NCBI GenBank assembly: GCA_951406725.2
Contig: OX597822.1
Location: 17,112,001 to 17,176,000, forward strand
Direction: 5' to 3'
Length of the DNA stretch: 64,000 nucleotides
DNA from: Octopus vulgaris
Taxonomy: Eukaryota
The notes beneath the pieces were generated by a model that did not search any database, was not told the DNA's origin, and worked only from the letters and a program-made list of their open reading frames with translations. Of the stretch, positions 1 to 64,000 are shown piece by piece. Made by a program: the position numbers and the translations under genes. The stretch's first letter is position 1; each line of letters opens with the position of its first letter.

Positions 1-2876
1 AGGGCGGGGGGGGGGGTCACGTGAGCTTTATTTTGAAAGTAGTGATTTTTAAGGTTGATGGTGAGAACCACTTCTTTAAGAATAAGTGGTTAGAGTTAAA
101 ACCTAGTCAGGTACTATGTAACACTTTCTCGAATAAGACCTCCAATGTCAAGTGAAGGTCACATCAATTGAAATATTGTGTGGATGAGAACGATTAAGCA
201 AAACAAGACATTTTTATCACTAAAGATGAAGTTACTTTTTTTAAACTTTAATTACAAAACATCACCAAATCCGGTTTCATAATTTAAATATTTAACAAAT
301 TACTTAACCAATTATCTAGCATTACATTAATGATAATTATTGTCCTAATTGAATTCTGGTAATCAGAAAAAAAAGAAGTTTATAATTTCAGATTTGGATG
401 TTATCCAAGGATATATTTCTTTCTTTATTCATGTCATTTCAGTTGCTTTTATAGACACCTGACAATCATCTCAGGTAAAATAACAAATCAAGTGAAAATT
501 TTGCTTATGTGTAGCTGCATCTTCATAATAATAATAATCATGATATTATATACTTGTTTGTTGATAGCAAGAAATTTTTTTCAAAGATTTGAATGCTCAG
601 TCATCAGTTGTGTGTGTGTGTGTGTGTGTACATATGTATGTATATAAAACAGTTGAAGAGTTTTGCCTAGCTGTTGACTGGTCTTTCACCAACTATGACC
701 CACACCTCAGAAAAAAGCAACTAAATGAAGTGTCTGATCAACATTTATGATTGTGGTACACTCAGGGAATGTTTTCCTAAGATTTACAACTTAAAATAAT
801 ATATGGTCCCTGTTGAAAAGCAAACACTGTGTTTTTAATTTTAATTTTTTTTTAGATTTGGCTGTTATGGTGTTGGTGGTGTGGTTACTTTTGTTAATTA
901 GGCTAAGATTATTTGTTAATGAATGTTTTTTTTTTACCTTTTCTAAAAGAATTATAGGAGATATTTTCATAAAGATTATCTAATTTGATATCAAATTATC
1001 TTAATAAGAAAACATGCACAAATGACAAAAAAAAAAATGATTGTCCCATCTTAATGTAAATATTTCATAGAGTTTGAAATTTTTACGAAACATTAAAAAA
1101 ATCTCATAAATAAAACCTCCAAGCAAGAAAAAAAAAGAATGAAAATAAAAAAGATTTGTTATAAGGAAATATAAAAGAAAATTAAATGAGAAAACCAAAT
1201 GACCAAAATAGGCAAAAATGAAAATGTTTTTCTATTTTTTTTTTGCTTCAGAAGTATATCTATATCAAAAATATACAACGCCATTTCAGTGCCTGGACAG
1301 GAATAACAGAAAATAAGAGCAGTTGAAAGCTTTGTAAAAGAAAGATATCATTAAATGTTTTCTGCCAATATTCATTAATTTTTAGAAATAATTTTTTAAG
1401 CAATAAAATCAATCAACTGCCAGAAACATTTATAAAATAGTGAAGTGGGTGAAACTGTCAGAAAGTTTTCAGTTATGTCGTTTTGAAAAACGTTGAGAAA
1501 AGTAAAAATAATTGTTGAGCAAAAGTTTCAATGAAATGCCACAGCAACTGAACAATATGCAATAGCAAATAAGTTTTAAGGAACTAAGTTTTAGGTTTCG
1601 CTATAATTTTGTTGTGAGTGAAGAAAGGAAAAGGAAAACAGGGAAAACTGTTTGCATATATTACACACAGATATATGTAAATTTATGCAGAATATACGAA
1701 TTATGCTATTATTTGCCTTATGACAAGAAACCTTCCATCTATGCTTAAAATAACAGCAACATAAAAGCTAAGTTATTTCTGGTGCACTCAATATGGGAAA
1801 GATTTTCAGAATCTAGTTAGCCTTGATCTTCCTCATTTCTAACTATCCTAAAATTAACTAAACTGACAAAATCTCCATTAAAATTAGGAACAAGAATAAT
1901 TAAGTCTGAATATTTGGTAGACTTTCTCAAAAGTGCTGGCATTTTGTAGTTTAATAGTTTGTTGTATCTTTGTAAAAAGATGGAAATATTTTTGTTATGA
2001 CACATTTCATCCCCCCACACACCCACCACTGCATTACACTATTTTACTTTTTTATTTCTTTGCTAAAATTTATTTTACTAACTGATAAGACCTGACAAGT
2101 CTTTTAACAAAATTATGTATTTTTAAGATTCCTACCAAAATATTTTAGCAGAAAACTTATGTAAGCAAGCAAACAATGTCATTCAAATAATTGAAAAAAA
2201 TATTTATACTTTCTTACTGTTAATGAGGATACAAAAAATAAAAAATAAAATAAAAAATTAAAAACAATCTTTTAAACAATTGTGTGACAATAAAAATGAG
2301 AAGAAAAGGGGGGGGAATCAATAAAGTCATAAATAACTGTTCCTAATGAAATCTTTTGTAGTAAATCAATGATTTTAAGATATATAATCATAACTGGGGA
2401 GGGGGGAATCCAACTTGAAAAAGAAGAGTAAAAATAAAACTGATGATAGAGAAAAGAAAGATAAATTGATGCATGGCAATTAAACAAATATAAGTGAGAC
2501 ACATGACCGACCGACCAACTGGTATCAAAGATAGAAATAGTCAATTTCTAAATTTAGTTTCTGGAATGATGATAATTCTCCCCACCACCACCGCCAAACA
2601 AAACAACACGTCCAGATATCAGATTGCTATTCAATGATTTTTAATTGATGTTAATAAATGAGATGTGACTCTCAAGACAGAAAGCAAGCACAAAAGTTCA
2701 GCTGAGAACTTTATTGGTTTGTAAATTACTGCTTAATTGGCTGATAACTAGGGAAAGTTGAGAATTGGCACAGGGGACAAAAAAATTTGTACATATTTAT
2801 CCCTTGTGAGATTAAATTGCAAAAGAAAGTGATAAAGTAGATAATAATAACAACAATAACAATAATAATAATAATC

Positions 2877-3090
2877 CTTTCTACTATAGGCACAAGGCCT
2901 GCAATTTTTTAGGAGGGGGATAAGTCAATTACATCAACCCCAGTGTTTGACTGGTACTTATTTCACTGACGCCAGAAGGATGAAAGGCAAAGTCAACCTT
3001 GGCGGAATTTGAACTCAGAAGAATGTAGAGACACAAAATGCCAAAAAGCATTTCATTTGGCATGCTAACAATTCTGCCAGCTTGCTGCCT
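2877..3090 (-). mobile_element. tRNA-derived SINE with GCCTTTCATCC...AAATAAGTACCAG core (Meta/MESC-like core from memory)
   Basis: Minus strand reads aaggcagcaagctggcagaattg ... gagttcaaattcc (B box) ... gcctttcatccttc ... aaataagtaccagtc; flanked by (AAT)n on both sides. Related copies near 15050, 15990, 43640, 54555 and 55245-55795. Confidence 0.7.
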
Positions 3091-4550
3091 TAATAATGAT
3101 AATAATAATGATAATAATAATAATAATGATGATGATGATAATAATAACAACAACAATAATAACAACTATAACAATAAATATATAAGCTGAAGAGGTTCTG
3201 CTGTTTGACTATTGCTCTTGAAATAGAGATTGGTTCATAATGTAATTTGAAGGGGAAATTTATTTGAACAAAACCTTTATAAACATAATGCAATAAAGGA
3301 ATTGGGGGAGGGGGGATGGAACATTTCTACAATATTCGCTCTTGCTATTCAGTTTTGTAAATCCTTTACAGAAGACATCCTTATATTCTAAAATATCCCA
3401 TAGAATTTTTATATCATATTTTCTTGTACATTTCATAAAAACGAATTTCTGCTGAAACAACATCCTCAAGATTTGTTTTTTTTAAATTTTTAGATGGAAA
3501 TTTGATATTTCAGAACAAGAGATTCTTTAATGGATATTCTGGCACTTTGCAATTAAACGACCAGTTTAAACAGGAATAATTAACAGAAAAATAGCGAACT
3601 TTTTGGAATTTCAAAAATAAACAATGATCAACAAGAACAATAATTCATGTAAGAGAGAGAAATTAAACTTGCCTTTCATATTTTTCCTATCAAAGATGGA
3701 CTTAATCTATAATCTTTGACATTGGCTGGAATGCTTGCCTAAAAAAATAAATGTCACTGCTCAATACTGGCATTACTGAAGGAGGAGGTGCTGCATGAAA
3801 TTCTTCAAAAGTTCTCTGATTCTAAGATATTTTCCATGGTTTTGCATTGTATTGTCTTCTAAACATTATTTTACACTTATTCAGTTTATTCTTTCTTATT
3901 TATAGAGAAAGAAATTATTTCCAGCTAATTAAATGGCTTATAGTTAATTAACATAGATATGTATTAAAATATGAAAATACAGGAGTTTAAAAAAAAAACC
4001 TTTATGCATTATTTCAGCAAACAAGATAAACAAATAAAAGAGAAAAAGAAAAAGAAAAAATAGAATTTAATCCAATAAAAGATATTTGAGAAGAACAGGA
4101 TTAACTATTTAGGTTAAGTTCAGAAACAAGAGACATTTTGTGGAAGATGATAAAACTGCATCAGTTTATAACAGTAACGGACACTAACCTAGTAAGGTAG
4201 GTCTTGCCAAAAGAAGATCACATCTTCAGTCCATAAGCAACAGAATATTATAAGATTATTTCCTCTCAGCCAATATTTCCCTTCCAGATTTAATTGTTTT
4301 AACATTAATCTGTTCAAAACTTGCTTCTATTAAAGTATTCAAATATTAAATTTAAATCTTGGACTGAAATATTATTATGATATAAAATATAATGTTACAT
4401 TTTCATAGTTTGTTTCTGTTAATTTGAAAGTAAGTTATTTCACTAAACCACTTGTAATTCATGATTCTTTAAAAAAATTAACACACAAAGGCAGAATGTA
4501 TTTTTGTTAGAGACACTGTCACAAAAGGGTTAACAAGACACACACACACA

Positions 4551-5057
<507 letters not shown>

Positions 5058-5701
5058 TGAAAATGTTCATGTTTCTTTGCCAAAGATTTGCTTTTAATTG
5101 ATAATGACAAAGTTATTTAACTTTTTATTCATTTATTTGTTTATTTTTTTGCTCTCTGTCAAAAATCTCTGGAACGCATCACCCAACAAAAATTATTTTG
5201 CTAACAAATGTCTGCCACTAACAATGTGCCAGACTGAACACTAGATGGTGCTAAAAACAAAAAATAAAACATTTTTTTTTATATATAGAATATTTCAACA
5301 TTTGTTATCAACTGTCCTTAAGGAAGAATTTAAGATAAGCTTCATAAGAGAGACTGAAAATGAAAAAGAAAAAATTTCTAAACAAGGAAAGAAGAAATAG
5401 AAGTTTCAGAAAAAAATAAATAAATAAAGTAACATTTAAACTTTAAGTTCCTTTCTTCTAAACCTTTTATGAAAAGCAAAATTTATAGAATACAGAAGAC
5501 ATTTCTGGTTTTGGACTTTATATATATTTTTTCTTTCTTTCTTTTTTTCTGTTTTTTTTTTTTTTTGCAACAAGAAAAATATTCATATTCAAAATCATTT
5601 CAAGCATTCTAATGATTAACATAAAAGATATCACATCAACTTGCAGAAATGATTTTGGAACAAATAAATATGGAATGGACTGAACTGCAATCTTCAAAGT
5701 G

Positions 5702-5970
5702 TCAGAAGATATCACAATAGGAGTTTGTTGTCAAAGAAATTAATTTGTAATGCCTGGGTGAGTGTGACGGTTGATCTCTGTCATTTGATAAGAATTCAGT
5801 TGTTTGGTCAACTGAATGACCAGCTCTTGAACTAACATGTGTACAGTTGAGCATTTTGCAGGCACATGTAGCGTTCATGTAATCGTCAGGCAGAGTCTGC
5901 AAGACATGTTGTGTGGCCTTTCTGATACAATCCAACCATCTGATGGCAAATGTGACACTAAGTGCGATTA
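5702..5970 (-). CDS. Possible terminal exon of an unknown small ORF (speculative)
   Basis: Non-repetitive 269-nt open frame (IALSVTFAIRWLDCIRKATQHVLQ...SYCDIF*) preceded by a pyrimidine-rich acceptor ttcttcgtattctctggcag. No homology recognised. Confidence 0.25.
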
Positions 5971-7058
5971 CTGCCAGAGAATACGAAGAACATTTTCAAA
6001 AGACTTGAAAACAAATACAAAAAAGTTTAGAACTTGTGAAAATCTTGAAACTGAATTTCTTAAAAAGGAATTATGCTTTATATGGTTGCAAAAACAAAAG
6101 GGAAAATTCAATGAACCTAATAAAATAAAAATGCTTAAATGTATCAACAGTGATCTTACCTGCCAAAAACCCAACATATAAATGCATATATAAACCCAGT
6201 CCTTTACACACACATACTCACATGCGTTAACAATATACTATATATCGTTTTTGTTAATTTTGAGGGATAAAATTACAAAAGTACTGAATACACAATGGTG
6301 TTAGAAGTCTGTTAATTCTAGAGGATCTATTGCATAGATCAAGAGAGATCAATGTAATTCCATATATATATATATACATACATATATTTATATATACATA
6401 CATATACATATATATATACATAAATATATATATATATATATACATACATATACATATACATTTATATATATATCTATATATATATATCTATATATACACA
6501 TACATATGTATATAAATATGTATGTGTGTTTGTATATATGTACATAATATATATATATATATGTGTGTATGTATGTATATATATAATATATGATGATGAT
6601 GATGATGATATAATACATATCTATATAAGTGCTGGGGCTAATTCATTCTACTAAAACCTCTTCAAGGCAGTGCTGCTCCAGCATGGCTGTAATCTAATGG
6701 GTGAAACAAGTGAAAAATAAAGAAAAAAATATATTATATGATAATATATATATATATATATATATATATAGTGTGTATATATCATATATAATAAATATAT
6801 AACACTGCCAAGTTTTAAATAAAAATAAACATCCACAGTTACACAAACACTTATGTATGAGCATAGATTCACATATGTAGACAGAAGTCAGTTCACTATA
6901 CACACATTTTTATATGCCAGAATATCTGTAAATACAGACATGTACATGTGCGCACACACACACACATATAGTTAATCCAAACATGAAAACACAATAACGC
7001 GAGGATGTGGAACAAGTATAGTGTTATTGGACACTCAGAAAAGGAAAGAAAGAAGGAG

Positions 7059-7100
<42 letters not shown>

Positions 7101-7925
7101 TCTATCTATATATATATATTAGAATACAATATTTTTCGTCAGGAATTGATAAAATAAAATTTGTTTTGAGAAGGCAGTGAAGTCTATATTTCATTAATTA
7201 AAATTGCTGTTATTGTTGTGTAATCCGATTTAATCATTTAGAAATCTTGAAATCTATTAAATTAATTTTTGACTTTTGAACCAACTGTTTATAAAGTCTC
7301 TTTACCAAAAACCTTTCTCTATTTGCTTTTTACATGTGCACAGTCTGTTGAATGAAGATGCTCTACTAAACACTACACCAACTGTAGAATATATTGGTCT
7401 GGGATGAGGAAACAAAAGAGTGTAACATTCTGAGTAGAAATCTTTAAGAAAGAAAGAAAGGGAGAGAGGGATCTTATAATACATGGTACTTGTACCTGGT
7501 GGTATATATTCTGCCACCATTTCTTCATTTTGTAACTATCTATACTCACTAATTACCAATGCAGACTGTCACTCATTAACTCAGATCCTAGTCTTCACAG
7601 AAATAACTTCATTAAGTGGAAGAAATAATTCCTTTTAAGTTTGTTGGTTGATGCAGGTCATGCTACAGCAGAGCACAACACTTGTAACGGCAGCATCAGA
7701 GGTTCAATAGCAAGTATAATTCTCTTTGTTTTTAGAATTAAAACTTTGAAAAAAAACATTTTAAACTGGGAAATGTTGAGTTTTAAAGTCATATCAATAA
7801 CTGTACTGATACTTAGCAAAACGTAAGTGATGCCTTCAGACAATTTTGGTTAATAAGTGGTTTCCATTTAATGTTTTTTGCTAGATGTGTGTGTGTGTAT
7901 ACAGGTGCACACAAATTTATATACA

Positions 7926-7960
<35 letters not shown>

Positions 7961-9608
7961 TATAATATATATGCAATGTATATAAAATATGTATACAGAA
8001 ACGGATGAGTGTGTATGTATATATTGACAGATGGATAGATAGAAATAGATTTATAGTCCCTACATTTAAACAGAATACAAATTAATTTTTGTGTTTATTG
8101 TATAATATAAATTACATTTCATAGCAACACCTGCTAACATGTGCAAAAGGAGGAAACATTATTTTATGGTTATAATTATCTAGATCTCTGTTATGCTTGC
8201 ATTGAAGTCAAGGGAGATTTCTCTGTAAATATTCAAACACTAGACCCAATGCATAAGAAAAGCAATTTCTATTAGGAATCTATGTTATTTAGCAAGATAC
8301 ATTAATTAGAAATGAAATGAGCTAAACTATTGAGTTAACAGTGTTTCTGAATCCAACAAGAGACAAGACTTCACACATTTCATAACAAATTAGATTAGAG
8401 AGGAATATTTTGAAAATAAAATAGTATTCTTTGTAATAATTCTGAAGATGAAAAGCAAGAATTTTTCAAATGGTAATTTATCTTTAAAAGCAGCAGTCAT
8501 GAAAGAGAGAATTTGTAAGGCCTGCATCCAGTTTATGGCACTTCTGTTTTCACAAGTTCATAATACTTACGTTTCATTGAAACTCAATGATAATAACTAT
8601 TATTCATTTTGCTGCTACAATGTTTTAAAGAGAAGGAAAACAACAAACATCATCAACAAATTAGAAATATTTTGATCTAAATATTAAAAAAATTATAGGC
8701 TGAATTGTATTTTGTGATCTGATCTTCAAAGAAAATAAGATACCCTGGGGGAGCTTCAAATATAATTTTTTTGTGGTTATTTATAATAAACAAAGCAGTT
8801 TAAAAAATATCTTCTCAGTCAGCACAAGATGAAAAATAAATAAAAGGACAACTTGATACTGCCTGGTTATATTTAATTGATGTTTCCTGTTGCATTTTAT
8901 GAATATTAAGGAATAGGAACTGGAAAAATTAGTAGACATAAAAGTACATATTTTATAAGTGAACTATGGATGCTATTAATGTAAAGCATTAATATTCTGT
9001 CCATTTATTTTAAGAGATCTAAGAAAACTTTCGGAATTTTACAGCATATGAGCATTAAGTTCTCAAGAAATTCAATCTAAATATCCTCCATAGATTATTA
9101 ATTTCCAAAGTTCAAAAGATGCAATATAATTTAACTAAATTTCTAACTAATGCTGTTTAATAAATTTTAATACTTGACAGACTTATTAGAATGTGGAAAA
9201 GAAATGAAGAAAAACCAAACAGCTTAAGTCAATCTGAACTGACAAAGATTAGAAGAATGAGCATTTTGAGTTGATGAAGGAGTGGGAATCTCTGAAGGAC
9301 AGATTTTGGAAAGAGGAGTAAGTGTTGGCTAATGTACTTATATATATATATGCACACACACACATAATTGGTTTAGATTTAGTTAACATGTACTCAACAA
9401 AAGAAATATACTTTTTGTAACACTTGTTCAAATGACTGACTTCCCAAACTGATAGAGATAAGTAACCAAAGCAAACCTAGTAGTGATGAGAATGCTTAGT
9501 ACTACAGTTAAGGTACAGAAATAACACCATATAGACGTGTGTGAGACAAACATGGTTTGAGTTCCATGAGAGAACCTATTCTGTCTTGTAAGCATATATG
9601 TGTGTATT

Positions 9609-9610
<2 letters not shown>

Positions 9611-9706
<96 letters not shown>

Positions 9707-9833
9707 CATATATATATATACATATATACATACATATATATATACATACATATATATATACATACATATATATATACATATATATACATACATATATATA
9801 TATACATACATATATATATACATACATATATAT

Positions 9834-9886
<53 letters not shown>

Positions 9887-9940
9887 TATATATGTGTGTG
9901 TATATATATATATATGTGTGTGTGTATATATATCTATCTA

Positions 9941-9991
<51 letters not shown>

Positions 9992-10015
9992 ATATGTACA
10001 TACATATACACATAT
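9611..10015. repeat. Compound (TA)n/(CA)n/(TACA)n microsatellite
   Basis: Directly visible; it produces the many YIYI ORFs in the track. Confidence 0.95.
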
Positions 10016-10588
10016 ACTTATATAAAGAGAGACAAAGAAGAAATGGTATGTTTATTGTAAGTTTCCAGTATGGAAGTGATCTATTGTGTATGTTTAGCTT
10101 TTATCAAAAAATATTGAATGAATCTCTAAATAAAACAATGAAATGAGCAAGAAAAGAGGACAAATGAAGTGTATTAAGGAGAAAGGGTGATGATTGTTTT
10201 TCAAGGATTTAAAACATTGAACAGAAAAGCCTTAGTAATACGTTTAGCAATATGAAACCAGAAGAAAAGTGTAGGCAGCAAAATGGAAATCATTTTGGAC
10301 TTACTATAACAGTTTTGATATCACAAATGCTATGATTTACTTAAAAATAAAAATCTTTGTAATTTTCTAATGCAGTAATCATTTGCTGTTTTATATTTTG
10401 TTAAAAGTGCCATCTAGTGTTCATCATGCCAACAAAGGGCACCCATCAAGACCAAAAAAAAGGCCTTTCTTTAAAATAAAAAAAATAAAAAAAAAAAACA
10501 AAATGTCCCTTGGAACAGAGACTACATTTAATGAAAGGATCCATACAAAATATCTTAAAACAGGTGTATATATATTATTGAATTTTAT

Positions 10589-11003
10589 TTATTTTATTAT
10601 AAAAAAAAATTTTTCTTGTAACGTCCGAACTAAAACATCTCTCATTTTTGATTTAAAATCTTCATACCATTGAATGAAATGCCTTCGACGATTTGCTTTC
10701 TGTACTTGGCTCATTGCTGCCTCTTTTTCTAAAAGAGCAGGCAACTCACTCCAGTGTTTAACATAGATAAAAGGTGCTTTGCTTTCTTTTAGCAGCCGTA
10801 GAGGAATATTTTTGGACGAAACTGAATGGCCGCAGTTTCCAGAGGTCATTACATCTTCGACAACTGGAAGAGATCCATAAGATAATGCTTCATATATTCT
10901 GTAGCACTCAGTATTTACTCCAACAGGACTAAGTGTCAAATCACTTTGGGCTAGAGACCGCAGGTAATCGTCACGAGAATCTTCAGTTTCCTTAGGGCTC
11001 CAC
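10589..11003 (-). CDS. RXYLT1: Terminal coding exon of ribitol-5-phosphate xylosyltransferase 1 (TMEM5) orthologue
   Basis: Translates to (E)[58 protein letters not shown]...PLRLLKESKAPFIYVKHWSELPALLEKE...QWYEDFK. This matches the vertebrate RXYLT1 C-terminus as I recall it ([40 protein letters not shown]). Acceptor ctactgcag|G at 11004/11003; TAA stop at 10589-10591. The N-terminal part of the listed ORF (11004-11131) is intronic. Confidence 0.95.
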
Positions 11004-11185
11004 CTGCAGTAGGAGTAATAATAATAATGAATAAATAATAATAATGATGATGAGGATAATGACAACAACAATAATAGTAACAATAATAATAGCGTATCTT
11101 TGAAAGAAATGGAGAAAGTCTTAAAATACAAAATCTCTAAATAGAGATAACTCTAATATAGAAAACTGAAAACAGAAACAATCCC

Positions 11186-11187
<2 letters not shown>

Positions 11188-11275
<88 letters not shown>
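11188..11275. repeat. (AAT)n microsatellite
   Basis: Directly visible. Confidence 0.95.
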
Positions 11276-11276
<1 letters not shown>

Positions 11277-11689
11277 GGTGCTTTAGTTATGTCCAGAAAA
11301 CATGGAGACACATACATAATTACAACAGCAGGCACAACTTACATAAGGTAGTTTCAAGTAAAAATAACAACACAAAACAAAAGCACAACACATAACCAAG
11401 GTTTATACAAATCAATGTTTATCATTCCATTTGTAATTACTAAAAGTAGAATGATACAAATGTTGTGTCTGCAGATTGAGCAACTGTTTAGCAATTATAG
11501 CATCAAAATAAGTCAGGTTCACAACATTAGAACATTAATATCTGTTATTGCAGCAATAGAATTCTCTGAAAATGTTTTCCAGCCTCAAACATGTCTACTA
11601 AAGTGGGTCTGTTCCAATTTTTCTGTCGGAAAATTGGTGCTTTGAAAATCTAAAATCATTTACCATAAAAAACAAATGGAAAAAGATTA

Positions 11690-12065
11690 GTAATAAGATG
11701 GAGACCCACCTGACCCCAAAAGTTAGATCTAGCTTTAAAGAGGCACAAAACAAAAGCAGTTCTGAATCAGATAATGATATAAACCTCATCAAATCCCCTA
11801 ATTTGCTGACATGTACTACTGTAGTATTATCCATGTAGGCTTTTTAGAGGGTGGCATCTGAAATCCCTCTCCAAGTTCTTTTGGAACTGACCATCCCATT
11901 GCTGCTTCCCTTGCCACACAAACAGTATACAGGAGATTGCACAGCCCATTGCTATGCTACCTTCCAAATTGATCCAAGTGGGTGTGTACTCTTTGGTGGA
12001 GAATCACATATAGAAACCATGAGAATACTTCTTCAGCAGTTTTCTTTGGAATAGGATACGTCTCA
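11690..12065 (-). mobile_element. Degenerate reverse-transcriptase fragment of an RLE-type non-LTR retrotransposon (HERO-like)
   Basis: Minus strand, with frameshifts, reads ...WINLE-GIAMGCAISCILFV... and ...MPP-LKAYMDNTTVV.... These resemble HERO-clade RT motifs GIxMGCxIS and LKAFMDDTT. Confidence 0.6.
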
Positions 12066-14480
12066 ACAGTCAGTTAAATCATGGTATATGCTAATTTGTT
12101 GACATATACTAATAATACTTAAGGGTTTTTTATTAATTTGATTTCTGTGTAAGGGTGGGTGGGGGGAGTAGTGTCCATGTTTATACACATGGTTCAAGAC
12201 CAGGGGGATTGATGCCGTTAATGTTGCAGCTGGGCTGTTGTTGCAGGTTGACATTAGCAAGGAAGGAGGGAGAAAGTTTGGGGTGGGGGGATGGCAATAT
12301 GCAGGGGTTATGGGTGGGGAAGACTGAGCACAGTGGTTATTGTGGAGACTTAGGGTGTTGGCCACAATAAGGGTGAGGAAATGTTCAGTGATGAATGGGT
12401 CAGAAGTGCCAGTGTAATGCCTCATGTAAGCTCAAGTTCAAGTTTGTGTTTAGCCACTTTTTTCAAAATGTTTTAAAATTTAAAATATAAAAAGAAAAAT
12501 ATTCATTTGAAATTGTAACGCAAAATTTTTGGGTTTTTTCAGTGAAGTATAATACATCACAAAGCATAAAAATAGCAAATCCTTTATATTAGAGATTGAT
12601 AAGAAATGAGTCTGACATAGGTTACAAAGATGCTAATATATATATATAGTGAGATAGATTAGTAAACAATCTTTGAAAAGAGCTTTGTGAGAATATGGAA
12701 GAGTCCATTTGAAATGAAGAGCAGCTAACATGGAATAAACTGGCACCAACACAACATATCTACTCACTTTCGTTTTTGCTTACATCAATCAATCTTGTTG
12801 ACATGAATGTTATTGTTTATTTAGTCCATGCAAACACTCCATTCAAAAAAGTTCTCCTGGTTCTCATACCAGCCATTTAGTGTTAGTTTACCATCACATT
12901 TTTTAAATATTTTTTTTATGTTGCCAGCTTGTCTGTGTAATCAAAGTGATTAATAATTCTTTATCATAAACATATTTGAATCCCAGTTTTCTTTTTCTTT
13001 TCCTTTCTTTTTCTTTTTGTCATATTTCCAACCAGCAAATATCAATAGTGGTAGTAGCACTGCTGATTAAATAGTAACATTTTCAGTGATGGCCAATAAA
13101 TGTGTTATCAGATAACCAAAATTGCTTGAATATATCAAACCCAAGAACAATAGCAACAAAATATCACTTTTTGTTGTTCATCCTTTCCTTTTTGTCTTGA
13201 TATTGTTGTATAAATATTTTTTGTAATACAAAGTGTATACAGATTCATTTACATTTTGTTTGCTATTAAAATTTTTTTTCTCCTTACTAATTTATTTTTC
13301 AATTTAAAAAAAAATATAGCCTTTTGAACAGAATGAATTATTAGCGAAATGCATTAAAAAGCGAGGAATAATTAACACATCAGCTGAAAATAACTTGTGA
13401 AAAACAAGGAAATATTAAACAATGAATGGCTATAAAGAAGTGCTACAACACAAAACAATCTTATTATAAAACAACCCAGGAACCATGGGCTAAATAATGT
13501 TTACACATTGTATTACAAAATTATTAATTGCCTAATAAATTATTTATGCTAAACAGGCAGCTTTGCTTTGTTACATATGCACACTGTAATTGAATTGCAT
13601 GCCAGGTGAACAATTCAAGCACAGAGCCAGACAGAAAGGTCATAAGTTTAGCCACGTGTCCTCTTATGAGGTGCATTACTTACTTTAATCAACTTGGCTG
13701 AAAGTAAGTGGAATTTCCAGCTTCAATTATAGTTGAGTGAGCGGACACAAAGCAAGTTAACCAGCCATAAACAAAATAAATAAAACACATCTGCTCGAAG
13801 CAGTTATGCAAATTAAACCAATCCCAGATCTTTTCCAAAGTTGTTTGACTTGCTCGCCAGATGTTATGTAAGTTTATATAAGTTTATTTTCTTTTAAGTT
13901 TGGAGCCCCATGATCTAATTTGAATGGTGAGATTATCATGGCAAGAACATCCACCCTTGATGATAATATAATTTGATCTAGCTCCTACCCTAAAAAAAGG
14001 GAACAACAACTAAATTAGTGCATTGGTGTAAATGAAGAGTGTGTTAATTTAATGAACTTATAGCTTTGATTTAAAATCCAATCACCTGTTAAAATTTATT
14101 GTGAAGTTAATGAATTTAACGAGAGAGAGAGAGAGGTCCATAAAAGACAGATTTTACTTTCTTAGAGTGTTTAATTAGTTATAAATTTTATTATAAATTC
14201 ATTATGGCTCTTCAAAATTAAGACGAACTGGAGTTATTTGATAATGGTTACAATTAATCAAGACGTAAAGAAGGCAATAAAACTAATTATTGTACAAAAT
14301 GAAGGATGATCAACATATACGATATTAGCATCAACAATCAAGATGTAATATTGATATTTCTAAGAATGAAGAAATATTGAACAGTTTCTTAGCTTAATTT
14401 TGTAGTAACTCAAAACCAAAATCCATAACATAATACATATTGTCTACATTCTAAATATATAATCATAATTTTGAAAAACA

Positions 14481-14649
14481 GCACCCACTACGCTCACAGA
14501 GTGGGTGGTGTTAGGAAAGGCATCCAGCTGTAGAAACACTGCCAGATCAGACTGGAGCCTGGTGCAGCCTCCTGGCTTCCCAGACCCCAGTTGAACCGTC
14601 CAACTCATGCCGACATGGAAAACAGACGTTAAACAATGATGATGATGAT
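14481..14649 (+). mobile_element. SINE 3' portion with RTE-5'UTR-like (Ceph-domain-like) body and (GAT)n tail
   Basis: gtgttaggaaaggcatccagctgtagaaacactgcc...catggaaaacagacgttaaacaatgatgatg; many copies in the window. Confidence 0.75.
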
Positions 14650-16139
14650 TTCTGGTTTCAATAGTTGGATTTTCTTTGCACAGTCCTCTGGAAGTCCAGT
14701 CACACACACACACGTGCATGCATGCACGTGCCTGGGTGTTTGACCTCACCCACGCAGCTTGACAACTTGTGTTGCTCTGTTCATGACTCATAACTTAATG
14801 GTTCAACAAAAGAGACAGTTAGAACACGAAAATCAGTTCTGGGTCAATTTGGTCTACAAAACTGCTCATAGTTGCAGTCCAGAGACTGAGATGAGTAAAA
14901 GAAAAACATGGATTCAGTTCATCTTCATCTTCAAATAAAGATATTTTTCTGATAATCTCTGATTTTTGAAACTATATCCAACATAAAGGAATCGTAGACT
15001 GAATATGGTTTCAATAAAGAAATACAATCAAGACAGCATCATCAGCATGCTGAGTTCAAATGCTGCCAGGTTTGCCTTTACGTTTCATCCTTTGGAGTCA
15101 ATAAAATAAGTACCAGTTGAATACTGGGGTTGATGTAATTAACTTACCCCTCCCCACAAATTAGAGATCAATACACAAATACTGCATATTTAAAGCATCT
15201 TAGATATTAACGTAATTCCAGTTCTAATCCTTTTAACAGGCATGGATACTGTAGATCATTCTAAAGATGACAATCTGATCTCAGCACTTTCACTGTAGTA
15301 GTTTCACTTCTCCTAATGAGATATTATGAAATACCTGTAGAATTCTTTTGTAATCATAATAAATCTGGTCAATTAAGGCAGAAACAGCAAATGCAAATAT
15401 TGCAATGTAAATTACGCTGAAAGTGACTCAACACAAATTTGCAAATGCAATTATGAGTGTAAATGAATTATACATGTAAATAAATTATCTGTAAATTAAT
15501 TAAGGAATTAATGAGACATGCAGATTTTCTCATTATGTGTTTTTCAAAACTTGTTGCCAGTCATTTGAACAAAGATGCTTTGATGAAAACAAAGCCTTGC
15601 CATCATAAACTATGCATTTTATACACAGAGTATGCTTAGGATTATCTTTGTTGCATAATTTATAAAGGAACAAGCAGTTTACATACATCATCAGATTGTT
15701 CTTCATGTTAATAACATGCATACTTATAATTATATTAATGTTTTCAATAGAGCTTTAAAATAATTCTCAGACATTTTTTGGTAACAGATGGAGAAGTATT
15801 GTCAGCTTCAAAGTTTTCAACTTGCTCATTGAAAAGAACAAATCCGTTATTTTCATGTCAACATTTTATCGTCATTATTGCTGCTGTTGTTGATATCACT
15901 ATTAAAGGTAACAAGAATCACCAGAGTACTGGGAAAAAAATGTGCTCTGTTTATTTCTTCTGGTTCTTTACAACTAAATGCCACAAAGATTAACTTTGCC
16001 TTTCATCCATTTGGAAGGATGGGGGAGGGGGTCAATAAAATAACATACCAGTCATGTAATTGAATTGATATTGACTAACCCTAACCCCCCCCCCAACTGC
16101 CAGGTTTCTTCTACCTATTCTAGAAACAATTATTATGTT

Positions 16140-16421
16140 CTATATACAAGAGATGAGGAATTATGTACATTATGCCCACGGGCATATGGTGCAGTCGTTA
16201 AGAGTGCAGGCTACTAACCCCAAGATTCCAAGCAGTGACCTGAATAATAATAATAATAATGATAATGATAATAATAATAACATCGAAAAATACCTTAGGA
16301 ATGAGGGCCCAGGTTTGAAATTTCCCCAAGACACCTGATAAAGGCTGGAGGGTATATCAGCTGAAACATTGTGTTAACAACAAACAAGTTGATGACAAAA
16401 TCCGTCAATTGTAAATAATGT
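16140..16421 (+). mobile_element. Short retroposon with tRNA-like A-box head, internal (AAT)n and Penelope-type hammerhead-like 3' module
   Basis: 12-bp direct repeat AATTATTATGTT at 16128-16139 and 16422-16433; A-box-like TGGTGCAGTCG at 16187-16197; hammerhead-like motif at 16330-16375. Confidence 0.7.
16330..16375 (+). ncRNA. Degenerate minimal type I hammerhead ribozyme motif
   Basis: GACAC-CUGAUAA-A-GGCUG(10-nt loop)CAGCU-GAAAC-AUU-GUGUU. Stem I is GACAC/GUGUU and stem II is GGCUG/CAGCU. Core is CUGAUaA...GAAA, i.e. G8>A in this copy. Confidence 0.6.
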
Positions 16422-16558
16422 AATTATTATGTTTTCGTTACTCTGCACCAATTGTTGGCGATGTGTTACAGTGTCAGCTGTTCACTGCCAGTTTAGCAGG
16501 ATAGAAGTTAAAGCCAATCTCATTGAGATAGGAATTTAGAATTCAAGAGACAAAAACT

Positions 16559-17020
16559 AGGTGCAGGTGTGGTAAGTAGCTTGCTTACCAACCACATGGT
16601 TCAGGGTTCAGTCCCCCTGCATGGCACCTCAGGCAAGTGTCTTCTACTACAGCCTCGAGCCAACCAAAGCCTTGTGAGTGGATTTGGTAGGTGGAAACTG
16701 AAAGGAGCCCGCTGTGTGTGTGTGTATGTTTGTGAGTAAGTGTATATGTTTGTGTGTGTGTGTGTATATATGTTTGTGCGTGTATATGTTTGTGTACATG
16801 TCTGTGTGCGTGCGTGTTTGTGCGTCTGTGTTTGTCTCCCTATCATCGCTTGACAACCAACACTGGTGTGTTTATGCACCCATAACTTAGTGGTTCAGCA
16901 AAAGAGACCGATAGAATATGTACTAGGCTTACAAAGAATGAGTCCTGGAGTTGATTTGCTTGACTAAAGGTGGTGCTCCAGCATGGCTGCAGTCAAATGA
17001 CTGAAACAAGTAAAAGAATA
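16559..17020 (+). mobile_element. Near full-length CORE-type tRNA SINE with internal (TG)n
   Basis: tRNA-like head (tgtggtaagtagc...ggttcagtcc), CORE-like ggcacctcaggcaagtgtcttctactacagcc, and 3' tail ggtgctccagcatggctgcagtcaaatgactgaaacaagtaaaagaat. Confidence 0.8.
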
Positions 17021-17184
17021 AACAAGCATTTTGTCCAGAACTTTTCAAATCATCATCATCATTTGACATCCATCTTCCATCCGTGGTATGGGTTGGACAG
17101 TTTGACAGGAGCTTAAAAGCCAAAGGACTGCACCAAACTCCACTGTCTGCCATAGTTGGATGTCCAAAATCTTCCAGCTAAATT

Positions 17185-17217
<33 letters not shown>

Positions 17218-18907
17218 TAGAGAAATATCAGCATTCTTGAGTGGTACTTTCAGCATTCTGAATAACTGAATTCAATCAATCTTGGACTTTCATGTAAAAC
17301 TAAGGGGTCCTTGTATTTTGTGAAATGGAAAAGTTACTGATAAACATGGGAAGTCAATCTTTCTTCAATTAAGAATAATCTGAAGGGTTAATTCTAATCT
17401 TTGGCTTTTGCAGCTTTAATCAGACAAAGCAACAAATCTTATATTAGAGAAATATTACCAGATAAATGTCCCTTCTTTCCCAAACTGAGTGCCCCTCTTT
17501 GACTGGGAAACCTTATGCAATATAGGAAGAGATGCCTCACTGAACAAAATGTCAAACTTCCGACGACCTAAGCAGAGAAAATCCAATGCTTTCAAGCAAT
17601 GTTTGCTTCCAAACCCTTCACACACGCACAACAGTCACGTTTCCTGTGTGAATGCAAAATCATTTTTTTTTGTCCATAAGAGACAGCTTGAAAGAGGATA
17701 CCTACATGCTAATGTATTCTATTTCAATCTCATAGTTTTGCTTTTTGAAACTGCATGCCCTGCCTTAGGAACCCAGAGTTCCACACTCTCAGGCATACAC
17801 ACTTTTCCATTACCCGTTAAAACAAAAAATAAATAAATAATAATAACTAAAGTAAAAAGTGAAAAGGAAGCACAAACTAAACCTTCCTATGTAAACACAC
17901 AAAAAGGTAAAGAACTAAACCAGAGTAACAGACAACAGAGAAAGAATAAATAAATATAAAGAAAAAAGAATAAATAAATATATATAAAAAAAGGAAACTG
18001 TGATAAAAGGGAAAAGAAGCAAATGCAGTTTGGAAATTTGAACAAATATGAAATGAGTGGAATGTAAGAGAGCTCTGTAAATAAAATGGTAAGTGAAAGC
18101 CAGAGAAGAGAAAATGACTGATGCATTTAGTATAAGGAAACAAAATGAAGTGCATGAGAAATGTTCTGCTGAGTGATAAGAGTAACTAACCGTTAAAAGT
18201 TGGTCTCTGTTTGCTGACACTAATATATCTGTGGAAGTTGAAGTAGAGGAATGCGGAGAGAAGAGGGTCAGCGACTCATTAACTCCACGAAATGATCATC
18301 ATGGATTCTCAGCAAAACTTAATCATTTGTTTTCTGTAAACTTTTACTATCAACTTTTTACAGCCGGTTTGCAAATGTAAGGGTGTGTGTGGGGATGAGG
18401 GGTGGGGTGGAGATGAAGGTAAGATTCTGGCTGTGTGGTATAAAAGTTTGCCTCATAACCACGTGGCTTCAGGTTCAGTCCCACTGTGAAGTACACTGGG
18501 CAAGCACTGCACCACTGGATGCTTTGCAATGTGATAAATAGAAACTGTACAAACCAGGTGTGTGTGTGCACACGCACGGTCTAACGATTCTCCATGTTTG
18601 TTTCCATTCGGTTTCGTTGTATATCTCCACTGCCCTGTTTTTGTCCCCAACTTCGACCCTAAATCCTAAATTTTATTTTAGAATTTATAGGAGCAACTGT
18701 CTTTGAAGACTCATGTTGTTGTTGAATGCTCGAAATGAGGAATAGATACACAGCTGACAACTGATGAAGGGTCCTTTCTCTGTGTTTATTTGCCCTGTTT
18801 TCCATTTTTTCCTCTAATTGTTTATGTATTTCATGTTGTTTGCGAAGTTGCTGATGTTCTGTACCCATATATGCATACACATACACACATATATATACAC
18901 ACACACA

Positions 18908-18964
<57 letters not shown>

Positions 18965-19146
18965 TATTATTATATATATACACATACATATTATATATAT
19001 ACATATATATTATTTATTATATATATATATGTGTGTGTGTGCGTGTGTGTGTCCAAAACGGATGTTAAACGATGATGATGATGATGATATATATATATAT
19101 ATATATGTGTGTGTAGATATGCATACACACACATGCATATACATAC

Positions 19147-19197
<51 letters not shown>

Positions 19198-19216
19198 TAT
19201 ATATATATATATATAC

Positions 19217-19466
19217 CCGTGCCATGGCATGTAAAATGCACCAACTGAGCGTGGCTGTTGCCAGCCTCCTTTGGCACCTGTGCCAGTGGCATGTAAAAAG
19301 CACCCACTACACTCATGGAGTGGTTGGCATTAGGAAGGGCATCCAGCTGTAGAAACACTGCCAGATCAGACTGGAGCCTAGTGTGGCTTCCTGGCTTCTC
19401 AGACCCCGGTCGAACCATCCAACGGATGCCAGCATGGAAAATGGATGTTAAACGATGATGATGATG
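19217..19466 (+). mobile_element. RTE-related SINE with two pseudoknot-like units and (GAT)n tail
   Basis: cgtgccatggcatgtaaaatgcacc...tgtgccagtggcatgtaaaaagcacc-cactacactcatggagtggttggcattaggaagggcatccagc...gttaaacgatgatg. Confidence 0.75.
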
Positions 19467-19480
19467 ACAATGATATATAT

Positions 19481-19840
19481 AGGTGCAGGAGTGGCTGCGT
19501 GGTAAGAAGCTTGCTTATGAACAACATGGTTCAGGGTTCAGTCCCACTGTGTGACACCTTGGGCAAGTGTCTTCTACTATAGCCTCAGGCCAACCAAAGC
19601 CTTGTGAGTGGATTTGGTAGACAGAAACTATGTGTGTGTATTTGTGTGTCTGTGTTTGTCCCCACCAACCATTCCTGACAACTGATGTTGGTGTGTTTAC
19701 ATCCTTGTAACTTAGCGGTTCAGCAAAAGAGACCGATAGAAGAAATACTAGGCGTACAAAGAATAGGTCCTGGGGTCGAATTGTTCAACTAAAGGCGGTG
19801 CTTCAGCATGGCTGCAGTCAAATAAGTGAAATAAAAGAAT
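19481..19840 (+). mobile_element. CORE-type tRNA SINE
   Basis: Colinear with the copy at 16559-17020 (head, CORE accttgggcaagtgtcttctactatagcc, same tail). Confidence 0.8.
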
Positions 19841-20447
19841 ATATATTGTAATAATAACAATAGTCCTTGGATGGGATTTATAGATATTTTACTGCAGCTC
19901 TGTGCACCCCCCCCCCAAACCTGGTTCACCAGTCAGCATCATCATTCTACTGTGGCTGGCATAATTGAATAGCAAGCTTTATTTGCATAGTTGAAATGTT
20001 TCCCATAAACAAATTTAAAAGATATATATGTACATGCAAACACAAACACACAGAACCACACACACCTTTCAAGACAGCTGCTGACCCACTACTGACCACT
20101 CCATCTACATACACATGCAAATACACATACAATTACTACCACATACACACACACACATTGACCATCTTCACACTCTCCTGTTGCAGAAACCACTTTTTTC
20201 TCTTCCACTTCTGGTCACTTCAGAAATGTAACTACACATGGATTGTTGGTGATCTTTCTTGGACTTTTTCTTTCCGACAAAGAGCTATACTTAAAACGTT
20301 AACAACTCTCTCCTTTCACCAAACATCAAATTAATATATTTCTTGTGCAGATCCTTACGTTTGTTTTTTTCTTCTTTTTTCCTTTTTTCTCAGCTTTTTA
20401 ATTGTTTGTTCTTTGAATTGTGTATGTGTGTATATATATATATATAG

Positions 20448-20486
<39 letters not shown>

Positions 20487-20491
<5 letters not shown>

Positions 20492-21321
20492 GGTCTGATC
20501 AATAAGAATCCACACTATCGCCATAGTAACAAAGCTAAAGCATGCAGAGTGAAGCTGCTTGACACAGATTGGTCTTGAACTCTGCTGTACATGCACACTA
20601 AGTTTTAACATTCTACCTCACCTCCACTGTATACAGCAGTGCTTGGAAGGAAGATGTGTAGCTTGTGATCGTCGCAATGACCATGACAGAGGAAGTTAAG
20701 CAGAGAATCTGCATCAGCGACCTACACAAAGTTTTCAAAATGTTTCCATCGTTCTCAACACAATGGAGATCTTGTGCAACTGAAACCCGAGTGTCTTGTC
20801 GGTCAGCTGAAAGCAGTTTTGGCACAAACTTGGCAGACACGCATCTCAAACCCAAATCTTCAGTGATAATGGACTGAACTGAACCATAACTCATCTGCAC
20901 ATCCTCTGATAACTCACAGGTGGTGATTTGACAATTTCCCCCAACAGCTATATGCTCATCTGCAATGTATTTTTCAGTTCTGCTGGTTGTGGATCTCTCA
21001 GAGCGTTCATTAATATCAACATTTTTTTGGCCATCTTGGAAACATCTGAACCCCTCGTACACTTGTGTGTGGATCATAGACTCCTCATATACTTTCTGCA
21101 ACTTTGTATAGGCCTCTGAGCAGGTATCGCCATGACAACTTTCTCTGTGATGGTCAATGTGACAATCACACACTATACACTTTGTTTCCAAGCACTGCTG
21201 TAAACAGCAGGAGTGAACAGGACTGTTAAAACTTAGTGGGCATGCACAGCAGAGATCAAGGTCAATCTTTGCCAAGCAGCTTCACTCTGCATGCTTTAGC
21301 TTTGTTACTATGGCAACAGTG
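20487..21321. mobile_element. Non-autonomous mariner derivative with ~98-bp inverted repeats and transposase N-terminal relic
   Basis: Inverted repeats at 20513-20610 and 21224-21321. Mariner-like terminus TA-GATGGTCTGATCAATAAGAATCC at 20487. Minus-strand translation contains the HTH region ...ELSEDVQMSYGSVQSIITEDLGLRCVSAKFVPKLLS (WVPHxL-type motif). Confidence 0.85.
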
Positions 21322-21744
21322 CAAATCTTGTATATTGTCAATTTTGGCATAGTTTCTATAGCTGGGATGCCTTTCCTAACACCAACCACTTTACAGAGTG
21401 TACTGGGCACTGTTTATGTGCCACCGGCATGGGTGTGTCTATGTAGCACTGGAATGAGTGCATTTTATGTAGCACCAGAAATATTGCCAGTAGGCAGCTA
21501 CACAAAACCAAACTCTGTACCTCAGAGATTCCAGTTAAATTCTATGTACCACTACATCAAGCAGTCAATGACTATATATTAAATTAATTGTGTGTGTATA
21601 TATACATGTGTGAATGTGTGTATATATACATGTGTGTGTGTATATATATGCATATATTATAGTATATTGTATATTGTATTATCTATCCATCTATTATCTA
21701 AGTATCTATCTCTCTATATATATATGTGTGTGTGTGTGTGGTGT

Positions 21745-21778
<34 letters not shown>

Positions 21779-22129
21779 GGATATATATATATAGGATATA
21801 TATATATAGGATATATATATATTATAGAGAAACAATGATGAACGGCCATAAAAAAGACCATTGAATAAACATGCAAACATGAAAATTACTTTAGAGATTT
21901 AGAATTCAATTATATTTTGGTTTTCTATTTACAAGATTTACTACAAGCAGAGATGATCTTTGCATTATATGTTGGGTGAATGGCACATCACAATTCAAGT
22001 ATTAACTATTTTCTACCTTAAATTCATCTCTCATAGGAAATTGTGAAGTACAAATTGTTACTACATTAAATTAATGTAATATCTCTTATTATAATTAAAA
22101 TAAAAACAACAAACATTTATTTATAATCC

Positions 22130-22515
22130 ATAACTGTATTATATCTTAATGCATTAACTGCTGCAGTACTTTTCCATGCATTAACAGTTGCAGTGCATTT
22201 CACTGCATTCAGTATATGTCACTGTGTTAAACTGTTGCAGTAGATTCACTTGTAGCACTTTATCTCACTGCATTCAATTGTAGTAAGATATCTCACTGCA
22301 TTAAACTGCCACAGAGTATCTCACAGCATTAAGCAGTAGTAGTTAGATCCCACTGCAATAAACCTTAGTATTATATATATATATCACTGCATAAAACTGC
22401 AGCTGTGTATTGTCAGTGCTTTAAACTGTAGCATGCACCTCATTGCAGTGTATGAAACTGTAGCAACATATTCCAGCACATTAAACTGTGGCAGTGTATT
22501 CCTTCACTGCATCAC
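22130..22515. repeat. Diverged ~28-bp minisatellite (about 13 units)
   Basis: Recurrent unit approximating CACTGCATTAAACTGTAGCAGTGTATCT. Confidence 0.75.
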
Positions 22516-24085
22516 CCATTAAACCCCAAACCAAATGTCTTACTGTATCATTATTAGTTTCTGATTGCTTACCGTTTGCAATATTAACCACAATGTTTTA
22601 TTTCTTATAATAGAATCCACCTCAGCAATCCATTAAGACTTCAGTCCAATCTTCATTAGAAATCATCTCTCAATTACTTTTTGTTAAACAAATCATTGAC
22701 TATTATCCATCTCTAGTATATACCAGCGATTATCAACACTAATTGCTAGACATAATAACAACATCAATGCTAGTGTGCTTGTTCACACAACTGTTAAATA
22801 GCTCCCCATTATCGTCTGAGAGGTTGCCTTATCGTTTGTTTCCTGTCTTTATTTCATTGTTCCCATTGATGAAATCACCTAAAGACTTGCAAGACAATAA
22901 TGTTCTATAACACTAATGATTAACATTGCCAGCTGGTTCCTTCTCAATAGCAACAAAGCTATTAGCACTACTACATACAAAAAAAAGAGAAAAAAACAAA
23001 CAAAATGAACAAAAAAAGAAACTGTGTAGCAAAAATATTTATCTGACACTAAGTACTTAATAAAATTCGTTTATGAGTGTCATTCAATTATTGTTATGTT
23101 AATTTGGTTCCTGGTATTTCTCAGCCAATTACCATCTGCTGTTTTTATAGGCAACCTTTGCATTGTTTTTTACTTATCACAAAATTCCGAGAATGAAAGG
23201 CACTACACATAACAGGGGCTGAGGGGATTAGCAAAGCACCAGTTGAAATACCTAGTGGTATTAGGTTATATCCTGTTAGAAAAGGGCTGATATGTTCATG
23301 TTTCAGTGATGAGAGAAGAATCTAATGTTTCCTACCTTTACATAATCATACAGTAGTGGGGGAGGAGGAAGAGGGAGAAAGGGAAAGAAGAGAAGGAGAG
23401 AGAGAAAGAAGAGGAGAGAGAGAAAGAAGAGAAGGAGAGAGGGAAAGAGAGTGGTGGTGTCACTTGGGTTGACATCATCACTGGAAGGAATTTCAACCGT
23501 GTTTTGTCAGCTGCTACCACAACAGCTCCTTTATAGGATCCAACCACGTCCAGTTTCGGCCCTGACTCCTCTACCATTTTGACGTGCCCCCCCCACCCCT
23601 TTCGGAGGTGTCTTCGGCTCTGGTGTTGGGTGCATGTCTTTCTTCTTCTTTCTTCTGTTCCCTGGCCTCTTTGATGTAGTGTCAGCGGGTGACTGACTGT
23701 CTCGTCAAATTTCCCTTTAAATACCTGCTGCTAGGCAGGTATTTTCATTGGATTTCAGACTATATTTTCTGCTCCTTTATGTTCTAAGTTCAAATCCCAT
23801 TCAAGTCCATTGGGGTTTATAGAATCATTTAAACTCTGGAGGGTGGTCAACCAGCATAGCATCTGCTTGGTGATGCAAATCCATAAGAGAACAAAAGAAT
23901 CATATCATCCATGGCAGCTGTTTTGGAATAAGAAGAGCGAAATGGAATAAATAATATTGAGTTCTCTTCACCTAATACTTCAAACTGTTAGTTGGTAGCT
24001 GATGCTCTGAGCAGAAACGGAAGACATTCTATTCACAATCCAGCAGCTGTTCTTTTATATTGGAAAAGAAGCGAAGAGTTGCTTT

Positions 24086-24256
24086 TGTTATTGTTTAGCC
24101 CCCAGGTCAATCTTATTGAGAAAACTTAGGATCAAAGGCATTCCAACTGCAATCATTCCATTTTTCCCTAAACAGAGAGGAAAATCTAATGTGCACTTCC
24201 TGTTTTTAGATAACGGGACGTGATTTGAGGGCTGTGAAGCTGATATTTCTAGCAGG
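24086..24256 (-). mobile_element. Dispersed SINE-like repeat with (CAA)n tail
   Basis: acctgctagaaat...cctcaaatc...ggaatgcctttgatc...gacctgggggctaaacaataac; related copies at ~51620-51790 (+) and ~52864-53030 (-). Confidence 0.55.
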
Positions 24257-25217
24257 TTTAATGATCATATAGAGGCTTGCTCCTTGTGTTAGAGTGGATG
24301 TGTAAGGTAGAATTATTAATGTATAAAGTGAAAGATATAATGTTTGGTTTAGGAATTAGGTAACAAAACCCACAATAAAGATGAAGATATGCAAAAATAT
24401 AGGTACAACTATAGATGCAATCTGATTCAAGGGAATCGGTAATTTTCTGAAAAAAAAAGAAAAAACAAAAAAAGTATAAACCATTATAGCTGCATTGGAA
24501 TGAGTTGGGAGAACACAAGACAATGATAAGCTTTGATAAGGTTTCCAAGAAAGGAGAATCTATCAATCAGATAGGTGGGGATTTCCTTCATGTAGTGTAA
24601 GATGTTAGTGATTAGAGGGTGCATTGTAAGATATATAAGCAGTACACTATAATAGAGTAAATTGTTTGGGGCTTGTTGAAATGAAAGTGGAAATATTTCT
24701 TTGAAGTCAAAGCAAATTCAAGTTTCCTTCATGTAATTTTAGCAATATTCAGATTATGAAGCATACAAGAAAGATCATTGAAGATTGTGAGTTTAAGATT
24801 CTATGCTTGGAATTGTTCCTGAGAAGTGAGTGTATGGCAGAATTATTCTTGCTTGAAATAAGTAATATCTGAAGTTTGGTGTTAATTTATCAATTCTTAA
24901 TTGACTGATATGATAAGAGATACTTAGCAAGAGCAGCTGATAATAGCTGGGATTTGAACAATGAGTTAAAAGTAGATTTATGTTATTTTTCACTGCAAAT
25001 ACATATATGAGATTAGCAGTGCTTATCAAGAGATCAGTTACAAAGAGGACAAAAAGAAGAAATGAGGAAATCTTAGAAGGAACTAGAATCTGATGTGCTG
25101 GAAGGATGCAAGGAATTGAAGTAAATAAATATAGTAATTTCTGAATCTCTCTGACTTTTCTACAACTAAGTAGTAGTAGTAGTGGTGGTGATGATGATGA
25201 TGATGATGATAATAATT

Positions 25218-25370
25218 GCAAGGCTCTGTCAGTAGAGTATCAGACTTTTGTGGAGAGTGTACTGGAGAAATCTGAGGGTTGCAGGTTCAAATCCCACTAC
25301 AGGTATGAAAACATATTTTCTCACAGACCCAACCAGAACAAGCAAGACTGAGAGATCTGAGAAGTGAAAT
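25218..25370 (+). mobile_element. tRNA-Lys(UUU)-derived SINE or pseudogene with 19-nt anticodon-loop insert
   Basis: ggctctgtcagtagagtatcagactttt[gtggagagtgtactggaga]aatctgagggttgcaggttcaaatccc aligns to eukaryotic tRNA-Lys GCTCAGTCGGTAGAGCATCAGACTTTTAATCTGAGGGTCCAGGGTTCAAGTCCC. Acceptor and T stems are degenerate. Confidence 0.65.
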
Positions 25371-25409
25371 AATATAATAATGATAATAATAATAATAAGA
25401 AGAAGAAGG

Positions 25410-27030
25410 AAATGTACAAGTGAAGTGACGGGGGCAATGATGCAGTGCTACTTGGAAAGTGAATCTAAAATTAGGGGTAACAGATAAAAAGGGGATGTTT
25501 GAAGTAACAGAACAGAGACATGTGGACGAGGCTAATGTAATAAGGAGTAAAAAGTGAATGACAAATTGGAGGTAAAAGAGATCACAAGAGAACTAAAAAA
25601 AGAAAGAGATCAAGAAGTGGAACAATCAAATATAAGTGATACACGTTCAAGTCAAAGATGAGTTTACAATAAAAAATAATCGTATCACTGATCAGGAAGG
25701 GAAAATTAACATCAGTGACTTAAGTGTGGAAGATCAGAAGAATTTCGATGAGTTGAAGGAAATAATGAGTAAGGAAGAAAGAAAAGAGTAACGTCATTAA
25801 AAAATGTTAAAAGAAGGAAGTTGCTAGATATGACTAACAAAGAAGATTTTGTTAGCAGTAGGAGAAATACTAATTTTATAGGTGACACTAACCTATTGAT
25901 ATTTATATAGGAGGGGTAGTAGTCATAAGAAGATGAGGTATTTCTTGAGGAAAGAATGGGAAAGAGCAGATAAAGAAAGGGAGATAAGAAAATAAAATGA
26001 AGGCTTTAAGACAAGATATGAATAGAATAGAAGCCTGGGAACAGAAGAAGTTAGGAAACACAAGAATCTTCTGCTGAGAAAAAATACTTAGTTAAAGAGA
26101 AAAGATTTGAGATAGTCATGGAAAAACGGAAACAGCATATCATAGCAAAAGCAAATGAGTTTTCTAGATATCAGTATCAACAAAAGAGATTGTTTGAGGC
26201 AGACCAGAGATTTTATTGCCAAATAAAGAGTGTAGAAGAAACTACTGAAGATGGGAGACCTAATGCAGAAGAAGCTAGAGAGTTCTGGAGTGATATTTAG
26301 GATAAGCCAATTAATCATAATAGAGGTGCAGCATGATTAAAGAAAGTGAGGGAAGAAATAGTTAGTGAGAAGCAGCCAGATCTAAAACTAACTTATGCGT
26401 TAATGAGTAAAGTATAAGGAAGAATGCTGAGCTGGAAGGGTGCAGGACCAGATTTAGTTCAGGGGTACTAGTTAAAGAAATTTAGTAACTTATATGGGAT
26501 ACTGAAGGAACAACTTCAGGATTGCCTTAATGGATTAATAATACCTGATTGGATGAATAGAGGGAAAACAGTGCTCCTTATGAAAGTGAAAAGCAAGGGC
26601 AATATAGCTAGTAATTATAGACCAATCACTTGCTTACCATTAGCGTGGAAGCTATTAATAGGAATGCTCTCAGAAAGTATTTACGAGCACCATAACAGCT
26701 AGAATTCACTTCCAGAAGAACAGAAAGGTTTCAGGAAGAAGGCAAAAGGAATGCATAATCTATTATACATAGACAAAGCATTCCTAAAAGAAGTAAAAGA
26801 AAAATTTAACAATAGCATGGATAGATCATGATATGATCCCACACTCATGGGTAAGTGAATGTTTGAGAATATTCAGTATAGCAGACAACATAAGAGATTT
26901 AATTAGCTTTGGCATGAAGAAATGGAAAGTAGACCTCTACTCAAGTAATACAGACTTAGGGAAAGTTAACATCAAGAGAGGAATTTTCCAGGGGGACTTG
27001 TTATCTCCTTTAATATCCGTGTAATGTTTC
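25410..27030 (+). mobile_element. Degenerate R4/Dong-clade non-LTR retrotransposon, N-terminus through RT motif B (3' truncated)
   Basis: Frameshifted motifs MQCYLESE...RG, EFWSDI, SWKGAGPDLVQGY-LKK, GKTVLLMK, SNYRPITCLP, LPEEQKGFR, DMIPHSW and IKRGIFQGDLLSPL. Preceded by (TAA)n, the typical Dong target. Confidence 0.85.
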
Positions 27031-28169
27031 ATGCAGTTCAATAGGAGTTGGTAAGCCAGAGAACTGCACCAAGTTCCAATGTCTGCTTTGGCATAATTTC
27101 TATGGCTGGATGCCTTTGTTTTTCAAATCAATTTTGAATATGTAAAAGTGAAAATAGCTTTCTTTTTTTCTTTTTTGTCGCTTTTAATCCGTAAAAATCA
27201 TAAATATGGTTTAATACTCATTATAAAAGAGTCAAGTATTAACAGCTTAAAAGAGCAAAGCTGTCTTGTAATGCATTTAATTTATTTCATTCCCTTCACA
27301 AAACTCAAAACCAAAACCTCTCAGAAACACTTGATTTATTAGTTACTCTTGTTCAGATACTCTTGACTGAAGTGCAAGAGTTAACAAGAAAAGTAGAATT
27401 TTATTCTCTGTATTATCGTTTTATATGTTTCTTGATACATTACAGTTCGGCAGCTGATGTATAGTGGCTTAGTAGCACACATTACATATATATATAGAGA
27501 GAGAGATATTAAGATTCTCTTATAACTGATCTTCACTGGCTTTTTACTGTTTTATAACTAGCCTAAAGAAAGCATTCATCTGTGAAACGGCTATGGCTTA
27601 AATTACACAGACCTTGAGTTCACATGATACAGTTGCTATGGAGACAGCCATGGCTACACAAAAACTGCTTAAGCCAAGCAAGAATGTATATATATATAAA
27701 AAAAACAAAAACATTAAATGACATGGTGGCAGTCAGTTTTAATGACTCTGAAGATGATTAAAAGTCATTAGGGTGACCATAATTTCATTAAGCAGTTTGT
27801 TTTATGAAGCTTGTATCAGTTAGACTAAACTAATAGATAAATAGCTAAATAAGTTAATTAGTTAAAACTTCCTGACAAACGACTGAATTTTTTTGTTTTT
27901 CCCCAGTGCTTAACAGCATCAGCCTGCAGATACACATATTTCAAGTATCATTGAAGATAATTTCATTGCATATCCTATCTTGTAAATGAATTTTAGTGAA
28001 GACAAGCACATATGCACAGACTCACAGACTAATGGGAAAAGCTATCCAACAATGAAATAATTGCCACTAAATAAATCAACAAATCGAAAGAAAAAAGAGA
28101 AAAAATTATTCTACTCATTCATACATACAAAACTGCAGTTGCATGCACAGCTATACATTTCTAGTGCAT

Positions 28170-28202
<33 letters not shown>

Positions 28203-28392
28203 TACATATGAACAGGTGAACATTTATGTTTACAAACAAAAACAAAAGTACTTGATACAGGCAGGAAGTGAGTTGATTTTGTTTAGCTTCAGCTTCACAC
28301 ACACACACACACAATAAATCCCCAAAGGCAAGCAGAGACACAAAACATATCGCATGTGTGTATATGTATGTATAATATTAATGATCTCAGTG

Positions 28393-28645
28393 TACAAGGG
28401 GGTACCCAAAAGAGACTGCACTTTTGCAATGTTATTTTATTCACCTAGTTTTATATATTTATACTTTTACTGCCTTCAAAGTATTCTCCATTTGAAGCAA
28501 TGCATCGGTCCAGACTGCTTTTGATCTTCCATGAGCAAGTGAGGCACAAATTTTCCTACCACTCTTTTCATTTGCAATTCCTTGCTCAAAACTTGGTGGT
28601 AGGAGCTCCAGGACACACCAGTCATATCGACAAGTTCATCAATTG
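28393..28645 (-). mobile_element. Mariner transposase relic
   Basis: Minus strand TIDELVDMTGVSWSSYHQVLSKELQMKRVVGKFVPHLLMEDQK; mariner-like terminus TACAAGGGGGTACCCAAAA at 28393. Confidence 0.7.
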
Positions 28646-28942
28646 TACAAAAAAAAGCTCCCCCCCCCCCAGAAGACAGAGATAAATGAAGGAACAACAA
28701 ACATGGTGTATTAGTTTGACCTCAAGAAAAAATGGAAGCGTCTTTGACATTTTGAGCTTATGATCTTCTAAGAAAAAAGATGAAGAGAGAAAATAGATGG
28801 GGGGGGGGGCTGAGAAAAAATGTGCCTGGATTAACAGTTGCAAATGTTGACTGGAAGGAAGGAAGGAAGTGGGAAGGGAATATTTGGGGATGAGGCTGAG
28901 GTGAAAGCATATATATTATATATATATATGTATATATATATG

Positions 28943-28989
<47 letters not shown>

Positions 28990-29009
28990 GTGTATATATA
29001 TATATATAT

Positions 29010-29224
29010 GGAGGCGCAATGGCCTAGTGGTTAGGGCAGCGGACTTGCGGTCGGAGGATCGCGGTTTCGATTCCCAGACCGGGCGTTGTGTGTGTTTATT
29101 GAGCGAAAAACACCTAAAAGCTCCACGAGGCTCCGGCAGGAGGTGGTGATCCCTGCTGTACTCTTTCACCACTCTAAAGGCGGTGCTCAGCATGGCCGCA
29201 TCAAATGACTGAAACAAGTACAAA

Positions 29225-29242
<18 letters not shown>
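29010..29242 (+). mobile_element. Young tRNA-derived SINE with intact Pol III A and B boxes and poly(A)
   Basis: A box TGGCCTAGTGG, B box GGTTTCGATTCC, many retained CpGs, 3' tail shared with the CORE SINE family, 21-nt A run; inserted within (TA)n. Confidence 0.85.
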
Positions 29243-29273
<31 letters not shown>

Positions 29274-29699
29274 TCAAATGAAAAATAATATATGATGGAT
29301 AATTACAGCTATTTCTTATGTATCTTTTTAATAGAAGAATGAGAAAATTACTCCATTACAAAAGACCATGTTACAAACAAAAGAATATCCGAAGGATACA
29401 GCAGGGATGTGGCTGAAGTGTGTTGAAGCCAACAATGAAATGGGGGAATGATCAACACAGTTGGCCATTGACGTTAAGAATATAGTTCTTGAGTGTGATA
29501 TGATGTCTAAGGTCATCAACCCGGTTGAGATAAGAGTCTGCTAGATTGGTTCTTAGGTAGGCTGGAGTAGGGTGAGGTGATATTTTATTACAGTAGGCTT
29601 AGAACAGTGGGAAGCAAGAAGGTCCTAATATAAATTAAGGATAAAACAAAAAGAATAAATAAAGCAAAAGCAAGGGTAAAGAAAAATAAAAGCATAAGA

Positions 29700-30005
29700 G
29701 CCAATTAGGCATGGGGTCAGGCTTTAGGATTCAGGATGTATGGAGTGTCAGGGTCAGTTCTTTTGGAAGGGATTCTGCCAGTTCCTTTTCCAAGACAGCC
29801 ATTGGCTCTTATTTGGTTCCCAGCTTCCATCTGTGCCTGCAAAACCTGTTTGTAAGCAGAAGCACACAACCTCCTGAGCAATGATATCAGTAGGTTGGCG
29901 AAACCAGGTTGAGAATAGGCTTGAGATTCTTTAGAAGCTGGTACCCAACCTGTGTGAAGACTGGACTTCCAGAGGACTGTGCAAAAAACATCCAACTGCG
30001 TTGAA
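29700..30005 (-). mobile_element. Possible LINE relic (CR1/Jockey-group-like)
   Basis: LWKSSLHTGWVP and KELAESLP...SLKPDP-like remnants; heavily degraded. Confidence 0.3.
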
Positions 30006-30014
30006 GCCAGAAAG

Positions 30015-30272
30015 CATCATCATCATCATCACCATCGTTTAATGTCCGTTTTCCATGCTAGCATGGGTTGGACGGTTCAACCGGGTCTAAGAAGCCAGGA
30101 GGCTGCACCAGGCTCCAGTCTGATTTGGCAGTGTTTCTACAGCTTGATACCCTTTCTAATGCCAACCACTCCATGAGTGTAGTGGGTGTTTTTCACATGC
30201 CACTGGCACAGCTGCCAGGGGAGGCTGGCAATGGCCATGATCAGTTGGTGCTTTTTATGTGCCACTAGCATG
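30015..30272 (-). mobile_element. RTE-related (GAT)n-tailed SINE
   Basis: Reverse complement of the family at 19217-19466, including two tandem upstream units. Confidence 0.75.
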
Positions 30273-31126
30273 AAAGCAAGAAATATAACAGTGAAATTGG
30301 CCATCCACTGTAGCTTTCCTTTACTATAATCTGGGTTTTAAAAAAATCAAACCTTAAATTGCTTGGAATCACAAGACAGACAGCAGACTTCTCGTCATGG
30401 CAGTTGATGTAATACATGTAAAAATGAAATATTGCCAATTCCTTAGCTTCCTTGTTCATAAAGATACACGGAATGCAGAGCTCAAGTGGAAGTAGCTGCA
30501 ATTCTCTGGTTTTCCATGCAGCTGCCTTCTCCATTATTAATGTGTATTTTGGTGTCTAAGGGATAGAATCTTGCGCACTTTTGCACACACACTCTTGTAG
30601 CCATACTACCTGACCCTGCAAGGTTTTATAAATGCCTGAATTACCCATATTTTGGTTTTGAATGAATTACTTTCAAAAGATTTTACTTTGTCAGAGAATA
30701 CTGATTCACTCAAAATTGTTGTTTTTAAACAATTTAAATGATTCAAATTGAACTTCCTAAAAATGCACAGAAAAATAAAAGCAACCACAGAACCTGAAAC
30801 AAAATATTAATCTTACATATTTTATTTAGTTGGAAACCTTTTGTTCCAAAATGTCTACTAGCTTACATAATTACTCTAAGTGAATTGTTTTTCTAATCAG
30901 TAATATTGCCCAGGGTCGACTGCAGTTCTTGGTCGGGTATTTACTCTCAGTTTTCTGTGTAGAGTTAAAAATTAATAAATTTCAGGAAAACAATATTCCT
31001 TGAGAAGATATAACCTAATGCAAAATTTCAGCTACTTTGGTGCAAAACTCTGCCCTACAACTTAGAACATAAATACATTTCCTATATGTATGTATATATG
31101 TACAAGTGTATAAATATGTGTGCATA

Positions 31127-31165
<39 letters not shown>

Positions 31166-31822
31166 GTATAATAAACGTAAATTATTCCATTTATCGACAA
31201 ATTTTTTAAAACTATTGCTGGTAACAATCACTAATACCTATTAATATTCTCCTACATTCCTTGGAGAATGTTTAATGATTTTGTTACTAATTAAGCAGCA
31301 AATTGTTACAAAGAATTTTCCATTTGATCAACCTGAAAGCAATAATAGCCATAAGTTATTTAAGAATAAATGGAAAAAACACAACGCCATTGTTTTTAGG
31401 CTCTACATTTCAAACAGTTTTCTAAAGTTTCCCATAAATACTTCTGAGAGTTTTTGTTATGGAAATTAATCAGAAACACGAAAGAAAATGACATGGCAGA
31501 GCTATAATTTCTGGTTTATGTTCAGAAACATATATGAACAGTTCGATTTTGGTTTATCATACTTATATTTATAACAATAGCAGTGAAAGGAGAAAACTAA
31601 AAACAAAAATAGAAATGGTGCTAATTTTTGAGTGAATAAATTCTGTTTACTAATAAGAATAAATGTTATTCATGATGAAAGGAAATCCTCATATTAAAAC
31701 AAAAATATTCCAGTAATGTGAATGTTGAGAGTTTAATAATAAAAGATGTGATATGTCATACAAAAGAATACAGAGAATTTTTTCTTTCTTTACTAGATTA
31801 TATATCATCATTATTGTCATTA

Positions 31823-32200
31823 TCATCATCTTCTAACACCCACTTTCCCAAGCTTGCATGGGTTAGAAGGAATTTGTTGAGGCAAATTTTCTATGACTGG
31901 GTGCTCTTCCTGTCACAAATTTACACTGACATCCAAGCAGGTGGGGGGACTTCACATGGCAAGACATTTTTTCAAAGAAGACTGGAATCAAACAACATCA
32001 CTTCTATGATTGTGATGTGCATTTACAATCATCATGTGATGTCAAGACAAAGACACACACACACACATGTGATGGGCTTCTTTCAGTTTCCATCTACTGA
32101 ATCTATTCACAAACCTTCCGTAGAAGATACTTGTCCAAGGGGATAAAAAGTGGGACTGAATCAGAGATCTCTTGGTTGAGAACAAGCCTCTCAATCACAC
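31823..32200 (-). mobile_element. CORE-head SINE subfamily with RTE-like body and (GAT)n tail
   Basis: Minus strand: ttcagtccc...cttggacaagtatcttctac...ggaaactgaaagaagcccatc-(TG)n-tcttgacatcac...gacaggaagagcacccagtcatagaaaat...acccatgcaagcttgggaaagtgg-gatgat. Related copies at ~37040-37410 (-) and ~42920-43440 (+). Confidence 0.6.
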
Positions 32201-32257
32201 TTGCATCTATAAGAACTATATATAACTGGACTACTGGATATATATATATATATATAT

Positions 32258-32748
32258 CATCTTCATAATCATCATCATCATTTAATGTCCGTTGTCCATG
32301 CTGTCATGGGTTGAACAGTTTGACCAGGGCTGATAAGCTGAGGGATTGCACCAAACTCCAGTCTGATTTGGCATAGTTACTATAGCTGGATGCCATTCCT
32401 AACACCAACCACTCCAAGAGTGTAGTGGGTGCTTTTATATACCACTGGCACAGATACCAGTTGCATGACACCAGTATCTGCCATGACTAACTATATCATC
32501 ATCATCATCATCAACATTTAACGTCCGCTTTCCATGCTAGCATGGGTTGGACAGTTCAACCGGGAAATCACTTCCACCAACATACTTACCCACTACACTC
32601 TCAGAGTGGTTGGTGTTAGGAAGGGCATCCTGCTGTGGAAACACTGCCAGGTCAGATTGGAGCCTGGTGCAGCTACTGGCTTTGCAGACTGCAGTCAAAC
32701 CATCCAACCCATACCAACATGGAAAATGGACGTTAAATGATGGTGATG
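32258..32748. mobile_element. Cluster of three RTE-related SINE fragments (-, -, +)
   Basis: 32258-32490 (-), 32497-32563 (-) and 32588-32748 (+); the last two form an inverted pair. Confidence 0.7.
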
Positions 32749-33182
32749 CTGATATGTGTGTGTATCCATTCACACACACACACAACAGCTTTCTCACTAT
32801 TTCTACCATGCTATCCAAGGTTGGATCATCACAATCTTCAGTAATTACTGTCCTCCTAGATGTGTTTAGGACTACATCTTGCTCATATATTACACTTTTG
32901 GCATGGTTGCAATGAATGCTAGCATTTCCTATTATCATCCACTCTACTGCATGGCCATGGCCAGACTACATTTCATTGTGGCACTAATTCTAGAGAGTTT
33001 GGATTGTCCTTGACAAGAATACAAAGTCCACTCCATCCAACCATTTCAATTGTTTTGATAACAAGCAACCCTCATTTGAATCCTTTCTTCTTACTTTGCA
33101 CATCACGCGCATGTTACGTTTATAGATGCCAATGCAAACACACATACATACTTACCTACATACATACAGGTATACGTATATT

Positions 33183-33234
<52 letters not shown>

Positions 33235-33237
<3 letters not shown>

Positions 33238-33719
33238 CATCATCATCATCATCACCATTGTTTAACATCCGCTTTGCATGAGGACTGGCGAACTGGATGG
33301 CTGCACCAGGCTCCAATCTTGATCTGGCAGAGTTTCCACAGCTGGATGCCCTTCCTAATGCCAACCACTCCGAGAGTGTAGTGGGTGCTTTTATGTGCCA
33401 CCGGCACGAGGGCTAGTCAGGCAGTACTGGCAATGGCCACGCTCAAATGGTATTTTTTACATGCCACCTGCACAGGGGCCAGTCCAGTGGTACTGGCAAT
33501 GAACTCACTCGAATGTTCTTTTTCATGTGCCACTGGCACAAGTGCCAGTAAGGTGACGCTGGTAATGATTACGCTTAAATGGTGCTTTTTACATGCTACC
33601 GGCATGGAAGCCAGTTAGCCACTCTGGCAACAATCACGCTCGGATGGTGCTCTTAGCGCTCCGCTAGCATGGATACCAGTCATCAAATTTGATTTTGATT
33701 TCACTTGCCTCAACAAGTC
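33235..33719 (-). mobile_element. RTE-related SINE carrying ~4.5 tandem ~65-bp internal units
   Basis: Units start on the plus strand at 33383, 33449, 33514, 33581 and 33646; (CAT)n tail at 33235. Confidence 0.8.
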
Positions 33720-33725
33720 ATATCA

Positions 33726-33806
33726 AGTAAGTGTCTTCTACTATAGCCTTGGGCCAACCAAAGCCTCGTGAGTGGATTTGGTAAATGGAAACTGAAAGAA
33801 ACCCGT

Positions 33807-33842
<36 letters not shown>

Positions 33843-34058
33843 TATGTGTATGTGTGTGTATGTTTATACCCCTGCCATCGCTTGGCAACAGATGTCAATG
33901 CGTTTACATCCCCAAAATTTAGCAGTTCGGCAAAAGGGACCGATAGAATAAGTACTGGGCTTACAAAGAATAAGTCCTGGGGTTGATTTCTTTGACTAAA
34001 GGTGGTGCTCCAGCATGGCCACAGTCAAATGACTGAAACAAGTAAATGAATAAAAGAA
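33726..34058 (+). mobile_element. 5'-truncated CORE-type SINE
   Basis: aagtgtcttctactatagcc...ggtgctccagcatggccacagtcaaatgactgaaacaagtaaatgaataaaagaat. Confidence 0.8.
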
Positions 34059-34491
34059 TATATACACACACATACATCTACGTACACAGACACTCAATGT
34101 GCAGGTACAATGTGCAACACATATAAACATATGAATACATAAACACCTTAGACCTGTAAGTAACACCCAGGTTGCCATACCTTACTTTGCCCTCCGTTCA
34201 CCCGTTAGTCGTCACAGTCTCAAGAGGGCTAACTGTACATGTGCTTATGCATCTACCTGACAGCAACATCCCCTGCCATTACGTGAACCATTATTCAAAT
34301 GAATATGAAGAAAGGAATGCACAGCTGTATTGTTACACATCAGAATATGTAAACAGGAGATTGGACAGAAATCAACGTCAGAACAGAAACATTAAAACAA
34401 TTTTGTAAAATAGCCATAGTCTCCATTTCCAGCACACACACACACACACATACACACACACACACACACATAAGTAGTAAATGTCACTTAC

Positions 34492-34662
34492 TCATGACGG
34501 ACTCTGTAATAACATTGTTTTCCATGTTGGCTGGACTTTAAAGTTTCAATTAATGTTTCTCTTGAGGAATTTGGATAAATTGTGCCTAGAAAGTTACATA
34601 AGTATTTGCGGTGTGTTTCAACTGGAAGATGAGCACTGTCAACCTTTGGAAAATCACGATAC
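34492..34662 (-). CDS. RXYLT1: Penultimate coding exon (171 nt) of RXYLT1/TMEM5 orthologue
   Basis: YRDFPKVDSAHLPVETHRKYLCNFLGTIYPNSSRETLIETLKSSQHGKQCYYRVRH(E) matches the RXYLT1 motif YRNFP...YLCNFLGTIYENSSR. Acceptor cattttag|G and donor GA|gtaagt. The split codon GA+G (Glu) joins in frame to the exon starting at 11003. Confidence 0.93.
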
Positions 34663-36124
34663 CTAAAATGAAAGACAGAGAAGGTAAAATTAATAGGCAT
34701 TTATTATGTATTTATGTATGCTGTGGCATCATTATACGAATGGATCTGTAAACTGATGTTGACAAACTAAAAAGTTAATAACAGCATTTCCTGAACAAAT
34801 TGCCAAAATCATTCAGTGCTATTCTTGTAATAAAACAACTGCAACAATAATATAATCTTTGATAAATTATTGTTTCTGTGTTCTGTAGTTTTTAGTGCTG
34901 TCAACAGGATCTCAGTGGTGCTGAATTTCTAATGATTCTACAGAGTCTTAGATCTTTTGAGGCAAGTATATAGGGGAACTTTTACCAGGGCCATAATGAA
35001 ATGATTTGAATTCAGTACGGAAACCTTATAAAATTCGATAAAGGTGAGCTAAATCTAAATACAGGACCTGATAAAAGTTAGGTGGGACAGACATGAAATG
35101 GTTCAACCTATGGATTCAACTGAATGTTTTAAACATGGATGGGCTAACAACACCCCTCCCAATTTCAATATATTTATAGTTGTTTTTACTTTACTCTTAT
35201 TTCTAAAGATAAAAATAAGACAAAGTGTATCTCAGATTTAAGAGTTGGAGCCAAAATAATTGAATGAAACCCTTGAAGGTAGGGCTCCAGCACAGCTAGT
35301 CCAACAACTGTAATCAATAAAAAGACAAACAATGAAAACAAAACACTAAACATGTAAATAGTGAATGAAATTTTATCATCACTTCATTTGAAAAAAATAT
35401 TCTGTTCACATAAATACTGATAAATATCACAAAGCTGAGATGAATTATGGACGAGCAGTTACAGAACCACCTTGCAAACCCCAAGGTGCCACACAGTGGA
35501 ACTGAACCTAAAACCATGAGGTTGGGAAGCAAACTTCTTAACACCCCCCCCTCCACACACACACCTTAAGTTTGTTTTAGTGTCTGTCTACAAATCCACT
35601 CGCAAGGCTTTGATCGGCTTACAGTGGGGTTGAACCTGAAAGCATGACCACACTGGCACCTATTAGCTTTCATTAATATCACTTCAGTTGAAAACAAGTT
35701 ACAACGAATCAAACGTAACAATTCTGGTGGCGAAACAAAAAAGAAAAGAAAAAGAAAAGGAGGAAAAGATTAGTTTGTTATTGTTGGTTATGATTTATGT
35801 AGGAAGTGGCTAAAATGTGGGGGAAAAAAAATAATTGTTCTGGGATTAGCAGAAGAAATGTACTGAAAAATAATGAAGCTGATCAACGACGGGAGAACAT
35901 TGAAGAGAAGTGACTTTAACGAGAATAGACAGACAGAGTTTAATTATTGTGTGTGAAGAAAGAGAAAATTAGCTTGCTAATAAGTAAAGTTAATATTCTG
36001 GACATAAGTAAAAGATACTAGGGGTATATAGACTTTGGAAAGATAATTATTGTTGAAGGGTATTGATTAAAGAGAGCCTCAGAGAAAGGTATTGATTAAA
36101 GAGAAATCCATTCCACTTCTGCTG

Positions 36125-36684
36125 AAAATAAAGTGTGTGTGTACTTTCATTGGCTCTTATGCCATAAATACCAATATGAAATAACAGAGAACTGGTATGA
36201 GCATGTACCAAGTAAAGTCATGCAGGAGGATGGAAAAGTAACGATACTCTGGGACTATGATTTTTCAGATGGATCGTGTAATCGAACACCGTCGGCCGGA
36301 TATTGTCATACTAAATAAGAGAGACAAATACTGTCAGATCATTGATGTAGCCATACCAAATGACATGAATGTTATGAGTGAAGAGGTTGAAAAAATCACC
36401 AAGTTCTCTGAATTGAAAGTGAAAATGGCAAGACTGTATGGACTGCGAGAGGGTAATGTGAAAATGATACCAGTGGTGATCGGAGCTTTGGGCTCAGTCC
36501 CACTGAAACTTCAAAACTTCTTAAGGCAACTGGAAATCCCATGCAAGATTCATGTCTTGCAAAAAGCAGCCTTATTGGGCACAGCCCACATCTTAAGGAA
36601 AGTATTAGCTGTCTGAGGTCCTTGTTGTGACTTGACAGGTGACTGAAGACTCCGGTGCATTTTTACCTACTCTATGTTACGAAG

Positions 36685-36715
<31 letters not shown>
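36125..36715 (+). mobile_element. 3' end of an R4/Dong-clade LINE: restriction-like endonuclease domain, 3'UTR and (TAA)n tail
   Basis: HWLLCHKY...WYEHVP...TILWD, then a frameshift, then DRVIEHRRPDIVILNK...IIDVAIP...EKITKF...IPVVIGALGSVP...LQKAALLGTAHILRKVL* (PD...D RLE motif). Ends in (AAT)n. Confidence 0.9.
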
Positions 36716-39519
36716 CACTACAGAATGAATTTAAAAAATAAGGGAGAAAAAGATGAGTTTACGTGGATAATTTTACAGAGTAAATAAAATAATAAATTAA
36801 TTAGATGTGCAAGTAAAAGTTTATATTCACTTCTAAGGTCCGTTCTGCCTCTAGCAATAAACAGGCAAAACTGTGAGGTGAAGAATTTCATTTCATAAAG
36901 TTGTAGTTTTGAGTTTAGATTCATTCTGCAGCACCGTAAGCAATTGTCTCCTGCTACACCTTCAGAGCTAACCAATGCCGAAAGAGTGAATTTTGTAAAC
37001 AGAAACTATGCAGAAGCCTACACTGGGTGTTTGTCAACATCATCATTACTCTAATGTCTACTTTTTCATGTTCACATGAGTCAAGCAAAATTGATTAAAG
37101 CAGATTTTCTATGGCCAGACACCTCCCAGTTACCAAACTCACCTGTTTCTAAGTAAAGAAATATTTCCCCATGGCTGGACATGTTTTTACGGCAGATTGG
37201 GAATGAAAGACACAGTTTTTATGATGGTGATGCATGTTTATAACTAATGCATAATGTCAAAACAAGGAGATGCAAACAAACATACCCACCCACATGCACA
37301 CACATACACACACAAACACACATATCTGCATGCATGCATACATGCACACACATTGGTCTTGTTTCAGTTTCACACTGTCAAATCCATTCACAAGGCTTTA
37401 GTTGACTTGGGGCTTTTAAGCAAGCTCCTATGGAGGGATCTTCATCAGGCCTTGGGCCCAACAATCATGCTTCATGCATTGAGTACATATTAAATTTTAT
37501 TAAACTTGAACAGTATTTTTCAAGCAATGAACAATTTTCATCAAAACAATATAATTTGTCAACTTGGAACTTATTGCAAAGCTGCATGATAAACAACAAG
37601 ACCACCACCATTGCCACCACATCTGCCGTACAGATACATTGCAGACTTCTGACACAACCATCATCAATACTTTTGACTTTGCTGCCTTTCCCTCCATTAC
37701 CATCACCACTGTCTTTCACATCACTTACTGTCACTTCATCCCTCATCCCCTGGCTACTACCACCAGCACCATCACTGCCACCTCTATCACAACTACAGCT
37801 CATACTATTACTCTCACCCCCATTACTTTCGTCACAAAAAGGCTAAATGTGTGTGTTCATTCAGTATGTTAGTTCAGTGGTCAGTCTCTCTTTCTCTCTC
37901 TCTCTCTTATTACTCTTACTGCCACCATCAACACTACTACTTTTAATAAAAACATCAACTCTCCCTAAATTTCTTTATCCCTCTCTTTCTTTCTCTCTCT
38001 CTCCTTCTGTCTTCACCACCGCCCTCACCATGTCTATGCCTACTACTACTCTTACCCCAACATGAGCAATAGTAGGAGTGTCAATGAATAGTTAAAGGGG
38101 GGGTCGCAGTATGATATATAAAAATTACTTTTCACATTTATTATCGTAGAAGACATTTGCTCAAGGGCCCATGTAGAGGGATTGAAACCGAAAGCATGGG
38201 AATGGGAAGTGAACTTCTTTGCCATGTGTATATGTGTGTGTGTGTGTATGAATTTTACACTTGTTTCTTACTGTTTGAAAACCAGTGTTGGTTTGTTTAC
38301 AGCCCCATAACTTAATGATTTAGCAAAAAGAGAAATGACATAAGTATTGGTGATCAATGAAACCTTTTATGCTGCAGTCCCAGCATGGCTGCAGTCCAAT
38401 GAGTGAAACAAGTAAAGTATAAGCAAATAATTTTTATATATTTCGTGCGAACAAAGATAATTTTCCAAATTAGAGTCTCTGCTATTTCCGACAATTTAAG
38501 AGAACCTAATTTTATAGTCAAATGAACTTTTGAAAGCTTTTCAGTTAACAGTGGAATTAAACTGGCATATATATATATGTATTTTTGTTTTAAAATTTAA
38601 TTATCGATTGCAATAAAGAATATGCTATTAATACCAGAATTAAGGACTGGGCAATATGCTGTCTGCCTATCATCTTCCCTCATCCATTCTCTGTTTGCCA
38701 GAGAACAAGAGAAAATTTTTGTTGAAACATAACACTGTTAAAATATAGAATACAAAAATATTACTGATTCTTAATGGAAAGGGGAAAAAAATTATCTACA
38801 GTTTACACTTTAATGCATATCGCTATGTTATATAGGAAAACAAAAACAACAGTATCTAAATTGAATTGTTGTGAGCTACTTATTCCAATTAATAATTTTG
38901 TTGTATGTTTTGGGCAGGTGTAACATGTACATGTGCACACATGCATTCAGATAAACATAATTAGTTAAATGTGGCTGGGGAATATCAGTCCTCTCAAATG
39001 AGATTACATAGAATGAAGCAATACTGAAATGATGTATTGGATACTTGTTTAACACACAAACGTTATCCCTCACACACACACACACACGTGTATATACAGG
39101 TCTACACAAGCACAGATATGTAAATATATATGAGTGCATGTTGGTTTAGATACCTACAATTATCAGAGTGTGTAAAGGGAAGACGAAAAGAGTACTTAAC
39201 ACAATTCATTTGACAGAAGTGATAAAAGCTTGGATTTTCTGAATATGAATTACGTAGGTACATATGTATAGATATATATGCATATGTGTATATATATCTA
39301 TCTAACTATCCCCCTCTCTCTCTCTCTATCTCTCTATCATCATTTAATATCTGTTTATGATTTCATATATATATATATATATATATGATTAACACTCCAA
39401 CACAGCATGAAGTTTATACAAATTCAGATAGCAAATTTTCATTCTTCAGCATATATACTTCTCAGCTGAAAGACTATCAACACACTACATTAGTACTAGT
39501 GTACATACATCGAGAGCAA

Positions 39520-39561
<42 letters not shown>

Positions 39562-41017
39562 ACACACACAGTGCTCTTCTCTTATGCTTGTTTCATTCAG
39601 TGAACGGTAGCCTTGCTGGGGCAGCAACTTCAAAGATCTTAGTCAATCACTTATTTCAGTCTGATAGATTTCCTATTGATATCTATTCATTGAATCACTA
39701 AATTATTCTTTCTGATCTAATATTGCTTTTTTTTTTTTTCCTTTTTCGTACAACTGGCAGTGTAGTTTCAAAGACATAAAAAAATCACAAACACACACAT
39801 TTACAAATATACAATAGGCTTCTGCATAGTTTCCATGCACTGAATCCCACCCAGAGGTTGTCAACTTGAGGTTACAGTAAAAAATACTTGCATATCTGCC
39901 CAATGTGCTGAACAATGGGTCAAAGCCAGAACCACGGGTCAAGAAGAGAACTTCTTTATCACACGGCCCTCTTGCTAGTAACTGGAGACAATCTACTTAC
40001 ACAAACAAACAGCTGTATATTATTAGGGAAGGAGGAATCAGAAGTTGGGATGTTCATACATTCTGCAACTATATTTGCAGAATAATGTTGTTTTACATTG
40101 GAATTGGAGTTATGTATTAAAGCAGTGTGTGTGTATGTGTGTGTGTTTTAAATATCAAGATAGATGCACAGATGAAGAGATAGGGAGATGGATAAATAAA
40201 CCAAAAAAATTTATAGGTAGGACATAGAGATACAAAACGGTTTGATAACTATTTCCAAAAACAGTAATTGTTTTTCAAGGACAAAAATGAGAGAAAATAA
40301 TATTTTTACCAACTTAAACAAAGATTACTTTTACAGACTTTCTTTTTAATAGTTTCATTTTTCACTAAGTGTTAGAAAGAAAATGAATCGACAGAAAAAA
40401 AGAAAGACTATTGTAACAGTGTCATCAGGAATGTTTTAACACATCAAATGGAATACAAATTTGGTTTAAGATTCTAGTAATTCTTAGAAAAGAACAGATG
40501 ACAAAATGTTTGTCAATTAGTACTTTTGATTGTGACTTGAAATTATAATGACAATGATGATGATTAGAAGAACAACAACAACAATAATGAAGAATGGAAA
40601 ATTTTAGAAACAGCAAAGAAGTATAATTGGAAAAATTGTTTTGTACAAAATCGGAAATTATGGAAATTATAAAAAGGAAATGAAAATATTGCATGTTTCT
40701 AAATAAATTATAATGCAATTATTGTAAATAACTTGTAATATTTCTCTTAAGGATTGGGTAGTAGTGTGCTTCAAAGAAATGTAATTTGGAGGGGTGGGGT
40801 ATATAAGAGTTCTACAACAACAGACATTATCGAAAGAATACAGAAATAAGATCCTGTATTTTCTAAAAGTTTAGTCAAGAACATTGAAATAATAACCATA
40901 CATATATCATATTCTAGGATGAAATTAGAACAATGATAGGAAAGGCATCGAAGCACAAAATGCTGAAAGTGAAAACCCAATTAACCCAAACCAACATGGA
41001 AAGATTGTATGAAAAAT

Positions 41018-41460
41018 GATGATGATGACAATGGTGATGACAGTAATTTTGATGTGTTCTGTTCTGTGTTTTCTTGTTTTATTTTTGGTCCATGCCCTGT
41101 TGTTTTTAGTTCCTCTTCCATCTATCCCTCTAAACTCACCTCAACTGTCTTCCTTTTGCCCTTTAGGTTCCAGAACAAATCTTACTTTTGCAAACACTCT
41201 TCTGGCCTTCTTAACATATATATGGTCTACTCACTTCCAATTGCATCTTGTTCTTTGTTGGTTGATGGGTTGTTTCTTGGTTTTGACCCGGAAGTCTTTG
41301 TTGCTCAAAATTTCTAAATGTCTTATGTTTAGGAGTTTTAAAGGTACATGTTTATGAATATTAGGAGCTTTCTCAGGATATTTTGTTTCCATTCACCATG
41401 ACTGGGCATCATATAGCAGAGCAGTTTTGACTTACTGTTGAAAATTCTCCCCTTAATGCG
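41018..41460 (-). mobile_element. RTE-clade LINE 3' relic
   Basis: Degenerate FNS-VK-LLYDAQSW, LRKLLI, SNKDF-VKT-KQPI and WNLKGKR motifs, ending in a (CAT)n-like tail. Confidence 0.55.
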
Positions 41461-44236
41461 TGTGTCAACTTAAACCTAACCTGCAAAGGTTAGATACGAG
41501 TGCTACCAGCTGTTATAACTGTACTTTATCTAAGACAACAGCAGAGGAAACTTCTAATCTTTGTTACTGAGTATGTCATGATTTTGGTATGGTTTACACA
41601 GTTACTAGATGAGTCTTTCAATTTCAAGTCACTTAAATGGATAAAAAAAAAAACAAGCATTCATTTTTTTTTATACTATAGCCATCAGGAGAAATGTTAT
41701 GACCCTATGCCCCATCTGCCCTGAATATATAAATTGTAGCAAATAACTCTCTCTCCAGAATATCTGCTACTTGTTCCTTAAAGTTATCTGAGTTCTGGTA
41801 CACTGAGAAAATTGGACAGTAAAACAGTTGTGGAGAATATGAACCCACATCTGACAAGTACGTAGTTCTGCTGAATGGCAACCTCATATCACCTCAGTCG
41901 TTTTTAGTCTCTACAGTAATTATTTACGACAGATAAAAATGATTAATTTTCGAGAAAACTATTTTGAGAATGACAGATTTATAAGATATAAATAAAAAGA
42001 AAAATTGAAACAAAAACAAAGACAAAGAATTCATTAGTGAATTAGTTGAATAATAAATGAGGCAGAATCAATAAGCGTCTAAAAAGCATTGGTTAAATAG
42101 TGGTTAAGTGGAAAGTAACAAAGCAAGTTTTACAAGCAGGCACCTTTAGAACAACAACCAAAAAAATATTTATATATCGTATGTGAAGAATTATTACTGC
42201 TTTGGTTCAATACAGAGTGATGTTATTTGGAAAAAAACCAAACAACATTAGTGATTAAGTGATTGAAATAGGATTGGCTGTAGGTTTAAGAGGTTTGGTT
42301 CACAATGAAATGGTTCCAGTTTTGATTGAATTGCAAGACTTCTTGGTAGTGGAAATTGCAAGACGGAAACTGTGTGGAAGTTTGCTGGGTATACACACAC
42401 GCACACATATGTGCACATGTGTGCATGTGTGTGTGTATATTGGTACTAAAACAACCGGTGCTTTATGACCAAAGTTACTTGAGATATTTATTCAGCATTG
42501 AATTACAGACACTCCCTTGGCACTTTTGTCATTGGAAATGGCATGAAGCACAAAGACTGGTTCATTGCAGCAGCCAAGTGCTGAGATTGAAGACATCTCT
42601 AATGCATTTCTTTAAAATTATTGGCCTTATGCTTGAATCAGAAACAATTGTTGTTCATCATTTGCAATAAAAAATAGTAAAATTATCAAAATAAAATAAG
42701 TGAACTCGTTTGCTATAATTGAAAATATGAAAATCATGTTCATTGATAAAATTATTTTTCTGTTTTAAGACATTTCCTCCTATTTCAGCCAGTTGCCTAT
42801 AATTTATGCAATGAACAATTATTTCATTTAATAAATTATTTACTTCTTTTAAATTAAAATGCAGTAAAAATTCTTTAATTATTAATGTGTTTTAAAAAAA
42901 CCTATCCTTATGTGTTGTTTCCCTAATTAACCATCTGATCTAATTTCAGTCCCACTCTGGGGCATCTGGGGCAAATGGTTTTCTGCAATAGTCAAGGTCT
43001 GACTTAAGCCTTGTGAGTAGAATTGATAGACAGACTGTCTTGGGAAGGTCATTATACCAATAATGAAAACACATGCACTGGTTCATTATCACTTCTTCAT
43101 TGTTAGTCAATTGGTTTAACATCTAACTAATCAATCAATCAGTTGTTTAATGTGCTGGTTAAACAATCAATCAGTTATTTGATGCATGAGAAGCCTGTTT
43201 TACACACACACACACACAAAGAGGCATGCATATGTTCATATGTGTGTGTCAGTGTGTCTGCTTGTCTTGACGTAGTGCAATAGAGTCCCTGCCCTGCACT
43301 CGGTACCATTCATTTCTAATCTTCCATAGAAACATGTCCATTGTGCTGTTTGTGTTTGAAGGATTAGGGAAAATAACATGTTTACTTGGAAACAGGTGAG
43401 GGTTGGCAACAAGAAGGACCTCAGGGCTGCAGAGAACCTGCTAATGTTTCTGCCAGCTCACCACCTTGAAAGAAGTACTAATACAAATGGACTTAATTCA
43501 GTCAAGTTTATGAATAATACAACCAAAATCTAGGCTTTGTACCAAGCTAAACCAACTCAATGTTACACATCCACGGACACTGAATTGATAGAGTAATTAA
43601 CAAAATCTCTTATGATATTTAGTTAGAGCAGTTTGCATTTAGAGTTCAAATCTCACTAAGATCAGTTTTACTTTTCATTCTTCAGCATTGATAAAATAAA
43701 ATACTAACCGATTACTGGGTCAATGTAACTGACCCTTTTGGAAAATGTATGTCCAAGTGCTAATGCTACAAATAAACTATTGCTTGTTCATAAAGTGACT
43801 TGTCCAGTAAAGCCAAAGAAGTGACTCAGCTTTGATACTTGGAAGAATTTATTTCAATAGCAAACTGCAGCCAAGGTAACTTGTCCAGGAGAGCAATAAC
43901 TATAAGCAAAACCCAATAGAGAGTACATAAGTGGTATTCTTTTAGTTCTATTGCAGACAAGTTCTCAAGTGAAGGATGGCACAGCAAAATGCATCTCCAG
44001 TCAATGATAATGTAAAGCAGTTAGTGCTTCAGCCAAGTGTAAGAACAATTTGACTCTTGCTCCCCACCCCCGAATCATGACACACACAACAAAGGGGGGG
44101 ATTCTCTGTTGTTAGGTATATAAGAGGATGAAGGGGAATGGGGCACTGTGAGAGCTTATCTGGCCTTTGATAGCACAAGAGGGGAAAAAAAGTATCATAA
44201 GGATATCGATGGTGATGACAATATGTATGAGCAAAT

Positions 44237-44279
<43 letters not shown>

Positions 44280-44514
44280 GATACCTACATAGTCATAATT
44301 CTATAATATATTTGCAAGATTCAAATGTAATGATTTTAAAAAAAATCTCTTAATTTCTTGGATAATGTCAAAACAAGATCGGCATGAATAAATTACTTGC
44401 ATTCTGAATAAATTACTTGGTGCAAAATACATACATGCAATCATATACATACATACATATAATACATCATACATACATACATGATACATACATACATAAT
44501 ATATATATACATAC

Positions 44515-44558
<44 letters not shown>

Positions 44559-45761
44559 TAACGAAACTGAATAACTGACAATTGAATTAAGATCTAGTAG
44601 ATAACTTTAATATGTACATATGTAATTATGTAGAATACATAGAAATACCAGGTCTATATATGGTATCACTTCAAATAGACAAAGTGCTATTATAATTTAA
44701 ATCTTTCTTTACAATAAGATCTGCTTTAATTAGAATAAAAATTTTACAAATAGTTGAATAAGTGCTACTGGGTTTGGAGAGTTCAGTCTTCACACATATG
44801 TTGGGCAATTCTCTACCACCACAGACTTTAGCTGACCAAAGGCTTTTGGGAGAAAAATTTGCTAGATGGAAACTGTGTGGAAGCCTATGGTTTGGACTGT
44901 TCATGTTTGTGGATGGTACACTTAATTTGTACCATAACATCTTTAATTGCAGTCTCTTCCTCTCTTTGAAACAAGACTTACAGCTACCAGTTAATAAAAC
45001 TGGAATCTCTTTGTAGTTTCATTGAAAATTGTAAATATAAAAATCACTAAGTTTAGAACATTTGCAGCTCAAATTATGCAGGAAGTATTTTCAAAATTAA
45101 TAAGAAAAATTTAAAGAAATGAATATAAAGGACTTTTTCCATACACCATAAAACTAGAAGAAATTTAAGTTTATGTACCAAAAGCAGGAAAATCTCTCCC
45201 AAAATATTTCTCATTGCCTTTTTGAAATAATCAAATTAAAAATGTTCTTGGTGACAGAAAAATATTTCAAAATTAATTGGAATTAATGAAAATAACAAAA
45301 ATATCAATTATTTGACTATGTACAGAAACAAGTTCATAATTATTTTCATCAAAGGTACCAGATTATTTTTAGTTGACTCACTTCACACAGTAAGTTGCAG
45401 TGAAAGTAACTAAGTTAAATATATTATTCATCAAAGAACCAATTTATTGTTTTCTTAAGCCAGGAGGAATGGAAATATGCCATTGGCTTTTGGAACAAGT
45501 TTCTGTTTTAGGAAAGAGATGGAAAAAAGGTTTCTATGATCTTCTTAAAATGCATGTGCTGTGCTATAAATCCTGCAATGTGAGATATCTTTAGTTTTTC
45601 TCACTAAATTGTGTGAATTAAATAAAACAATTAAAAATATAATGCAAAAGTAAGAAATGTACTATGGAAATTATCATTAACTTTTAACTTATTTCTCTCA
45701 ATCTGGTCCCTTTTAGAAGAGCTGATAGAGACCGAAAGTAAAAGTCAGGCATTGCTGGGTG

Positions 45762-46125
45762 TTTAAGAAGCTTGCTTTAAAACCACATGGATCTGGGGGT
45801 CAGTGTTAGTGCATGGCACCTTAAGCAACTGTCTGTTACTATAGCCAATGCTTTGTGAGTGAATTTGGTAGAGAGAAACTGTATGGAAGCCCAGTGTGTG
45901 TAAGCATGTGTGTGTATATGCATGTATGCATATGTGTGCGTGTCTTTTTGTTCATCCCTCCCACCACTTGACAACCAGTGTTAGTTTGTTCACATCCCTG
46001 TGGTTACACTGGTTTGGAAAAAGTGATCAACAGAATAAGTACTGAGGTTGATTTGCTTGACTAAACCATTCAGGACACTGCTGCCCCAGTATGGCTGCAG
46101 TCTGATGACTGAAGCAAATGAAAAG
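45762..46125 (+). mobile_element. Diverged CORE-type SINE
   Basis: aagaagcttgct...aaccacatgg...ggcaccttaagcaactgtc...gtgagtgaatttggtagagagaaactg...ccagtatggctgcagtc...gactgaagcaaat. Confidence 0.65.
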
Positions 46126-48925
46126 CAATAACAGCAACAATCATAAGCAATAGAAACTAAAACCTGATGAGATGTCAGTAGAAATGAAACGGTACTGATG
46201 TGATGTGTGAGAAACGAAGGATGTTGGAGAGGAGGCAACGAGTATACAATAAAACTGACATCTAATTGTTAAACTGCAAGATCAAATAAACGACTTTCTG
46301 GTACCATAAACATTTTAGGAACGATTAAATGCAATCTTTACAACAATAACATACGCTTGAAAACTGCATAATTTTTAGTTTATTTTCTACAAAATAATTA
46401 ATATAAAATAATTAAAATTGTAAAATAATTGGATAAGGTAGTCAATGTAATTAGTTGGGTTGTCTTGAACTCCTTTATGGTGATAACAGTAACTGAAAAG
46501 TGTGTGCTCTGGGAAATTCATAAAGGGGAAATAGTTGAAATCTCCCACATTTATATAAGTTGATGGAACACTTTTTTAATATTCAATTATAATTGTTTAA
46601 TTAGGAAATGACTGTGTATAGGATAAAGTTAAGGCAGATGCTTAAGAGTGGAAGTAACAAAGAAATCAATAAGAATGATCATTACTAAGCCATGAGCAGT
46701 CAACAAGATATTGATCAGTAATTTAAGGAGACAGCAAGATAAAATTCCCACTTGCATATGTGTGATATGTGTAATAAAATTTATGATGTATGGCACAGTG
46801 AGTATGTGTGCATGTGAGAAGAAAATGGTTTCTGAATTGAAGAAAGAAAATCAATTATGATGATGTAAAAGATATGACAACTCCACTCTACCATCTGTAT
46901 AAGAATAAATATTGCATGAACTGATATTTAAAGCAGTTGTTGAATAGAAGCTCCAACACAATCCAAACATGATAGAATATATTTTCAAATAGCAACAGAT
47001 GTAGTTCAAGTTAGTTAAGAACTTCACAACCAATTTCACAATGTTCATATTTCAAGGAAATAATGAGCAGCAAGAGGAACAAAATCCCATAATACTGGTG
47101 GATAATTTCTAAGTAAAATTAATAATTCACAAGTATCATTGAGATATTTTAGTTTATTTTTGATCTGAACTGGAAAACATCTGGTTAAATTTGAACTAAG
47201 AACGTAGTAACAGGCAAAATACCGCTAAGCATTTTGTCCAGTGGGCTAACAATTCTTCCCGCTTGCCACCTTGTTGTTAATAGAAATAATATAAAAAATC
47301 CTAGAAATCACTTGTCTTTGTAAAGTAAAATATAATTCCTCAGGATAAGTGAGTAATAAGAAAATAGAGAATGAATAATTTATCTGCCTCAAATCAAGTT
47401 TAACAATCAAAATAAAGAACACATTTGGCAGGAATATAAAAACAAGTAAGAATTTATAAGGGTTCTATTTTTAAACCCTAATCCTAATCTTGTAGCTATA
47501 AACACTTCAACATGTTTCAGACTAGCAGGATTGACTTTAAAACAATTTAATTCTACTATTATTAAATAAACAATATTTAAACAGCAATAGTTAACCAATG
47601 CTTAACTATTCACTGTTTAGACATCTTCAGTGCAAGCTCTATAACTATTATGTGTTGAGGAAATATAATAACAATTCACTAAGCATAGTGAAATACTAAC
47701 CACACTACTAAAACTACTGGTTTACTTTCATAACGTATTAATGGTGGGGAAAAACTTCAGATTTGCTCTAAATACAATAGGTTTTCATATGTTTCGAACA
47801 CATTGATGCATTCAGACACATTTATGATAATAGATGAAGGTTTGCATATTTTGTGTGTAAAATACGATAGATCTTCATTAAACAAGTGAAACAAACATAG
47901 GAATTGTATGATTTACCCAATATCAAATCAGTTATTATTAGAAAACAGAAAACATTCAAGTAGTATGGATATATATATAACATGAGAATTGAATTAAATT
48001 CCTCAAGTTACCTTTTTATTGTTACCAGAACAAGTGTAATCCAAGGAAGACCTATCAGACTGTAATTATAACAAGCATAAACCCCAAAAGCAATTTGCTG
48101 GGGAAATAAATAAAAAAAAATTAAAAAAAGGTAGTTAATACCAAGTTTCAGGTTAAATGTATTGTTCTGTAGATACCTGACAAAAAATAGTGGAATCCAT
48201 CATAAGGACATTTTTCCCAACATTCTGAGGAAATGATTAAGGAATGGGAAACAGCTGCAGAAAGGTAAATTTACAAACCTTTATGAGTAACACAATTTAT
48301 AAAATTTCTAAGAGAAATGTGCATCAGTGTGTTTTGAAAGAAAACAAAAAAACAAACAAACAAACAAAAAACCCCCCATTTCATTTGTCTGTAATTTAGA
48401 TCTGCAAGAAATACATTTATTCTGATTCTGCATGAGACAGTAGGAATAATATATTTCTTCTTTCACACAAGGAAATTAAGTTTCTTGTTCAAATAATGTA
48501 TCAAATTATCATATTGTGATAGAAAATTTCTATCAGAGAATTATGTTTTTCAAATTTAAATGGAAACAAATATGTTCAAAATAAAATCTTCACTTGTCCA
48601 CCCATTCACTCTTTTGTATTATGTCTATGCATTATGTCAACATGTCTATCTATATTTATCATCATTGCTGCCACCATCACCACCACCACTACTACTACCA
48701 TCTCACTGTGTGTGTGTGTGTGTGTTACATACAAGTTTTATGTCCACAACAAAAATAGCATTTTTTTTTTACTTCTGAGATAAATTTATGACCAAATAAA
48801 AATAGGAAGCAATATTTACAAGGAAATTGAGAAATTACATGTTGCTATGAAAACTACCTGATAACCTAGATCAAAATAGTAATAGATCATTTCTCAAAGC
48901 ATGATTTAAAAAAAAAACATTGAGA

Positions 48926-48930
<5 letters not shown>

Positions 48931-49012
<82 letters not shown>
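48931..49012. repeat. (GA)n microsatellite
   Basis: Directly visible; a second tract lies at 58135-58198. Confidence 0.95.
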
Positions 49013-49016
<4 letters not shown>

Positions 49017-50897
49017 TATGCAAGCAGTTGTTGTGTGAACAGTGTTGAAAGTATATGAAGAGAAGGAAATTAATCTTATTTTTTGAGCCTTCATCCCAGG
49101 AGTCATTTTCCTAATACAGGTGTAATTTTTTTTTCTATATTTTAAAAACTTTTTATTTCATCTTCACGATTGATCAAATCCAAAAAAATGTTTTTCCACT
49201 TTAACATTACAGGAATCTGATCAATTATATTATAGGAAAAAGCTGACATATCAATTCAGTAGTTTTCTGTCTATAGTTTATTCTTAGTAGTTTCAGGAAG
49301 CAGCAGATAAAATAGTGATTTGGTGCAGGTCTAATTTTTTGGCATAGTCAAAATCAATTTAATTAATCACAGAATATTACTGGTACTTAATTTTATCCAC
49401 GCTACTGAGTCAACTACTATTTGACTCTCCAGTCTTAGTAAAGTCAATCGCAATATCTGGTCGAGAATGTTACTGCTGCTACTTATACTATTTTACAGAT
49501 AACATTTACTCATTGGGAAAATTTTAAACGAATCTTGGAAGAATTCATACAATTATTTGATGCATAATTTCTTAAAGAAATTATCAAAGTCTTGCATGGC
49601 TAAAAGATTTCTACAAATGCATTATTTCTACTTTGCAATTTTGAAGTAGCAATTGCACTTACATGTTATTAAAGTTTAAAATATACAAGTTTTCTGAAGA
49701 AGGATTTATATTCTCAGCCATTGATTAAATGATGATTCTAAGACTTCAATACACTACACAGTTAAACAGATACAACTTTTGTTTCTCTTTGCTGTCTTGG
49801 AAAGCTTTCTTTATTGGTGTTGTTGATCAAATCCAATACTGGTATCTATCAGTTTCATTAAATCTGTGTTCGACAGAAAAAAAACTGATCACATGGATGA
49901 GAAGTTGTTGCTGTAGAAATGGTGGAGAATGATAAATTATTGTTTCCTGATTAGCTTGTTTGAATGCAATGGAATTTTATTGGATAGAAAAATTCTACCA
50001 ATTTCCTTCTCTTTTGATATTTTTCTATTCTTTTGATAATTTTTTTTTTTTTATGTTCAGTTTGTAGTGTAGACTGACTTTGACTATTGACATTAGTGAG
50101 AAGATGAAGGATGATGTTTCTTTTGAATTCTTAAGGGTTATTAATAATAAGAAAGCAAATGCTGTAAAACAGTGCTGAAGAATTGCAAAAGAAACAGAAT
50201 ACTGTGCATTTTGTTTAATGAAAGAAACAGATAATGAAAGAGTATTGAAGTGGAGGGAAAATGAAACAAGAAAATACTTTGATCATACCAGCAAGCTAAA
50301 CAGTAAGATATGAAATACAATAAAAGGTACAAGCCTTTTTAAAGCAAGGCAACACTCAAGTGTTCAAATAATTCTCACCAAGAGATTTAAAATATAAGGA
50401 AATCTGAGTTTGAGACAATCATTTTGGAAGTAATCAATCAGATATAAATAGCTTTTTAATGTGCAATGTTTTAAAATGCAGAGGTTTCTAAGAGAAAAAA
50501 TTTAGGACTAATGAAAGAAAGACATTGGGAAGCAAATTAATCTCTATTCAAAAGTGAAAACAGATTCCTGTTGCCTGTTGCATAAGATAATTCTATGGTG
50601 ATGATGGAAGGTGGGAAAGATAAGAGATTGTTAATGTAAATCTAATGACATTTTTAAAGAATATATTTATCATAATGAAAGAAATTAGCAAAGTTTCTGA
50701 CAGGATTCCATAACAATGATAGCAATCTTCTGCTGTCGGCCAATCTGGGGAAAACCACATTCAAGCATTTAGTTGATCATATTGACCACAGTGGTTATTT
50801 CAGTAGTTATTTTATTGAACCTACATATTGAACCACTAAGTTACAGGATATAAAAGGATATAATATGAACACAACACTAGATTCAATTGGTGTAAAC

Positions 50898-51428
50898 CAG
50901 TGGTGGGGAAACCCCTGCTTGTGGCTGCAATTGCCCCGGCGAGCACATTCTATCCCACCTGCAGGCTGATATACTCATATGGAAAAAATATAGTAAATTT
51001 TTCAATTATGAAATTTATACAATATTCATACGCCTATTTGTGACACAGGTTGTGTTTCCACTTATGACTTAAAAAGGTCAGAAATCGTTCTGTAATTGCC
51101 ATTTGAATGGAAATTTTGTTTTCACTATAAAACACATATTGCTAGGTTTGTGCCACCTTCTTGAGACCCAACTACACCCTAGCTGAAAAATATAGGATAC
51201 TGCATAAGTAATATAAACATCCTAAATTCAGTGGCGGCATTAATAATGATGTTACATGTTAATTTAATGTGTTAAATGTATATTTAATGTATATTGAATT
51301 ATACATAGATATATATATATATATATACAAGATTTACACAGATATAAGAGTCATAACTTGTGGTCTTGCTGCGGACCATTTTCATTAGAAATTTCTGCCT
51401 GATGCACTAAAAGGTTTCCCCACTCCTA
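50898..51428. mobile_element. Non-autonomous hAT (Charlie-like) DNA transposon
   Basis: TIRs CAGTGGTGGGGAAACC / GGTTTCCCCACTCCTA with a perfect 8-bp TSD GTGTAAAC at 50890-50897 and 51429-51436. Confidence 0.85.
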
Positions 51429-54400
51429 GTGTAAACAAAAATGCAAACACAGACACATATATAAGCACACAGCTATGTCTGTGCTCATGTCTAGATTTTC
51501 TCTGTTTTTTAATATTTTATAAGGAAAAGCTTGAATAAACAAGAATTATTCATTTGTGTGCCAGCATTTTTCTTTAGCCAATATATCAATAATTCACACC
51601 AACAAAGTAGGTTTCCCATGGTCAGTTTACTTGCTAGAAATAACAACTGAATCTTCCTCAAATCTTACCACGCTGTTTTAAAACAAGAAGGACATACAAA
51701 ATGTAGTCCTAGAAATACAGACTAGGGATGGTCAAAGATTGAATACCTTTCATCATAGGTTGATTCAATCAGAGCTAATTTAAGTCTAAGAACTAGATTT
51801 ATAATATCAATGCTTTTATCTACCTTTATCAATCCAGATACTAACAAGATTTGTTTTGCTTACACTTCTTTTGTTCTAGCGTGAACCCTATGCTTTAAGT
51901 TAAAAATTATAGACTGGGTAAAATCCAATAAACACAATAAATGAAGGACAATATTTCTGAGAGAAACCGCTGTTAATTCTTAGAAAAAAATTATGTTTTT
52001 ATTCACAGATAAAAATACAAACTTACATTAATGTGAGAAAATTTTTTATAGCAGGCTGGCTCAATTATGATACAATTCCAGGATTGTTTAGAGAACAAAA
52101 ATAAATGTTCATTACGAGATTTCAGAAGAATGCTGGAAGTACATTTCAGCCACAACAAGTGATAAATAACAATGGCAAGTGAAAACACCAGAGCCATAGT
52201 CTGAAGTAATAGCATGAGGAAATTACAATCACAGCCTGGCTGAAGAGGTACTTTGTGATTTGAATTATATGTCGGATTAGCTTATATCATTCTAGATAAA
52301 ATTATAAGAATAATTTTTAAGCTGAATAGGTGCAAAGTAATTTAGAATGGAAGGCCAATATTTGAAACGATCCCCCCAAAAAGAAAAGGAAAACAAACAC
52401 ACTGAGAAAATAAATATTTTTCAAAGGATTAATTCAATAATGCTTTATCTGTTGTAGCCTCTAACATACATTATATATAAAATGAAAATTATCAACAACT
52501 AAATCTCCACAAAGATAACCTTTCAGAGATGAAAATGTATTGACTGCTACTGATTAATATAAAGGAGAAGAATAAAAATTAAATAATATAGGAATAGTAG
52601 CTTTTTATTATTTTCTTGTAGCCAATAATTCCTGATTTTAATCTAAGATAACAAAACTAATTAAATAATGTGTATATGTATATATTATGTAATTGACTGT
52701 ACAGAACAGGTATACCATGTCCCCTGTATGTCATATGAGACAGCTACATGGGTCACTAACAGGATGCACATTCAATAGTAAAACACTGCCTCAGGCAACT
52801 GTCTAACCCATGCCAGCATGGAAAAGTGGATGTGAAATAAAATCATTGAGACACATACATGCTGTTTGATCCCAGGTCAGTCCTGGTTGAGTAGACCAAT
52901 GATTAAAGACATTCAAGAGCTGGCCATCTTCTCTTTTCTAGTGTCTATTATTTAATGTGTTCCTTCCTTGTTGATGATGGTAAGAGTGTGTTTTTAGGCA
53001 GTTCTGTCTGCTGTTTCTAGCAAACTGAGCAATTACACTCAGGGTCCCTTGTTGACTTGCCCACAGACATGCTTCAATAATTAGTGTGATAAATCCAGTA
53101 TTTTTCCAGATAGTTTTTGTCTATAAACATTCAATCCAAAGGTGAAAGCAGAGTGTGTGTGTGGGGGGTGGGGTTAGCTTACAGAAGAATGATGCCTATA
53201 AACAAGTTTTTTGAATGCCAATTAGGAGTGCTTCCCTTATATTCCACTCTCAAAAAATGTATGAATTTCTCAATTATCAATTCCTTTCTCAAAATCTGAG
53301 TTTTTATTAATGTAGAAATATATTTTTATCCTATAACATCTGTATGCAATATAGTAAACAGCCAGAACAATGTATGTAAAGAGAAAAAAAACTATGCAGA
53401 GTAGAAAGGTTGAAGTTGAAGAATAGAAAATAGCTACATTATTCAAGAGAAAAGGAAAAGCAGTGAAGAGGCTAATAAAAACTGACAAATGTTTAGAATA
53501 GTAAAACTGAAGGTGAGAATAAGCTGGGGAATTATGTGCACGCAATAATGAGGATAACTGTGTAGGATAAAAAAAAAGATGCATGAAAATATGAGTTGCT
53601 GTTAAATAAGAAGAATTAATGGAATAAAAAGAGCGTATTGAAAATTAATCCAAGCACATTATAGAAATGTGAATAAAATAGGCACAAAATAGGCAGTTTG
53701 AAGAATGAAAGAGAATTTGAAAGCCACATTGAAATAAAGGAGGTATGGTATTGTGGTAGTGCTAAAGATCTCTGATAAGAATAGTAGCAGTGCCATGTCA
53801 GTGATTGATGGTTGGCATATCAACACCATCATCAATTACTGGAAAGCTAAAACAAAGAGGAATAATTCTTGAAGAATGCTCACAGAAAAAAAAAAACAAA
53901 AACAAAAAACAAAGAAGGAAGGTATTAGATTAAAACACCTAAGAATTATGTCATGAGAGAATTACATTGGACTATCATTTGTTTTGATTTATATTGGTAA
54001 AAACAAGGAAATATGTTTATAAAACAGCAGAAAAGAATTAATTACAGATCCGCATATTTTTAGAAAAGACTTGTGGATTCAGCAATACAGAACTGAACAG
54101 AAGAGAAACCAGGCAATGAATAAGTCAGTATTTCTTAACCATTTGTGTCTCATGCTCCACTTTAATTTTTGAAAAACATTTACTCCTCCCCATAAATCAA
54201 AGTTGGTATATAACACTAAACATAAATATGTACATGTGTGTGTGTATCATCATCTGTATATATGCTTGTGCCATGGAAAAACCACTCAGTACACACTGTC
54301 AAGCAGGTGGCATTAGAATTCCAGGTGGTGCCCGTTCTGGAATCCAGTGGCTTCCTGGTGGTGTTGGATCACATCTGCAGTGAGAAGGTGTGATGTGAAG

Positions 54401-55244
54401 ACGACCTGCCACAGGTCAATTTGGGTGGCTTACATATACAGACAGTTTTCATGGACTCTGATCAACCCTTAAAACTTCTATGAACTCAAATAGGAGCCTG
54501 TTTAACCCATTCCGGGTGAATTCTATTATAAAATGAGAAGAGATTTAACTGGTCCTTTATTTTATTGACTCCTGAGATGATGAAAGACAAAGTTGGCCTT
54601 GATGGAACTTGAATTCAGAACATATTGAACAAGAAGAAATGCTGCTAAGCATTTTGTCCAATATGCTAAGGTTTCTACCATATAAAATGCAACCAAAGAA
54701 CAGCTGATGGAATCTGTAGATTTTAGAGTGTTTTGTGTTTATTCTTTTAAAACAGGAACAAAATAATTGTTTTTCCATTTCATGGTTTGCTTCAATTTTT
54801 TATTTTTCCATCCACAGAGAATAATGATTATATTTAAGAATTCAATCACAGCCACTGAATAAGTTAACATTTGACATTTTCATTACTGAAAATAATCTCA
54901 TCAGCCTGATGTTGTGATACAAGATAGATGAAGGGTCACAATATCAAATCAACACAATTAATATAAGAATCAATACAGAACAAATAAACAAATATATAAT
55001 GGATCTTTTTTAATTATTTTCCTGCTGTCACATATGAACATTTGCTGAAACCATGAAGGAAAACGGAGAAAACAATGAGAAATATATTAAGCAAATAAAA
55101 TGATATAAAGAAAAATAAAGATTAGATTATTGAAATAAGACCGAGGTTAGGCTTCACTGAGAAGGTCTGAATAAGACTAAAACAAGTTCAAAATTATCTT
55201 GTCTTACCAGTTAAGTCTTTAATAAGAAAATCATTATTATCATA

Positions 55245-55795
55245 GTAGAAGTGGCATGCCAGACAAAATTCTCCATGGCGTTTCATCTGGTGTTATGAGT
55301 TCAAATTTCACTAAGGTTGATTTTGCCTTTTATCTATTCAGGGTTGATAAAATAAGTACCAGTTGAACACTGAGGATTGATGTAACTGACTTACCCTCTC
55401 ACTCAAAATTCTTATTAAGGTGGCGAGCTGGCAGAATCGTTAGCATGTCAGGTGAACTGCTTAGTGGCATTTCGTCCATCATTACATCCTTAGTTCAAAT
55501 TCCACTGAGGTCGACTTTACCTCTCATTCTTTCAGAGTCAATAAAATAAGTACCAGTCATATACTGGAGTCACTGTAATTGAATTACTCCATACCACTCA
55601 AATTGGTGGCCTTCAGCCAAAATTTTAAAATATTTTTATTATTACTATCATGTGCCTCTATGTTCTGAATTTAAATTTTGTCAAGGTCAACTTGGCTTTT
55701 ATCCTTTCAGAGTTGATAACATAAACATAAATACCAGTTGAGTACTGGGGTCAATGTAATTGAAATTGCTCACCATGTACCAAAGTTCAAAAACC
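55245..55795 (+). mobile_element. Three head-to-tail copies of the GCCTTTCATCC-core SINE
   Basis: gagttcaaattt...gttgataaaataagtaccagtt...gatgtaactgac repeated at ~55245-55410, 55417-55630 and 55657-55795. Confidence 0.7.
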
Positions 55796-57483
55796 ATTAT
55801 TATAATTATAATAATAATTATTATCATTATCATAACTGCTATTAAAATAGGGGGTGGGGGTGGATGACAGAATGAAAAGTATGTCAAACAGCCAAATGAT
55901 ATTTATTTACATCCCTAATATTCTTTGCTCCAATCCTATCTGGTCAGTTTGATGTTTCATCTGTCAGTATTTAAGAAAATAAATACAGCAAAGTTTAGGA
56001 GCTTGACTAAATCAAAAACATAACTCTACCACCAAATATGCAGAGTTGTATCAAGAAAACGTTATTATCTTTGAGTGATCATAGAAACAAAGTTAAAGAG
56101 TTAGCATAAAAAGATTGTGTAAATGAATCTAAAGAGAGAGAGATTGTGTTTGAATGAAACTGAGAACTCCAGAACCAGACAAAGTAGGAGAGTGTAATCA
56201 AGAGAAAAAAAGTAAATGTAAGAAGGTAGGTGAGAGAGTTGTGCGTAACATCTTCAATGTGATTCTAATCAATGTAAAACCTAGAATCAGAGGAAATTAG
56301 AGTTGGTCTGCATCACGGAAACTATTGATGCTCTGCATCGGCAAAAACAATAAGTGCATATACGGTGATGAGAGGTAACTTCCGATGTTTCAGACAGAAC
56401 TCTTTTTTAAGCTAATTCAATTAAAGCAGTACAGAAAAATTGCAAAAACCTGAGTCTGAAAATATAATCCTACAAAATTTACAACACAGTGAAATTAATA
56501 ATTTAATAACTAGTGGAGGAGGGGGCAGAGGTGTTTAAAAAACTGATAAAATTGATTGGCACGACATTTTTTATTTTGCTAATTATCAAAAGTGATAAAG
56601 TAATTAAGTTGTTAGAATTAGTGAAAATTATTTTAAATTCTGATAAAATTTTAAAAAAACTACTTGTAAGAGTTTTCTTTTTTCTTTTCCTCCCCACAAA
56701 ACATTTGATGGAGAGATGAAGAATCTCAGGTATTTAGTGAAATTCTAACTGAAACTGTTTCCTCATTGCTAGTCTGAGTTTAAACTGTATGGGTTTACAT
56801 AGACACAAAACATATACAGACACAGACATTGAGTTTATTGTGTTATAGAGGTAACTCAACACTGTCAATTCACAGCCAAAACAATACACAATAGCATTCC
56901 AGACTATTCATAGAGATTCTCAAGAAAACAATTTCAGTGTTGCATTGAAAGCAACAGAGTCTACTAAAGTTTGTTTGTGCAGAAAAGTATCAAAGGTGTT
57001 GAAAGTTTTAGTTATTGAAGGAAATTAATAACAATGTATTCTGTAAAGTGCACTTAAGGCAAACTTAAATGTTTCCCACATATATAGTAATAAGAATATT
57101 AGTATGAAATGAAATCAAATACATTTTCAGAGTCCAGCCAATTTGAGTTAATGGTATCCAGTAAGTTCTTATGCATCTTGATTGAAAGAAACTTTTCTCA
57201 CATGGTACATCTGAAACTCTTAACTCAGCTGTGTGGTTTACTTTTGATGCGAAAATATCACTGTACTTTGAAAGAACATGAAATCACTATAAAGAGTAGG
57301 ATAAAAAGAATTTCTTTAGTGGTCGCATAAAAGTGATGTCTACAGAAGAAAAAAAAAATGTTTTAATGATCAAAGATAAATTTATGGAAAGAAAACAAAA
57401 ATATATTAATCTTTTAAGACACAAAACACAGACTATTTTTAGAATAGGAAATTTCTTATTCCGTCATGTAGTGTTCAAGCATG

Positions 57484-57530
<47 letters not shown>

Positions 57531-57545
57531 TTTTATTTTTATTCT

Positions 57546-57708
57546 TTTATTTACATTAAGGGCATTACTATACATAAATGCCTAACACTAGGAGGGACTC
57601 TTAAAGTCAAAACTACCATAATAAACACATTGTACAATGTGTTTATTATGGTAGAGTCCCTCCTAGCGTGAGGCATTTATGTATAGTAATGCCCTTAATA
57701 TAAATAAA
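57546..57708. repeat. Spacerless 163-bp palindrome (MITE-like)
   Basis: Arms of about 75 bp with 3 mismatches and one 13-nt asymmetric insertion; symmetry centre between 57633 and 57634 (CATTGT|ACAATG). Confidence 0.9.
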
Positions 57709-58130
57709 TTTAAAGGGAAAAATTAATAAATTTTTCCCTTATGAGGTTTTTCACGCTAATTACTTGATAAATTCTTATAAAGATTTTATCCTATTTTTAA
57801 ATTGTGTGTGTGCATATATATATATATATATATACATGTACACACACATGCTCATATGTGTGTGTGTGTGTTTGTGTGTGCATGTGTTTAGTTACAAATG
57901 TAAGGCACAGTACTCAACGCATTCAGTAGAATCTATCTGGAAACAATAGTTGATTAACTCTTTCACTAATCAGGATTTCGTACTAAATGTAATTATTCAG
58001 GCAGTTACATGTAACAACAAACTCTGAGTAGCAATGGAATGAATTCTAAAATATGTGTGAGTGTGTGAGAGAGAGAGGGAGGGGAGAGAGGGGGGAGAGA
58101 AAGAGTGAAGGTGAGACATAGACAGTAGGA

Positions 58131-58203
<73 letters not shown>

Positions 58204-60389
58204 GTCTGAAAATAATTTGTTTCTTAAAAGTTCAATACGTTTGTTATCTTTGCACCATTTACATTTGGCAATAAAAATCTTTTTATGTCAATCTTTCCAG
58301 ACATCACTTCCAAATAAAGAGAAATGGCTTAGAACCAAACATGTAAAACCCAGTCTTCAAGACTGACATTTCATGTTCGACACATCTTATCAATTTCAAT
58401 TCAAATTCTTAGTCCCCTGGATTACAAAATCCTATAATTTTTGATATCTAGAATGTCAACATGATACCCCACCCAACCCACATATACACAGTTGAAAATG
58501 ATTAGAAATATAAAGAATATAGAAAATTATGAAAAATAAAATTTTAAAAAAACCTCAACTAATATAATTTTCTTAAGGTATCAATTCCATTTATCTTCAT
58601 TTTCATGTGGTTTCAGAATTTTAATTTACATATCATATAAAACCAACATCTTAAATTCATAAAAATGAAGAAAAAAAAAATTAACATAATGAATCTTGTG
58701 ATCACAGCTAATTACTGATATTTATGAAGATCCTCAGAATATTTGCACAGCCTGTTTGCTTTGAAGATATGTTCAAAATATTTCTTTAAATTTTCATTCC
58801 TCATCATTGAATTTGAAGAGGTTTTTTTTTTTATATATCATCAGAGTGTCCATATTTTAATGAATTAAAGCAGTATTAAGATTTGAAATTATGTAAATAC
58901 TGAAATCTCCCAGGAGATTGTATAATATAAAACAATAATTCTACATTTGAAAAAGCTGATGAAACAAGGATAATCTATATGGAGCTAGTTGTGAAGTTGG
59001 ATTTAAGGAAACAAACTGTTTGGAAATTTAAGCATCTCTTTGAATCTAATTAAATGATACTGATTTGAAATTTTTAATTTTCAAAATAAGTTTGGTCTCA
59101 AGTTCTTTCAAAGGAAATAGAAATGTGTTATGACTAAATATTAATTTTTTTTTTCATCTTGCTTTTGCTTTATCAATAAAATCAAAGATAAATCTTATTC
59201 TATACTACTTGTGATAATTATTTGATGTTATATACTAATCTTTCAATAAAGCCATATTTCTTTCCTCAAAGAAGCACTGACTTTACCATTAGTCATGTTA
59301 TAGATGTACTTCTAGCTATTCTAAATTATTTTATGTTGCTGTAGAGAGAAAGATGAGAAGAGTTCAAATCCAAAAAAGGTAAAGGAAAAACATAACAATT
59401 TTATAGTCTACTGGACTCCTCTGTCATCGTCTAACATCATTTTAAATGATGGAAATTTGATGGTAAAGCAGGCTTTGCAGAAGCTTTATGGAGAAACTAA
59501 ATTCACTGAAACAAATTCAAATTTATTTCTCATTTCTGTAATTCTTGGATAGCTTGTGACCGACGAAGCAGTAGAAATGCAAAAATGTATTTTTGTGTTA
59601 CATGTAAAGTAATGAAGACAATGAGAGGAAAATGATAAAAAAGGAATCTGATGATCCAAAAGTATTTATTATCTGCTCATATAAGTTTGATAACATGTAG
59701 TGAACCAATAAACTGGAATGAAAGTATACGGACAAAGAACAATTTATCTTACTAAATCATAACTTTTAATTTAGCCTCATATACTAAGTTAGAAATGCTA
59801 AAAATTATTTGTGAAAATTATTATAACAGCGTTAAAAAACCTTTTTAAATGATTTTATCCCTGCAGTTGAGGCCTCTGTGTGAACATGGCTTTTCTCTGC
59901 TGCTTTGGTAAAAGATTATACTTTTGTTATATGAATAAATGTGGAGGATTTATTGAGACACACAAAAATGATTACAAGAGATCCAAATTCTCAGTTGTCA
60001 ATTTGGATTTTGTGATCCTGTAATAAAATAAGAGTCTAAAGACACAATATAAGACGGTCAACAAGAGACGCAATAACAACATCAGCCAAGTCTTATGCAA
60101 TTTATTGGCTGTGTGTGTGTGTGTGTATTTAAGCTCATGTACATGTGTGTTGTGTGTGTGTGAGAAATATCATAAAACTCCATGCATGATATATATTTTT
60201 TTCATTAAAATAATATTAAAATTTAGGGAAGAAAATAGTGAAAGGGGATTTTTTTCCTCACCCACTTTTATTAAAAAGAAGGGAAAAAAACACAATCATC
60301 TAATATTCATTGACAATTTTAGATATTGTTTCCAAATATTAAGCCGTATTAATGTTGCAGCCTTATATTATAGCTGTGTGACCTGAAAC

Positions 60390-60767
60390 ATCAGCAAGTA
60401 CACAAGCTTCTCAATGGTACTGAGATGTGGTCCCTTAGATGAATGTTGAAGAGATAGAGTGGCAAATATCAAAGTCCTTAGACAAGCAGAAACTTCCAGA
60501 AAGCTTCTTGACACCCTAAGAAGACAACAGGTTAAGTTCAGTGGACATCTAATGAGAAGACAAACCTTTGAACATTTAGTAACAATGGTAAAATGAAAAG
60601 GAACAAAAAACCAGGGAAGACACAAAGATAGAAAGAGAGAGAAGACACTTAATGGTTTTATTAACTGGTTACAGAAAGAATAACACAATAACAACCTGTG
60701 TGCAGGACAGGAGGGAATGAAGGTTCATGATTTCCACCATTTCTAGGTGTGGCACTTAAAAAAAAAA
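60390..60767 (+). mobile_element. RTE-clade LINE 3' relic
   Basis: KLLNGTEMWSLR-MLK...VLRQAETSRKLLDTLRRQQVKFSGHLMRRQTFEHLVT...QGR motifs, followed by an A-tail. Confidence 0.65.
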
Positions 60768-61160
60768 GCGATATAGTTTCATCATTGTAATAGCTGTTCA
60801 GTCGGGGGGGGGGGGTTCTTTTCCTTCACTTATCTTGTTACTCAGTCACCTCACAAGTGGTGGCTCCATGCAAAAAAATACTCCCAGTACGCACTGTAAT
60901 ACTGTAATATGGTTTGTTCTAAGGAAGGGAATCCAGCCATAGTAACCATGCCAACAATATTTGACCTTGCTAGAATCATGCAGCACATCAGATCTTGTCA
61001 AATTGGCTAAACCAATGCCAATATAGAAAACAGACATTAAATAATGATGATGATGATGATGAACAAAAAACATAAGCCATGCTGATACACCAAGGCCAGC
61101 CATTCTTTTGTTATCCTCTCCTGCAAGAGGAAATCAAACCTTTTTTCTCTTTTACATCTA

Positions 61161-62029
61161 CACTGAACAACAAAAGAAATGCAGTTTTTTCAAATGCCAT
61201 TTTTTAATGGTAAATTCTGAAAATTTATTTCAGGGATGTAAGTGTAAATATTCCAAGACATGCTGGTTTATGGCTGAGACCAAAATTGCAGGTAACCTTT
61301 CAACTTTCCCTGAAACAAGACACCAAAATGCAGCTGTGTTGAATGCTGTGGGTGGCAGTCGCAGACAATTGCCATGAAAACTGAAATGCACGTGCGTCTC
61401 GGAGGTTATGGGTATAAAAATCAACTTGAACCTCGTGCCTGGCATTCGACATCAAAGCACAGTGTTATGTTGACCAGATCTTAAGATCTCACATCATGCC
61501 CTTCTTCACACATCACCATAGCTACGTGTTCCAACAGGACAGTGCTCCCTCCCACACAGCCAGGCTCACAATAGACTTCCTGCATCAGCACAACATCAGA
61601 ACCATGCCGTGGCTGGCTCTCAACTAGGATTTGAACCCAATTGAACACCTGTGGGATGAAATCTTGAGATGGTTGAACCAGGTGGTCCCAAGGCCAACAA
61701 CTCGTGTGGAACTGGAGGCAGCTTTCCTCAGGGTGTGGGCACAGGTGCCAATGGTTTTTGGGAACTGCCTCATGCACTCCATGTACTGACAGTGTATGGC
61801 TGTTTTGAACACTCAGGGAGGGCAGATACGGTATTGAACATGTCACACCCTATCATCTCGATGTGCTGGATTCACCCACTACCAGAACACGACAACAACC
61901 CATAGACTGTGGTCAAATAGCTTCCAAGAAATTGACTTTATCAAATTTATCAAAATTTTTATCTGACATAATGAAAGTAAAAAATATTTCACAGTCACAC
62001 ATGCCTCATGTTTCTTTTGTGGTTCAGTG
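61161..62029 (+). mobile_element. Internally deleted Tc1-like transposon
   Basis: TIRs CACTGAACAACAAAAGAAA / TTTCTTTTGTGGTTCAGTG with TA TSDs at 61159-61160 and 62030-62031. Catalytic-region relic FQQDSAPSHTARLTIDFLHQHNIRTMPWLALN*DLNPIEHLWDE (DD34E type). Confidence 0.9.
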
Positions 62030-64000
62030 TATTAGGGTTTTTTTTTTGTCTTTGGATTAAGATTCAGTTCATCACCATGATCTAATGTTACATTTGGTTA
62101 CAGCAAAGAATCTTGCAGCTGCTCTGTTACCATTTTAATGCCATACTGAACCATTTCCAGCTGATTAGCTGTGGAATATATAAATTTATAAATAGCCTTC
62201 TATGTCAGGGGTAAAACGAATCTGGACAGTGACCAGCACTATTGTTATTTTTCTTTAACATCAGCAGCATTGAGGAATGTTGTTTCCAATTTGGAATTCC
62301 AGGCAGAAACATTTAGAATTCACAGCTTAAGAAATTCCATTAACACTAGATTGAAAGCTATTCTCAGTAACTTCATCAAAAGAGAGGTGCTGAAACTTAG
62401 TGACATGAGCAAAGCCTATGTGAATGAGCCATCCACATGTCCTAAAATGAAAGGCCTCGCTCAAAGGGCCACTGTAAAAAGTATTTCGACAGAAAACTAC
62501 AGCAATTTCCCAAAAGGAGTCAAAAGAATTTAGAGAAAAAAAATAATGAGTTCCTACATGCGTTTCTTAAAACAAAATGATATAATGCTTCTTGCTATGT
62601 GATATGTTTACAAATTTAGAGCTACTTAAGGCTTAAGCCTGACCAATGTTTCTGAAGCTTAACCAAAATCAATAATACCATTAGCAATGAAATTTTTCAA
62701 CCTTGTACGTAAAGACCACAGCAAACAAACACATAGGGAGACTCAACAAAGTGCATTTCTTAATACACAAAATTCTCCCAAGAAACACTGTTGATTCTCA
62801 AGAAAATTGTTGTAACCTATATCACTACCTGTGATATAGTTTAAGTTGTAATTTCTTTCATTGCCCCACTGTGCAACAGCTGCAGAAAGAGTTTCTCCAT
62901 TTCTTAATAACACAACAACTAAAGATTACAGTAATCTAAAAAAAAAAAAAGCTTAGACAGAAGCCTCTTCTGCAAAACATAAACTGTAATAAGTGGCATT
63001 GAGAACAGTTTGTCTCAAACTAGAAGGCAAAAAAAAAAAAAAGAAAAGACCTTATACAGCAAGAAGAAAAGTTAAACAATTCATTGCATTTTTGATGAAA
63101 GCTATAAGGAAAAATTTAACACATTTTCTCTTTCTTGAAGTATTTATGGGGTTTCATAGTGGTATAATGCAATTGGAATGGTTTTGTATATTGTTGTACC
63201 TTTTTAACAAAGTATTTGGCACCAGTGAGGAAAAAAAAACAACTTTTGGCAGCCCTGGGAACATTTAAGGGATGTGAACTATTAATATATGCTTGCGTGT
63301 GCACACATGTATGTCCAGGTGTGTAGGCTCCGTTGTGACTTCTTTGGACAATGTTACCAATTAAGTTGATATCTCTGTAAGAATATCAGGCAGAGTCTAA
63401 ATATAAATATCATTTCTGCTTTCTTATTGAGGGAAAGATTTGAAATAATCTTACGTCTGTTTTGCAATTTAATTTGATACATTAATATAGAAATTACCCT
63501 AATGTGTCTTTAGTCTACCAGAATAGTCACAAATTAATTAAATCATAATTTTTTCCATTATTTGTTCCTGGAGAAAAGTTCAAAAGCATTTTAGGATATT
63601 AGCTTCCTTCAGGAGTGAATGCCTTTATGGGAAGGCCATATCTTCATGGGGATAGAGAGATTTGTATGTTTCAAGATGTCTATCATAACTATGGTTGTAT
63701 TTTATAATGTTTCAAAACAGTTTCTACAAAGTTCAAAGAGAAAGAGAGAGAGAGAAAGAGAGAGAGAGAGATTAACGCATTAATACACTTCAGGTGATGA
63801 AAGACAGTTGCAACCTTAAAAGTCTATCCAAGATAATAAAACTGCAAGGAATGCTTTACTATCATATTTGGAAAAGGATCCACAGAAATTCAAATAATAC
63901 CATGAATTAAATAAACAAACCAATAATTGAGGAAAACCAGTAAATAGGAGATGGTAAGGAAATATCATTATTAGAGGTTTCATTTATTTATTTTACTCCA

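Follow-up and report, generated by a model that had tools for sequence, protein, structure and literature searches.

A tRNA-like head with A and B boxes in the pseudo-LTR of an octopus Penelope/Poseidon-type element

A short insert in a 64,000-nucleotide stretch of Octopus vulgaris DNA (the window) is a 5'-truncated pseudo-LTR (pLTR) of a 2.66-kb Penelope/Poseidon-type element, and the unusual part of that element is a tRNA-like A/B box segment inside the pLTR. The assignment of the insert to the pLTR of a Penelope-like element (PLE) is nearly certain. Judged from sequence, the short copies of the family are SINE-like products of the PLE's own pLTR and form no separate family, and RNA polymerase III (Pol III) probably makes their templates from the tRNA-like promoter. 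The hammerhead, the tail, the inversion and the 5' palindrome are known PLE traits. A first-pass annotation had recognized a Penelope-type minimal type I hammerhead, mobilization by a PLE, an inverted tail and a probably dead copy, all of which stand; its independent SINE family does not.

The insert measures 282 bp (16140-16421) and, as first described, lies between perfect 12-bp direct repeats (16128-16139 and 16422-16433), for which two matches in the window compare with 0.12 expected and none of 100 shuffles reaches two. The end of the leader, TACATTAT (16166-16173), is indeed the reverse complement of ATAATGTA (16415-16422) at the 3' end of the element. The suspicion that the leader is an inverted 3' extension was borne out, in that 16137-16173 matches the minus strand of the family's own extension with 94.6% identity (positions 280-316 of the majority unit described below). 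Both the last A of the element and, at the left junction, GTT are shared with the direct repeats, so that the true duplication may measure 9-12 bp. The fold-back noticed at the junction is present, with five of its seven base pairs (TGCCC/GGGCA) native to ORF-linked copies and two derived from the junction. The parts of the insert are as follows.

16128-16139, no strand: left target-site duplication (TSD), of which the last 3 nt fit the inverted tail too
16137-16173, minus strand: inverted arm, consisting of the 31-nt PLE tail plus a few nt (ORF codons ~39-51 backwards), ending at the distal start site
16173-16184, plus strand: native 5-bp hairpin, present in ORF-linked copies, and 5' boundary of the direct arm; putative RNA 5' end
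16180-16240, plus strand: tRNA-like head, nearest to tRNA-Arg among the sampled tRNAs; B box deleted between 16223 and 16230
16187-16197, plus strand: A box, with three changes relative to the family majority
16243-16281, plus strand: (AAT)n microsatellite of the pLTR
16301-16420, plus strand: first 40 codons of the PLE ORF, in this copy interrupted by a stop at codon 6 and frameshifted further on
16330-16375, plus strand: minimal type I hammerhead within the ORF
16330-16334/16371-16375, plus strand: hammerhead stem I, with core at 16335-16341, stem II at 16343-16348/16357-16362 and GAAA at 16363-16366
16370, plus strand: predicted cut after this position, with G8A at 16340 and CpG decays at 16362 and 16368
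16415-16422, plus strand: short 3' end, equal to the proximal start site 122 nt into the ORF in the arm-end samples
16422-16433, no strand: right TSD

Three neighbours of the insert were seen in the window. An exon for the RXYLT1 C-terminal domain lies at 10592-11152 on the minus strand (Pfam PF24785, E 1e-60); the insert, 5 kb upstream of it on the same strand, is possibly intronic. At 16555-17000, starting ~120 nt past the insert, there is another repeat that looks tRNA-headed, has a middle rich in (GT)n and is unrelated to the first; it presumably resembles abundant octopus SINEs. A 222-aa frame at 20613-21281 on the minus strand looks by eye like a mariner transposase remnant and has no Pfam match at E<=0.01.

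The identity of the parent element rests on copies that extend beyond the insert. In some of these, the pieces upstream of the element are the end of a coding frame. With this ORF-end piece as query, 2085 candidates were found, and 29 of the 30 loci fetched run on into the element, in part or in full. Walking further upstream reveals a reverse transcriptase (RT) frame and an endonuclease-like (GIY-YIG-like) frame, with a match to Pfam RVT_1, and the "tail" continues into the ORF N-terminus in two loci (L072 and L090); the ORF-start region is present in 355 candidates. The majority sequence, built from ~190 fragments with one homopolymer set to its commoner length (7 versus 3 copies), is a 2664-nt repeating unit in the order ORF end, tRNA-like head, (AAT)n, and ORF start with hammerhead and tail. 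Its 835-aa RT-endonuclease (RT-EN) ORF begins at the ATG equal to window 16301. An autonomous PLE sharing the tail had been anticipated by the first-pass annotation, and the tail does run into the start of this ORF; the same unit contradicts the proposal of a separate SINE family borrowing a PLE, since the whole element, including the tRNA-like head, is the pLTR of the autonomous PLE. Partial tandems occur at loci L096, L097, L100 and L114; with the inverted pairs and the 31-nt tail described below, they agree with the pattern of EN+ Penelope/Poseidon elements, in which partial tandems give rise to pLTRs, 5' copies are inverted and a tail of 30-40 bp is optional.

The majority ORF carries YVDD at 536 and then a GIY-YIG-like motif near 730, with two Cys at ~732-734 and His at ~753 and 770 (CCHH). 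The Pfam GIY-YIG profile has no match in the copies from this genome and a precomputed match in a few homologs, and a PDB sequence search returned no matches. The CX2-5CxxC linker, described as a mark of Neptune and Nematis (PMC8557442), has no match in the majority ORF. With RT before EN, CCHH present and that linker absent, the architecture is that of Penelope/Poseidon, the clade being assigned from architecture alone. Homologs of the ORF number 2923 at E<=1e-20, and its N-terminal motif is also found in the relative P0003.

The element is a high-copy repeat. A search gave 4015 candidates, of which 40 were scored, with near-full-length matches 81-90% identical. Exact matches number 4372 for a 20-mer of the head and 11230 for a 22-mer behind the hammerhead, with 0 for controls; rough scaling with an assumed divergence gives ~11,000 head and ~28,000 hammerhead-side segments. 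Identity to the majority never exceeds 95.4% in matches of at least 600 nt (median 92.7%, n=104), so that no young copy is seen. Two pairs of nearby loci (L128/L129 and L501/L503) have near-identical junctions or flanks, are probably local duplications after insertion and slightly inflate counts. The ORF end, the head and the hammerhead are covered by contigs of four runs whose labels name four other organisms. Family contigs occur in four runs guessed to be RNA, but contigs as such show neither starts nor ends nor level.

The tRNA-like head sits after the ORF stop and before the start of the next ORF. Scored against 30 tRNA loci of the genome, which cover only 8 anticodon labels, it does best with tRNA-Arg(TCG) at L418 (49/73 identical, z 7.8). 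A distance of 34 nt separates the A and B boxes, and 84 of 142 segments have both in canonical form; where a box is lost, the change is mostly at a CpG site. The family therefore has the tRNA-derived head with A and B boxes of a tRNA-derived SINE (SINE2). The acceptor stem of the head is unpaired; ARAGORN reported 0 tRNA genes in 32 loci, and Rfam did not call the head a tRNA. A pattern search found no A/B-box pair in 80 related loci, the pattern being strict and its failure weak evidence of absence. The tRNA-like, A-box-bearing head without a B box noted in the window copy results from a 12-nt deletion that removed the B box, which is intact in the family majority. This form accounts for 20 of the 4372 head matches, on mixed backgrounds, so that a B-box-less subfamily was rejected in favour of sporadic loss.

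Two side observations concern the surroundings of tRNA-like sequence. Within majority unit 19-57 (window 16173-16199 plus an upstream part found only in long copies), the stretch immediately before the hairpin is an imperfect inverted copy of the tRNA-like 5' end, as if the head had entered the PLE via the element's own fold-back route. Separately, tRNA genes or copies at six loci (L425:1500-1640, L407, L418, L430, L432 and L433) share the same short sequence straight after the T-run. At L425 this sequence continues as the 3' part of a common repeat that is also found near window 16970, which possibly reflects an element targeting Pol III terminators.

The 5' ends of copies indicate where templates may have begun. 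Relative to the tRNA-like +1 (window 16180), the first 100 of the 4372 exact head matches, all in the first 73 Mb of one chromosome, have 55 ends at -7 to +3, 23 at +5 to +29, 22 at -19 to -775 and none at -18 to -8. The pile spans 11 nt and lies 4-14 nt before the A box. In a second sample, comprising 98 of the first 100 matches of the downstream 22-mer (two were not recovered) from the start of the same chromosome, 18 of the 27 segments that reach the site end there. A type 2 Pol III promoter would place its start here. Pol III would then start at about window 16173-16180.

An ordinary Penelope pLTR with a Pol II start, in which the tRNA-like segment would be a passenger left from the old capture of a SINE or a tRNA piece, is an unlikely alternative that would attribute the pile to TATA-directed initiation or to fold-back at the hairpin. 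A TATA-like motif, TTTATAA, does lie ~29 nt upstream of the pile and could explain the ends. An AT-rich box at -30 suits Pol III too, and no initiator-like motif was seen at the site by eye. The integrity of both boxes in the family majority also argues against a passenger, as does the position of the pile where a type 2 promoter would put it. PLE pLTRs are described as holding the start site together with 5' palindromes (PMC3846280, PMC8557442), which suits the Pol II view. The fold-back form is also seen as a loose-end consensus in runs X16 and X17. For fold-back as the cause of the pile speak the 12 of 55 pile ends at -7, the position into which fold-back would merge several ends. Against it, a control hairpin with a similar 5 bp at unit 169-180 stops only 5 of 83 segments, and plain junctions pile at the site too: element sequence upstream of the end is undetectable at 15 of the 55 pile ends, and 11 of these 15 show no fold-back by eye.

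Among 69 exact tail-to-ORF junctions, six direct arms end at -8 to +3 and none further upstream, so that RNAs from the pile site ran into the ORF, as far as unit 661 (L350). Evidence against a single start comes from four of 30 similarity-ranked ORF-start loci and one inverted arm (L362), which pass upstream of the site; longer, multimeric or read-through templates therefore existed. Ahead of the main ATG, the majority has an upstream ORF of two codons (unit 44-52, window 16186-16194) that overlaps the A box and bears on the translation of transcripts starting at the pile. As a separate observation, ~25 of the 98 5' ends in the second sample fall in the (AAT)n tract of the pLTR, often joined to the (AAT)n-like tails of other repeat families (L468, L469, L477, L479, L494, L498, L507, L510, L511 and L340); this suggests microsatellite-guided targeting or 5' joining.

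The content of T4 runs, which serve as terminators, is suggestive of Pol III transcription as well. The majority unit has no T4 runs and no TTTNTT or TTNTTT. The probability of zero T4 is 0.007 under a mononucleotide model, 0.007 under a third-position model, 0.028-0.029 under synonymous shuffling and 0.086 under a first-order Markov model; it is 0.010 under synonymous shuffling with near-terminators included. The controls were the 31 of 80 related loci that hold a motif-bearing ORF of at least 400 aa (49 were dropped), and they are single copies from other organisms whereas the tested unit is a majority sequence. T4 is present in 30 of the 31; depletion down to P<=0.03 occurs in no control, and the rate is 1.6 T4 per kb in the five controls whose T content is at most 22.5%. 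None of the control ORFs being as T4-poor speaks against the Pol II start, in favour of which it can be said that P rises to 0.086, that one of the 31 controls also lacks T4 and that G4 runs are absent from the unit too. In the controls, G4 is mostly below expectation and T4 above it. A second Poseidon family that could serve as a T4 control was not found in this genome, all 30 fetched loci being of the same family. Low Phe content was considered as a sign of T avoidance and rejected, given that 2.4% is inside the 1.7-5.1% range of 82 homologs.

Without a terminator in the unit, transcription from this promoter could extend across the entire ORF and across tandem units. It is possible, as a tentative extension, that the autonomous PLE is itself run by Pol III, having captured a tRNA-derived promoter and purged T4 from its 2.66-kb unit, with full-length or multimeric RNA used as template and perhaps as an uncapped mRNA for the 835-aa enzyme, and with short SINE-like copies spreading in great numbers from that promoter as well. 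Selection would favour avoiding T4 even if Pol III RNA served as template only, with the protein made from Pol II read-through. Should Pol III make the full ORF RNA, this would run counter to the usual view that Pol II is indispensable for autonomous retrotransposons, and the translation of an uncapped 2.7-kb RNA would call for an explanation.

Whether the short copies have masters of their own was addressed with 265 segments pooled from ranked and unranked loci. Short and long copies are not told apart by any of eight variant sites (p 0.07-1). The variants 101A and 203A are linked in a subfamily (p 8e-12); 203A was counted in 19 of 76 long copies and in 14 of 70 short ones (p=0.55). A short-copy-only subfamily had appeared in the first set, with 10/45 versus 0/19 at site 203; it was gone in the larger set and was rejected. 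Since the variants are common to both, the short copies look like products of the same masters, although some secondary amplification from solo short copies may have occurred. A lineage or head distinct from that of the partner, as expected of a SINE2, was not found: the head is part of the autonomous unit and the subfamily variants are shared. Nor do the sampled short copies form the head-to-tail arrays of retrozymes, being solo or inverted apart from one short tandem (L030).

An independent tRNA-headed, hammerhead-bearing SINE family with its own masters, borrowing a PLE, is accordingly very improbable. It could draw on the dominance of short copies (78/100 head segments start at or after -7, and 69 exact tail-to-ORF junctions compare with 4372 and 11230 pLTR matches), on the retention of both boxes, by which short copies could be re-transcribed, and on a non-CpG divergence slightly lower in short copies (4.4% versus 5.8%). 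The location of the head within the autonomous element and the eight variant sites largely refute it. If Pol III drives the pLTR, an autonomous element would have a route to make its own SINE-like offspring, which blurs the split between SINE and partner. Automatic pipelines may file such short pLTR copies as SINEs.

The manner of integration is recorded in the arms of the copies, which end 122 or 153 nt into the ORF. From 210 loci (30 of them similarity-ranked, one counted twice), 104 inverted pairs were obtained, of which 96 have one long and one short arm, seven have two short arms and one has two long arms; ~50% mixed pairs would be expected (p 1e-20). TSDs scoring at least 8 were called for 24 of the 104 pairs versus two in a shifted control, with a mode of 12-13 bp; the search is strict, and the 80 pairs with no call are not thereby TSD-less. 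A tail on exactly one arm is what twin priming at two start sites predicts. The window insert is the minimal case of the family's integration, with the tail arm inverted and a direct arm that runs from the 5' pile to the short end.

In the proposed sequence of events, an RT-EN dimer would cut both DNA strands ~12 bp apart and start priming at two internal positions of a single RNA, which lie 122 and 153 nt into the ORF. One cDNA would reach the RNA 5' end while the other would stop early; microhomology of 1-3 nt would connect the two, in many cases following fold-back at the native hairpin. The 96/104 split, counted in genomic copies, supports twin priming at two sites during Penelope integration, which the in vitro work of 2024 did not settle. 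Also seen at the short end are one to three tandem copies of a 9-nt unit (for example at L014, L019, L026 and L101), a frequent feature that suggests RT slippage or re-priming at the proximal start site.

The hammerhead is, by its predicted structure, an ordinary minimal type I of the Penelope kind, with the core intact in the family majority. The majority has the CUGANGA and GAAA core with an extra A after position 9, G10.1-C11.1, a NUH site, a 6-bp stem II, a 5-bp stem I and an ACGU palindrome without a loop 3. The letters of the ribozyme are in the window as the first-pass annotation wrote them, and the three reversions proposed there are the family majority: position 8 is G in 246 of 262 segments, and for the two CpG sites the figures are 77% and 71%. 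The window copy departs from the minimal type I core at G8 (G8A) and has the two further CpG decays. Since it also has no B box, it is likely dead, as had been thought. The whole core is kept in 65 of 194 segments, and the sole common non-CpG core variant is at free position 7. In the 80 related metagenome loci, 11 hammerhead motifs with unlike stems were found versus 0.05 in Markov controls; both stems pair in 10 of 21 core-only matches, and because pairing is part of the search rule the evidence is the comparison with controls.

Rfam returned no hammerhead or tRNA match on the element, six better copies and the window. The single-strand folding z lacks significance (-1.46 for the hammerhead of the window), and co-folding gives a minimum other than the hammerhead dimer; neither result bears on activity. 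Six of 98 5' ends lie beside the predicted cut (unit 234-237), two of them counting as one event, but the site also carries an 8-bp palindrome. To cut, the hammerhead would have to act as a dimer or with the protein, and it seems not to define most templates.

Known systems account for most of these features. Metazoan PLE hammerheads have been described with the core, stems and palindrome of the octopus family majority, and the octopus ribozyme does not differ from them in any respect given in that account (PMC4209133). The closest functional parallel is PAc, a Poseidon element of Anolis carolinensis (PMC11167929), which likewise has a single RT-EN ORF, AT-rich targets, a predicted dimer, two RT start sites and a hammerhead overlapping the ORF start. 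The first of its internal start sites, which define the tail, is 111-118 nt into the ORF, compared with 122 in the octopus family. The PAc ribozyme is reported to cut only with protein and to be dispensable in vitro. The sections of the PAc report considered here do not mention a tRNA-like segment or Pol III promoter, and the one-tail-per-insertion split differs from that work in being counted from genomic copies. The Penelope element of Adineta vaga (PMC3846280) shares an ~840-aa ORF, a pLTR with the first codons and a 31-bp tail on one inverted pLTR, and its 8-10-bp TSDs and palindromes at pLTR 5' ends, there read as self-priming, also resemble the octopus family. It differs in its TATA and initiator-like promoter and low copy number, and A/B boxes are not mentioned in the parts of the paper compared. 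A fixed start inside the pLTR is described as normal for PLEs, with TATA/Inr-type or intron-linked promoters (PMC3846280, PMC8557442).

Short hammerhead repeats offer a second comparison. Schistosoma Sm-alpha and Sj-alpha (PMC6765202) are also short dispersed repeats with a Pol III promoter followed by a hammerhead; they are described as stand-alone SINE-like tandem repeats, and the portion consulted names no parent ORF. Non-LTR retrozymes (bioRxiv 10.64898/2026.07.22.740005; PMC7761336) are likewise short, hammerhead-bearing, non-autonomous and related to PLE pLTRs. As presented in those sources, they are tandem arrays that make circular RNA, whereas the octopus short copies are solo or inverted and carry a tRNA-like head besides their TSDs; the main text of the retrozyme preprint does not contain the word "tRNA".

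The putative tRNA-derived promoter in a PLE pLTR is the unusual part. The family could already be described in Repbase or Dfam entries, supplements or subscription journals, and it may overlap with the three octopus SINE families of 1994. The titles and opening lines of abstracts that were searched yielded no PLE with a tRNA-derived Pol III promoter, and the sections seen of two cephalopod repeat papers (PMC13282606, PMC8967140) and a mollusc SINE paper (PMC4758252) do not mention one. A small-RNA-derived Pol III promoter in a terminal repeat is known already, by the account in PMC10886601, from non-autonomous LTR elements, namely Cassandra, Helenus and Ajax ("TRIMp3"), where it is thought to come from a SINE insertion. 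Those elements measure 0.3-1.3 kb, and the author argues that their autonomous partners must use Pol II, whereas the octopus carrier is an autonomous PLE with a 2.5-kb ORF. If Pol III drives the octopus pLTR, the idea developed for Cassandra and Helenus would extend to Penelope elements.
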